DNA of 64,000 nt, taken from contig JAGWLG010000008.1 of NCBI GenBank assembly GCA_028864975.1, positions 55,884 to 119,883 on the forward strand, read 5' to 3'. This stretch comes from Thermoplasmata archaeon. Lineage in GTDB: Archaea; Thermoplasmatota; Thermoplasmata; Lutacidiplasmatales; UBA184. How positions within the stretch are numbered: the stretch's first letter is position 1; the number at the start of each line of letters is the position of its first letter. Positions 1 through 64,000 of this stretch are shown one piece after another. The notes beneath the pieces are model-generated. The model ran no database searches and was not told the DNA's origin. It saw only the letters and a program-made list of their open reading frames with translations. The position numbers and the translations under genes are program-made.

Positions 1-153
1 TCCTGGCGGCTGAAGGTCGGCGAGTACCGGGCCATCTACTACCTGCTCCCAGGCCTCGTCGTGGACTTCTACTGCTTCGGAGAAAGGAACGCACTCTACT
101 CCCGCTTCAAGCTCATGTTCGACCTCGGGTTCCTCCCCGAGAAGCCGGACTAG
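1..153 (+). CDS. RelE/ParE-family toxin-like protein, 3' part (5' end outside window)
   Basis: Frame 1 reads SWRLKVGEYRAIYYLLPGLVVDFYCFGERNALYSRF...*; matches RelE-type WRLRVGDYRIIY signature; not in ORF track. Confidence 0.6.
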   Translation, partial: SWRLKVGEYRAIYYLLPGLVVDFYCFGERNALYSRFKLMFDLGFLPEKPD

Positions 154-154
154 C

Positions 155-526
155 TCAGTACGGTCTCAGGAGCTTCGCTGAAGGGTCCCTCCGGTGAAGG
201 ATTCGCGCACGGTCATCGAAGTGCGTCAGGTCCCGGTCCCGGATTTCGCGGAGCTTGAAGTCGTAGAGTGCCTCGTCGCGCGTGGCCGGTCTCAGCGACC
301 GGTCGAACTCGTCCTCGTTCATCTGGGAGGCATCGAGCCAAAAGTCCGGCTCCGGGCAACCGAGCGAGCGCACCTCTGCCTCCTCGATTCTCCGGCCGAC
401 GTCCGGTCTCGCGGTCAGAATCCCCACCTGGTGGCCGGCACTCTTGAGCGCCGCCATGATGACGCAGAGGTCCCGCCCGTGGGGACCGAACAGCGTATCG
501 TCCAGGTCGAAGGAGAAGCCGCTCAC
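155..526 (-). CDS. HAD-superfamily phosphatase (minimal, capless)
   Basis: Motif I FDLDDTL, motif II LTAR, motif IV FDD. Confidence 0.8.
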   Translation of the reverse strand: MSGFSFDLDDTLFGPHGRDLCVIMAALKSAGHQVGILTARPDVGRRIEEAEVRSLGCPEPDFWLDASQMNEDEFDRSLRPATRDEALYDFKLREIRDRDLTHFDDRARILHRRDPSAKLLRPY

Positions 527-550
527 GAACTAGGCCACGGGTGCCGCGCC

Positions 551-775
551 TTATTGAGCCTTCTCTGTACCCTCAATCTTCCAGTTCTTCGAGACGACCC
601 CAGTTATTCGGAGCCACCCTATGGTACACGCCAAGCTCACTAACTCCTGGACCCATAGGAACGCCGCCAGGAATCTCAGGGTCAGGTTGAGGGTCACCAT
701 CACGAGCATCGTGAACCCGATGGTGTAGACGATGACCTCCATCACCACCTGGCGCTTGCCTAGCGAGAGCGCCAT
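551..775 (-). CDS. Small membrane protein
   Basis: 74 aa, two hydrophobic segments, co-oriented between GGR and HAD. Confidence 0.5.
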   Translation of the reverse strand: MALSLGKRQVVMEVIVYTIGFTMLVMVTLNLTLRFLAAFLWVQELVSLACTIGWLRITGVVSKNWKIEGTEKAQ

Positions 776-778
776 TGG

Positions 779-2023
779 TCAACCCGCGAGCGCCTTCCAC
801 AGCCGCCCGGCCTTCCACAGCGTCTTGATGGGACGGAACCCTTTCTTCCTCACGAATCGGAGCAGGTCCCGCCGCACCGTGTAAGGGTTGAAGTCACCCT
901 CCGGCATCGGGAACTCGCAGAACCAGGTGAAGAACTGGCGGAGGTCAGCGTCACTCATGGAGAGGATGGTCTGTTTCATCGCCCACCGTGCGCGCATCTC
1001 CTTCGTGTACGGACGCACCAACGGCTCGTAGTGGTCCGGCTGACCCTCGGCGACGGTCCTCGCGGCCATGACCCCCGATGCGAGGGCCTGGTGGATGCCG
1101 CCCCCAGTCACGGGGTCGCATAGCCTGGCCGAGTCACCGATGGAGAGGACCCGACCGGCGTGCAGCGTCCTCGGTGGCCTGTAGGTCGGGATGATTCCGC
1201 CCTCGCGCTGCAAGGGCTTCGTGTCGTAGCGCGGGTTCTGCTTCAGCCACCGGTTGAAGAACGTCTTCGTGGCAATGGTTCTACCCGCCTCGTCCTTCAC
1301 ACTGATGGGGGTACCGATTCCGACACGCCTTGCGGGTCTACCCTTGAACGAGCACGGGAAGTCCCAGATGTATCCGGCCGGAGAAGTAGACCCAATCCAC
1401 ATCCCGACCTGGTCCTTGGGTAGCACCGCATTCTCCTCGATGGTCTGCTCGAAACCCATATGGAAACTCTCGGGTTCCAGTTCCCTCACGATGCCGAACT
1501 TGCGGGAGACCCGTGCGTCGTAGCCACCGGCGTCGAGCACCCAGCGTGTCGTCACCAATCGTACAGTCTTCCCGTCCCTCACCGCGACGTGGTATCCTCC
1601 GTCCGACCTCACGACGTCCTCGACTGCGCACGAATGCCACGCCGTCAACCCCTTTGACAGCGAGAACCGTTCGAGCCTCCCCAGGAAGTCGTCCTCGTTC
1701 AGGACGAAGCCAAGGTCCCCGGCCAACAGGTTCGTGTTGTTGAGGATACGCTTCTTCTCCGGTGCGTCTCCCGGGATGAAGATGCGGAAGGAGTTGATGG
1801 GACTGGAGACGGAAGATTCGACTGGCGGGAAGCCGAGCTTCTTCAACCAGAAGGAGGCGATGCCCGAGGTCGAGGCCGCGGGATAACCAGCGCGACCCCG
1901 GCGGTCCACCAGGAGTGCCTTGTGCGCGAGCCCGAGCTTCGCTAGTTCGTGCGCCGCCGCCTGCCCGCCGTAACCCCCGCCGACGATGACCACCTGATAC
2001 GCCGTTTCCCTCCCCGGTACCAT
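779..2023 (-). CDS. Geranylgeranyl reductase family FAD oxidoreductase (digeranylgeranylglycerophospholipid reductase-like)
   Basis: VVIVGGGYGG Rossmann motif, SPAGYIWDFP (PxxYxWxFP GGR signature), GDSARLCDPVTGGGIHQALASG; likely start ATG 2023. Confidence 0.88.
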   Translation of the reverse strand: MVPGRETAYQVVIVGGGYGGQAAAHELAKLGLAHKALLVDRRGRAGYPAASTSGIASFWLKKLGFPPVESSVSSPINSFRIFIPGDAPEKKRILNNTNLLAGDLGFVLNEDDFLGRLERFSLSKGLTAWHSCAVEDVVRSDGGYHVAVRDGKTVRLVTTRWVLDAGGYDARVSRKFGIVRELEPESFHMGFEQTIEENAVLPKDQVGMWIGSTSPAGYIWDFPCSFKGRPARRVGIGTPISVKDEAGRTIATKTFFNRWLKQNPRYDTKPLQREGGIIPTYRPPRTLHAGRVLSIGDSARLCDPVTGGGIHQALASGVMAARTVAEGQPDHYEPLVRPYTKEMRARWAMKQTILSMSDADLRQFFTWFCEFPMPEGDFNPYTVRRDLLRFVRKKGFRPIKTLWKAGRLWKALAG

Positions 2024-2060
2024 TGACGCTTCCCCGCTGGCCACCTCATAGCGAATGGGG

Positions 2061-2085
2061 TATAAGCACTTGTTCTACTACCCCT
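2061..2085 (+). promoter_or_regulatory. TATA-like box (TATAAG) plus TTCTACTACCCCT motif in divergent promoter
   Basis: AT-rich island 30 bp upstream of ATG 2091; motif recurs at 34750, 38270, 61789. Confidence 0.6.
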
Positions 2086-2090
2086 CGCCG

Positions 2091-2549
2091 ATGCCCGAGG
2101 CCGAGGTCATCGACGTCCGCGCTCCCCCTGCCCCTGAGACCAAGAAGTCCGGCGGAGGTGCCGGTGGCAAGCGCAAGTACGAGAAGGGGCAACCGGCCAA
2201 CGAGCACCCGAACTGGAACATCCAGGCCCGCGCGATTGCGCGCACCGACTTCGACCTCGTCAAGGCCGCGGCGGAACAGCGCGGCATCGGCCAAGCGCAA
2301 CTCATCGCTGAGGTGATGCACCTGTGGTGCTCCGACCCGAATCTCCTCGTCTACAACGCTCTCTACGCAGAGTGGGAGCGGAACTACCAGGGGAACTACT
2401 CGTTCCCGTGCCGGTCGTGCAAGAACTCCTTGAATCTCACCCCGAAGTTCTGGAAGGAATACGTCTGGCCACGCATCGCCCGGCTCACGGACCAGCGGCT
2501 CTTTCCGCGGTTCCGGTGCCGGAACTGCGCCTCGCGGACCAAAAAGTAG
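2091..2549 (+). CDS. Putative transcription regulator (RHH-like N-part, C-terminal CxxC...CxxC Zn finger)
   Basis: RTDFDLVKAAAEQRGIGQAQLIAEVM helix pair; CRSC and CRNC motifs. Confidence 0.5.
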   Translation: MPEAEVIDVRAPPAPETKKSGGGAGGKRKYEKGQPANEHPNWNIQARAIARTDFDLVKAAAEQRGIGQAQLIAEVMHLWCSDPNLLVYNALYAEWERNYQGNYSFPCRSCKNSLNLTPKFWKEYVWPRIARLTDQRLFPRFRCRNCASRTKK

Positions 2550-2579
2550 GTCTTAAAAAGGTGTCTGAGCTTCCCTGGG

Positions 2580-3707
2580 TTGGGGAAGAAGGTGGCCGGT
2601 GCAAGTGCCTACGCTTCCGGGGTCGCATCTGTGACCGGCGAAGGGGACAAGGACCCGGTTGCCGAAGAGCAGCGGGCATCAGGCCCCCTGACCGAGGACC
2701 CCGAAATCTTCGCCCGACGTATCGACCTCCGCAGCAAAATCACCGGCATCCTGCTGCGCGTCAAGCGCCTCTCTAAGGTCTACGACGAGAAGACCGAACT
2801 CCTCCAGAAGCTCAACGACTACAAGAACCGGCTCTCGACCGGGCGCAACGTCGGCCCGGAAATCCTCGACCTCATCGTGAGCGAACTCAACGGCGAAGTG
2901 ACGCCGGAACTCCTTGCTCTCGAAGCCGACATGGAGTTGCACGGGTACCCACCTGACCTCCCCGCCGGTGTCCAGGGGAACAACGGTCACGCCCTCGCCA
3001 AGAAGGACGAGGTAGCGATTCCGCGCATCATCGGCTCGACCAACTTCGGGAAGATGACGGACCGGGAGTGGAAGGAGTTCATCCAGAGCACTCCTGCCGA
3101 AACCATCCGCGCCGCCGCCTCCGGGTCGAAGGGCTCCGACGGGGAGAACGGTAACTCCAAGCTGTTGGAACGCCTCATGGACACCCAGCAGAAGTTCTTT
3201 GAGGAGCGGTTCGCGCAGCTTCGCTCTCAAGCGAACTGGAACCCGTTCGAGATGTTCGACACGCTCCGCCAGCACAACATCCCCGTCGTGATTGGAGGAG
3301 TTGGGGCTGGTGCGACGGACCCGGCCACGGCCAAGGTACAGGGCACCCACGAACTCGTGAAGACCGTCGTCCAGGGGCACAACCAGACCAAGAACCAACT
3401 CCTCACCATCCTCGGCCCGTTGGCCCGGGACGAAATCAAGCAGCGCCGACGACAGCACTACGGCTCCGCTCCGGTCGTGCACCAGTACTCCGCTGACGAA
3501 GCGGCCTCGCTCGCCGAGGAGCAATCCACGGCCGACGCCCGGGAGCGCGAGGAAGAGGAGAACGAGGAGCACGACGAACAGGTGACCTTCCATGGTCACA
3601 ATGGTCACGACGGCGACGGCGGGCCGGACACCGGGCCCGACAACGGCTCCGACCGCTCTCAGCCTCGCAACGGGAACGGCAATGGAGGTGCGCGCCGTGG
3701 CCGGTGA
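2580..3707 (+). CDS. Hypothetical protein, helical with acidic low-complexity C-terminus
   Basis: 375-aa ORF with strong coding bias; TTAAAA box at 2553-2558; exact start uncertain. Confidence 0.7.
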   Translation: MGKKVAGASAYASGVASVTGEGDKDPVAEEQRASGPLTEDPEIFARRIDLRSKITGILLRVKRLSKVYDEKTELLQKLNDYKNRLSTGRNVGPEILDLIVSELNGEVTPELLALEADMELHGYPPDLPAGVQGNNGHALAKKDEVAIPRIIGSTNFGKMTDREWKEFIQSTPAETIRAAASGSKGSDGENGNSKLLERLMDTQQKFFEERFAQLRSQANWNPFEMFDTLRQHNIPVVIGGVGAGATDPATAKVQGTHELVKTVVQGHNQTKNQLLTILGPLARDEIKQRRRQHYGSAPVVHQYSADEAASLAEEQSTADAREREEEENEEHDEQVTFHGHNGHDGDGGPDTGPDNGSDRSQPRNGNGNGGARRGR

Positions 3708-4530
3708 ACCCTCCAGCATCCCCTCCGACGCCCAGGTCCTCGTCAAGGAGAAGGACGGTGTCGAGGACAAGACCTACGTGTACGACGACGGGAAGAACAT
3801 CGTCGTGGAACGCAACCTGGACTTCGAGCCCGGGTCCGAACCTGCTCCCCTCGGGAAGAGGGAGGGCGTGACACTTCAGGCCGGGCGCCGGAACATCAAG
3901 GGGCACGACTACCACACCGTGCGCAAGGTGTTCTACGAGAAGGCGAAGGGGTTCGACGTGGCCAAGGTGATGGCGGAACTGCCGAAGCTCCTGGAGTACG
4001 AGGGGAAGTGCCCCCACTGCTCGAAGGCCGCGGAGGCGGCGAAGCCGCTGCGGGTTCCCGGAAGTGCGCAGCCCGCGAAAACTGGAGGCTCCTCCAGAAC
4101 GCCGCGCCAGCCGAAGGTCCCCAAGCCCGCGGACTGGTCGAAGCTCCCTGCCCCCGCGTTCAAGCCGCGCCCGCCGCCGCGACCGAAGTCCGCTCCTCCT
4201 GCGCCGGGCTCATCCCGGGCCCCCGCTCCATCCGGTCCCACTGCTCCCCCGGAGACCGGGGCTCCCGGCACCGGCCCGTTCCACATCGCAGAGGAAGGGG
4301 CGACCGTTCCCCGCTCCGGCTTCCTCGGGTTCGGTGTCGTGGGCTCGCTCGGAGTCCTACCGTCGTCCGGCCCGCGGTCCGGCCGCGTCGCCGAGCCCGG
4401 CCGCATGCGCTCCAGCATCCCCCACGTCCCCCGCCCCGGACTCCTCAAGGACATCGGCGGCGACGCGCGGGAGGCCATCGACAAGCTCAAGCAGAACAGA
4501 CCGCGCCTCTCTGAGGTGTTCAGCTTCTGA
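3697..4530 (+). CDS. Hypothetical protein with CPHC and long Pro-rich region
   Basis: GTG 3697 after GGAGGTG RBS, overlaps upstream stop. Confidence 0.7.
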   Translation: MAGEPSSIPSDAQVLVKEKDGVEDKTYVYDDGKNIVVERNLDFEPGSEPAPLGKREGVTLQAGRRNIKGHDYHTVRKVFYEKAKGFDVAKVMAELPKLLEYEGKCPHCSKAAEAAKPLRVPGSAQPAKTGGSSRTPRQPKVPKPADWSKLPAPAFKPRPPPRPKSAPPAPGSSRAPAPSGPTAPPETGAPGTGPFHIAEEGATVPRSGFLGFGVVGSLGVLPSSGPRSGRVAEPGRMRSSIPHVPRPGLLKDIGGDAREAIDKLKQNRPRLSEVFSF

Positions 4531-4874
4531 TGCCGAAGAAGGCCCCTCCCTCCAAGGGCCGCTCTTCTTCCAAGGGCGCGCCGGTGCCTCGTGTTAGTCC
4601 TGCCGCGTCTTTGCCGACTGCGCTCCCTCCCCCCCAGCCCGAACTTGCTGTCCTCCCGCAGGCCTCTCATATCCCTCTCCAGGGTCCCGCCAACGGCGAG
4701 ACCGAGTACAAGATGATGGGGAGGTACCGCGTGCGCCGTGAGACGTGGAACCTGTTCCACCAGGCGATGTCCCGGCGCTTCGGCTCACCTCATGGTCACA
4801 CGAACGACTGCCTCGACATGGCGCTCGAACAGTGGAGCCGTTCGATGCTCGCCGCCCAGAACGCCTGGCTCTGA
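4530..4874 (+). CDS. Hypothetical protein, possible C-terminal RHH
   Basis: TGATG coupling; YRVRRETWNLF..AM...DCLDMALEQW strand-helix-helix pattern. Confidence 0.5.
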   Translation: MPKKAPPSKGRSSSKGAPVPRVSPAASLPTALPPPQPELAVLPQASHIPLQGPANGETEYKMMGRYRVRRETWNLFHQAMSRRFGSPHGHTNDCLDMALEQWSRSMLAAQNAWL

Positions 4875-4890
4875 AACAGGGGAAGAGAAG

Positions 4891-5178
4891 ATGTCCGCGA
4901 AGCCCACCAAGAACGACAAGGCCGAGTACCTCCGACGCATCACGAACACCGAGGTCCACTTCGAGAACCTCTCGAACGACGACATCGACCTGCTCTACGA
5001 ACTGTTCCTGGCCCGGCTGCCGGAACTCGCCGCCCACATCACCCAGTTCAAGGCGAAGGAGCGCGTCGATACTGTCTCCGCGCAAATCCTGGGACAGGTC
5101 GGGCAGAACTTCCCCCTGGTCAACGCCTTCCTCGACAAGGCCAAGACCGCCGCGTCGGGACACGGCGCTATCCTCTAG
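4891..5178 (+). CDS. Hypothetical helical protein
   Basis: ATG 4891 after purine-rich RBS, coding bias. Confidence 0.65.
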   Translation: MSAKPTKNDKAEYLRRITNTEVHFENLSNDDIDLLYELFLARLPELAAHITQFKAKERVDTVSAQILGQVGQNFPLVNAFLDKAKTAASGHGAIL

Positions 5179-5199
5179 GTACAGGTAGGAGGGACGGGC

Positions 5200-5583
5200 G
5201 TGGCGCACCCCCATCGCACCAAGCAGCGCGCCGTCGAGCGCGAGGTCCGACGCGCCGGGCTCCCTCCCCCCGCGAGCAAGCTCGGCTGGCATGTCGCCTT
5301 CGTCCCGACTACCCCAGAGGTCCTCAAGTCCATGGGCGACCCGGACGCCGGTGTCCCCTACGCCTGCAAGAGTGTCCCCAACGGGGATGGTACGTACAGG
5401 GACGAGTTCTACCGGTTCGACCGGGTCGAGGACTTCCAGGCCGCGCTGATGCGTGACAGCAAGCTGCGGACCCTCGTTGAGCAGTGGCAAGCCAAAGGGT
5501 TCCGGGCCATGCCGGTCCCCGCGACTCCGAAGGACCGAATCGTGGGTGGCCTCGGGGAACGACGGGAGTTCCTCTCGTCCTGA
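5200..5583 (+). CDS. Hypothetical protein
   Basis: GTG after GGAGG RBS. Confidence 0.65.
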   Translation: MAHPHRTKQRAVEREVRRAGLPPPASKLGWHVAFVPTTPEVLKSMGDPDAGVPYACKSVPNGDGTYRDEFYRFDRVEDFQAALMRDSKLRTLVEQWQAKGFRAMPVPATPKDRIVGGLGERREFLSS

Positions 5584-5588
5584 GAACT

Positions 5589-5630
5589 CTTTCGACACTT
5601 TCACTACTTTCGCGGCTTGCCCTTTATACC
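5589..5630 (+). promoter_or_regulatory. Promoter of putative virion operon: CTTTCGACACTTTCAC motif followed by TTTATA box
   Basis: TTTATA 5623-5628, 35 bp before ATG 5663; upstream motif recurs at 39208 and 40610. Confidence 0.6.
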
Positions 5631-5662
5631 CCGCCCCACTCGCAGAGGGTTGAGGTCCCACA

Positions 5663-5869
5663 ATGGCCGTAAGCGACATCGGCAGCCGACTCGTCTACCG
5701 CGACCGAATGCAGAACATCCGGGACGCCGTGGAGACCTTCCGGGACAGGAGCGCAGACGAGGCCGTCATCGGCCTGGTCTCGGGCTTCGGTCACAACAAC
5801 CGGAAGCTCCTCCTCGGACGCACCCAGGCGAACGGAGCCAGCAAGTTCGCCCCCGAAGGAGGGTTCTGA
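5663..5869 (+). CDS. Small hypothetical protein
   Basis: 68-aa ORF directly after TATA box. Confidence 0.55.
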   Translation: MAVSDIGSRLVYRDRMQNIRDAVETFRDRSADEAVIGLVSGFGHNNRKLLLGRTQANGASKFAPEGGF

Positions 5870-5917
5870 GCACCCCCCCGGGTGACTCAGCACTCTAGAA
5901 GGAGGTAGAAGAGCAAC

Positions 5918-6187
5918 ATGACGCTCGCTACCGCTCTCTCCGCCGCGCAGACCGCCCGGGCCTCGGCCCGCTCCGCGGCTGCCAGCGCCGTCACCGCGAC
6001 GCTCGCCTCGGTGAAGTCGGTCCGCGCCAGCGTGGCCGCCTTCGCTCCGTTCTCCGGGGCCGCGCTCTCCGCGCTGGTCTCGACCCCGCTCGTGTCCATC
6101 TCGGCGGCCCCCGCGCCCGCCGCCGCGCCCGCCCCCGCCACGGAGCTTGGCACTGGCCTCAACAACGGGAGCAACGCGCTCCTCTAG
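5918..6187 (+). CDS. Ala/Ser-rich small protein (putative virion protein)
   Basis: Strong RBS GAAGGAGGT; Ala-rich amphipathic sequence. Confidence 0.6.
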   Translation: MTLATALSAAQTARASARSAAASAVTATLASVKSVRASVAAFAPFSGAALSALVSTPLVSISAAPAPAAAPAPATELGTGLNNGSNALL

Positions 6188-6221
6188 GTAGTCCAGGTCA
6201 AGTGAAAGGAGGAACAAGAAC

Positions 6222-6863
6222 ATGAGCAACAACAACTTGGGAGACATGGCCGAGGACTCCGTCCTCGCCTACGCCGGACTCAACCCGACCGCGAAGGCCT
6301 ACCAGTCCTACGTGGACATCTCCATCGCCGACGATGGGGTGTCCGTGCAGGACCAGCCGGAAGCCTCCGCTCCGGGCGGGTCCACCGGGTACGCCGTGGT
6401 GAACGCCGCCGACAACACCTCGGGCGCCGCACCCCCGAAGACCTACCACACGAACTTCGGGTGGATGACCCTGCGCTCGGGCGAGGTGGTCCGCGTCTTC
6501 TACGACTTCCAGATGAAGACCGTGGACGCGACGCTCCGGCTCACCCACGCCTCGGCGACCGCCACGCCCGGCGGAGCCGCGAACTTCAAGCAGGGGGACT
6601 CCGTCCTCGTGCAGAAGGGCAAGTGGGGAGGCGCCGCCTACAAGGCCGGCACCACCCCGACGGGAACCCTCAAGGCCCACCTGGGCGCCACCACGAGCGA
6701 GGGCGCGACCGGTGTCGTGCCCAAGCTGGACCAGGGGACCCCCGTCAACGTCGCGGCCGGCGAGGACATCGCTGTGGTCTTCGGGCTCGCCACCGCTCCC
6801 GCGCAGCACGCGGTGGGCGTCTACGGGCTCCACTACATCGGTCTCTCGACCGCGGTCGTCTGA
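6222..6863 (+). CDS. Candidate major virion protein, beta-strand rich
   Basis: Strong RBS GAAAGGAGG, very biased codons, followed by terminator; Gly/Thr/Ala-rich beta pattern (PVNVAAGEDIAVVF); function inferred. Confidence 0.55.
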   Translation: MSNNNLGDMAEDSVLAYAGLNPTAKAYQSYVDISIADDGVSVQDQPEASAPGGSTGYAVVNAADNTSGAAPPKTYHTNFGWMTLRSGEVVRVFYDFQMKTVDATLRLTHASATATPGGAANFKQGDSVLVQKGKWGGAAYKAGTTPTGTLKAHLGATTSEGATGVVPKLDQGTPVNVAAGEDIAVVFGLATAPAQHAVGVYGLHYIGLSTAVV

Positions 6864-6885
6864 GCCCACCCCGGGTGAACGCCCA

Positions 6886-6940
6886 AGCTGACCGGAGGGA
6901 GTAGCTTCCCTCTCCCTCCGGTCGGCTCAACCCTTTTTTC
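6886..6940 (+). terminator. Hairpin plus T-tract terminator
   Basis: GCTGACCGGAGGGA / TCCCTCCGGTCGGC stem (one G-U) followed by TTTTTT 6934-6939. Confidence 0.8.
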
Positions 6941-6969
6941 TCTCACCCGCGGGGAGCAACAGCACACCG

Positions 6970-9120
6970 ATGACGGACAATGACCTCGTGAGCTACCCGC
7001 GAACCGGGCGCGATGGTCTCCTCGCGGCAGTTCAGACGCCGCAGTCCCTAGCGGACTATCTCTTCAACCTCGAAGGCTTCATCGCCACTTTCACCGGGGC
7101 CGACCCGACGCCCCATAGCGTCCTCGCCCCCATCACGTTCCTGGAGGGCGTGACCTTTGCTGGAGGGGTGACCTTCAGCGGCGGCGGTGGATTGGTCGGG
7201 TGCGTCCCCATCGACTCCATCTGCCCACCCTCGGGAACTCTGACCGTCAACGGGAACCTGACCGTGACCGGTGCGGAGACCATCGACCTCACGGAGACCG
7301 TTCTCGGGCTCTTGACCGTCAATGTCGCGGCCGGCAACATTGCGGAGTTCCAGGTCGGGGGGGTGACCAAGGCGCACATCGACGCCAACGGGACGTACCA
7401 AGCCGGTGGCTCCAGCGGCTACGGGCTCTCCGGCATCAGCATCGACGCCGGTGTTGTGTCGTACAACGTCACGCTTCAGGATGGGTCCACGGTCCGCTTC
7501 ACCAGTGAACTTGTCGCGGGGTACACCGCCGGAGCCGCCGAGGTGTGGACCCTGGCGACGCAGAACGTCGGGTTCCCGCTTGCGACGCTGTACGGCGGCG
7601 CCGCCACGGCCGGAACCATCCAGCTTTGGGGCCGGGCCGGGACGGACTACGCCGCTATCAACATCCTCGGCGGACTCGGGGGAGCCTTCCAGGCTATCGC
7701 TGACCCCAGCGGGGACTCCGTGTACTACGCCTACTCCTACCTGCGCGGAGGACAGGCAGCGTCACTACCCATCCAGGGGTACAACGGAGCGGCGTTCGTT
7801 ACCGTGGCGACACTGACCCAAGCGGCGACACCGACGTTCGACCTCGCGGCCGGGAGGTTGACCGGGGGATTCAATCTCAATGCGCAGACCCTCACCGGGA
7901 ACGCTATCCTGACAGGGTTCCCCTACGCGCTCTCCGGCACCACCCTCGCCACCGGAGGGACCATCCTCCAGGCGTTCAGCGATGGGGGAGGCGTGCACAT
8001 CATGGATATGCTACTCGCCGGGACGGTCCTCTCGTTCGACAGCAACTCTACCATCCCCATCAGCAAGAACCCCACCTATCAGTTTGGGAAGAACGTAAAT
8101 GTCGTCTTTCCAATCGGTGAGAAGAACCGATTCGCTGTCTTTGGTAGCACCGGTGGCCTCTCGCTCCAAGCAGCGGACTCAACCGACCCGGTCACCCCCA
8201 ATGGTCTCTTCTCGCTCAACAACACCCTCGACGACGGCACCACCGGCGCCGCCACCTTCGCCGGTCTCCTCACCATGTCCGCCGGGGCCAATCTCACCGG
8301 CACCCTCGCCTGGGTCAACGCCCAGACGGTCACCCTGAGCCTCACCGCGCAGACCATCGGGGCTGCGACGCTCACCGTCCCCAACTTCGCGGGGGTCAGT
8401 GACACCTTCGCCTTCCTCACCCTGGCCCAGACCTTTGCCGGCGTCAAGACCTTCAGCGCGACCGCCGCGTTCACCAACGCAAGTCCGTTCTCCATGACCA
8501 ATGCACAGGTCGTGACCGTGACCCTCACCGCCCAGACCGTCGGGGCCTCGACCCTCACCGTCCCGAACTTCGCGGGGGCCTCTGACACCTTCGCGTTCCT
8601 CACCTTGACTCAGACCCTCGCTAACAAGACCCTCGGCGCCGGCACCCTCCTTGGTGTGAGCCTTCTCCCGACCGCCGACAACACCTACCGACTCGGGTCC
8701 GCGGCCTTGCGCATCACGGGTGTCTCGGTCAGCAGCGACTTCTCCGTCTACGCCGCCGCCTCCGACGCCTTCGCCGCCGCCGTGCTCGGTCCCTCCGGAC
8801 TCCTCCTCGGACCGGGAGGCGCCGGTGCTGGTGACACCCACTGGCAGCGGCAGAGCGTTGGGGTCATCGGCGGAGCGCACATCCTTACCTCGGGCGGTGG
8901 CACCGCGCCCACGGCCGTTGTGGTTCCGGCCTCCGGCACCGCCTACACACCCTCCGCGACGCAAAACACCGTCGTCATGTCGTCAGGAGGCGTTGTCAGC
9001 GGCATCGCCATCAACGGCGTCGCCACCGGGCTTACCAGTGGAACCTTCTACCTCAAGGCCAGCGACACCATCACCTGGACGTACACCGGTGCTCCGTCAG
9101 CCGTCCAGATGAACGCTTGA
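6970..9120 (+). CDS. Fibre/spike-like repeat protein A (716 aa)
   Basis: G/A/T-rich; repeats TLTVPNFAGxSDTFAFLTLxQT and QTLANKTL; N-terminus shared with 9615-11510; distinct C-terminal domain. Confidence 0.75.
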   Translation: MTDNDLVSYPRTGRDGLLAAVQTPQSLADYLFNLEGFIATFTGADPTPHSVLAPITFLEGVTFAGGVTFSGGGGLVGCVPIDSICPPSGTLTVNGNLTVTGAETIDLTETVLGLLTVNVAAGNIAEFQVGGVTKAHIDANGTYQAGGSSGYGLSGISIDAGVVSYNVTLQDGSTVRFTSELVAGYTAGAAEVWTLATQNVGFPLATLYGGAATAGTIQLWGRAGTDYAAINILGGLGGAFQAIADPSGDSVYYAYSYLRGGQAASLPIQGYNGAAFVTVATLTQAATPTFDLAAGRLTGGFNLNAQTLTGNAILTGFPYALSGTTLATGGTILQAFSDGGGVHIMDMLLAGTVLSFDSNSTIPISKNPTYQFGKNVNVVFPIGEKNRFAVFGSTGGLSLQAADSTDPVTPNGLFSLNNTLDDGTTGAATFAGLLTMSAGANLTGTLAWVNAQTVTLSLTAQTIGAATLTVPNFAGVSDTFAFLTLAQTFAGVKTFSATAAFTNASPFSMTNAQVVTVTLTAQTVGASTLTVPNFAGASDTFAFLTLTQTLANKTLGAGTLLGVSLLPTADNTYRLGSAALRITGVSVSSDFSVYAAASDAFAAAVLGPSGLLLGPGGAGAGDTHWQRQSVGVIGGAHILTSGGGTAPTAVVVPASGTAYTPSATQNTVVMSSGGVVSGIAINGVATGLTSGTFYLKASDTITWTYTGAPSAVQMNA

Positions 9121-9135
9121 AAGAGGAGAGGAAAC

Positions 9136-9612
9136 ATGCCGGGATTCCATGGAGTGCGCTGCCGCCGAGCCGCGATTGCCGACGGGGATGGGGTCTTCCT
9201 CTCCCAGCGCCCGCACAGCGCTAGCCTTGTGCTCCCCGCCGAGTTCTCGAACACCAACCATCTGTGGCTTGTGACCCAGGCGTCCGTGGTCACCGCGCCG
9301 GAAGGACCCCGGGTCGTGGCCCAGAAGAACTACTGGTTCGATTCCATGAACGAGGCCGACCAGGCGTTCGTGGGACTCGCCGCGGACCTGGGACACTCGC
9401 TCCAGATGGCCCGGCACCCGTCGGACCTCCGGGTCCATCAGACCGGCACCCCGCCCACGGGCGCGTCGCCGCCGCGGCCGGTCTTCGGCTCTCCACCCTC
9501 ACCGTCCCCGGCTGCACCGGCCCCCGCGCAACCCGCGCCCGATGTGCCCGCGGCGGATGACACTCCCGAGCCCCCCACGAAGAAAGCACCCACCAAGAAG
9601 AAGAGGAACTGA
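9136..9612 (+). CDS. Hypothetical protein between fibres, Pro-rich linker and basic tail
   Basis: RBS GAGGAG; ends KKAPTKKKRN. Confidence 0.65.
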   Translation: MPGFHGVRCRRAAIADGDGVFLSQRPHSASLVLPAEFSNTNHLWLVTQASVVTAPEGPRVVAQKNYWFDSMNEADQAFVGLAADLGHSLQMARHPSDLRVHQTGTPPTGASPPRPVFGSPPSPSPAAPAPAQPAPDVPAADDTPEPPTKKAPTKKKRN

Positions 9613-9614
9613 AC

Positions 9615-18433: not shown

Positions 18434-18921
18434 CCCCCGACCAGTTCCAGGGCTCCTGGGCCGAGTTCGACCGGTCGAGGACGTACCGGTACTCCCTCGG
18501 TCGGGTCTGGGACCCGGCGAAGCCCCGGGTCGCGTTCGTGATGTTGAACCCGTCGGTCGCAGACCTGGACCAGTTGGACCCCACTGTTCGCCGCTGCGTC
18601 GGCTTCGCCAAGGACTGGGGCTACGGTAGTCTGGAGGTCGGGAACCTGTTCGCCATCCGCAGCACCGACCCGGTGGCGCTCTATCAACTCCACCCCGAGC
18701 CCATTGGCTGGAGCAACGACGCCGCGCTGCTCAGGATTCAGCGGCGCTCCAAGGAGGTCATCGTCGCCTGGGGCAACCACGGATGGCACCTCGGCCGGGG
18801 GGACGCCGTCCTCGACCTCCTCCGAGCCAACGGACCGGTCCGGTGCCTGGGCTACACCAAGCAGGGCCAGCCGGCCCACCCGCTCTACCTGAAGGCGACC
18901 ACGGAGAGGAGGCCCCTTTGA
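18430..18921 (+). CDS. DUF1643 family protein
   Basis: YRYSLGRVW, FVMLNPSVAD..DPTVRRC, GNLFA.RSTDP, VIVAWG, HPLY. Confidence 0.9.
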   Translation: MTPDQFQGSWAEFDRSRTYRYSLGRVWDPAKPRVAFVMLNPSVADLDQLDPTVRRCVGFAKDWGYGSLEVGNLFAIRSTDPVALYQLHPEPIGWSNDAALLRIQRRSKEVIVAWGNHGWHLGRGDAVLDLLRANGPVRCLGYTKQGQPAHPLYLKATTERRPL

Positions 18922-19299
18922 CCCCCCGTCGCCCCCTCTGGTTCCTCTGCCCCCGGTGCCGGTGGAGCATCTCGACCCGGGGACCCGCCGTCATCTTCCT
19001 GTTCCGACGCTGGGCGCACCAGGTCCGGTGGGGGCACCCCCCCGCGCTCATGGTGCCTCCCGGCTTCGAGCGAGTTCTGGGGTTCGGCGGAGCCTATGTC
19101 GAGTTCCCGGACGGGAGCGTGCTGCCTTGAACCCTCTCCAGGACTGCGTCGTCTGCGGGAAGCCGGTCAGTCGGCACAGTCCTGACCCGGAGTGTCACGC
19201 GCATTGCCAACGAGAACGCGAGGAGAAGGTGGCGAGGATACGACTAGCCGCGGAACAGGCTGCCCTCGAAGCGGAACGGGCGGCTGTGGAGGCAGGACC

Positions 19300-19593
19300 G
19301 TGACCTACGCCTTCAAGCCCTCGGCCTCGGGCTCCGTCGTCGTCCCCTACCCCGCCAAGATTCCTCCGGGGACCTGGGCCGTGGTCAGCGACCGGACCTT
19401 CGGCTCCCGGGTCCCCCAGGTCGTCTGCCCGCTCTGCTGCACGCCCTCGATTCTCTCCCCGGAGATTCACAGCGTCGCCGCGGATGGGACCGTCCGGCCT
19501 TCCCTCATCTGCCTACAGTACGACTTCTCGCAGCAGCCGCCGGTCAGGTGCACGTTCCACGACCACGTCATCCTGGAGGGTTGGACACCTTGA
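19300..19593 (+). CDS. Small Zn-binding protein (CP..H..V.PS..C..C.FHD.V.LEGW)
   Basis: Paralog of 21802-22083. Confidence 0.65.
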   Translation: MTYAFKPSASGSVVVPYPAKIPPGTWAVVSDRTFGSRVPQVVCPLCCTPSILSPEIHSVAADGTVRPSLICLQYDFSQQPPVRCTFHDHVILEGWTP

Positions 19594-21367
19594 ACGACAC
19601 GGCGTTCCAGTCGGCGGGCTACAACGAGCCCAAGACCTACGACTATAGGAAGACGGGTGGGACTCATCCCACCGAACACCTCGTCGTCAGGAAGGGTGTC
19701 CAGTCTGAGCGCGGGTGCTCGAAGTGTAGGCTCTCGGACATGATGGCGGTCACCTGCGGAACATGCGCCTTCGCCGATGGAACGCTCCGGTGTCAGCACT
19801 ATTGCCTCTGCGACGATGGTCCTCTTGAAACGAGGGCGTGTTGCACTTGACCCCTACATCTTCCACCAACAGCCGTCCCGGGGGGGACGGACAGCGGGGC
19901 CGGACGCTGGCTGTCAAGGGGGAAACCCCACCGGCCACCCCGCCTCCGACGGAGCCTGAGTGGGTCTCCCTGGCGAAGTGGGAGCGGGGCTCGACCCTTC
20001 GCAACGGCCGGACCACCGAGATAGTCGGCTGCCCCTTCTGCGGAGCGACTTATGTGGTCTCGGCCTGGAGCTTCGCCGGGTCGGGAAAACGCTGCACCTG
20101 TGGGGCGTTGCTGAGCCGGAACGGGGCGAGGAAATGAGGCGAGGCGGAATCAAGCTCCCGGACTACCGCGACGACCCGAGGTTCGATGCCTGGTTGAGAG
20201 AAATGTTCAGCAGCGCCCAGTATCAGAAGCTCACCGCCTACAAGATGCGGTCCATCGCAAGGAAGTTCGCCCTCGCGTGGAGAGATGGATACGTCGCTGG
20301 AGCGATGGGGGGCCGCAAGGACCAGGTCGCCGGGCTGCTTCGCCGGATGGCGAAGGACTTCGAGCGCGGGAGTGCGCCATGACGCTGGTTCTGCTCCCCC
20401 CACCCGCGAAGAAGGTGATGTGCGGAATCGACGGGTGCCGACGGTGTATCCCCGTCCGGAGCCTCCCGCGTCACATCGGCTGGAAACACGGCAAGGACCG
20501 AATCGAGAGAGCGCGCGAGTTCCTTGCCCGAACCAAGGCTGGGCTCTGCATCGAGGGAGAGGTCAACGAACTCGTTATCTTTGCCGAGGAACTTCAGCTA
20601 CAGTTGGCCCGCCCAACGCCCGAGCCGACGAACACGACCGCCGACCCGTGGACCGTCCGGGGTGAACCGTGAGCGCTCCTGAAGAAGCTGAGACGACTCC
20701 GCCCCCCTTCGTCGAGGGACCCTGCGCGACGTGCCACGGCCACGGTAGAATCCTCTGGGGCTGCGGAGAGCCCGGTTGCATGGTGATTCACTGGCGCCAG
20801 TGCCCCGCTTGCCTCGGCTCCGGGAGGTTCTCTTGAGGCCCACCGACATCGGCGTGTCGATGCGCGCCGAGATTCTGGAGTACAAGAAGCGCATCCTCAA
20901 GCAGAAGGACATCTACGCCGCGTACTGGACCTTCCCACTACCGGTGACCCGGACCGTGGGCATCGGCTCCTACCTCTGGGTGGCGCAGGGAGGCCGCTGG
21001 CGCGGACACTTCACCATCACGGAGACCGACGGCTACGACGATGACCGAATCTACGAGGTGGATTTCGACCACTGGGTCAGCGACGACCGCGGCCCCCGGC
21101 GCCCTTTTCAGGGATTCACGTTGAAAGTCCCTCCGCGGAGGTCGCGCCGGTGAGCGAACCCGTTCCCCTGACGGCTGAGACCGCCAAGGTGGGCCAAAGG
21201 GTGTGGACTCCACGGTCCACGGCCTCGGCTGAACGCATCGTCGGAGTCTTGGTCATCGTCGAGCCCTCTCGCCTGGTGGTGCTCGCCGACGGACCGGATA
21301 CGCTCCCGCGACAGGCCCGGATTTTTGAGCGATGGAACCTTCCGGTGTACGCTTGCCAGGAGGAACC

Positions 21368-21805
21368 GTGAGCATCGCCGTCATCTCCGAGGGAACCGTC
21401 AACTACCTCAGCATCCGCCCGGTTTTCGACCTGCGGGAGGCGGACACGATTGAGCCCCCCGTCGTCCACCCTCCTGTTCCCTTTCCCCGCGCCTGCCTCA
21501 CTTGCTTCGGTGAGGGGCGCCTCCGCCGCAGCGTCATGGCGAAGTTCCTGGACAAGGATGAGCGGTTCTTCAAGGAGTGCCCGGATTGCGATGGGTCGGG
21601 TACTGAAGTCACCGCCGAAGCCCGCGGCCACCCCACCTGGAAGAAGGACTACGTCTGGGCCGGCCGGTCGCCTCACTCGCTGTGCGTGGGATTTGGGTGG
21701 TGCGTCGCACCGAAGCTCAGCATCGCGCCGCCCGGCATGGACCCTCAGCCGTACTATTTTTGTCCAGGCTTGGGCATGCACGAGGACCCGGAGGTTCACC
21801 CTTGA
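21368..21805 (+). CDS. Protein with DnaJ-type CxxCxGxG Zn finger
   Basis: CLTCFGEG and CPDCDGSG. Confidence 0.6.
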   Translation: MSIAVISEGTVNYLSIRPVFDLREADTIEPPVVHPPVPFPRACLTCFGEGRLRRSVMAKFLDKDERFFKECPDCDGSGTEVTAEARGHPTWKKDYVWAGRSPHSLCVGFGWCVAPKLSIAPPGMDPQPYYFCPGLGMHEDPEVHP

Positions 21806-22083
21806 CCTTCACCGCGACCCGCGTGGACCACCTCTCCCAGTTGGCCCCGGGGACCTGGTGCCCCGTCAAGACGTCCGGTGGCAAGCGCACCGCCGCGTTC
21901 TGCTGCCCCAACGGGCACAAGCTCGCGCTCACCGCTCACGCGATTCTTCCGACCGGCCAAGCGTTCGTCACCGCGGACGTCGTGTCCAAGGAGACCGAGG
22001 TGGGACTGCTCATCGGCACCGTCCCCAGCGTCTCGTGCCCCAAGTGTGAGTTCTACGACTCCGTCGTCCTCAAGGGGTGGTGA
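21802..22083 (+). CDS. Small Zn-binding protein, paralog of 19300-19593
   Basis: CCPNGH..H..VPSVSCPKCEFYDSVVLKGW. Confidence 0.65.
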   Translation: MTFTATRVDHLSQLAPGTWCPVKTSGGKRTAAFCCPNGHKLALTAHAILPTGQAFVTADVVSKETEVGLLIGTVPSVSCPKCEFYDSVVLKGW

Positions 22084-22084
22084 G

Positions 22085-22474
22085 ATGGGCGTCGGAATGC
22101 CCGGCAGCATCTGGCTCGACGAGTTCGGCTGCATCCTGAACGATGCGTTCGGGACCATCCCCTACCTCGTCGGCTCCGCCCTCGAAAAGAAGGAGGGGTG
22201 GCGAGACGTGGATGTCCGTGTTCTTCTCAGCAAGGAGGAGTGGGACCGGTGGCAGTTCGGAGACCCGGAGCGCGTCCGCTCCAACAGCCGGTGGGTCGCC
22301 GTCGTCCTGGCGTTCTCGGCGCTCGGGCAACGGATGACCTCATTGCCAATCGACTTCCAACCCCAACTCGCGGAGTGGGCCAACGCGAAGTTCCCCCGGC
22401 CCCGTAGCGCCCTGGGGATAGCCTACCTGTCCCGCTTCCGAGAGGTCGAACCGGAGGTGGCGGCACGGCCATGA
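22085..22474 (+). CDS. Minimal Pol-beta-superfamily nucleotidyltransferase-like protein
   Basis: YLVGSALE...WRDVDVRV (GS...DxD) motif. Confidence 0.65.
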   Translation: MGVGMPGSIWLDEFGCILNDAFGTIPYLVGSALEKKEGWRDVDVRVLLSKEEWDRWQFGDPERVRSNSRWVAVVLAFSALGQRMTSLPIDFQPQLAEWANAKFPRPRSALGIAYLSRFREVEPEVAARP

Positions 22475-23159
22475 ACGACCCTGCGTACTGCATCAGCACG
22501 GGGGGCCACCAGTACGTGACCACCTCGACCCTCAAGCAGCAGCATCCGCCGCCGAGCTACTACCCGGGGTTCATTTTCTACACCGTCCTCTCCTGGTGGG
22601 AGACGGTCACCCGCTGCATCTATTGTGGGGTCGAATCTTGAAGGCCACCATCCACTCCGGCCACGGCCTTGCATCGGCAACCGAAGGGGACCGCCTCCTC
22701 GCCGAACTCGCCAGGTACGGCGTGGATGAGGAGATGGTGAACATGGCGACCGGCGTGACGAACTTCGCCCTGGTCCTCAACGGGCGCCCCCAGCAAACTT
22801 GGAAGATGACGGCTGAGCATTGGCTGGAAGACCTGCGCGCGGGGAGGCTCAGATGAGCGAGCCCGAGCCCACGAGGTCCGCCCGGCCCCGCACCGAAATC
22901 CTCAACGGCTGGACCCAGGTCGAGGGGGACTTCCTCGCGGTGTACCGGGTGACCAAGACCTTGCGCCCCCTCGTCCCGGGTAAAGCGGGGCGGCCCCGGA
23001 AGTGGCTCCCCAAGGACGTCAGCGACGTCCGCCGCCGCTGGGCCGAGGGTCAGACCTGGCCGCTGATTCGCTCCGCGACCGGTATCCCCCTCAAGACCAT
23101 CGGAGCGATGCTGGACCGGAACGGACAGTACAAGGAGGTGGGAGAGTGGTTTGAGCCGC

Positions 23160-23714
23160 TCACCCCGCGGCGCTCAAGGAAGTCTCAGGAGAGGCCGTCG
23201 GCTGGTCCAGGTGCACCAGCGCCAACTGACGCTCCGGCTCCTCCCGAAGCACCGACGTCATCCCCGAGAGGACCAGGTGCGCCTCCCGGACCCCGCCCCG
23301 ACCCACCCAACGAAGCTCCACCGCCTCGAACCGAGACACCAGTCTGACCAACGTCCCGCGCCAGCGGCTCCGGTGCGCATCCACCACGTTCTTGTAGTCC
23401 GTCTCCACCACGACCCGGCTACTCCGCGCCCGGTCCCCGAGTTCCCCGTGGAGCCACTCCAGAGCCTCGTAGATGGCCCGCCGCTCGAAGAGCGTCGAGC
23501 GGGGCGCCTCCCTGGACCTACCCATCTTCCCGATGCTCACCGTGCGCCCCGGGAGCCTCGCCACGAACGCCCAGCCGGCCAGGTGCCCCGGCTCCCCGTT
23601 CTTCTCGGTCCTTACCGAGCCGTCGGTCACGACGGTCACGGTCGTTCCGCTCAACGTCGCGCCCGCCGTCGCTGGTGCCTCGGAATATACGGCGCCGCTG
23701 TCCCCGTCGGACAT
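23160..23714 (-). CDS. RNase HI-like protein
   Basis: VVTDGS, FERRAIYEAL, VETDYKNVV, LRWVGR; last catalytic Asp appears as His (REAH). Confidence 0.7.
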   Translation of the reverse strand: MSDGDSGAVYSEAPATAGATLSGTTVTVVTDGSVRTEKNGEPGHLAGWAFVARLPGRTVSIGKMGRSREAPRSTLFERRAIYEALEWLHGELGDRARSSRVVVETDYKNVVDAHRSRWRGTLVRLVSRFEAVELRWVGRGGVREAHLVLSGMTSVLREEPERQLALVHLDQPTASPETSLSAAG

Positions 23715-24271
23715 TGGTGCTCTATCCCGTTCAACTCGGTCGTCTTGAACAGCAGCGGACCCCGACCGTAGGCCATGACCCCACGACCACACGTCGGGCA
23801 GGCCATGTGCGCCGCCCACTCCTGGTCCGGGCCGATGTCCTTCGGGACCTCTGGCTCCGGCGCCGGTTGGACCGGCGAACTTCCCACCGTCACCCGCGCT
23901 GTCGCGGCCCTCGCCGCTTCCGCTTGCCGTCTCTCCTGGCTCATCTGCTCGATGAATCTCGCGTACCATTGGCCGTTCTGACTCCCCAACAGGTCGTCCA
24001 TGAAGTCCTGCATCGTCGCCGCCGGCTCCGGGGTCCTGCGCTCCGCGGTCCCCCATCCGTTCACCAGCAGCATCCGCTCCGCCGCCGATGCGCTCTCGAT
24101 TCTCTCCACGGCCTCGTTCAGCGCCACCATCTTCCCGTGGTTGTCCTCGGTGTCGCCGGCGAGGTCCGGGTGCACCGCGCGAACCTTGGTCCGGTAGGCC
24201 TTCCTGACCTCCTTCTCCGTGGCCGAGGGCTTCAACCCCAGCAACCGGTAGGCCTCTTCGAGGGTGACCAT
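23651..24271 (-). CDS. J-domain (DnaJ N-terminal) protein with C-terminal Zn ribbon
   Basis: AYRLLGL..A...EVRKAYR...VHPD...LNEA; CPTC...HQC. Confidence 0.85.
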   Translation of the reverse strand: MVTLEEAYRLLGLKPSATEKEVRKAYRTKVRAVHPDLAGDTEDNHGKMVALNEAVERIESASAAERMLLVNGWGTAERRTPEPAATMQDFMDDLLGSQNGQWYARFIEQMSQERRQAEAARAATARVTVGSSPVQPAPEPEVPKDIGPDQEWAAHMACPTCGRGVMAYGRGPLLFKTTELNGIEHQCPTGTAAPYIPRHQRRRARR

Positions 24272-25051
24272 CTACATCCCTGCGACCGCTGCCACGCGCC
24301 GCCTGGCATCCCGCACGTACTTCGAGGAGATGTCGATTCCGACCCACCTGCGCCCGAGCGACCTGGCGACCGCCGGCGTTGTCCCGGTCCCCACCCACGG
24401 GTCGCACACGACCATTCCCGGGTAGCAGAGGAACTTCACCAGCCGGTAGACCAGCTTCTCGGGGAAAGGACACGGGTGCCCCAGCTTCCTCCCCTCCGGG
24501 TTGATGTGCCAGAAGCCGTCCGACCAGTGCTTGAACTCGTCACCGGTGATGTCGGCGGGGTGACCGTTCGGCTCCAGGCGGCGCGAGCGGTTGTAGAACA
24601 CCTGAACGTGCTCCCAACTGTAGACGAAGCACGGGCTCGACGGTTGCTTCCACGAGCCCCAGGCGGTGCGCTTGTAGATTTGCTGCTTGTACCAGAGCAC
24701 CTCTCCGAAGGGCTTCCACCCGGCGAGCACCGCGGCGCGGTGGCAGTCATGCTGAATTGCCCAGTACCCCGACTTTGCCCTCCCTCCCCGGACGTTGACT
24801 CCGGCGGGGATGTTCAGCGCGAGTCTCCCCCCCACGACGGTCGCCCTACGTAGCTCTCGGAGTGTGCGGGTGAGCATCGTGAGGTAGTCTCGGTACGGGA
24901 GGTCGTCGGAGTAACCGGCGTACGGCTGGCCGATGTTGTAGGGGGGAGAACAAACGGTCAGGTGCACGAATGGCCCTCCCGCCTTCTTGCGCAGGTCCGG
25001 AAGCACCTCTGTCGCGTCACCACGGTAGATTCGGTCTAGAACGTCCGTCAT
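24272..25051 (-). CDS. Beta-class N4-C/N6-A DNA methyltransferase
   Basis: CSPPYN, HPCPFP..LV, DPWVGTGTT. Confidence 0.92.
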   Translation of the reverse strand: MTDVLDRIYRGDATEVLPDLRKKAGGPFVHLTVCSPPYNIGQPYAGYSDDLPYRDYLTMLTRTLRELRRATVVGGRLALNIPAGVNVRGGRAKSGYWAIQHDCHRAAVLAGWKPFGEVLWYKQQIYKRTAWGSWKQPSSPCFVYSWEHVQVFYNRSRRLEPNGHPADITGDEFKHWSDGFWHINPEGRKLGHPCPFPEKLVYRLVKFLCYPGMVVCDPWVGTGTTPAVARSLGRRWVGIDISSKYVRDARRRVAAVAGM

Positions 25052-25075
25052 TTCAGTAGGCCTGACCCGTTCGGC

Positions 25076-25654
25076 TCAACGCTCATCCTTCATCCTCCCT
25101 GTTCCCCCGGTACCGTGGAACTGAAGTACCTTTTCCTGGCGACGGCCAAGGTCCTTGGTGCGAGCGGGCTCGCGCTCTCCCTCTACCTTGCCGCGACCGG
25201 CCACGACCTCTTGCTCGACGTCGCCGCGACCATCATGCTCCCCTTCGCCGGGTGGACGCTCTACGACACTAGCCGTTGTCTGCTTCGGGTCCTGCGTCAC
25301 GGTGAACCTCACTAGGTTGTCCTCGTCCTTGGCGAATCCCAGAGCGTTCTCCGGGTTGCAGAGACCCATCCGGAAGTCCTCCTTCCTGAAGGAGATGAGC
25401 CGGTCGATGGCCTTCCACTCCCTGAGCCCGATACGTTTCATCGCCGCGTGGAGAGTCTCGTGGTTCAACAGGCGGACGAGGTCTCGGACCATCCCTTTCG
25501 GGTCCGCCGCGTAGAACTCCATGTACCCGTTGCCCGGGGACAGAACGATGGTGTCCGGGTCGTCTGTGTAGACCATTCCGGTGACTCGCTTCCCCTTCCA
25601 GCGGAGGGGACGTTTCGCCAGGCGCAGGCCGATGGGTGGGCGCTGGTTACCCAT
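25076..25654 (-). CDS. HExxH metallopeptidase-like protein
   Basis: LLNHETLH; start coupled to NADAR stop (TGATG). Confidence 0.5.
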   Translation of the reverse strand: MGNQRPPIGLRLAKRPLRWKGKRVTGMVYTDDPDTIVLSPGNGYMEFYAADPKGMVRDLVRLLNHETLHAAMKRIGLREWKAIDRLISFRKEDFRMGLCNPENALGFAKDEDNLVRFTVTQDPKQTTASVVERPPGEGEHDGRGDVEQEVVAGRGKVEGEREPARTKDLGRRQEKVLQFHGTGGTGRMKDER

Positions 25655-26130
25655 CAGGCCCGCCTCAGTTCCGCTCGAAGGTCCTTGAGCATTGCCCCGA
25701 GCATGTTCTTTCCGTCGCCCTTCTTCCCGATTCCCCAAAAGGCGTCGGTCTTTGATGCCTCGACCAGTGGCGCATCGCCGGTGTCGAGGAGCTTTGCCTT
25801 CAACCGCGCGTCCGAGAACTTCGCCCGAAGGACCTGGTTCATCCAGTCCACCTTCTTCTCGCTCCACCCTGGTACAACGTCGAACGGGAACAGACCGTGC
25901 CCCAGAATCGCTGCGGACCGGGGGAGCGACGTCGTCAGGATGTCCGCCCTCATCCGTGGGTCTCTTGCTTTCGCCCACTGGTAGGCGTGCTCCGCGGACG
26001 CCGCTAGGATGAACGTGAACTCCTCCTTGGTCCAGGCCGGGATGTCAACCTTCACCGCGCACGGGTAGAGGTTCGACAGGAAGCCGTACTCGCCGGCGGC
26101 TCGGTAGAACTGGATGGGCTCGCTGGCCAT
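25654..26130 (-). CDS. NADAR (YbiA-like) family protein
   Basis: FY...YGFLSNLY, SAEHAYQWAKA, LRAKFS, LLDTGDAPLVEAS..D.FWG, GKNMLG..L..LR. Confidence 0.92.
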   Translation of the reverse strand: MASEPIQFYRAAGEYGFLSNLYPCAVKVDIPAWTKEEFTFILAASAEHAYQWAKARDPRMRADILTTSLPRSAAILGHGLFPFDVVPGWSEKKVDWMNQVLRAKFSDARLKAKLLDTGDAPLVEASKTDAFWGIGKKGDGKNMLGAMLKDLRAELRRA

Positions 26131-26132
26131 AT

Positions 26133-27204
26133 TCACCCGTGCATCGGCGGCCCCGGGGGCCTCGGCTTCAGGTCCTCGGTACGGTGGGCGTAGACGTACA
26201 TCGGGTCCGGCTCGTTGGGGTCGATGGGCTTGTCCTCAACCATGCATCCGGTCCTCCAGTTGCAGCCGCCGCTGTAGCGTCGCCACGACATACTCCAGCC
26301 CGGCCCGGGGAAGGTCCGTCGCTACCGCCAGAATCAACTGCTCCTCCAGGGCTGCCTTCGTGGCCTTGGTGTGCGGCCAGGCCTGGGACGTCGTGACGAC
26401 GTGAGTGACCCCGGTCGAATCCTTCCACGTATGAGCGATGGCGGCGAGCATCGGCCCCGCCAGGTCCACTGGCTCCAGTCCTCTCTCCTTTCGGTACGCG
26501 GCGACAGCGGCCTGGAGGTTCCGGTGGAACTCCTCGCAGTAGGGCTTGCAGGTGTCCCCTTCGTTCTTCTCCCCCTCTTCAGCCATGCATGCTCACCCCG
26601 CTCTTGCTCTCCATGACGACCTTGTCCCCTGCCTCGATGGCACCGGCGACCGTGGCCAAGACCGCCCCCCGGACCTCCGGGGTCATGCTCACCAGCAGCG
26701 AGGCCGCGAGCAGACCGAACGTGTCGTCACTCCCTTCCCCTGGAGCCGCGAGCCGACCCATCCATGACCTCCCGCCCGGGTCCTTCCGGATGCACACGAT
26801 GGCGTACGTCGCGTCGTTCATCCCCTCCCCGTTCTCTGGGTACCCCTTGCACACCGCCTCCAGTAGATTGTGCGCGACCTGCCTCACCTTCCTCGTCATC
26901 TTCTCGTCCAGTTCCACACTGGCGTCGGTCACGGTTGCCTCTGACATCGTACCTCCGTTCGCTCTTGCGCTTCCTTCAGAATCGTTGCTGTCAGTTCCCA
27001 TAGTTCCGTTCCACCGGCGAGGCGCCCCAGCGCCGCGCCGACCTTGAGCCCCACGCCCACTCCTTGGACGAAGTCCGTGTCACCGGCCTTCCTGGCCCTG
27101 TCCAGGGCTTCCCTGAGCCTCCGGCACTCGTACAGCACCGTTTCCCGGGCCGTTGGCGGGAGCCCGGTGAGCAGCGGAGCGAGGTCTGCGTCGGACGCGG
27201 CCAC
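26133..27204 (-). other. Four small coupled ORFs (26133-26243, 26236-26586, 26579-26947, 26929-27204)
   Basis: Overlapping starts/stops; first three all end in MHG*. Confidence 0.6.
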
Positions 27205-27799
27205 GGCCCCCTGAGCGCCCCTGGTTCTTCAAAGGTTCCTCCAAAAATGGCCTCATCAACGGTTTCCTCAAAGGTTTCACCCCCTTCGGCCTCTTGATGG
27301 GGTCCCCGCTCCGGTCCCGCCACGACGTCTTCCACCCCCGGTCCGTCAACTGCCAGCAGCAGAAGTAGCCCGGCTGCCCCTTCGACCTCGCTCGCCAGGC
27401 CCAGACATCTATCCGGGCCCGGTCGTTGGCTCTCGGGGCCGGCATGTTTGCCTCCCGCATCACCTTCAGCACCTTCGCCCTCCGGTGCGACCCGTTGGAG
27501 TACTCCGTCGCCTGGATGAGCCAGATGACCGGCCCCCGGTTCGAGCGCTGGAAGTTGAGCCCCCCCAGGTCGAAGGCCTTCCACAGGTCTTCCTGGATGG
27601 GCATGAAGACGAACGGTGGGGGTTTCTGCCCCGGCTTCGACCGGGCCCTGGCGATGGACCAGTACCGCGGGTGACCCCTCGGGATGAGGGCGTAGGCTTG
27701 CCGAGCCTGGTGGACCCAGTAGTCCTGGCCCTGCAACCAGCGACGGACCCGACCGGCTATCTCGTTGCCCTTCTTCCGGGCCCGGCTACGCTTGCCCAC
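27080..27799 (-). CDS. PD-(D/E)xK-like nuclease, Holliday-junction-resolvase-like
   Basis: KKGNEI..VRRWL..DYWV, DLWKAFDL, IWLIQAT pattern; divergent. Confidence 0.45.
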   Translation of the reverse strand: MGKRSRARKKGNEIAGRVRRWLQGQDYWVHQARQAYALIPRGHPRYWSIARARSKPGQKPPPFVFMPIQEDLWKAFDLGGLNFQRSNRGPVIWLIQATEYSNGSHRRAKVLKVMREANMPAPRANDRARIDVWAWRARSKGQPGYFCCWQLTDRGWKTSWRDRSGDPIKRPKGVKPLRKPLMRPFLEEPLKNQGRSGGRGRVRRRPRSAAHRAPANGPGNGAVRVPEAQGSPGQGQEGR

Positions 27800-27926
27800 T
27801 GGTCACCCGAGCCTTCCGGCGAGGCTTGCAGCGGCGGTTGAAGTGGCGGTAGTAGTTCAGCCCCCGCGTCACGAGCACGGCTCCACATCGGGGGCATTTC
27901 CACGGCGGCTTCTTGCTCGGATACAT
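27786..27926 (-). CDS. Tiny Zn-finger protein
   Basis: MYPSKKPPWKCPRCG...RHFNRRC*; fills gap between DUF5131 and nuclease. Confidence 0.55.
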   Translation of the reverse strand: MYPSKKPPWKCPRCGAVLVTRGLNYYRHFNRRCKPRRKARVTSGQA

Positions 27927-27929
27927 CGC

Positions 27930-28748
27930 TCAGCCCCTCGGGAACTCCCGCCAGAGTCTTCCGTCCAGCAGCGCAGCGTCGCCGCCACGCTTGTCCGTCG
28001 GTCCGCCCAACTGCTTCAGAAAGAAGGGCACCTTGGCCGTCGTGCACTGGTCTCTCAACGACCTCACCCAGTTCAGGTCCATCGGCTGCGCACCGCGCCC
28101 CGACTGCCCCCCGGTGATGACCCAGTGCAGATTGGGTAGGTACTTCGTCAGGTCCAGCGCACCCAGCAGCGGCTCGCACGAGAGGAACATCACCTGGGCT
28201 CCCGTGCTCAGCAACGGCGGGATGCGCGCCTCCGCCCAACGCTGGGTCTCGACACTCGTCCCGAGCCACAGGTTCTCCGGTAGCTCGTCGTGCACCTCGG
28301 TGTACTTCCTCACGTAGCGGAGCATGATGGCCGGCCTCTTGGTCAGCACTAGGTAGACGTGCTGGGGCGTCCGTCGGATGACTGTGAGCACGCTGTCGAT
28401 GAACTCGAAGGGGACCAGGTGGTGGAAGAGGTCGCTCATCGAGTTAATGAACACCCCCGACGATTCCTTCCACTTCTCCGGGAGAAGCAGTCTCTCCGGG
28501 TGCAGCCTCACGTTGAACTTGGCGTTCTCCTCGGTCCACTCGCGGTACGGCTCACCGTACCACTCCGTGTTGAACCGGTAGTGCAGCATCTCGGCGTAGC
28601 AGGCACCGCCCTCTTCGAGCCCCTCCGGGCCCTTGCCGCAACCCTCGGAGACCCGCGAGCAGCCCGTTACCGGGTTCCAGGACCTGCCCTTGAACACCGT
28701 CCCGTCGGGTCGGTGAATCCAGGTCCATTCGATTTTTGTGTCGGTCAA
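27930..28748 (-). CDS. DUF5131 / phage Gp37-Gp68 family protein
   Basis: TKIEWT, WNPVTGCSRVSEGC..CYAE, NSMSDLFH, LTKRP, SCEPLLG, WVITGGQSG, FFLKQLG. Confidence 0.93.
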   Translation of the reverse strand: MTDTKIEWTWIHRPDGTVFKGRSWNPVTGCSRVSEGCGKGPEGLEEGGACYAEMLHYRFNTEWYGEPYREWTEENAKFNVRLHPERLLLPEKWKESSGVFINSMSDLFHHLVPFEFIDSVLTVIRRTPQHVYLVLTKRPAIMLRYVRKYTEVHDELPENLWLGTSVETQRWAEARIPPLLSTGAQVMFLSCEPLLGALDLTKYLPNLHWVITGGQSGRGAQPMDLNWVRSLRDQCTTAKVPFFLKQLGGPTDKRGGDAALLDGRLWREFPRG

Positions 28749-29347
28749 GGCGCTGGTGCCTCCACGACCCCCGTCCTGTCCACGGAGACCCCGGCCTGCG
28801 TCGCCCGGATGACCTCTCTACCCTTCCACTGGTCCACGAGACCCTGGAAGTGGACGACGAGCAGCACAATCCTGCTTACATCCGTCGGAAGAGGTGGGGT
28901 CCGGAAGTCCGCGCAGATGGGCACCAGGTTCTTCGGTAGCTCCCACCCGAGTTCCTTGAGCCCGTCGGCCAAGGTCTCGGGCACAATCTCGACCGCGTAG
29001 ACCTTCCGGCACACCTCCGCCGCCAGCACCGCGAACGCGAGGTTCCCGGCACCGGCGTCCAGCACGACGTCCCCGTGCCGCAGGAGCTTCAGCGCCGGTT
29101 CGTAGTTGAACGACTCCGGAGCCCACATCCGAACCGGACCGTTCAGCACGCTCCGTGATTCCCAGAACCGCCGCTGCGCTGCAAGCTCCTCCTTCTTGCC
29201 GGGTCGAGGCTCGTGCCAAGCGACCGCGCTAGGATAATACTGCCGGAGCAACCGCTTTGCCAGCGGCCAGTTCGCCATCTTGCCGATAGGTCCTTCCTCC
29301 AGCTTCTGGAGCTTGATGTCGCCCCAGCCCCCCTTCTCTGCCTCCAT
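28745..29347 (-). CDS. Class I SAM-dependent methyltransferase, substrate unknown
   Basis: VVLDAGAGNL, VYAVEI, CADF; no DPPY-like motif. Confidence 0.75.
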   Translation of the reverse strand: MEAEKGGWGDIKLQKLEEGPIGKMANWPLAKRLLRQYYPSAVAWHEPRPGKKEELAAQRRFWESRSVLNGPVRMWAPESFNYEPALKLLRHGDVVLDAGAGNLAFAVLAAEVCRKVYAVEIVPETLADGLKELGWELPKNLVPICADFRTPPLPTDVSRIVLLVVHFQGLVDQWKGREVIRATQAGVSVDRTGVVEAPAP

Positions 29348-30115
29348 CACGGTCCGTGCTTCTCCTCCACCTTCAGATTCCCGTCCGGGGTGAACCAGAT
29401 GCGCTCCTCCTTCTTGCCGTGGAAGAGCCGGACCAGGACCCCGGGCCCGTGGTCCTCCCGGTAGGTCAGGATGGCGTGACCAGCCTGCCCCTTCACCGCG
29501 AACTGGACCTCCCGAACGTCGGTCAGGTGCATCGCCCGTTGCTCTTTCCGCGGCCACTCCCCAACCGTGAGCGTCGCGACGGCGCCGTGCTTCTTGTCGG
29601 TCACGCTCGTTGCCTCCGCTCTCGCTCGGGCAGGTGCTGTATCGACGACGAGTAGAGGTCCCACTCCTCCGCCTTGTGTCCCGGTTTCGCGTCGAACAGG
29701 ACCGTGACTTCCGGGTCTTCCAAGTGTCGCACGCTCAGTACCTTTCCCGTCCTCACCGGCCAGTTCTCCGGTTCCATGGCCACCATCTGCGGGGCCAGTC
29801 TGAACCTATCCCCTCGCTTCCAGGGCTTCGGCCTCGTCATCACTTCCTGCTCTCTTCGACCCACGCCTTCGCTTGGGCCCAAGGACAGTCGTCGGCGTGC
29901 TTGAACTCCTCCGGCTTGAACGTGATGGCGTTCCCCCCGGTGCGCGCAGTTCCCGGACAGTACCGACAAAGGTACCCGTGCACCAGTTCCGTCGGGATGA
30001 ACCCGATGAACCCCACCGGCTCGAAGTGGATTCTCCCTCCACCTCCGACCTCGGCGACGAGCGGGTTGGCCTCGGCGAACTTCTCTAGAATGCTCACGGG
30101 GTTGTTCTGCGCCAC

Positions 30116-30616
30116 TTACCTTGCCTCCAGGACCACCCAGGCGCGACTGTCCTTCTTCTGAACCTTGAACTCTCCGATTTCGATGGGCGGAGAGACCCGG
30201 ATGAATGTCACGTAGTCGTACCCGGGCTCGTTGAACTTCTCCTCGACCGCACGCCGCGTCGCCGTGTCCATCACGTCGATGGTGGTCCAGATGTCCTCGT
30301 GGAACCCGATGCCCGGCGCCCTCGCGTCCGAGACCACGCGGAGCACCCTCGATGCCCGGTGTCCTGTTCCCCCGACCGGTTTCCAGATGACGACGTCATC
30401 CTTCTTCACTCGTCCGTACGGCGCGGCCTTCACCTTCGTCACCCTGGTCTCCCAGACCTTCGTCCCGTCGAGGAGGTTCTGGTAGTGTGGCGCCCGCATG
30501 ATGGCGAGGTGCGCCTTGACACCGGACTTCCCGTAGCCGAGGCGCTTCAGGGCCCGGCGATTCCCGGGGGAGAGGTGCCACTTGAGCGGGGATGCGCTGG
30601 AATCTGTCAAGGCCAC
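30116..30616 (-). CDS. ASCH/PUA-like domain protein
   Basis: HLAIM..H...LLDGTKVWETR.....PYGRVKKDDVV. Confidence 0.75.
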   Translation of the reverse strand: MALTDSSASPLKWHLSPGNRRALKRLGYGKSGVKAHLAIMRAPHYQNLLDGTKVWETRVTKVKAAPYGRVKKDDVVIWKPVGGTGHRASRVLRVVSDARAPGIGFHEDIWTTIDVMDTATRRAVEEKFNEPGYDYVTFIRVSPPIEIGEFKVQKKDSRAWVVLEAR

Positions 30617-30773
30617 CTCCCGCGAGTGACCCCGCCGAGTCTTCTGACCTTCGCTTGGAGCCTGCGGACTTTTCGTTCCAGCCGGTCCCGTTCTTCGTGT
30701 AACCAGAGGTAGTGCTCCCGCGTGTTAGAGTGGAGGTTACAGCACGCCGTGAATGGCTTGGGCTTCTTCCAGG

Positions 30774-31133
30774 TCATCGGGGCGCCTCCCGAGCCAGCAT
30801 CTTTCTCTCGACCTTCGCCATCTTCTCTGCCCAGGCCAGAGCGAAGTCCTCTCGGGACACCCCGAGTCTCTGAACGAGGATGGTGATGTAGGCCTGGACG
30901 TCTGCAATCTCTTCCAGCATCCGGGTCATGTCGAGTGGAACCGTCCCCCGTGTTCCATCGTGGTCGGCACGCTTGATGAGGTCCGCCACCTCACCGACCT
31001 CCGACACCAACGATACGAGGTAGTGGGAGAGGTCACCGTGTGGTCCCCAGAACTTCGTCTGAAGCCGCTCGGTCTCGTCCCAGACCTCATCCAGTGAGAT
31101 GGGCTGGCCCGACTTGCGCTGCGCCTCAGCCAT
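30774..31133 (-). CDS. MazG-like nucleotide pyrophosphohydrolase
   Basis: LVSEVGEVADLIK ... LEEIADV. Confidence 0.85.
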   Translation of the reverse strand: MAEAQRKSGQPISLDEVWDETERLQTKFWGPHGDLSHYLVSLVSEVGEVADLIKRADHDGTRGTVPLDMTRMLEEIADVQAYITILVQRLGVSREDFALAWAEKMAKVERKMLAREAPR

Positions 31134-32080
31134 CGTCTCCCTCCTGGGCCGCGAGCGCCACGTCGAGCGTGTAGCACTGTTCGTGGACCCTTCCCTCGCC
31201 TCTCCCGGTCACCGGCTTCCCGCACACGATACACGGCTCTGGCTGCTTCTTCGCGCTCATCTCTTCTTCCTCGGGTCGAAACTGTCGATGATGAACTGCG
31301 CGTTCGCCTCGGCCACCGCCTGGGCGTCCTCTCCGTCCCTGACCTCGTCGATGAGCACCCGGATGAACTCCCCGGGGTCTTCCTTCACGCTCAGCACGAG
31401 CCACCCCGGGGTGCACTCCTCCGCATCCCTGTTCCTCTCCAGCGGACCTTCAGTTCTCGTCGTCACCATCGTCTCGCTCTCCTCTTCGGCGGCTCCCGGT
31501 AGTTGCGAATCTGGTCCAGGCTCACCGGCCTTCCCCCGAGCGTCGCCGCGTGCGCGTCGCGCCGCTGCTGGAACTTCCTCGCCGCTCTGCCCCACTTGTC
31601 CTTGGGGCTCGGCGAACTGTCGTCCTTCTTCTCCGGCGGCGGCTGGACCTTCGGGCACCGACACTGGTCCGGCGGGTAGTGACACTTGACGCACTCGTCC
31701 TCCATCAGCCGGAGGTTCTTTACCAGGCGACGACCGCAGCGGCAGAGGTTCTCCGACATGGCTCAGTAGTGGACCTTGTAGCCCCGTCGGCTCTCCCAAT
31801 CGCCCCACCCGTTCTCTCCTGCGCTCACCCAGGCCTGCTCGCTAGACCCCTCGAACTCCCTTGCGAGAATCTTCGCCGCGCCCTCCACCGGCACCTTGTG
31901 CCAGCCCGTCAGGTGGCCGAGCAGGCTCCACGGGCCGTACCGCGCCCAACTCCCCGCGCACCAGGCGCAGGTGATGGTGGACGCGAGGTGCACCGCCAAC
32001 TGGTTCAGCTTCTCGATGGTCTCCGCGTCCAGTTGACTCTTCGGCTCCGTCCCCGGGGCCGCGGTGTTCTCCGCGCTCAT
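31126..32080 (-). other. Small coupled ORFs incl. Zn-finger proteins (31126-31260, 31257-31469, 31463-31759, about 31763-32080)
   Basis: CIVCGKPV, CRCG..CVKCH..C.C, CAWC..H..H motifs. Confidence 0.55.
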
Positions 32081-33945
32081 TCTACGCTCCAGAGCGTGTC
32101 CGACGCCTTGACCCGATTGTAGAGCGCGGCTCGCCGGTTCTCCAGGTCTTCCTGTGGGATGGACTCCTTCACCGCCGGAAGCTCCTCGACGAGGCCGTTC
32201 GTCCTCAGCACCGACAGGTTGTTCCCGAAGGTCCCCCCGCTGGCCTCGTACCCGCTCTTCTCCCCAAGCTCGATTCTGGTCAGCGGGTTCGGGTGCTCCT
32301 GCTCCAAGACGTCGAGCATCTTCCGCGGGCCCGCGGGCAGGTTGCGGTGCCACATCGCCATGACCTCTTCGTGGGTCTGGGGCGCGACCGGCTTCTCCCC
32401 GATGAACGCCATCCCAGCCTCGGAGGCTCGAACCGAGCCGTCCGCGGACTCGTCGAGGTACCCCGCCTTGCGCAGGATGGACAGTTGGTTCCCGAACGTA
32501 CCACCGCCCGCGGCGTATCCGGACAGCGTCCCTAGCTGGGACCTCGTGAGCGTGAGAGGGTGCCGACGCGCCAACTCGGTGAGCATCTTCAGCGCACCCT
32601 TGCCCAGGGTCACCTCCCCCTCCGGTTCGGCCCCAGCCAGCTTCGAGTGGTCCACTGGGAAGGAGCGCATCGGCGTCTCCGCCACCCTCCGGGCATGCTC
32701 AACGTCGGCTGGGTGGGCCTTCACGAAGGGTACGGCCTGCGGGACCGGTTGCTGGACAGGTGGCGACGCAACTCTACCCGGGTCGTCGGATGGTGCGAAC
32801 CTCGGATACCCGTCCCACCATTTCTGAACACCGCGCAGGTGCTTCTCCATCGCGCTCACGATGCCAGCGAGCCGGTGGGCCTCCTGCTGGTAGTGACTCG
32901 ACTCCATGCGCAGCCTCGATACGAGCACCGGGTCCACGGTCGGCCCCGGGTCCGGCCGTGCCTTCGCCGCCTCCAGTTGCTTCTTCAGCGTCGCTAGCTC
33001 CGCGCGCAGCTTGGGCACGTTCGCCGCCTCAGCTTTCTTCTCCGCGAGGACCTTGAACGTCTCCCCGAGCTTCGTCACGAGCGGCGCCACGTCCGTTGTG
33101 GTGACCCTCACCTTGAGCATCCCTGTCTTCCGGAGATGCGTCCGGTCCGGGTGGAAGGTCTCGAACTCCCGCACGAAGACCTTCTCGAAGCGCTGGAACT
33201 CCCGTGGGGACCAGAAGAAGCACTCGCGCACTTTGAGCGCGGCAAGCTCCCGGTCGAACTGCTCAAGTTGCTTCTCCGTGCCCCACGCCTCCACCCACTC
33301 GCGCAGGGCTTTCCGGTCCGGGGTTCCGGTGAGACCGAAGATGACCATAGTTCCGCACTGACAAAGTGCGTCCTTGTTCACCGTCGCCGCGCGCTGGGAG
33401 ATTAACGTCACTCCAAGGCCCTTGTTCCTGCCCATCCTTACGATGCGCTCGACCGCGTCATACGTGGTCGCGTTGTCCGGGCGCACTGTCTGAGGCAGGA
33501 CCTCCTTGGCCTCGTCAATGACGAGCAGCCGGCTCGTGTCGTTGATGCCGTAGATGGTGTCGCAGAAGTCCTTCAGGAACCGGCGGTACGCGGCCTTCGG
33601 CTCCTCGGAGAAGTCGATGACGCAGGATACGTTCGCCTCGACGATGGCCCTGGCGACCTCTGCGCCTGTGTTCGCGTTGAGCGGTAGGTCCTGGTGAGCC
33701 CCACCGATGACCAGCACCGGGAGTCCTGGACTTTTCCCATCACGGGAACTCTTGATGCCCCAGCCGACACCGGCCGGGTCGAAGACCACGAAGGGGAGAC
33801 CCACCCGAACTAGCTCCTCTTCGACTACTTTCAGTAGGCCCGATTTCCCGAGCCCACTTTGCCCGATTATTGCGGTCCGTGCCTCGATATACTCCTCCGC
33901 GGGCACAGAGAATCTTGCCCCGATATGCAGCACCTTCTTCGGCAC
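32077..33945 (-). CDS. HerA/FtsK-superfamily ATPase (DUF87-type) with two C-terminal winged-helix repeats
   Basis: Walker A GQSGLGKS, Walker B LVIDEA, ISQR; duplicated LTR..LG..SGY.A.GGTFGN.LS.LR. Confidence 0.85.
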   Translation of the reverse strand: MPKKVLHIGARFSVPAEEYIEARTAIIGQSGLGKSGLLKVVEEELVRVGLPFVVFDPAGVGWGIKSSRDGKSPGLPVLVIGGAHQDLPLNANTGAEVARAIVEANVSCVIDFSEEPKAAYRRFLKDFCDTIYGINDTSRLLVIDEAKEVLPQTVRPDNATTYDAVERIVRMGRNKGLGVTLISQRAATVNKDALCQCGTMVIFGLTGTPDRKALREWVEAWGTEKQLEQFDRELAALKVRECFFWSPREFQRFEKVFVREFETFHPDRTHLRKTGMLKVRVTTTDVAPLVTKLGETFKVLAEKKAEAANVPKLRAELATLKKQLEAAKARPDPGPTVDPVLVSRLRMESSHYQQEAHRLAGIVSAMEKHLRGVQKWWDGYPRFAPSDDPGRVASPPVQQPVPQAVPFVKAHPADVEHARRVAETPMRSFPVDHSKLAGAEPEGEVTLGKGALKMLTELARRHPLTLTRSQLGTLSGYAAGGGTFGNQLSILRKAGYLDESADGSVRASEAGMAFIGEKPVAPQTHEEVMAMWHRNLPAGPRKMLDVLEQEHPNPLTRIELGEKSGYEASGGTFGNNLSVLRTNGLVEELPAVKESIPQEDLENRRAALYNRVKASDTLWSVE

Positions 33946-34138
33946 GGTTCACTCCCCCCCGAGCTTCAACAGGTCCCGCCGCGCTTCCCGCGCCAGAAGA
34001 TTCGCCTGCGCCGAGCGCTGGTCCATCGCCTTCCGCAGGTCCTCGACTATCGCTTTGACCATGGCAAGGTGCTCCCTGTCCGACGTCGTGCGCCGATGGA
34101 CCAGGCCGCACTCCTGGCACGGCGCCCCGGCGAGTTCG

Positions 34139-34699
34139 TCAATTCCCACGACCGGTCACCTGCTTGCGGCCTGCTTCCGTCAGCTTCAGTTGGAGCACGG
34201 GTCTCCCGTGACACGTCGCCCTGTGCGAGTTCACGTAGTTCCCCTTCTCGAACCAACCGGTGCCCTTGGTCGCCTCGCGCACCACGCTCCCGTTGATTTT
34301 CGCGCTGACCCTCACCGTCCCGTCGGGGTCCTTGTTCCAATCCTCTCCCAGCGTGTCCCAGATGGCGTCCGTGGTCACGATGCCGTCCGGGCTCGCCGCG
34401 GCTGCGGTCAGGAGGACGGTCAGCAGGACGCCGACGTCCTCTTCGTGCTCCTCCGCCATCCTCTGGAGAACCTCCTCCGCGATGCCCCGGGCCGTCTCCA
34501 GCCGCTCCGCCACGCCCGGTTGGGCTCCCACGTTCCTCTGCGCCCACATCGCCATCAGGACGTGCTTGCAGCGCTTCCGCTCCGAACCGCACGAGCACAC
34601 CCACCCCTTCTCCGGGTCGTAGAAGGTGTCCGGGGGCGCCCCCTGCGGCCGGTACTCTCCCAACGTTGACTGACGTTCGCTCTGCTCGTTGCTCATCAT
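34139..34699 (-). CDS. SWIM Zn-finger protein with probable wHTH
   Basis: CSCGSERKRCKH. Confidence 0.65.
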   Translation of the reverse strand: MMSNEQSERQSTLGEYRPQGAPPDTFYDPEKGWVCSCGSERKRCKHVLMAMWAQRNVGAQPGVAERLETARGIAEEVLQRMAEEHEEDVGVLLTVLLTAAAASPDGIVTTDAIWDTLGEDWNKDPDGTVRVSAKINGSVVREATKGTGWFEKGNYVNSHRATCHGRPVLQLKLTEAGRKQVTGRGN

Positions 34700-34749
34700 C
34701 TCGCCCTTCCCCAGGCGGGGCCCGGTGCTCCGGGCCCGGCCACCAATAA

Positions 34750-34762
34750 TTCTACTACCCCT
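34750..34762 (+). promoter_or_regulatory. TTCTACTACCCCT motif in AT-rich intergenic spacer
   Basis: Identical to 2073-2085. Confidence 0.6.
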
Positions 34763-34780
34763 TTGAAGCCTTCGGTCGGC

Positions 34781-35128
34781 TCACGGGGTGCGTCCGTACC
34801 TCACCTGGTGGATGACGAGCCCCTCCGGTTCCCTCCGGACGAGCAGTTTCATCCCTATCAATCCAAGCGGTACCTGCGCCCGGTAGATTCGTACCGCCAC
34901 CTTGTCCCAGTTCTCGAAGTTGTAGACCGTCGCCCCCAGCAGTTTCGGCGCGGTGCCCAATGTCCCCCGGTCTTGGAGGTAAATCGTCGGCGGGGACTCA
35001 CTGCTCGTCATCAACATGGAGAGCCCCACCACCTCCAGCAGCCGCTCCTCCCCGGGCTTCAGGTAGCCCGTCGTCAGTTGCTCGACCGTCCTCTCTTCCT
35101 CTTCATCCGTGTCCACTCTTGTCGTCAT
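34781..35128 (-). CDS. Hypothetical protein
   Basis: ATG 35128, coding bias. Confidence 0.55.
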   Translation of the reverse strand: MTTRVDTDEEEERTVEQLTTGYLKPGEERLLEVVGLSMLMTSSESPPTIYLQDRGTLGTAPKLLGATVYNFENWDKVAVRIYRAQVPLGLIGMKLLVRREPEGLVIHQVRYGRTP

Positions 35129-35180
35129 GCCGCACCTTCCCCTTCTCGTTGCTCTGACTTGCCGCTGAACTCGTCGCCGC

Positions 35181-36110
35181 TCATCCATACCCGGACTGGT
35201 AGCTGTCGGTCCCTGGTGGCGGTGGGAACGGCGGTGGCCTCTCCGTCCTCTCCACCTCCGCTTTGTGACGCTCAAGCTGTAGCTCGTTCTGCAAGAGCTT
35301 CTCCAGCCGGACCGTCGGACTACCCTCCTTCACAATCTGCATCGCCTGAGCCAGCGTCAGGTCCTTCGGCCCCAGGTGGACCTCGTGACGGACCTTCTTC
35401 CCCTTCTGGTAGAGCTGCTCCAGCGCGTTGCTGAACCTCCGCAGTTCCACCGCGCGAAGACCCTTCAGCCTCCACCCCTCGTAGTCCGTGTGAATCCCAA
35501 TCTGGGTGACCATGAACTTCGAGCCGGCGTCCTCGATGCCGAACGCTCCCTCTAGCCACCCCTGCAATCCCCCGAACTCCTGGAACCGGATTGGCCTCTC
35601 CGTCGATGGCACGTAGACCGTGATGCTGTCCTTCCCCGGGGCGTGGCGTATCTCGACCCACCACTTCCTCCAGAGACGCTTCACGACACCCCAGCGCACG
35701 CCGGGCTTGTACGTCATGTCCGGGAATCGTTCGGCGACCAAATCATCAAGTTCCGTAGCACCGCCACGCGGCAACGGGGTATGGACTACCCCTTTCCGCC
35801 ACTTCGCATACAGCGTGAGCCCGTGGATGCCCTCCTCTCCGAACGGGTCGCCTTTGATGTCAGGGGTCCCCGGTTGACCGATGTAGGGACCCCGGGGGTA
35901 GTCCTGGCGTATGACCCCTTCCTGCGTCAGGTCCTTGAGGTGACGCTCGACCGTCCTCAGAGGGAGGCCGGCCCTCTTGGCGATGAGCTTCGCCGGGGCT
36001 CCGGCCCTGTCGAACTCCCCCAACGCCTTCAGGATGCGGCGGATGACTGCCGCCACGTCTTTGCGCCGCGGAGCCGCCAGTTCACCGGCGCGAGGGTTTC
36101 CCCTACCCAT
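35181..36110 (-). CDS. wHTH protein fused to possible Rep_trans-like initiator domain
   Basis: N-terminal AKLIAKRAGLPLRTVERHLKDL..G HTH; VTQIGIHTD, LYQK, VRHEVHL resemble Rep_trans motif order (inference). Confidence 0.45.
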   Translation of the reverse strand: MGRGNPRAGELAAPRRKDVAAVIRRILKALGEFDRAGAPAKLIAKRAGLPLRTVERHLKDLTQEGVIRQDYPRGPYIGQPGTPDIKGDPFGEEGIHGLTLYAKWRKGVVHTPLPRGGATELDDLVAERFPDMTYKPGVRWGVVKRLWRKWWVEIRHAPGKDSITVYVPSTERPIRFQEFGGLQGWLEGAFGIEDAGSKFMVTQIGIHTDYEGWRLKGLRAVELRRFSNALEQLYQKGKKVRHEVHLGPKDLTLAQAMQIVKEGSPTVRLEKLLQNELQLERHKAEVERTERPPPFPPPPGTDSYQSGYG

Positions 36111-36164
36111 CGTGCTTCACCTCGACCGGAAGGGCGGCTCAGACGCGCCACTTTCGAGGGGTAG

Positions 36165-36300
36165 GCCGGGTCGGGGGGTGGTGTCTCACCGTCCCGCCGC
36201 TGCGTACTCCTTCCACGATGGCCTCGGGCTGAAGTTCGCCGGCTGTGATTGTCACTCCCTCTCACCCCCGACCCGGTCGGCACGCCGAACGGCGTGAGGG
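36165..36300. ncRNA. Structured intergenic element (candidate origin or RNA)
   Basis: CCGGGTCGGGGGGTG pairs with CACCCCCGACCCGG; adjacent CACGCCG-AA-CGGCGTG hairpin. Confidence 0.4.
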
Positions 36301-36572
36301 GTGCTGTAGAGAAGTCCGCCTCTGCCCGCGCTCAACAGGAGCGTGGACCGCTCGGCGGCGTGCCTGGGAAATGACGACGGTACGTGAAGAGGTTGGTCAA
36401 TGTCGGTGAGCGCGAGGGTGTCCCCTCTCATGGCGCCGTGGCCCCCGAGAAGAAGACCTCAGAGGAGTCCGGCGTTGGATGGCGCGTTCTGCGCTAGTTC
36501 CTTCGATTGTGGCAACCCATTCGCCCCCAGGGAAGTCGCTGCATAGCGAGCATGCTACAGCCGACGAGCTAC

Positions 36573-36824
36573 TTAACCCGCACGGCCGGAACTAGCTCGA
36601 CTCGCAGGAGGGGTGGGGGGGTGCCGAAGTCTCACCGTGAGCCCGCTGCGCCGGAGCACCATCCTGAACCGGTTCTCCGTGTCGTGCAGCCGGAGCGCGA
36701 TGATGTAGGCGTTCCGCACGACGAACCGGAGGACGCAGTGCTTCTCCATTCCCGGGTCCACCCTCTTCACGACCCACACGAACGGGTCGAAGAAGTAGAC
36801 CCCGACGACCTGGCGGGGCTTCAC
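36573..36824 (-). CDS. Hypothetical basic protein
   Basis: GTGA coupling to upstream ORF. Confidence 0.55.
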   Translation of the reverse strand: MKPRQVVGVYFFDPFVWVVKRVDPGMEKHCVLRFVVRNAYIIALRLHDTENRFRMVLRRSGLTVRLRHPPTPPASRASSGRAG

Positions 36825-37375
36825 CGGGCGCTCCTGCTCGCCCCGACGGCCCGGCAGAACGCTCCCGCCTCCGCCTGGTACCTCGGGTCAGAGCATAGCT
36901 GCTTGCGCACCTTCTCCGGACTGTCGAAGATTTCCGGTCTCCCCCTCTCCGACGGGATGACCTTGACCAACGCAATGTTGTCGGGCGCAATCTCCTCGCA
37001 GGTGAGCCACTCGTGCCCACCCAACTGCTCCACGTACGTCGTGGGGATGAAGTCCGTCCCGTGCAACCGGGCCTTGAGCGTGTCGATGTAGAGGATGGCC
37101 AGGTCGTCGAGCTTACCGGTCGTCTCCCCGGCCTTCATCGAGGCGGCGGAGGCGAAGAACCTGGCGATGGGCTCCTCCTCGGTCAGGAAGATACAGCCCT
37201 TGACGCTCTCGGCGAACGCCGGGTCCGTCGCCCTCGCGCACTCGCCCTTGATGAGCCCCCTCTCCAGGATTCCGGGGAGACAGCGCAGGCTCGTTCCGTG
37301 GAGCAGGACCCTCGGCAGCGCGCGCTTCTCTCCAGTCAGTCCACTCTTTCCGACCACTGGTGCCCCGCGCGCCAT
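36821..37375 (-). CDS. ADP-ribosyltransferase-fold protein (KptA/DUF952-like)
   Basis: LLHGTS..L.GIL..GL, IFLT, AILYID, HEW...IAPDNI; start uncertain. Confidence 0.6.
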   Translation of the reverse strand: MARGAPVVGKSGLTGEKRALPRVLLHGTSLRCLPGILERGLIKGECARATDPAFAESVKGCIFLTEEEPIARFFASAASMKAGETTGKLDDLAILYIDTLKARLHGTDFIPTTYVEQLGGHEWLTCEEIAPDNIALVKVIPSERGRPEIFDSPEKVRKQLCSDPRYQAEAGAFCRAVGASRSAR

Positions 37376-37376
37376 C

Positions 37377-39178
37377 TCAACTCCCTCCGCCCGCCTTGAT
37401 GACCTTCTTCCTCAACTCGCCGACGAGCTTCGGAACGTTGCGGTAGGTCATTCGTTCGCCGGGGACCCAGTGGCTCTCGGTCTCGCCACCCAGCTTCGCC
37501 CCGTTCTCCTCGAAGAAGACCGCGGTCTTCTTGCCCAGCGGCCGGCCCTTCGAGTCCTGCGCCCCTTCCTTCGCCACGGCCACGACCACGTAGGACGGCC
37601 CTTCCGGCGGGGAAACGAAGTCCTCGCTCCACACGTTGAGATGCTCGATGGCCGGGTCGCTCATCTTGACCGCGAGGCACAACTGGTTCTCGTCGCCGGA
37701 ACCGCCCTCGCAATCCGTGACCTGCTCCGCGCCCGCGTTCTTGAACTCCTCGACGAGCACCTCCCGCGCCTCGCGCAGGCGGGCGACACGGTCACCGGGC
37801 ACGGTGAACCTGAGCACCTTCACCCACTTGAGCTTGCAGGCCGGGTCGCCTTCAGGTCCGCGACGTACTTCTCCGCCCGGTCCAAAGTGTGGTCCAGGTT
37901 GTCACACTCCCCATAGAGAAAGCACTCACTGAAGAGCCTGCTCTCCAGGATGGTGAACTCGTCGGCGATGTCCCCATGGCCGAGTCGCCTGAGAGACTCG
38001 CGGCGCTGGGGATTCCCAAGTCTCGGCTCGGGGGTCCCTGCCCCATTCCTATCTAGGAACTGGTCCGTTGCCCGGATGACTTCCAGCCACGCCTTCTCCG
38101 CGGCCCGCTGGAGAATCGTGGTTGGCCGGGGTTCGGGTTCGAGCATCTCCTCTAGGAGCTTGGGACCAGGAACCGGGGGCTGCTATGCTGCGACCCAGGG
38201 GAGGCGGCGAAGCCACACCCGGACCCGGTCCTGGCTGAACCGGTGAGGCTACCGCTGGTAATTGAGGGTTTCTATTACCCCCGCGCGAGCCCCGGGTGCC
38301 CCTTCTCCACCTTCCCCGAGCCATCGCAGATGAAGCAGCGCACTGAGCCACCCTTGTAGGGATGCTGGCCCGGCGTGGATTCGTTCTTGCAGCAGGGGCA
38401 CGGAAATGTGGTCTCCTCGACCGGCGACATGGGCGCTGGGACCATCGGCGCAGGCGGTAGGGGCGGTGGAGGCGGCGGCGGCGGCGGCGGGAACGGTAGC
38501 TCTTGGCTCTGCATGGAACTTCAACCGGTCGCTGTCTCGGGCATCGGCGTCCGGACCGGGCGACGAGAGAAGACGTAGGCGGTGACGACCACGACCCCCG
38601 TGCCGACCAACGCCAACGCGAGGTACGGCAGCCGCGGCCAGATGTCGATGGGGTCCAGGGCTCCGAAGACGATGGCCAAGAGGCCCAGCACGAAGTACTT
38701 CGTCTCCGGCCGCTGCGTGAGCTTCACAGTCTCATCCCCGGGTCCCTCAGCCACCGGGCGATGCTGTAGGACACGCCCGCTACTCCCATCCAACCGACCG
38801 CGAGCCCCGCCGCGCTAGCGATGAGGTCGTTCGCTGAGATGTGGAGCGCCGAGAGTGTAATCATGGACCAGCCCATCCCGTTCAGCACTAGGAGGATGGC
38901 GGTTCGCAGGACCCGGATAGTCTGCGCGGGCGTTCGCTTGTCATCTGGGTCACCACCACCCTCGTGATGCGTCACGGGGTAATCCTCCCTGGACCACTTG
39001 GTTCTTTCGTTACCTGGGCGAGTTGGACACCGCACACACAGGTCCACACCGGTGCGGATTCCCCTAGGGGGGTCCACGTCCTCGACAGGACCATCCGGGA
39101 GTGACACCTGGGGCAGCGTTCGACGGCGGGCATGGTCGGCGGGTCCAAAATCAGGGCACCTGCCATGTGTATCCCCAC
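37377..39178 (-). other. Small ORFs: 37377-37823, 37820-38146, 38249-38524 (CPCC/CFICDGSG), 38521-38793 and about 38724-38970 (membrane), 38972-39178 (Zn finger)
   Basis: Coupled ORFs with coding bias, TM and CxxC patterns. Confidence 0.55.
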
Positions 39179-39261
39179 CTACGGGGACCTGATAAGCTCC
39201 TCGGCGACTTTCGACACTTTGAGGGCCGGGCTCTTATCCCGGCACCGGTTCCTCCCGGTCG

Positions 39262-39741
39262 ATGCCTGGCCGGGTCCGACGCTCTTGGCACTACCTCCGC
39301 CAGGAGCCCGCGGCGTATCCTCGCGTCGTCACCTACCAGAGCACACTCCCCTTGAGCGACAACTCCGGGGACCCCATCGACGCTTTCATCCTGGAAAAGT
39401 ACCCCCTAGAGGCCGCGGAGAAGTACGGCGGCGTCTCGGTCATCCCGAAAATCCTCGGGTGCTTCAAGGGGATGGAGAGGGACGGCGCACCGTCGCTCCA
39501 GTGTGAGGAGGTCTTCCGGTTCGAGGTGACGCTGGAGGAGCATACCCCCGACGAGACCCAGGAGAACAGCGACTTCTTCACGAGCCTCGCGCACCGCGCT
39601 GCTCTGGAGCTTGGCCAGGAGAGCGTTTTCAATGTGACGGAGTTGGACGTGAGCGAGCAGTTCGTCGCCGGTGAGCGGCTCCCCCGGTTGCCCCAGGAGA
39701 AGCTCTCCCGCGACGTGTTCCGACGAACGCTCGGCCGGTGA
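39262..39741 (+). CDS. Hypothetical alpha/beta protein (DUF3574-like pattern)
   Basis: LP...GD...YGGVSV...G.F...E...FEV...LA...LGQESV; start uncertain. Confidence 0.45.
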   Translation: MPGRVRRSWHYLRQEPAAYPRVVTYQSTLPLSDNSGDPIDAFILEKYPLEAAEKYGGVSVIPKILGCFKGMERDGAPSLQCEEVFRFEVTLEEHTPDETQENSDFFTSLAHRAALELGQESVFNVTELDVSEQFVAGERLPRLPQEKLSRDVFRRTLGR

Positions 39742-39742
39742 G

Positions 39743-40584
39743 CTACCTCTTCGGGAACTTCCTCTTCCCGTACCACGGGATGCCACCGATGTGCTCCTTG
39801 ACCGCCGTGCCGAGCGCAATGTCCAGGAACTTGGTCTTGTACCGCTTCAGCACCGCGTCCAGGACGGCTTCGGTCGCGTAGCGCACCGTGCGGTGAGGCG
39901 TCGCGTTCGCCTTGAGCCCGGCCGGCCCGCCGCCCCGGTCCTCCTCCTTGCCCTCCTCCTTGAGCTTCAGGAACGCCTTCAGGAACGGGTGCCAACCATT
40001 CGCCCACATGCCCGCCTCCAGGTCCGCGACGCCCTGGTCGAGCCGGAAGAAGATGTCCCCATCGCGCACGACGAGCACGGTCGAGTGAGGGTAGACCGGA
40101 AGGTAGCCGTAGGCGTGGCGGAAGGCGACCCAGAGCTTGTCCGAGCGCGCGAGCTTCTGGACCTTCTCGCCGTCGTAGCTCAGCCACACCTCGAACCGGC
40201 CCTCCTTCACCTCCTCTGACGTGACCGTTCCCTCGGTGTCCGTGGTCGTCAGCGCTGTTGACATCATGTTCCTCCCAGCTTCGTCTGCTGGAGCCGGGCC
40301 ACCTGCTCCTTGAGCCGGGCGACCTCCTTCTCCAACTCCCCGTTCTCACGCGCGAGCCTGGTGGCGGCCTGAGCGTACGTGGACTCGAAACCCTCCCGGT
40401 ACTTCCGGTCCCATTCCTTCAGGTGCGCGTCGCAGAAGATGAAGACCGCGTCGTCCGTGCAGTCCCCGGCGAGGCAGTGGATTCCCCCCGGAACGAACTC
40501 GCCCTGGTTTAGCAGCCGCGCGAGATTCCGAATGCGCTCCTCACACACGCTGTGGTCCGTCTGCGGTGGCTCGCTCTCGCCCAT
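39743..40584 (-). other. Two ORFs (39743-40267, 40264-40584 with Cys motif and coiled coil)
   Basis: Coupled, RBS present. Confidence 0.6.
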
Positions 40585-40657
40585 CCTCTATCCTCGGTGA
40601 GTCGTCTTCGTGAAAGTGTCGAAAAGTGGCATATACCCTCCCGTGGGTCCCGGGCGC

Positions 40658-41320
40658 ATGGCAGGTTCACCCCCGGCCAGTCCGCCGACCTACACGCCCT
40701 CGCCGCTCGTGAAGTACTTCGCCCTGGTCGTCTTCCTCATCGGAGACGTCGTCCTGAGCTACGTGCTCAAGGCCTTCCCCAACATCCTGGGGATGTCGGT
40801 CGCGGGGTCCACCTTCGTGGCCATCTTCGCGTTCGTCGCTCACGACCTCGAAACCGCGAAGACCCCGAACGGCCTCCCCACGTACTTGACCTTCATCGTC
40901 ATCACCGTCGCCGCGGCAGCGTTCGGCGCCCTCGCCTACTTCGACCACAGCACGTTCCTGGAAGTCTCCGCCCTCGTTACCTGGCTCATTGTGCTGCTCG
41001 GCGCGGTCTTCCATGCTCTCAAGGAGGACGCCGGCGTCAACGTCCCCGCCAACGAGGAGGTCTGGGCCGTGAGCTTCCTTGGGATTGCGGTCTCCCTCCT
41101 GATGTGGTACCAGTCGAACTCCCAGGCCGGCGTCGCCGGGCTCATCGCCACCGCGGTCTATGTTGTCCCTCTGTACCTCCATGTGGGGTCCGATGGCTCC
41201 GTCACTCCGGTGCCCAACCCGCCTGACCCCTCGACCCCCAATGTGCTGACCGTCACCGACGCCGGGGTCGAGGTCAAGGGGACCCTCAAGGTGACCGGCC
41301 CCGCTGCCAAGAGCCCCTAG
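40658..41320 (+). CDS. Polytopic membrane protein (about 6 TM, internal duplication)
   Basis: Hydrophobic segments; HDLE..K...P / HALKED..V..P repeat; ATATAC box at 40631. Confidence 0.7.
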   Translation: MAGSPPASPPTYTPSPLVKYFALVVFLIGDVVLSYVLKAFPNILGMSVAGSTFVAIFAFVAHDLETAKTPNGLPTYLTFIVITVAAAAFGALAYFDHSTFLEVSALVTWLIVLLGAVFHALKEDAGVNVPANEEVWAVSFLGIAVSLLMWYQSNSQAGVAGLIATAVYVVPLYLHVGSDGSVTPVPNPPDPSTPNVLTVTDAGVEVKGTLKVTGPAAKSP

Positions 41321-41337
41321 CATCCTCACGCCTAGTT

Positions 41338-41519
41338 CTCCCCCTGGTCCCGACACGGGGCCGGGGGGAGCTTCCATCTCCACGCGACCGGACCGGACGG
41401 GATAGGAGGAGAGGGGGACGAACCCAGTGGGTGACCCCGGGGTGCGCTGGGGAGGGCCTTCCCCCCGGGCGAACCGCGAGACCTCCGACGCTCTCTCCCC
41501 CGCATGCCGGTCCGGTCGC
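41338..41519. ncRNA. Candidate structured non-coding RNA
   Basis: 14-bp hairpin 41338-41370 and perfect 13-bp inverted repeat 41384-41396/41507-41519 enclosing further stems. Confidence 0.5.
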
Positions 41520-41553
41520 AACCGCCAAGTAGCGCGCGAACGGTAGGTGCTCC

Positions 41554-42261
41554 GTGGGCGCGCGGGTCCTCGACGAGAACATCGTTCTGCACGTCGCCGA
41601 CGTCTCTCATCGGACCTACGACGACGTCTGCACCACCCTCTCTCGCATCATCGACGCCGGTCTTGGAGAGCCGAACCCGGGCGCCCACACGACCTGTGTC
41701 GGGGGAAGCGCCAAGGGTCCGCTGCTCGGAATGGACCTGGCGCCCGCGGCCTACCGACGCACGTACCGGGCCGCTCCGGACTTCGGGCTTCGGCTGTCTC
41801 GCCACCTGGACTCCTGCAACCGCATCGCCGAGACCGAATCGGTCACCCCTCGTGGGCGGAGGGAATCGCCCGAGGAGATGGTGCGCAGGATGGCCAACGT
41901 GACCAGCCGTGTCAAGACCTGCATCCGGAACGCCTACTTCTTCGATGACCTCTACCAGGGGTCGAGCCTGTTCGGCCCCACGCTCCCGCCGCCCCGGGGG
42001 ACCGCGGACCGCTACCTCACCGAGCTTCTCGACCACGACCCGGAACCCGTTGCCTTCGTCACCGAGGACCTCGGCCCCGACACCCACACGACGGAACAGG
42101 TCACCGTCATCTCCACCCACACGGACCTCCAAGAGGCCATGGTGGGGAACATCGCAGAGGGGACGCAGCCCCTCGCCGCCGACCCCGTCGAGGCCGCCGG
42201 TCGGTTCCTAGTGGGCCGGCTCCGACGCAGTGGCCTCGCGCTCGGCGGCGGCCCGCCGTAG
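41554..42261 (+). CDS. Hypothetical protein
   Basis: 235-aa ORF with coding bias, GTG after AGGTG. Confidence 0.65.
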   Translation: MGARVLDENIVLHVADVSHRTYDDVCTTLSRIIDAGLGEPNPGAHTTCVGGSAKGPLLGMDLAPAAYRRTYRAAPDFGLRLSRHLDSCNRIAETESVTPRGRRESPEEMVRRMANVTSRVKTCIRNAYFFDDLYQGSSLFGPTLPPPRGTADRYLTELLDHDPEPVAFVTEDLGPDTHTTEQVTVISTHTDLQEAMVGNIAEGTQPLAADPVEAAGRFLVGRLRRSGLALGGGPP

Positions 42262-42607
42262 CTCCTCCGCCCGCGGCTGGAAGAACCGGCTCGCCTCCTC
42301 CAGCGCTTGTTTGGCCTGCCGGAACACCCGCCTCCGGTACTCCCCGCCGTCCATCTCGTCCGGCGTGGGGTTCTCCATCCCCAGGTAGTCCTTGGCCTGC
42401 CGGAGGGCATCCATCAGCCTCCAGACCGCACGGTCCGTGTCGGTCGTCCCCTCGACCCATCCCGTGGCCTCCGCTCTCTCCTTCGCTTCGACCTCTCCTG
42501 CCATGTTCGTTCTTCCCCTCCTCTTTCTCTACTTTGACGCACTTAAGGGTAGCGCATCTGCAAAGTTTCCTCCGAGACTGAGGGGTCACCTGCTACGATG
42601 CACACCT

Positions 42608-42758
42608 CGCCCCGTTCTGGAGGAAGCTCCAGCGCCGGGCGCGGGTGCGTCTGAGACTCCCTGTGGTGGAACGCCCGCGGATGCTCCGCGAGCCCGCGGG
42701 ATTGAGCGGGGCGCAGCGGGCGCCGTTTCCGGAGCTTCCTCCACAAGTGGCCCGGGCG
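42608..42758. ncRNA. Candidate structured non-coding RNA or regulatory leader
   Basis: Perfect 13-bp IR TGGAGGAAGCTCC 42617-42629 / 42731-42743, outer CGCCCG/CGGGCG, inner CCCGCGG...CCGCGGG. Confidence 0.45.
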
Positions 42759-43143
42759 CGTCTCCGCGAGCCCGGTGACCTACTCCCCTTGGGCCTCCGG
42801 AGCGCTCCGGGAGGCCTCCCGCTCCGCTTTCAGACGCGCCCCCGCCTGCTCCACCTTCCCCAGCCGTTCCGCGATGGCCTTGGCCTTCAGCGACCAGGCG
42901 TGGACCAGTTGCAGGCGCATCCCGTCGTCCTTCGACGACAGGTGCGTGGCGGCCATCTCCCGGATGAACGCCGCCCCGTCCTCGGTGAGTTGGAAGGACT
43001 CCACGGGGCAGTTCGGCTCGTGGGGCACCCCCACAGGTCGCTTGGGGTCGCAGGAGCACCATTGCAGCCGCTCGGCCTCCGTCTTCGTTCCGTTCGTCCC
43101 TGGCGTCGTCCCCGTCGTCTCGTTCTCGCTCATGGGTTCCACC

Positions 43144-43539
43144 TCACTGCTTCCCGGCCCGGAGCCTGTCGAGTATCGCGCGTCGCTCCTTCTCGACCTT
43201 CTTCATGTCGATGGAGAAGAACTCCGCGAGAAGCTCCTCCAGGTTGTAGGTCCAGGTGTACATCACCGCGTTCCGCGACTCGCTCTGCATGCCGCACACG
43301 TTCGCCTTGTAACTGGCGGGGTGCTTGCACGGACCGGTGATGCCCGCGATGCAGGTCTCCCTGTTGTGGGGACCGACCTCCTTGCAGCTTCCGTCGTGCT
43401 CGTGCCCCTTCCCCAGGTAGACCCCCTTCTCGCTCTGGAGCCACTCCAGGAACTCGCCGATGGCCTGGCTCTTCGGCGCGGCCTCCGCCATCTTGTCGCA
43501 CTCGGGCGTTGTCGATTTCTCCGCTGCTGCTGCTGCCAT
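43144..43539 (-). CDS. Virus-type hypothetical protein (SQAIGEFLEWL ... LLAEFF.ID..KVE.ERRAIL)
   Basis: Motif familiar from phage ORFans; function unknown. Confidence 0.65.
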   Translation of the reverse strand: MAAAAAEKSTTPECDKMAEAAPKSQAIGEFLEWLQSEKGVYLGKGHEHDGSCKEVGPHNRETCIAGITGPCKHPASYKANVCGMQSESRNAVMYTWTYNLEELLAEFFSIDMKKVEKERRAILDRLRAGKQ

Positions 43540-44448
43540 TCGATTCACCTGTATCCTGCCGGCGGTGACGGCGTCTTTCTCTCCTTGGACTGGTACGGCT
43601 TGATGGTCTCCATCCAGACCGCATGGGACATCCCGTCCGGGTACTTCGCCATGGCCGCCTGGACCGCCTCGACCGCTGCGCCAAGGCCCCGGCCGTAGCC
43701 AATCCACGCCCGCTTTGGGTCCATCGCGTCGGTGAGGGACACCTCCACGACTCCGGTCAGTTCGGGATGCCCCGGGATTCCCTCCACCCCGCCCGACGCT
43801 TGCCAGAAGAGGCCGGACTTAGCCCACTCCGCCAGGAGGAGTTCGATGTCGGTCACGGGCTCAGGCGACCTCCGCTTCCGAGAGCACCAGCGACGCGGTC
43901 TCCCACGGGTCCAGGTCACATCCGACCGGCACCACTTCGTTGATGACCTCGCCCACCCCGAAGCGCTCCAGGTACTTGGGGTCCCAGGTAAAGGCGAACC
44001 AGGCGGACCGGATGCCGGCCATTCGGAGGCGGCGGGCGCGATGCGCGTTCACGGGATGTCCCTCACCCCGAGCAACCGGAGCGCTTCCCGGAGCCCGTCG
44101 CGCTTGCCCCAGTGGAACGACGGGTCAAGACTCCTGCTCTCAAGCGCCTGGGCCTCGTGTATCTCGAACTCGATGGAATCCTTCAGTAGCTGGATGTAGG
44201 TCGTGTGTGGACCGCTCATCAGCATGGCTCCTGGTCCCGTTCGTCGGCGTGCTCGCTGTGCCAACCGGGTGGGACCCCCGGTCCTTCCTTCTTCGCCGCT
44301 GCACCCGGCATCGCTCGTTGCACCGCCTCCGAGAACAGCTTCGTCATCTTCTCCGCGTCCTCCCACAGCATGTTCACCTTGGAGTCGAACCCGGAGTCCC
44401 CGAACTCGATGCGCAGGTGGACCTTGGCGCGCGTAGGGTGATTCTCGC

Positions 44449-44820
44449 TCACGCCCTCTCCTTCCCAGCCGGGGGTGCGGGCCTGTACCGAAGGTCATGG
44501 AGCCGCTCCCAGGCCGCACGCGGGACCTCGCCGTCGTCGTAGGCATGGAGCCAGTCGCGGATGCCTTCGTTCAGCCGCTCCACCTCGGCCCTCGCTGCGT
44601 CGCGCTGGGTCGCTCTGAGTTGAAGCTCCGTTATTGCCGCCTCTCCCGCCTGTGTCAGCTTCGCCAACTCCGCGGTCAGGCGGGCGACCTCGTTCTGGAG
44701 TCGGCGGTACATCTCTGTCATCGCGTCCGGCAGGATGACGACCTCCCCGCACTTCCCGCAGTTCGTCGCCATGACCGGGAGACCCTTCGGGACCTCCACA
44801 GGTCTCTCGCCTGGCGTCAC
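44449..44820 (-). CDS. Coiled-coil cassette protein (paralog 1)
   Basis: EVARLTAELAK...RDAARAEVERL...PAPPAGKE. Confidence 0.65.
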   Translation of the reverse strand: MTPGERPVEVPKGLPVMATNCGKCGEVVILPDAMTEMYRRLQNEVARLTAELAKLTQAGEAAITELQLRATQRDAARAEVERLNEGIRDWLHAYDDGEVPRAAWERLHDLRYRPAPPAGKERA

Positions 44821-45127
44821 CTCTTTTCCTCCTTGGCCGGGCTGAACACCAGCGGCGCCCGGCCCAGCGCGACGTCCACGGCCCTCCTCAACCGCTCCTC
44901 GCTCAGGAAGGGTTGAAGCTCGGCGAGCAGCGACCGGAAAACCGTTGCCTCAGCCCGGAGCCCCGACAACTCCTTCGCCATCCTCTGGTAGTCCTTGCTT
45001 CCGCGGCACGGGTAGAACGTCGCTCTCACCAGGACGTCGTGCGGTCCGTGGACGAAGTCGTACGTGCATGGTGCGTCAGCCGTGTCGTGCAGGTTGGTCC
45101 TCCATGGTGTCGCGGTGTCCTTCTCGG

Positions 45128-45418
45128 TCATGTCGCGCCCTTGCGTCGGTAGGGATTCGTGTCGCCGTCTGCCTTCGTGTGCTGCGGCCCGTAGCAGGCT
45201 TCTGTGAGGTCCCAGAGCGTCGCCAGGAGACCCTCCTCCTTGGCCCGCTCCATGAATCTCTTCCCCCGCTGGGTCTCGTCCACGTCCCGGTCCTCGTCGT
45301 GCAGCAGCCCCAAGCCCAACGCGATGTGAAGGCGCTTCTGGAAGGGTAGGGAGAGGAACCGGTAGTGGAGCCGACGATAGGGGTCCGGCACGGAGTAGTC
45401 GTCCGGCTGAGCGCCCAT
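45128..45418 (-). CDS. Stand-alone GAAD-like (GTPase-associated adaptor) helical domain
   Basis: RRLHYRFLSL...R..IA..LGLL...D.....F..RA..EGLL..LW pattern from memory of family; unverified. Confidence 0.4.
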   Translation of the reverse strand: MGAQPDDYSVPDPYRRLHYRFLSLPFQKRLHIALGLGLLHDEDRDVDETQRGKRFMERAKEEGLLATLWDLTEACYGPQHTKADGDTNPYRRKGAT

Positions 45419-46305
45419 TCAGAGTTCCTCCTCTTTCTCGGACTTGGCCCGGACACGCACCCCGTACCAACCGAGCACGAGGGTGATGACGACCACGACG
45501 ACGATGGCCGCCGCGGTCTCCAGGTCCACCATGTCAGTCACACCCCCCGGGCCTCTCCGGCGTCATGTCCTCCGCGAGTTGCTCCCGCGCCAACATCTCC
45601 TCCTCTCGTTCCTCCGGCGTCGGCGGTCTCGGCCACTCCTTCCTCACCCGGGCGATGAGCGCCCGGTCCACCAGGACCCCTTCCCCTTCCCCCTGCTCCA
45701 TCTCGACGCAGTGGAGCGCGGTCTCCAGGGAGTCCGCAAGACGGTTCAGCAGTTGCGTCGGGTCGTCCACCAGATGCTCCGGGGTCACGTACATGGTGCT
45801 CCCCACCGGGACGACGTGCACCAGCCTCTTCCGACCGAAGTGCTCGATGTTTGCCCGGTCCACCTGGACCTTCAGGTACGCGACGTCGCCGACCTTCCTC
45901 TCGTTGTCGCTCATGGGGTTCTCGGCAGCTTGGCGGTCCGTGGTACGAACTCTCCCGGCTCCGGCTCGTAGCCCGGAATCGGGTCGCTGTACTTCAGGAA
46001 CGGGCCGCTGTGCCCCGTGGACAGGTTGTGCCCCGGGGTGATTCGCGGGATTTTCCTCTCCCGGTCCCAGCTACAGGACCCGATGTCGCACGGCCCGCAG
46101 CACCTTCCAAAGGCGAACTGGCGGGCACACAGCACACGGTCGCAGCAGAGGCAGTGAAACGGCGCGGTGAACCTCCGCCCCTTGAAGTCGATGGTGACAC
46201 CGGCCGGGTCCGGGTCGTGGTTCCCTCCACAGGAGTTGCACCAGCCCGGGTACTGGGGACCCCACGGTTTTCTCCCTGGCGAGCCCGAGGATGCGCTGGT
46301 CTCGC

Positions 46306-46626
46306 TCATGTTCCGAGGTCCTCCGGGACAACGAGCGGAATGTCGTTGCTCATCCTCACCAAGTCGGCAACGAAGAGGAGGTAGTTCGCAGCATCCGCTG
46401 TTTCTGCAAGTACAGCCATCGCGTTTTCGTACGTTGGTTTCTCGGTCCACCGAGCGAGGGCATCCGAGACCTCCGCCATCTCATTCCATGATGCTTCCAG
46501 CATCTCTCGGGGTTCCTCGTCGTCCCACCCTCCCTTGTGGTCGTTGAGGCTCAGCTTGCGCTCCATCGCTTCGGCGAACCATCGAAGATGTCTCCTGAGA
46601 GAGACGGGCTTCTTGTCGGGCTTCAA
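46306..46626 (-). CDS. MazG-like / dNTP pyrophosphatase-like protein
   Basis: FAEAMERKL..NDHKGGW, NEMAEV, ETADAANY. Confidence 0.6.
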   Translation of the reverse strand: MKPDKKPVSLRRHLRWFAEAMERKLSLNDHKGGWDDEEPREMLEASWNEMAEVSDALARWTEKPTYENAMAVLAETADAANYLLFVADLVRMSNDIPLVVPEDLGT

Positions 46627-46973
46627 GAATCCTCCGGCCCGAGGATGCGGTTGAGCCAGTTCAAGACATTCTGACGGTTGACCGTCACGAGGTCGATGTG
46701 GTTGAAGTAGGCTCGCATGCGCTGAAGTTCCTCAACTGCTTCGGGGAGGGTCAGCGGGACCGTCTGGGGCTCGCCCGACTTGCGCTGCCTGTCGCTCAAG
46801 GACTCACCGTCCTTCTTTGAACGAGTTCGATGGCGTGAAACACATCTGCCTTGGCGCGACAGAGAAGGTCTGCCGCCTCCAACCACGCGGGGCTCGTCGC
46901 GCGCCTCGCGTCGCATTCCGCCTCCTCAATCATCCCGTGCACGGCCCACAATCGCTCCACAGTGTTCATCTCC

Positions 46974-47354
46974 TCACCATCTCTTCTGCTCCGCGACGCT
47001 GTGCACGAACCCGTCGTCCTCCAGGCTCCTCAAGACCTTCCTCGCCGTGAACGTCGGAATCTTCAAGCGCTGCGCGATGTCGAAAGCAATCAGCCCGGCC
47101 GGTTCCCCCTTCACCTCGGCGAGCGCGAGCACGCGGAGATTGGCGAACTCCTCCGGCGTCGGCTCCGGTCGCGGCTCCCTGGGACCCCGCTCCGGCCCCT
47201 GGCGCGGATGCTCCCGGTCGTACTGGACCCGGGGTCCGTCGCCGTCGCGCGACCGGCCCCGCTGACCGCCACCCCACCTCGGCCTGCGGTCCTCGCCATA
47301 CCTGTTCTGCGTTCGGCCTCTGTCTCGCCCAGCGTTCCTGTCACGGTCTCCCAT
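46974..47354 (-). CDS. RG-rich N-terminus plus winged-helix domain
   Basis: IAFDIAQRLKIPTFTARKVLRSLEDDGFV. Confidence 0.65.
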   Translation of the reverse strand: MGDRDRNAGRDRGRTQNRYGEDRRPRWGGGQRGRSRDGDGPRVQYDREHPRQGPERGPREPRPEPTPEEFANLRVLALAEVKGEPAGLIAFDIAQRLKIPTFTARKVLRSLEDDGFVHSVAEQKRW

Positions 47355-47730
47355 CGGTCTGCTCCTTCTTCGTCGCCTTCAGTTGCATGATGAACTCGCT
47401 CAACAGTTCCCGCTCTCCCTGCGTCAGTTGCAGGTGGTTCTTCACCTGCTCCAGCACCGTGTGGACCCCCCATAGGAAGCCCACCAACTCGCTGCTCTCC
47501 TTCCTCATCTCCAGCACGAAGCGCATCCCCTCGACCTTGGCCAGGAGATGGTCCACCGCGGTCAGCGAGGCGAACGCGCGCTCCTTCTCCACCTTGTCCA
47601 TGTGGTCGAGATAGTGCTCCAGCGTCATCCCGCTCGCTAGCGCCGCTTGCGCATCCGGCTCCGGTATCCCCATCACCTTCAGTAAGAGGCGCAGGTCGTT
47701 GTGGGTGTGCTTCGCGCCGGGTTCCATGGT

Positions 47731-48192
47731 TCACGCCACCTTGCGCCCGCGCAGCACCCAGACAATCAAGGGTTGGCTCGGCTTCTTCTTCACACCGTTC
47801 GGAGTCTCCCACCACCAATCGCGTCGCACGCGCGGCTCGCAATCGGCTTCGAGCAGCCGGGCAATCCATCCGTAGACGGGCATCGTTAGCACGACGTCGT
47901 GCCCCTTCGCCTGTTCTGCGAGGGCCTTCTTGACCCAAGCTGTGAAGCCGGGGGGGCCGAACGGTGGGTTGACGTAGGACGAGGGACCCCACGGTACGAC
48001 AGTACCGTCAAAGCCGTCGGGTCGGGGAAAGGGACACGGGTCCCCATCCTTCCCGAGGGGATGTGAGAAGTGGAACTCCTCGTCCAGCTTGTCGAAGAGA
48101 ACCTGCGGTGTGAGGATGGCGGCTCCGGCCGCGTTTCCTCCAGGGCGTACCGGGCGGTTCGCGTAGGGGGAGAGCGGCTTGGGCTCCGGCAT
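47731..48192 (-). CDS. Phage Dam-like N6-adenine DNA methyltransferase (short form)
   Basis: DPCP...FDG..VPW...YVNPPF...WVKKA..E..KG..VVL.MP. Confidence 0.85.
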   Translation of the reverse strand: MPEPKPLSPYANRPVRPGGNAAGAAILTPQVLFDKLDEEFHFSHPLGKDGDPCPFPRPDGFDGTVVPWGPSSYVNPPFGPPGFTAWVKKALAEQAKGHDVVLTMPVYGWIARLLEADCEPRVRRDWWWETPNGVKKKPSQPLIVWVLRGRKVA

Positions 48193-51100
48193 CAGCCGTC
48201 CCTCCTCGTCACCTTCACGGTGATTTCCACGTCCCACTCCCCCACGACGTCCCACTCGTCGGGCAGCTTCCTGACCTCCGCCCAGTAGGCATCGTCACCC
48301 GCACGGGCAACCTGGTCGGGGAACTTCTCATGGAGCTTGGCCAAGCCCCTCTTCCTCTCAGCCTCTCGTGTGGGAATCGGTGCCCCCGCGGCCCTCTCCA
48401 AGAGACGGATGATGGTGAGACCGTCGATGGTCTTCCGTCCTACCTTGAGGTCGATGCTCTCCGGGTCGTCCTGGCCGTCGCACATGCGCAGCAGCCGGCC
48501 TTCGACACTGTACGTCCTGGTCCTCTTCATCGCGGTCCTCCCCGGACCCGGTCGAAGTCCATCGGGCGCTGCTCCTGCTCGGCGTCGTGCCACTCCCTCG
48601 ACACCGCCAGTGGGTCAAACCCCAGCAGCCTGCATGCTTCCTTGACGGTGCTGAGCGGGTAGTTGTAACCCAGGTGCCGCAGCATGTCCTCCAGGCAGGA
48701 CTTCAGTTCCTCGTTCTCCGCGCGCAGGTCGGCTTCTGGGTGGTGCTGTGTCTCGACCATCAGGATTCCTCCTCTCCGTCGTCGTCCTCGTCATCCTTCC
48801 CGTCGCCGGTCGCCGCCGCCCCGGCCTTGAGCTTCACTCCGCACCGCGGGCACTTCAAGGGCTCGTCCGGACCGACCGTGGTCCACGTCGCCCCGCAGCT
48901 TGCGTTCGTGCACTTCTTCTCATGCCCGCTCCTCTTCGAGATGTAGTTGTTCTGCGCCGCGCGACGCATCGGGAACCAGCGGCACAGTGGGCAGACGACC
49001 GGTCTCACCTGGGGCGGCTGCGCGCAGCTACGGCACGGCGACCAGCGCCGGACCGTGAGAGCATCTTGCCACTCCTTGGGCATGAACTTCCAATCCCCGG
49101 ACGTGTCCGCGTCCGGGTTCGCTGCGGAGGTGGGCGGTACCGTCGGGGTCGAGGGCGCAGTAGTCCGGGCTGAAGACTCCTCTCGGGTCACGAACCGGCT
49201 TCCCCCCGTAGACGATGTCCCAATCCGAGAACCCGTGGGTGGGACAGTAGCTCAAGCGAAGGAAGGGATTGAAGTAGAGGTCGAGCCGGCAGGCCCGGCA
49301 GAGGAAGCGGGGCGGGGCCGGTGGCCACGGTCGCGGCGCGAGCATGGAAGTGGGAGAGGTCGCTCATTCTTACCGTCTCCGTCCGTTCAGAAGTTCACGA
49401 CCCGGCTGAGCTTCTCCATCGCGCGCTCCAGCCGGAGTACCCGGAGTTCGTGGTTCTGAAGGAGCACCCTCAGCGCCTGCGACCCGGCGAGGTAGCGCGC
49501 CAGGCCCCACCACTCCTCCTCTTTCCCCTCGTTGGCCAGGACCTTCCAGAGGACCAGTAGACCACGGAGGTCGGTGAGCTTGCCGAACTTGCAGAGGTAG
49601 TCGTACGTCCGGAACCCGTCTTCCACACGCCAGTCACCGTTAGGGTTGTGGGGGTCGAGGGTGTAGTCCATTGAAGCTGTGCTGCTCGGGGATTCTGTCA
49701 CGAGCAACCGCGGCCAGCCGGTTCCCTCCGCCACGAACTCGTACGTCTTCCCGTCGTCCTCGCACTTGAGGGTCAAGCCCTCCGTCCACTTGGGGTCGGT
49801 CATGGATTCTCCGCGGCCTTCCTAAGAGCCGCCACACCTTCCTTCCGTGAGTGCGCCACCACCCAGAACTCCTCAGTGGGAGTGCCGGGTGGAAGCCCCA
49901 GGGCCTCGATGAGCCTGAGCGTGTAGGCGTGAACCCGTCGCGACACTTCTTCTGACAGGGCCATGCCGATGGCTTCTGACTCGTTGTGGATTTCTGGGTC
50001 CTGTTCCAGCAGGTCCGCGGCGCGGGCGAGGATGGGGTCCGTCACTTGGTCACGCTCCCGTCGCTGTTCATCCACACCGCCCCGAGGTCATGCGGGTTGT
50101 AGCCCGGTGCCGGAAAGTTCCGTTCGATGGTGTGCTCGGAGAGGAAGTCCAATAGTTCGGCGACGAGCCCCGGCCTCCATACGAAGGGACCCCCCGTGGG
50201 CGTCCTGATGTTCGAGACCATCGTTAGCATCCCGTCCTTCCCCACGGTCACGGTGAAGGTGATGATTCCCTCCACGGATGGTGGCTTGTTTGGGTCGAGG
50301 GGCTTCGTTTTCTCGCTCATGCCGGGTCTCCTTTCACCCAGTCGCAGTTCGCGTTCACGCAGCAGATGGCGCCGCTCCGGTGAACGTACGTCCCGCTCCC
50401 GCAGCGCGGACAGGCCTCGCTGACCCGGAGCGCGTCGGGGCAGGCTTCGCTGGCGTGGCGAGGGTCGCCGCAGTGACGACAGCACGCCACTCCCGGCAGC
50501 ATCTGTACTGGTCCCTCGTTCACGACTCAACCTCGATTGGCAGCGGATAGTCCATGCCGCACCCCGGCTCCGTCTCAAGGTCGTCTCCACCGCGACACTC
50601 GGGCTCGATGAGGACCAGGTGGCGGGGCGGTCGCTGGTCAAGCGCCACGAACACGCTGAGCCCCCGATGCTTCGGCCTCTCGCAGTATTCCGGTACGTGC
50701 TCGAACCACCAATCGACTGACGGATGCACCCCGTCCTTGGCCATGTTCTCGGCCTCCACCCACACGTCACCGACACCGCCGCTAGCGGTGGCAGGTACCA
50801 TCTCTCGTCCTGTGACCTGGTCGATGAACTTGGTTGGCTTGGGCATCTTGGACTTCACGTTAGTCGTACCTCCCGGGAATCGTGCCGCGGCCGTCGCAGG
50901 TGGGGCACCGGATGGGCTCCGGGTCCTCGACGACCTGCGCAATCTCGTAGCCTTCCAGGTCATGGGAGCCAATGTCAGGCAGACACTCCTCCAGGACCTC
51001 CTGGGTGCTGAAGTAGGGGCTCAACCAGACGCGGCGCTGCTCGCCGACGAAGAGGAGTTCGTAGTGGGTCCGCAGGGCCGGCCTGCTTGTGTGATGCTGG

Positions 51101-52277
51101 GGTCTCGTCTTGGTCATTTCAGCGCCTCTCTGAACTTGTGAATCCACTCGCCCTCGTCCTTCTCGACGCCCGGTTTCAGCCCGTGCTTCTCAAGGTCTGC
51201 GTCGATGACCAGCAGGACACGGCGCCCCACGTCCATCAGCTTGTTCACCCGGCACTGGGCGAGCAACTGGTGATGCGTCCGACACCACCGCTCGTCGGTT
51301 GCTCTGCGGCCCTCCTGGTTCTGAAGCTCTCGCCACTCGCTGACGCACTCGGGCTCCTTCATCCCACACCCCCGCCCTCATCGACGTAGCCGCCTATTGG
51401 CTCCATCGCGTGTGGGTACAGCGAACACTGCGCTTTTTCCCGGTGGTCGTCTCCCTGGTAGAACTGAACGATGTAGTCCGGGTTGAGAGCCTTGGCGAAC
51501 TCCGCCGCGGCTCTCATGCTCGTGAACTTCTCCGGGCGCAGCCGCACGACGAACGGTGAATCCGGGTATGGCAGCGCGGGCTCCAGGTCCTTCTCCGAAA
51601 TCACGGTCCAGCCTGGAGGGTGAACCTGCGTGATGCGCCAGGTGGCGCCGGTCTCGGGGAGCCCGCTCGGGCGTGCAGTCGCTTGTCTACCTTGCGCTGC
51701 TCCCGTCATCGACGCCGTGGTGTTCTGCTGAGGATGGTCAGAGGTGGACTTCGAGCGGTCCACCTTTCGCGGGGTAGTGGTTGCTCCGTGCGCCTCGGCC
51801 TTTCGCTGGCTCCCAACCTCTCCAGCTACCGGGGTTAGGCGCAAGTCGTCCCCCCCTTGCGCGGGTGAATCGTGCTGCGTCTTGTTCTTCTCCATCCCCT
51901 CACCTCTCCTTCCTTGGACCGGGAGCGACCGGTAGCGGCACCGGCACCGTCGTGAGCATCTCCTTCGGCTCGAACGACGTCTGCTGCGGGATTCGTCCGC
52001 AACGTGCCGGCAACTGCTCCTCCTCCACCATGATTTCGCACAGGATGTCCTGGTCCACGACGTGTTTTGTCCCCGGCGCCGAGGTGTCCTGCCACGTCGC
52101 CCAAGGCGCGAGGAACGGGCTCCCGCATCCTCCCTTCACCCGGTCCAGGCACATCACCTCGTTCGTGCACTCCCACTCGAAGACCGGGTAGCCGCGGGCG
52201 TTGTAGAGTTGTAGCCCCTCGGAAACCGGGACCGGATTCCTCTCACGAGGAGCGGAGGATGCGCTGGTCCTTGTCAT

Positions 52278-52739
52278 CCCCTCACCTCTTCCGTCGTCCA
52301 TGTCCGAACCACTCCTCCTGCTACCCGGCTCCTGGGATGGCGTCCGCGCTCCAGCGACAATGCGAGCAGTGGAACCTGCCGTCCTTTCCCTTGAAGACCA
52401 TCTTGAGGTCGTTGAGGAACTCGCTGCCCCAGCATCTCCTCGGGCAGGTCGCCAGCGCATCCTCCTCGACCAGTACGCCCGGCCGGAAGAACGAAAAGAA
52501 CCACCAGCGCCCTTCCACAAAGACCCAGTTGCCGTGACGACCGCAATAGAAGTACGGTACGAACCCGAAGGGCCTGAGCATGAGACGCCTTTCGACAACT
52601 CCTGTCCCCCCGCACGGGAACCGTTTCGCCGGGCAGTTCACGACCTCGCCGTAGCGAGGGCGCGGGGAAGTCCCCTGCTCCTCCACATCCACCACCACCC
52701 CCTCACCTCTTCCGTCGTCCATGTCCGAACCACTCCTCC
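52278..52739. repeat. 41-bp exact direct repeat (52278-52318 and 52699-52739)
   Basis: CCCCTCACCTCTTCCGTCGTCCATGTCCGAACCACTCCTCC; on minus strand carries RBS, ATG and MDDGRGEG. Confidence 0.9.
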
Positions 52740-52890
52740 CTCTCGAAACACCCCGAGCAGAAGAACAGCGTCACCAGGGTACCGTCCGGTTGCTTGTCCT
52801 GGCGGATGAAGCTGAACGCTTCCGGCGGGATGGCCTTGCCACAGCCCTTGGCGCTGCACGTCGCCGGTTCGCCGCGGTGATGCGACGGCG

Positions 52891-53325
52891 TCACGACCCC
52901 TCCTTCCCTGCGGGGGGCTCGGGCAATCCGAGCACCTGCCGCCTCTTCTCGACCCACGACACCGTAGGGTGTCCCTCCGAATCGAGGAAGAACGAGGGGT
53001 ACTCGGGTCGCCATCCTGCAAGAACCTCTCTCAGCCGCTCCACCTCGGCCCTCGCCGCGTCGCGCTCTGCTTCAGCGTTTCGCCTTTCGAGGATGTACTG
53101 GTCACGTTCGTCAAGGGCCTTGTCCAGGTACTCGGTCCGCTTCGCCAACTCCGAGGTCAGCCGAGCGACCTCGACTTCGAGTTCATTCGTCAGAGGCAGG
53201 TCTCTGGCGAGACGGTCTTTCACTTCCCGGACCTTTGGGGTCAACAAGTAGTACTTTGCCGCTCGCGCTTTGGGCGAACGCTTCGCAGGAGCGGGGATTT
53301 GGTCTTCGGAGGTGGGGTCGCTCAT
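52891..53325 (-). CDS. Coiled-coil cassette protein (paralog 2)
   Basis: EVARLTSELAK...ERDAARAEVERL...PEPPAGKE. Confidence 0.65.
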   Translation of the reverse strand: MSDPTSEDQIPAPAKRSPKARAAKYYLLTPKVREVKDRLARDLPLTNELEVEVARLTSELAKRTEYLDKALDERDQYILERRNAEAERDAARAEVERLREVLAGWRPEYPSFFLDSEGHPTVSWVEKRRQVLGLPEPPAGKEGS

Positions 53326-53474
53326 GGCGTCTCCTTCCCGGCGGCGGGCTCTGGCTTCTCCAGACCGAGCGCTATCCGGGCGACCTTCTTGGCCTGCGGT
53401 TCTTCTGCCCAACCCGCTATCCGGCCCAGCGCTTCACGAAGCCGCTCCACCTCGGCCCTCGCCGCGTCGCGCTC
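53033..53474. repeat. 35-bp exact repeat (53033-53067, 53440-53474); third copy with 1 mismatch at 44571-44606
   Basis: AGCCGCTCCACCTCGGCCCTCGCCGCGTCGCGCTC, encodes RDAARAEVERL. Confidence 0.85.
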
Positions 53475-53978
53475 ATCTTGGATGCGCTTGCCGCCGTCAA
53501 GAGCATCCGCGAGCATCTGTTCGACGGCCTTGACCTTGCGCTCCTTGAGGGTAAGTTCCACGCTCAGCCGGGCGACCTCGCAGTCCGGGTCGGCGCACGT
53601 CCCCCCCTGAACGCCAGGCCTCTCCTGACCCGAGCAGAAGTGCACAATCCGGTGCGTGTGTTCCTTCGGAGTGGCGGAGATTCGGTCTTCAGAGATAGGG
53701 TCGCTCACCGGTAACTCCTTCGTCGCATCGCCTTTCCTCAGCCTCGTCCGGTAGTGCTCCTCGCACACGGCCATGATGGATGGCACCCCGAAACCGATGG
53801 CGTTGAGGACGTCCACACCCCAGACGATGACGTAGAGGGGACCGTCCTTCCAGGTCTTGTTGCAGTCGTCGAAGAGGCAGCGCGCACACGAGGTCTGGTC
53901 CGGGTCGAGAGGTACCCCCGGCCGGACGCTGACCCACTCACCGTTCAGGAAGATGCTCATGGGGGCTCCTTCGCTCAT
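53322..53978 (-). CDS. Cys-rich domain plus coiled-coil cassette (paralog 3)
   Basis: CARC...C.EH; EVARLSVEL...ERDAARAEVERL...PEPAAGKE. Confidence 0.65.
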   Translation of the reverse strand: MSEGAPMSIFLNGEWVSVRPGVPLDPDQTSCARCLFDDCNKTWKDGPLYVIVWGVDVLNAIGFGVPSIMAVCEEHYRTRLRKGDATKELPVSDPISEDRISATPKEHTHRIVHFCSGQERPGVQGGTCADPDCEVARLSVELTLKERKVKAVEQMLADALDGGKRIQDERDAARAEVERLREALGRIAGWAEEPQAKKVARIALGLEKPEPAAGKETP

Positions 53979-54955
53979 GGGCTCAACCCCGATTCTGGTG
54001 TCTCGTACTGCACCAGGTCTCCACCGCGCTTCATCGCGTGTCGCAGGCTCTGGAGGTACCACGGCGTCGGCGTCTCGTTCTCAAGCTCCGGTCGAATCAG
54101 CGGCCGGTGCGCCAAGAGGTCCACCAAGTCCCAGACGACGGACTTCAACTCGTCACCCCGGTTCAACTCGTCGGCCAGGTCCTGGATTCGCTCCGGGTCT
54201 TCTGTCTCCTCGACCGACCGAGCCATCACCCTCCCCTCCGGGTCACGGAGGTACCAGATGCGCGTGGGTTCCTCCGCTCCTTGCTCGTAGTTCCCTGAGC
54301 CCGGGCTCGCCATCCACCGTGCCGTCGGTGGTTCGGCCGGCCACGGCTCGTGGCAGAAGGGGCACTCGGCCGGGCTCGCTGCCACCTTCGCCCGCACCTC
54401 TCCCATCTTGAGGTCGTCGAACTTGCCGTCCCAGAGGTGACCGGAGAGATGCCAGTCCTTCGCGGTTGCGTCACCGGGCTTCACGGGTTCACCTCGTACT
54501 CGTCCCCGTCGTCCGTCGCGTTGTATCCCCTCAACCCCTCGCGGACGTGCATCAGCGTGCTCATCAGTTCCTCCACCTGCCACGGCGATAGCGCAGTGTA
54601 GGAGTCGCCTATGTTCAACTGGACCCCGCTGCCCGTTCCGGCGGCGAAGACGGTGAGGGTCATCGGCTCGGCTCCCTTGCCTAGGTCGAGACTGTTGTAT
54701 CTGCGAATGTTGTTGCTCACGGGCTTACCTCCACCCGCTTCCGGTCGATGCCGAACTTCTCGGCCCAACTCAACCCGCCCCCGCCGTGCTCAGCTTCCCA
54801 CTTCCGGCGCTTCAGCTTCTCCTCCATCGGCGCGTCGCTCACCGGGCACGGCGGTCCACCGATGACCCCCATCGGGAAGATGTAGTGGTGGGTCTTGCAC
54901 TGGTACGGGAAGTAGCCGTAGTCCGGGTCGTGACTGCTCTGAACGTCACACTCGC

Positions 54956-55798
54956 TCATCTCTGCCTCTCCGACTCTTCCATCTCCCTCATCCGGCGCTG
55001 GGCTTCCTCTTGCGCGGTCGGCTCCGGGCCATCGTACTCGTCAGCTAGGGTCAGCGTTGCGCTGCCACCGGTCTGCCCCGACATCGTCGTGTTCTCGACC
55101 GACCCCTCGGCCTTCACCCATCCCGGCTTCCGCGGCACCGGCGGCGTCCACGTCCCGGTCTTCATCGCGGCGTACTTCTGCTCAAGCTCCGCGACCGCGG
55201 CCTTGAACTTGGCGCGTTTGTGCCCTCCCCCCGGCATCAGCTTGTGCATCCACTCGTGCGCCATCAGCCAGACCGGGTCCGTCGTGTAACCCGAGTACTT
55301 CCAACGCTCGGCCCTCAGCCGCCTCGACTCGTCGGTGTCGATGGTCGCCAACACCTCCTTGGGCGAGATGCAGATGAGGCTCTTCCTCACGACACGCTTG
55401 CGCTGCGGCGGGTACTGTCCCGGGTTCAATCGGACCCAGACGTTGTCGAGGTGACTGTGAGCCCCTGACGGTGCACGGTCCCCATACTCCGGCTTGCACC
55501 AGCGGTTCGGCCAGAGTTCGAGCCGAGCCTGCCTCCCTCCCGGGCGGATGCGTCGGAGGTCCGCGAGAATCTCCCGGAGCACCCCCAGTTGCTTCTCGAT
55601 GAGCACGTCGCCCTCCCACACCGGCTTCGGCTTCTCCGTCCGCTCCGGCTTCGCTACCGACCGGCTCGACACCCCCGCGAGCTTCCACGGCTCCGGGAGC
55701 TTCAGCCGCGCCGCCAGTTCCTTCTGGATGGTCCTGATGCGGACCTTCCTCTCGAAGGTCGCTGTGACCTCGATGCTGACCTTGTAGACACGCTTCAT
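54956..55798 (-). CDS. SprT/WLM-like HExxH metalloprotease
   Basis: LMAHEWMH..MPGGGH...FK. Confidence 0.65.
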   Translation of the reverse strand: MKRVYKVSIEVTATFERKVRIRTIQKELAARLKLPEPWKLAGVSSRSVAKPERTEKPKPVWEGDVLIEKQLGVLREILADLRRIRPGGRQARLELWPNRWCKPEYGDRAPSGAHSHLDNVWVRLNPGQYPPQRKRVVRKSLICISPKEVLATIDTDESRRLRAERWKYSGYTTDPVWLMAHEWMHKLMPGGGHKRAKFKAAVAELEQKYAAMKTGTWTPPVPRKPGWVKAEGSVENTTMSGQTGGSATLTLADEYDGPEPTAQEEAQRRMREMEESERQR

Positions 55799-56603
55799 TC
55801 CCTTCTTCCCTCCTTCCTGTCTCGACACTCGCCGCAGAGGTGCACGGGTTCTTGCATCATGTGTCCCAGCCAGAAGGAGCACTTCCTGGCCGGGTGATTC
55901 TCACACGGTCTCTTGCACTGCTTGACAATGGTCATCGTCCCGTCACTCCGACCACGACGCCCACTTCCCGCAGAGCGGACAGTTGTACTCCTTGTCCACG
56001 ACCTTCTCCTTTCCCCGGGTGATGACCTCCGTCCGGATGCTCACCCGCTGCTGGCAGTCGGAGCAGTGGACCCCGTCCTCGTTCGGTGGGCGTGGCACTT
56101 GAACTCCCCTCGCTAGAGCTTCGCCCCGGCCGGCGGTGTCGCGGGAGCCGCGGGCTGCGGTTCCGGTGTGGACGGTGCCGGTGCCTCGGGCTTCTTCAAC
56201 CACGGGTGCGGCTCGCCGGTCGGCGGGATGCAAACGTGCTCCTCCATCCGGACCATCACCTGGGGATGCCGGCTCCAGCCGCGAAGCTCCACCTGCACCA
56301 GCGCCTCATGCCTCGACCGGCACGGAAGGCTGTGCGTCGCACAGACCTCCTTGCAGGTCCACGGGTCCTCGATTTTGATGGGCTCGGCGTTCTTGTACTC
56401 CTCTGCGTTCTTGTCGAACCTCTCACGCAGTTGCTTCACCTGCCGCGTCAGCCCATCCATCGCACTCGTCAGGTCCCAGATGTCCTGGGAGGACGGCGGC
56501 CCCTGGCGCGTCGGCGCCGACGGCGACGGTGCCGGTGAGGCGGTCGGTGGTGCTGTCGTCGCTGGAGGCGCTGGCGGCGTTGCTGGCGGCTGCTTCTTCG
56601 CGG

Positions 56604-58478
56604 TCATCGCTTCTTCTTCTCCTTCCCGCGCGTCTTGAGGACCTTCCTGATGCGCTCCTGCTCCTGCGCTTCCTGCTTCTTGCCCTCGCCACCAATCTCG
56701 GTGACGTGGGCCGTGTCGCCGCGGACGTCCGCGCTGAACGCCTGGTAGGCGCTCTTGGGAAGCGGCTTCGCCTGCGGGTTCACGTCGGCCGCGGTCAAAG
56801 AGCCCAGCGTGGGCTCCTCCACCTTCACCTCGGGTTCAGGCTCGGGCTCCGGCTCCGGTTCCCCGGCGCGCTTCTCCTCGACCATTTGGACCTCCTGCTC
56901 CTTCACCCAGGTCGAATCGTACTCCGGTTCCCCGATAGCCCCTGCCTCCGGCTCGTCGGCGCCGTGCTCCTCGTCCCAGTTTTCCGGGGGCGAGGGCGCA
57001 ACTCCTTCCGCGGCCACGGACGTCGCCGCGGTAGCTTGCGTCGGTCTCCGCGGTACCCTCCTTCGCCTCACGTACCACATCCCGATTACCCATGCGCCTA
57101 CGACCGTGATGAGCGGCAAGAGCACGATGGGGCTCGTCAGCGTGGAGACCAGGCTCGGCGGCTGCGTCTTCGGCGGCGGTGGCGGTGGCTGGCAATTCGT
57201 GGTACACGGCGGCGGGCTCGTACCTCCCGTCCAGAGCGGCAGCACTTCGACCGTCACCCGGTTCGAGACCGCGACCACTCCCGCTGAGTCCGTGACCCAC
57301 ACTCTGTACGTGTAGTTCCCGGCGTGCGGCAGCGTCGCCGCGAGCGTCGCCCCGGTGCTCGACGTGTTCGTCCCGTTCTCGCTCCAGAGATAGCTGAAGC
57401 CCGGAGTACCACCCGTAGCGCCCGCGGTCAACGTCACGCTCCCTCCCGCGTGGAAGACGGTCGCGTTCGCAACCAGCGTCGCCGTGATGGCGGGAGGTGG
57501 AGGTGGGGGCGGCGGCGTCGTGTAGTTCGACCAGACCTTCAGCGGTGCCTGCGACCAGGCGACCCGGCTCCCGTCGGTAACGGTCAGGTTCACTTGGTAC
57601 GTCCCGCCGTGCCGCTCGCTCAGGGAGCACGTCGCGCCGCTGCACCCGAGCGCCGTCGAACCGTTCGTCGTCCAGAGGTAGCTCGGGGTCGTCGCGTTCT
57701 TCAGCGTGGCCGTCGCCGTCACCGTGGTCCCGTTCTGCACCCGGTAGTTGGACAAGGTCACGTTGGCGGAGAGCGCCTTCGGGGGCGGCGGCAGCGGAGG
57801 AAGAACCTCCAGCACCGTCTTGTTCCACACTCCCTGACCCCAAGCATCCACATCGCTCACCAGGAACGAGTAGTTCCCCGCTCCGGCCGGGGTGTAGGTG
57901 AACGAGGTCACGTTGCCCGCTGGGTGGCTCGTCCTGTTCAGGTCCCAGATGTAGGCGTCGGTGCTCGGGCTCACTCCGCCGTTCTCGACCGCGGTAACGG
58001 TGACCGGTGTCCCGGGCCTCGTCCCGTTCGCCGAGAGCGTCACGTTCACCCACATCCGGGTGTCCACCCGGACCGGAGCGAAGGCCTTGCACACGCCCGG
58101 GCAAGCCGAGTCCTGGACTTCCGCGGTGAAGATGGCCGGCGACGATGTCCAGTACGTGTAGGGCTTGAGGTAGCTCTCGTTCCCGCCGGTGCACCACTGG
58201 ATGGTCGGAGTTCCGCCCGGCGCCTGCGGGTAGTACGTCCAGTTGTACTCGGTGCTCGGACAGTTCGGTACTCCGGTCTCTGTCCCGTTCGTCTCGACCG
58301 TCGCGTTCAGGGTGTACGGGCTCACCCCCGTGAAGGAGGTCGCCCCCACGAACCAGATGTCGTACGGGTTCGGCGCAGAGGGCACGGTCCGGCCCGCCGA
58401 CGCCAGGGGCACCCACGCCCCCAGCGCCAGCAGGACCAGCACGAACCCGGCAGTTAGCCATCTCGTCTTCTCTTTCAT
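56604..58478 (-). CDS. Membrane-anchored PKD/Ig-repeat surface glycoprotein
   Basis: Signal peptide, repeats with YxW and YxVxxxVTD, many NxS/T sequons, Pro linkers, C-terminal TM followed by RRRR and acidic tail. Confidence 0.8.
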   Translation of the reverse strand: MKEKTRWLTAGFVLVLLALGAWVPLASAGRTVPSAPNPYDIWFVGATSFTGVSPYTLNATVETNGTETGVPNCPSTEYNWTYYPQAPGGTPTIQWCTGGNESYLKPYTYWTSSPAIFTAEVQDSACPGVCKAFAPVRVDTRMWVNVTLSANGTRPGTPVTVTAVENGGVSPSTDAYIWDLNRTSHPAGNVTSFTYTPAGAGNYSFLVSDVDAWGQGVWNKTVLEVLPPLPPPPKALSANVTLSNYRVQNGTTVTATATLKNATTPSYLWTTNGSTALGCSGATCSLSERHGGTYQVNLTVTDGSRVAWSQAPLKVWSNYTTPPPPPPPPAITATLVANATVFHAGGSVTLTAGATGGTPGFSYLWSENGTNTSSTGATLAATLPHAGNYTYRVWVTDSAGVVAVSNRVTVEVLPLWTGGTSPPPCTTNCQPPPPPPKTQPPSLVSTLTSPIVLLPLITVVGAWVIGMWYVRRRRVPRRPTQATAATSVAAEGVAPSPPENWDEEHGADEPEAGAIGEPEYDSTWVKEQEVQMVEEKRAGEPEPEPEPEPEVKVEEPTLGSLTAADVNPQAKPLPKSAYQAFSADVRGDTAHVTEIGGEGKKQEAQEQERIRKVLKTRGKEKKKR

Positions 58479-58733
58479 AGATTCTCCGACGACCAGCGCC
58501 CCTTCGTGTCGGCGACGTTCCGTTTGTCCTCGTCGTCGTCCTGTTGCCTCAGTTCCCCGGGTTCCAGGATTCGCGTGACCCATCCGGAGCGCTGCTCGTC
58601 CTTCGTCCCCAGGAACCAGGCCACCCGACACTCCTTGCAGACGATGGTGACCTCTCCCCACTCGGATACGCTCAGCCTCAGCGTGAACTTCTCGAAGAGC
58701 GCCGCCAGGTGGGGACAGGTCTCGGGCACCGGT

Positions 58734-59813
58734 TCACTCCTCGACGTGCTTGGAGAGTTCCGCGACGACCTGGGACAAGAGGTCCCACGCCGCGGCCCCC
58801 GTCGCCACCTTGAAGGAGAGCACATTCTCGTACTCCCCCTTCAAGCTGGCAAGCTCCTGCAACTCGTCGATGAACCCCTGGAACTCGCTCGGGCGAATCT
58901 TCCGGTCCTTCTCGCCCAGCAACTCCTGGGCCTTCCCGATGGTCTCCGCGACCTTCCCGCCCACGATGCGCTCGAACTGCTTGATGACCAGGTCTCTTGA
59001 GTCCTGCTGCACCGGCATCCCGGCCAACTCCGAACCCACGGAGTGCTCCGAGCAGTACGGGGACAGCAATCCCAGCAGCTTCGCCACCCGGTCCAGGCAC
59101 GGGACCGCCGCTTCCGGAGAGAAGTAGAGCGCGCCGTTCGGTCTCATGTCGAAGCGCTTCCCGCTCGTCCGGAGGTAGGTCGTGACGGACCGGCGCACGT
59201 CGTCGTCCGTGGCGTGCGACGAGAACCGCTCGAAGAGTTGCCGCGCCCGGACGAGGAACGACGAGAGCATCTTCTTCGCCTCGTCGTCCGTGTTCTGGAG
59301 GTCCATCGTGCCGGTCACGTCCGCCGACTGCACCGCGTTCGCCAGGCGGAACTCCACCCGCCCGATGACCGGGAAGGCGTGGTTCTTCTCCGTCCCCCAG
59401 GCCAAAGTTCTGGCCCACGGCTTCGCCTGCTTCCCCACCATCATCGCGGCCGGGCGGATGACCAGCGTGTTGAACGGGCTCTCCTTTCCCGTGAGGTCCA
59501 CGGCCATGCGGAAGGCGTCTACCGGCGACCTCGCCCCGGGGCACAACTCCTCCGGCAACCCGGCCGCGGTCCAAAGCTCCTTGAGCTTCTCGACCGGCAC
59601 CGCCATGTCGCCGATACTCACCCAGTACACCCGGCCGATGGTCTCCGTCTTCCCCTGGAGACCGGTCACCAGGCCCACCGCCTCGCCCTTGTCCTGACCC
59701 GGGATGCTCACCTCGCGCATCAGACCGGGGGTTGGCGTCGTCGTCGTTCCGGGGGTCGCCTGCGCCCCCTCCTCTGTCGTCGTCGTTGTCGTCTCCTTCA
59801 CGTCTGCCATCAT
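58734..59813 (-). CDS. DUF6744-like protein
   Basis: G.VYWVS.....VP...L..LW..AGLP...PG..SPVDAFR; DDVRR....L.....MRPNGALYF.P. Confidence 0.6.
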   Translation of the reverse strand: MMADVKETTTTTTEEGAQATPGTTTTPTPGLMREVSIPGQDKGEAVGLVTGLQGKTETIGRVYWVSIGDMAVPVEKLKELWTAAGLPEELCPGARSPVDAFRMAVDLTGKESPFNTLVIRPAAMMVGKQAKPWARTLAWGTEKNHAFPVIGRVEFRLANAVQSADVTGTMDLQNTDDEAKKMLSSFLVRARQLFERFSSHATDDDVRRSVTTYLRTSGKRFDMRPNGALYFSPEAAVPCLDRVAKLLGLLSPYCSEHSVGSELAGMPVQQDSRDLVIKQFERIVGGKVAETIGKAQELLGEKDRKIRPSEFQGFIDELQELASLKGEYENVLSFKVATGAAAWDLLSQVVAELSKHVEE

Positions 59814-59827
59814 CCTGCTCTTCACTC

Positions 59828-61529
59828 CTAGGCGACCTTGAACGTCTGGAGAAGGGGCCACAGCCTCTCGATGGCGGCTCTGGTCCTCGTCTGGACGTCC
59901 AACACGAGCCCTCCCTTCTGGCTCTCGGCCACGGCCTCGTCGATGATGGCCATGACCTTGGCGAACTCCTCCGGCGTCGTCATCCGCTCCGGGTAGCTCC
60001 ACTTGTTGTTCTCCATGAACCCGATGAAGCCCCCGCTGTCGCCGATGGGGAACGTTCCGCGGCTGAACTCGACGTGCCTCCAGTACCACCCGATGTAGGG
60101 TAGGCGCTTGCCGTGCTCCTTCCCGTTCGCTACCGTTGGGTCAACCGGTTCCTCGCGGAGGGCGGAGTCCTCGTCACGGTAGTCGGCCAGGTCCGACAGG
60201 AACCGGTTGTACTGCCCATCGAGGATGGACGCCTCTAGCTGGCCCCGGGGCATCCCGGCGAGCTTCTTCTTCCGCTCGGCGTACGTCCCATGCACCGTCC
60301 AGTAGACGTTGGTGTCGTACCACTGGGGCGCCTGCGCCGCCGCCTCACTCGTTGCTTGTTCTTGTTCGCTCATCGCTTCCCCACGACTCGCGTTCTCACG
60401 CCGCCGGGCTCAGCCGGCGCCGTGCCCCCTGATGCTCGTGGCGTCGGTCCCCCAGTAGGCCTGCGCCTGGTAGCGTCCCCAGTAGGGGCTCCGCCACCGC
60501 GGCTTGGACGGCAGCGTGTCCGGGAGGCGCCTGAGCTTCTCGCGCTGCTCCTCCATCTTCCTCCACCGCGCCGTCCGCTCCGAGCCTTCGAGTGTCTCCC
60601 CGAAGACCGCCAGGTAGGTCCACCGCTCGCCTTCGGTCAGCCGCTTCTCCATCGCCAGGACCCGTTCGCGCGCCTGGTGGTAGTCACGACTCGCCTTCTC
60701 CCACTCCTCTCGCGCCTCGGCGATTTCCGCGGGGTCGTACCTGGTGATGTCGAGCTTCCTCCGGGCGTCGTCCATGACCCGCTTGTCGATGGCCAGGTCG
60801 TTCCGGGCCGCGATGAGCCGGTCCACCAGCGTCACCTTGGCCTTCCTCTTCCTTCCGTTCTTCCTCTCGTTCATGGCTTCACCTTCACCGCCTCTTTCGT
60901 GAACCAGATGAGGCGGTACCTCTCGTTGTCGTGGTACTCGCGCGCCGGGAACCCGCCAGGGCGCACCTCGTTGCATGCGTTCTCCGGCCCGACCGGGGAG
61001 ATGTCCTCCAGGGTGGCGTTCTGTCCCCAGATGGCGTTCTGCTTGTCGCCCAGGTGGTACCCGCAGACCACCGTCGCGTAGGCCTCGAACGGACCTCCGG
61101 TCTTGAAGCTCAAGAGTCCCCCTTCTTCCCCTCGGCCTTCGTCATGCTCTCGTGCAGCGTTGGACCCCGTGAGCCCACCAGTTCCCCGCCGCTGATGGCG
61201 CGCTCGATGACCTTGTAGTCCGCGTCGAACCAGTGACCCACGTCGCCCCTCGGGACACCGGGACCGGTCACCGTGTTCCCGCCCTTGTCCTTGTACTTCG
61301 TCGGGATGAGCCGCATCCGGCGCATCAGGAAGTCCCGGCGCTTCTCCGAGTCCCACCCTGGAAGCGCGTCGCGCTGGTCTCCGTTCATCGAGACCTGGAA
61401 GAAGTCGGCCATCAGCGTGTAGCGCTTCGTGAGCTTGGTGATGCCCTCGGCCACGCCGGTCGCCTTCTTCGACACCGTAACCTTGTCGTCGTCGCTCGCC
61501 TTCTCGTCCTTGCTCTTCTTCCCCGTCAT
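59828..61529 (-). other. Hypothetical ORFs (59828-60373, 60410-60874 coiled coil, about 60871-61110, 61110-61529)
   Basis: Coupled ORFs with coding bias. Confidence 0.6.
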
Positions 61530-61536
61530 CGTTGCG

Positions 61537-61776
61537 TCACTTCCCCTTCGCCGCCACCGCCGCCGCAGGTCTCGGCTCCTCGCTCTCCTTGGGCTTCCAG
61601 CCGTGCTTGCCCATCTGCTCGCGCAGAGAAGACCGGACCGCGTCGGACATGGACACGAACTTCCCGTGCTCCTTCAGCCACTGGGCGAAGTCGTACTCGT
61701 TACGAGTGACCCAGAGATTGAGCGGCACCAGCCCCCGGGCGCGATAGCGCTTGTAGGGATTCACCTTCGAGGGCAT
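61537..61776 (-). CDS. Ribbon-helix-helix transcription regulator
   Basis: LNLWVTRNEYDFAQWLKEHGKFVSMSDAVRSSLRE. Confidence 0.8.
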   Translation of the reverse strand: MPSKVNPYKRYRARGLVPLNLWVTRNEYDFAQWLKEHGKFVSMSDAVRSSLREQMGKHGWKPKESEEPRPAAAVAAKGK

Positions 61777-61788
61777 GCGTCCTCGTAG

Positions 61789-61830
61789 AGGGGTAATAGA
61801 ATAAGTAGTACTCGGTCCCGAAGGATTTAT
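61789..61830 (-). promoter_or_regulatory. AT-rich promoter with TTCTATTACCCCT motif before RHH gene
   Basis: ATAAAT 61830-61825 and motif 61801-61789 on minus strand. Confidence 0.6.
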
Positions 61831-61853
61831 CCCCCGGGACCGGGCACCCCCCC

Positions 61854-63356
61854 TCAGACCCTGTCCAGCAGGCCGAAGAGCCGGTCCAGCGTCCGCTCCA
61901 CGACGTACGTCCCCGCGATGACCACGTCGCAGGCCAGGTCCCGGGCCGAGTTCACCGCCTTCTGCGCGTCCAGCGCTACGGCCTGCGCCTCCCTGGTCAG
62001 CGCCAGCACGTCCTTCAGCGTCGCCCGCACCACCGGCATCCCCGCCCGTCGCTCGCTCGCGGCCGGTCGCTCCGTCGTCGTCGCTCTCTCCCCTTCGTTC
62101 GTCCTCTGTCTCTTCTTCGTCGGCATGTTCGCTCTCACTCCTCGTTCTTCTGTCGTTGTCGTGTCAGCCAGTCGTTGAAGGCCGGGCCGACCATCTCGAC
62201 ATAGTTCGCCGGGTCGAGAAGGTGCCCGGTCGGTGTCCCCAAACCGCGGTCCACCTTCGCGCCCAGGAAACCCTGGTTGAACCCGACCGCGAACTTCGCC
62301 GCCATCTCGCCGTACCTCTTTCCTGCTCTGTGCTCTATCTCCTCGGTCATCGTCGTCCCTCTAGTCCGCTTGCTCCGGGTGCGTCCGCTCCAGGCATTCC
62401 TTGTTCCACCAGGAACCGACGTTGTCGGGCACCCCCGGCGCCGTGCTCAGGAACCCGGCGCTGACGTTCAACGGGTGGTTCTTCGTCTCCGCCTTCCCGC
62501 ATCCTCGGCACCGGTACGCCTTCCACCTCTCCCTGAACTCCTCCTCCGGCGTCGGAGGCTTCTTCACCTGCGCCATCTCCGGCGGCCAAATCTTCCGGTG
62601 CTTCTTCGCGTTGAAGTACGGCATCCCGAAGAGGCCCCCCTCCGGTCCAATCGAGTAGCAGTAGGCCTCCGGCTTCCCCGGCTCCACGAATGCCCCGCGG
62701 CATTCAAGACAGTAGATGTAGACGTGGTCCAGGCAGCGCATCGCACGGTGGGTCTCGGCGTCGCAGGAGCACTGGAGACAGCGGCCCACCTGCCTTCACC
62801 TCCCCACGAGTGGGGCGATTGCCGAGCGGGACAGTTCGCGGCACTCCAGGAGCACGAATCTGTTCTCCCGGGTCACCTGTAACGTCGGCTTCCCCGGCAG
62901 ACCCACGGACCAGTCATCCAGTTGCTCTGCGGTGGACCTGTCGTCCAACACTCGTCCGTCGAGCCGCCCGGACGCTTCGTGCTCTCCGAGCATGCTCAGC
63001 ACCAGATGGAGGTCCTCGTGCTTCAGGATGGTGGCGAGCGCAGTGACCTCCACGCCCTGTTCCCGGTAGAGTTCCCAGTGGGAGTGTTCACGCAGGATGA
63101 CGAGTCCCTTGACCGGACGGAAGACCTCCGCCATGATGTCGATACCGGTCGTCGGGTGAACACGTCTGCGGCTTATCGACACCGCTCGGTTCCATTCCCC
63201 CGGACTCGTCGTCTCGTACTTCGCTATGGCGGACTCCACCTCATCGACCTGCTGGTCATAGCTGCCCATGTAGGAGAAGTCGTTCCAGATGTCACCGCTG
63301 GGCAGGTTAAACCATCTCGAAAATGCTTCCTGCAACCTGCGTACCCTGGTATCCAT
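61854..63356 (-). other. Hypothetical ORFs (61854-62126, 62135-62350, 62361-62789 Zn finger, 62796-63356)
   Basis: Coding bias, CxxC motifs. Confidence 0.55.
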
Positions 63357-64000
63357 TCGGCCCGTCCTTCCGGAGATTCTCCAGCGTGAAGACCGCATCC
63401 GAGAGGTCCTTCAAGACCTGCGCCACCCCGGGAATCACCGCGATGCTCACCAGCTTCACTTTCTTCCCGACCCGCCACTCCTTGTAATCGCGCGCCCAAA
63501 GCTCCTCGACCTGGCAAAAACCATCTGTGACCATCAGGACGTCGGCGCGCTCGCCCTGCTTCTCTTCGTCGATGATGCGCCGCGCGTAGTCGAGTGGGCG
63601 CTGGAACGAGGTGCCTCCTCCCTCAAAGTACTCCGCGCACTCCATGACGGCCTCCTGGATGGGACCGTTGTAGAGCTTTTCCGTCGTGCACTTGTCCTTC
63701 GTGTCCCGCTGCTTGTACGCGGGTGGAGGAGCTTTCGTCGGCTGCGTGAAGTGCCACGCCACGATGGGGTCCGAGTCGTCCCCGAAGAACGCGATGTGCG
63801 CGGAACGGTCCTGACTTCTTGCGATGTCCACGATGGCGAGCGCCAAGGCCTTCGCCCAAAGCTCCGGCTCTCCGCCCATCGAACCGGACGTGTCCACCAT
63901 TACCACAATCGGACCCTTCCCGACCTTCTCCTCCCCCTCCAGCTTGTACTGTAGGAGTTGGCGCTCGGCGAACCGGCGCAGGAAGTCCACCTCCAAGTCC
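63307..64000 (-). CDS. von Willebrand factor A domain protein (ViaA/YehP-like), 5' end outside window
   Basis: MIDAS VMVDTSGSMGG, GGTSF, VLMVTDG. Confidence 0.88.
   Translation of the reverse strand, partial: DLEVDFLRRFAERQLLQYKLEGEEKVGKGPIVVMVDTSGSMGGEPELWAKALALAIVDIARSQDRSAHIAFFGDDSDPIVAWHFTQPTKAPPPAYKQRDTKDKCTTEKLYNGPIQEAVMECAEYFEGGGTSFQRPLDYARRIIDEEKQGERADVLMVTDGFCQVEELWARDYKEWRVGKKVKLVSIAVIPGVAQVLKDLSDAVFTLENLRKDGPNGYQGTQVAGSIFEMV

Follow-up and report, generated by a model that had tools for sequence, protein, structure and literature searches.

A Cys-less homologue of geranylgeranyl reductase on a probable extrachromosomal element of Thermoplasmata

Three tightly spaced genes and a divergent control region

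The window analyzed here is a 64,000-nt stretch of contig C2 (119.9 kb) from a Thermoplasmata metagenome-assembled genome (MAG), and its minus strand carries three tightly spaced genes at 155–2023. The first encodes a FAD flavoprotein resembling geranylgeranyl reductases (GGRs), P0004 (779–2023, minus strand; ATG start, 414 aa), for which an alternative upstream GTG at 2044 would give a 421-aa form (P0001). It is followed by a gene for a small hydrophobic protein with two predicted transmembrane helices (2-TM; 551–775, minus strand; 74 aa, or 63 aa in the NCBI form from the ATG at 742) and by a gene for a putative capless HAD-like phosphatase, P0002 (155–526, minus strand; 123 aa), so named for its motifs and fold likeness. 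The gaps measure 3–36 nt between the GGR-like and 2-TM genes and 24 nt between the 2-TM and HAD-like genes, and the GC3 of the three genes (0.80–0.83) matches that of the real genes of C2. Open reading frames, spacing, and GC3 thus bear out the three co-oriented genes described in a first-pass annotation of this DNA, and from their spacing they are probably co-transcribed. At the left edge of the window, a plus-strand gene for a ParE-like toxin (3′ end at 1–153; 105 aa, weak match to Pfam ParE_toxin; gene at L012:11871–12188) is convergent on the HAD-like gene, with an antitoxin-like partner upstream of the toxin.

On its other side, the GGR-like gene is divergent from a plus-strand neighbor, as the annotation had stated, and the two start codons (ATG at 2023 and ATG at 2091) enclose a 67-nt control region (2024–2090). 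This spacer holds a TATA-like CTTATA/TATAAG at 2061–2066, 25–30 nt before the ATG at 2091, and the word GGTAGTAGAA at 2073–2082. An exact second copy of this word lies at 34750–34759, upstream of the operon of a HerA-like ATPase, and the word is found with at most one mismatch at 8 places against 0.9 expected. These spacer elements may act as promoters.

A reductase fold without the active-site cysteine

P0004 contains the motifs by which it had been called a GGR, namely the FAD motif, PxxYxWxFP, and GD..P..GGG. GxGxxG reads GGGYGG at 15–20 and is kept across the clade of its close relatives; PAGYIWDFP at 215–223 corresponds to the PxxYxWxFP strand, with Y218, W220, F222, and P223 invariant in the clade; and GDSARLCDPVTGGG at 296–309 is the GD..P..GGG motif, also kept across the clade. 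Against family profiles, P0004 reaches 116.9 bits for NCBIfam TIGR02032 (cut-off 158.8), 123.9 bits for the Thermoplasmatales DGGGPL reductase model (cut-off 780), and 25.0 bits for Pfam GGR_cat PF22578 (cut-off 27), falling below each cut-off. The host's canonical GGR, encoded on contig C10, scores 236 bits in the family cut-off comparison (TIGR02032 / PF22578) and 493 bits to the Thermoplasmatales model, and is only 28% identical to P0004.

Structure comparison places P0004 within the same fold. A phmmer search of PDB sequences returned 3oz2 (TaGGR, E 1.8e-33), and the AF2 model (pLDDT 93.5) also found 3oz2 as its best Foldseek match (E 1.4e-32, TM 0.83/0.87), followed by the SaGGR entries (TM 0.78); the nearest non-GGR flavoprotein reached a TM of at most 0.68, leaving halogenases and monooxygenases well behind the GGRs. 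We read P0004 as a predicted FAD enzyme that has the fold of geranylgeranyl reductases. Its closest characterized relative is the Thermoplasma enzyme: with Ta0516 (3OZ2, Thermoplasma acidophilum) and SaGGR (3ATQ/4OPC) it shares the three-domain fold, the FAD motifs, PxxYxWxFP, and GGG, but it is just 24–28% identical to them, scores below the family cut-offs, carries Ser in place of Cys, and is encoded on a mobile element.

The first-pass annotation had called the FAD motif of the reductase intact and overlooked that the catalytic Cys is absent: where GGRs have their active-site Cys, P0004 has Ser51 (STSG), and so, by alignment, do all 18 members of its clade. Every GGR shown to be active keeps this residue (PMC6309074). 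In SaGGR it is Cys47, the conserved active-site Cys behind the flavin (PMC6309074, PMC10821996), and it is reported to be essential there (PMC10821996, citing Sasaki 2011). Since Ser-Thr-Ser replaces the Cys throughout the clade, any relay of protons or electrons must work otherwise than in the characterized GGRs. C2 revealed no electron donor. Loss of the Cys may mean different chemistry, or none.

Cys-less relatives exist beyond the clade. It lies within a larger branch, an old one, of GGR homologues that read xTTGG at this place. This uncharacterized branch (for example P0029 and P0034) shares the Cys loss (Thr or Ser) and groups with the element clade (SH-aLRT 95), though its members are about 26–31% identical to P0004; at least one of its genes lies on a 565-kb, presumably chromosomal, contig. 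Some xTTGG homologues pass the TIGR02032 cut-off, so Cys loss seems compatible with a maintained enzyme.

These observations bear on whether P0004 is still a prenyl reductase. It may have kept the GGR fold and lost that activity, serving instead in another flavin chemistry (oxidation, desaturation, or work on a different hydrophobic substrate) or in non-catalytic binding of lipid or FAD for element maintenance. The invariant Ser-Thr-Ser-Gly where active GGRs have Cys (PMC6309074, PMC10821996) and the scores under the family cut-offs would fit such a loss; the retained YxWxFP strand, GGG, and FAD motifs, together with the xTTGG relatives that pass the cut-off, speak against it. So does AF_0648, an archaeal prenyl reductase that lacks the canonical GGR motifs and is reported as active (PMC10821996). 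We consider such a loss rather unlikely, while granting it a real share of the probability.

Gene neighborhood across related elements

P0004 belongs to a GGR-like clade of about 18 representatives at 35–56% identity, beyond which identity falls to about 30%. In a quick tree with SH-aLRT supports, the clade is monophyletic (97), and a branch with support 99 separates it from all three host paralogues, which is the comparison with host copies that the annotation had called for. The clade was absent from other Thermoplasmata genomes (0 of 300), and to judge from these sequences it is one of archaeal mobile elements, not of host chromosomes.

About 11 related elements share a fixed backbone, in which integrase, ParA, and p580 are divergent from p94 and the GGR-like gene, followed by PrimPol or Orc1/Cdc6. 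The conserved upstream neighbor of the GGR-like gene, p94, carries a CxxC motif (CxxCR); HMM searches of all C2 ORFs found no homologue of p94, p580, p165, p107, or p139. One related element is placed in an 'Acidimicrobiales' MAG. The constant position beside replication and partition genes could reflect a non-lipid role in element maintenance, and both this strictly kept place beside PrimPol or Orc1 and the conserved CxxCR partner would suit a protein that is no longer a prenyl reductase.

Against that loss of function, the clade co-occurs with UbiA prenyltransferase genes. These lie within 10 kb of the GGR-like gene in four related elements (L010, L016, L021, and an 85-kb contig), which may be three, as the 85-kb contig may duplicate record L021; in C2, a tandem UbiA pair lies 18 kb from the GGR-like gene. 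None was seen in the sequence examined around the GGR-like genes of L008, L019, L020, L026, and L029. The sole PDB match of the second C2 enzyme (UbiA2) was a DGGGP synthase (weak, E 8.5e-5), and every NCBIfam subfamily score was far below its cut-off.

The two downstream genes, by contrast with the GGR-like gene, are peculiar to C2. Neither the HAD-like nor the 2-TM (P0003) gene gave a tblastn match in 26 related loci, and the pair stands beside the GGR-like gene in C2 only (0 of about 11 related elements), so the proposed lipid operon of GGR, membrane protein, and HAD phosphatase is not conserved, and a functional three-gene operon finds no support. The 2-TM gene is called in the NCBI record, and a hydropathy scan places its helices at about 10–32 and 35–55; its product matched no Pfam, NCBIfam, or PHROG family.

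The HAD-like protein shows the motifs DLDDT at 7–11 (motif I), ILTAR at 36–40 (motif II, Thr38), and DD at 104–105 (motif IV), while no residue stood out clearly as the Lys/Arg of motif III. Its profile matches are weak: phrog_415, a polynucleotide kinase profile (E 0.0024), and HAD-IIB TIGR01484 (E 0.017, 15 bits against a cut-off of 41.8). None of the HAD families in Pfam gave a match, and HMM searches of Pfam, NCBIfam, and PHROG gave no significant support. No homologue appeared in an index of 5.8 billion proteins or among PDB sequences. A single-sequence AF2 prediction came out poor (pLDDT 53), with no significant PDB match in Foldseek, and the ESM Atlas model (pTM 0.89) aligned at TM 0.67–0.78 to small viral HAD_PNKP clusters, which would make P0002 a capless protein of the PNKP / acid-phosphatase-B / NT5C type. 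With the phosphatase domain of T4 Pnkp and small phage HADs (HAD_PNKP PF25109, Acid_phosphat_B, NT5C), a mostly viral group, P0002 would share a capless core of about 115–157 aa, with DxDxT at the N-terminal end and DD at the C-terminal end, and its FDDR is presumably akin to the T4 Pnkp motif; it has no significant sequence match to any of them and lacks a kinase domain. C2 also encodes an RNA-ligase-like protein, 43 kb from the HAD-like gene. The role in lipid headgroups assigned to the HAD-like protein by the annotation finds little to stand on, as it has no sequence relatives and its Atlas model resembles small viral PNKP/NT5C-type HADs; searches for kinship with lipid phosphatases of the archaetidylglycerol-phosphate type yielded no homologues and no kept linkage to lipid-synthesis genes. 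From the model, action on nucleotides or nucleic-acid ends is more likely than action on lipids.

The element, its host, and possible roles of the reductase homologue

In tetranucleotide composition C2 stands furthest apart of all contigs in its MAG, its gene content is like that of a mobile element, and blastn against the other MAG contigs returned one 116-nt match at 72% identity and nothing else of note, with no spacer-like or IS match among them. Its right end carries the C-terminal half of a vWA gene with a DTSGS MIDAS motif (63307–63999, minus strand), whose N-terminal half lies at the opposite end of C2; the last 77 nt of the contig are 88% identical to the first 77 nt, in frame, and both halves match phrog_24053. 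A guessed 451-aa start version of this end-spanning gene found no matching record, and record coordinates that are shifted by 8,156 against C2 were left out of the evidence. This end-to-end gene junction suggests a circular or terminally redundant element, and from its sequence C2 is probably a circular extrachromosomal one. The annotation had allowed for ordinary host chromosome to the left of the window, with the element boundary beside the three-gene block; the left flank is instead further sequence of the same element, and that objection falls away.

Whether this element is a virus, as the same annotation held, is less clear. Its genes include ParA, MoxR/vWA, a HerA/FtsK-like ATPase, two UbiA, Erv1/Alr, RM, and TA genes, as well as DUF5131, the RNA-ligase-like gene, fibre-like proteins, large ORFan blocks, and a protein matching phrog_6247, which is found in 76 phage records. 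Pfam and PHROG searches of 115 C2 proteins and 18 neighbors revealed no capsid, portal, or terminase; such searches are insensitive to novel archaeal virion proteins, so the negative result leaves a virus possible. The ORFan blocks flanking the GGR-like gene had no Pfam or PHROG matches. IMG/VR held no relatives of the GGR clade alignment, the HerA ATPase, or a DUF6744 protein, and a phage database of 50,697 records gave no match to 20 kb by megablast or to the GGR by tblastn.

The sole 'terminase large subunit' match of C2 (phrog_2666) proved to be the HerA/FtsK-like P-loop ATPase (32077–33945, minus strand; 622 aa, Pfam DUF87/HerA_C), on a profile so unspecific that it matches all 14 control genomes, and was rejected as a hallmark; by tblastn this ATPase matched 84 plasmid records and a single phage record, counts that are biased because PLSDB holds few archaeal plasmids. 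A GpA_ATPase Pfam match at 2055–2549 was judged spurious (E 6e-4, below cut-off, profile end only), and the ESM Atlas model of a 213-aa 'beta-rich' protein (6222–6863) was poor (pLDDT 0.32), with scores below 0.9.

Taken as first proposed, a virus would encode a three-gene lipid-remodelling operon, in which the GGR saturates chains, the HAD phosphatase trims headgroups, and the membrane protein assists, all for an envelope or internal membrane. The tight, co-oriented spacing fits this proposal, as do the two UbiA genes and the Erv1/Alr sulfhydryl oxidase (a family that the annotation ties to large enveloped eukaryotic viruses) and the phage-typical DUF5131, MoxR, phrog_6247 match, RNA ligase, and PNKP-like HAD; the ORFan blocks beside the GGR-like gene could conceal virion proteins. 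Against it stand the missing HAD and 2-TM genes at every related GGR locus, a HAD with no lipid-phosphatase signature whose fold neighbors are PNKP/NT5C-type viral HADs, the lack of capsid, portal, and terminase in the Pfam and PHROG searches, the tracing of the 'terminase' match to a HerA/FtsK ATPase whose relatives are mostly from plasmids, and three C2 queries without IMG/VR relatives. ParA, integrase, and TA genes would be just as much at home in a plasmid or an integrative element. We regard this virus-borne operon as improbable. The gene's place on a mobile element, outside the ordinary host chromosome, stands; the claim that this element is a virus is backed by no hallmark gene in Pfam or PHROGs and by no IMG/VR relative. 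C2 may be either a virus or a plasmid, and as a Thermoplasmata extrachromosomal element it is of a kind so far uncharacterised.

The assignment to Thermoplasmata rests on its IS family and its tRNA. Labeled homologues of the C2 IS transposase (59–68% identity) all come from Thermoplasmata MAGs, mostly on contigs of 0.1–0.5 Mb, and the acceptor stem GGGCACG of the element's tRNA-Ala(GGC) (15933–16006, plus strand; ARAGORN) matches the stem of the chromosomal tRNA-Ala(CGC) in the MAG letter for letter; both tie C2 to this class. A mis-binned bacterial plasmid, for example an actinobacterial one, whose gene had nothing to do with archaeal lipids, would explain why the best plasmid matches of the HerA-like ATPase are actinobacterial, why a relative sits in an 'Acidimicrobiales' MAG, and why C2 is the strongest composition outlier and richer in Shine-Dalgarno motifs than most MAG contigs. 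The upstream AT profile and Shine-Dalgarno counts are suggestive only, however, and the plasmid counts carry the PLSDB bias; the IS homologues, the tRNA-Ala stem, Orc1/Cdc6 on a related element, the Thermoplasma GGR as closest characterized relative, and the TATA-like box before the ATG at 2091 make mis-binning very improbable.

The reading that we favor, with about an even chance of being right, is that P0004 is a putative element-borne variant of prenyl reductase that works with the element's UbiA enzymes, the two downstream genes being unrelated cargo. In the likeliest mechanism, FAD in its reduced form would sit in the GxGxxG and GD motifs and transfer hydride to the C=C bonds of an isoprenoid chain, which the PxxYxWxFP strand would align. 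The substrate would probably be a prenylated product of the UbiA enzymes, whether ether lipid, quinone, or polyprenyl carrier, and the 2-TM and HAD genes, as cargo of C2 alone, would stand outside any conserved lipid pathway. A GGR-family gene on a large circular archaeal element has a parallel in the jumbo circular elements of Methanoperedens, which list DGGR genes (PMC13444090). Those differ in host lineage and element type, and DGGR is there one item of metabolic cargo, whereas the C2-type GGR belongs to the core backbone of a small family of elements, a distinction drawn from descriptions rather than sequence comparison.

More speculatively, elements or unrecognised viruses of wall-less Thermoplasmata might carry a lipid module of UbiA and Cys-less GGR that rewrites the host membrane, with the CxxC protein p94 of smaller elements perhaps supplying the absent thiol or electrons in trans; we think this unlikely as a whole. 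The membrane is the only barrier of a wall-less Thermoplasmata cell. If the module were real, membrane rewriting could serve envelope formation, rival exclusion, or host fitness, and its GGR would be a first: a core gene of mobile elements given over to the lipid chemistry of archaeal membranes. Together, these results correct the account of a lipid operon in a virus, which fails as stated, and bring forward a conserved, evidently selected Cys-less clade as a natural experiment on the role of that residue, in a family of archaeal paralogues whose biochemistry is largely unknown. It is also possible, on these results, that archaea without a cell wall have their membrane isoprenoids tuned by mobile elements.

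The reductase-like protein P0004 and its gene cluster

The first-pass annotation had described a virus-borne lipid-remodelling operon at window positions 155–2023, combining an intact geranylgeranyl reductase (GGR), a membrane protein, and a lipid HAD phosphatase; as written, this overstates what the sequence supports. The three genes themselves were found as claimed, all on the minus strand: P0004, a GGR-like flavoprotein of 414 aa (779–2023; an alternative GTG at 2044 adds 7 residues), a hydrophobic two-TM protein of 74 aa (551–775; 63 aa with a start at 742), and a HAD-like protein of 123 aa (155–526). Intergenic gaps are 3–36 nt and 24 nt, and GC3 (0.80–0.83) matches that of other real genes on C2, the element contig. 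The listed motifs were likewise located in P0004, with GGGYGG at residues 15–20, PAGYIWDFP at 215–223, and GDSARLCDPVTGGG at 296–309. The 67-nt divergent spacer carries the word GGTAGTAGAA, which also occurs upstream of the HerA-ATPase operon, and a TATA-like hexamer lies 25–30 nt ahead of the ATG at 2091; a promoter in this spacer would drive all three genes as one transcript.

Sequence searches place P0004 in the GGR family, yet under every curated threshold: it scores 116.9 bits against TIGR02032 (cut-off 158.8), 123.9 against the Thermoplasmatales DGGGPL-reductase model (cut-off 780), and 25.0 against Pfam GGR_cat (cut-off 27). In the PDB, phmmer matched it to the Thermoplasma acidophilum enzyme, TaGGR (3OZ2, E 1.8e-33), and to the Sulfolobus acidocaldarius enzyme, SaGGR (~1e-20). 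The AlphaFold2 model was confident (pLDDT 93.5, with a 27-sequence alignment as input), and its top structural matches were 3OZ2 (TM 0.83/0.87) and then SaGGR entries (0.78), with EtfX/FixC, halogenases, and monooxygenases trailing at TM ≤0.68. P0004 thus has the fold and the cofactor and cavity motifs in common with TaGGR and SaGGR but differs at the active-site cysteine: these two enzymes and three host paralogues read P-V-R/Q-C-G/A at this position, whereas P0004 and 17 of 17 other clade members read P-P-S-S-T-S-G, aligning Ser51 with the cysteine. All GGRs with demonstrated activity on prenyl substrates keep that cysteine (PMC6309074), and PMC10821996, citing Sasaki 2011, reports it as essential in the Sulfolobus enzyme. 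Because it is missing, we call P0004 a GGR-fold, GGR-family paralogue and not a demonstrated GGR; "intact" claims too much.

For the HAD-like protein, we found no sequence relatives in a 5.8-billion-protein index or in the PDB, and profile matches were weak (HAD-IIB, E 0.017; PHROG polynucleotide kinase, E 0.0024). It carries DxDxT at residues 7–11, the Thr in ILTAR, and DD at 104–105. An AF2 single-sequence model was of poor quality; the ESM Atlas model is confident (pTM 0.89) and resembles small, mostly viral HAD_PNKP, Acid_phosphat_B, or NT5C (Pfam) proteins at TM 0.67–0.78. The best reading of this predicted fold is a capless PNKP-type HAD phosphatase, a kind common in phages, and nothing in the motifs, profile matches, or fold neighbours points to the lipid headgroups once suggested as its substrate.

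Phylogeny and neighbourhoods of the cysteine-less clade

Only 14 proteins reached E ≤1e-30 when 1.84 billion representatives were searched exhaustively with HMMER; about 9 of them stand out at ≥214 bits before scores drop to ~150 and lower. The clade was found in 0 of 300 other Thermoplasmata genomes at E ≤1e-40, and a search of 185,579 species representatives added just two further contigs, one binned in an "Acidimicrobiales" MAG and one in a "Nitrososphaerales" MAG. The comparison with host copies proposed at first pass was made in a quick maximum-likelihood tree (77 sequences; SH-aLRT supports only), in which the element clade is monophyletic (97) and nested in a larger branch (95) whose other members also lack the cysteine and have xTTGG instead. 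The host's canonical GGR, on MAG contig C10, and two other host paralogues lie beyond a branch with support 99, among cysteine-bearing sequences, separating the element clade from all three. Identity between P0004 and the canonical copy is only 28%, so its gene was not captured recently from this host. Two cysteine-less relatives pass the TIGR02032 cut-off and, together with the cysteine-less branch, suggest an early loss that has since been retained; this favours a functional enzyme whose mechanism has changed over a decayed gene.

Gene neighbourhoods, obtained by exact-protein look-ups and a metagenome scan and then mapped by tblastn, revealed one uniform module containing the GGR-like gene in related elements (loci L008, L010/L024, L016/L025, L019, L020, L021, L022, L026, L027, L028, and L029). 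One strand encodes a tyrosine integrase, p165, ParA, p107, (p139), and a 580–620-aa protein; divergent from these are the genes for the ~94-aa p94 and the GGR-like protein, followed by that for a PrimPol-D5 primase-helicase (in L019, an Orc1/Cdc6 initiator). From this uniformity, we infer that the clade is a core backbone gene in a family of archaeal integrative elements. The p94 protein, which belongs to no known family, combines a conserved CxxCR motif with a hydrophobic helix at its C-terminus. Its gene (L010:9720-10004; L016:9481-9738; L020:6412-6684; L026:9383-9598; L029:9684-9983; L008:9311-9514) always lies directly upstream of the GGR-like gene in the smaller related elements, often overlapping it, and p94 might assist the cysteine-less enzyme as a redox partner or an anchor. 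An HMM search of C2 found neither p94 nor the other backbone proteins, and tblastn found homologues of the two-TM or HAD-like protein in 0 of 26 related loci, so that, as judged by these searches, the three-gene arrangement is peculiar to C2.

UbiA-family genes lie ≤10 kb from the GGR-like gene in L010 (two), L016, L021 (two), and one 85-kb contig, which may duplicate the L021 record. C2 carries a very diverged tandem pair 18 kb from its GGR gene (C2 37446–39370, left of the window; L015:10001-11925 in a locus within C2), preceded by a Vsr-like endonuclease gene; UbiA and Vsr are also paired in L010. The second C2 UbiA is 37% identical to a UbiA of L016/L025, and the C2 UbiA region matches a UbiA of L010 at 37.5% (tblastn). 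All NCBIfam scores fall far below cut-off and the sole PDB match is DGGGP synthase (E 8.5e-5), placing these proteins, on sequence, too far out for subfamily assignment.

Nature and host of the C2 element

The window makes up the right-hand 64 kb of C2 (119,883 bp), which comes from a 3.6-Mb MAG of 124 contigs. As the contig-context check showed, the DNA to its left is not ordinary chromosome but continues the pattern of closely packed short genes, most of which defy annotation. C2 has 65.4% GC versus 67.4% for the genome, deviates most in tetranucleotide composition of all the MAG's large contigs, and has a single weak nucleotide match to the remaining MAG (116 nt at 72% identity). Its ends overlap in frame (77 nt, 88% identity), linking the N-terminal half of a gene to its vWA half (C2 1–1133, left of the window, and window 63307–63999), both of which match the same PHROG. 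C2 is therefore probably a complete ~120-kb element, circular or terminally redundant, in which strains vary at the break. For L012, L014, and L015, stretches of C2, the coordinates given in record JAGWGM010000009.1 are shifted by 8,156 bp relative to C2, and the record's length differs by 1 bp; the record could hold a circular contig in rotated form, or the shift could be a bookkeeping artefact.

Pfam and PHROG scans of 115 proteins, targeted scans, and precomputed annotation identified ParA, MoxR plus vWA, a HerA/FtsK-like ATPase, two UbiA, Erv1/Alr, DnaJ, NADAR, DUF5131, DUF1643, DUF3846, DUF6744, PKD-domain proteins, methyltransferases, an IS, a tyrosine recombinase, a ParE-like toxin, and RNA ligase-like and MazG-like genes. 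The Erv1/Alr-family sulfhydryl oxidase (Pfam E 3e-9) adjoins ParA at C2 ~35042–35584 (L015:13787-14329), left of the window. Some genes are phage-typical, but no capsid, portal, or terminase family was found among the 115 proteins; the lone "terminase" PHROG match is the HerA-like ATPase, hit by a profile that also matches 14 of 14 control genomes. That ATPase has 84 plasmid matches versus 1 phage match. A viral nature is thus not established; we judge it the less likely reading and lean towards a plasmid-like or other element.

Two co-oriented blocks of large ORFans flank the GGR cluster, at window 2091–4530 (152/375/277 aa) and, just left of the window, at C2 48956–54973 (673/440/240/161/478 aa); judged by size they could make up a module for packaging and heads, but no profile match supports this. 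Two genes of 716 and 631 aa (window 6970–9120 and 9615–11510) share repeated modules at 71–96% nucleotide identity (self-BLAST), as would be expected of mosaic proteins of a fibre-like or adhesin-like kind; neither has a Pfam or PHROG match.

An archaeal, Thermoplasmata host is very probable. The C2 IS transposase has hundreds of homologues, and all organism-named ones (59–68% identity, mostly on 0.1–0.5 Mb contigs) are from Thermoplasmata archaea. ARAGORN identified an element-borne tRNA-Ala(GGC) (window 15933–16006) that shares its seven-base acceptor stem with the MAG's tRNA-Ala(CGC); among the MAG's chromosomal tRNA-Ala genes it listed CGC and TGC anticodons but no credible GGC. One related element encodes Orc1/Cdc6, and the TATA-like hexamer ahead of the ATG at 2091 also fits an archaeal host. 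Against an archaeal host count Shine-Dalgarno motif use, higher in C2 than in most MAG contigs, and the HerA-like ATPase's best plasmid matches, which are actinobacterial. At 3.6 Mb, the MAG is well above the 1.5–2.5 Mb of listed genomes of its family and may contain several mobile elements or extra contigs.

A candidate prenyl reductase of archaeal elements

In the literature searched, we found no paper reporting that archaeal viruses carry GGR or UbiA genes, and no description of a cysteine-less clade that forms a core gene of an element family, next to a CxxC protein and accompanied by UbiA. GGR-family genes have been listed on Methanoperedens jumbo elements (PMC13444090), archaeal extrachromosomal elements that resemble C2 in this respect; what appears new here, though element-borne GGR genes were known, is the cysteine-less core clade. 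P0004 has the GGR fold with its cofactor and cavity motifs, is conserved across the clade, resides on a mobile element, and co-occurs with UbiA. It may use FAD to reduce prenyl double bonds in a product of the element's UbiA enzymes, by way of a relay other than the cysteine-based one, perhaps Ser51-Thr52-Ser53 at the flavin or, in the smaller elements, the CxxC of p94.
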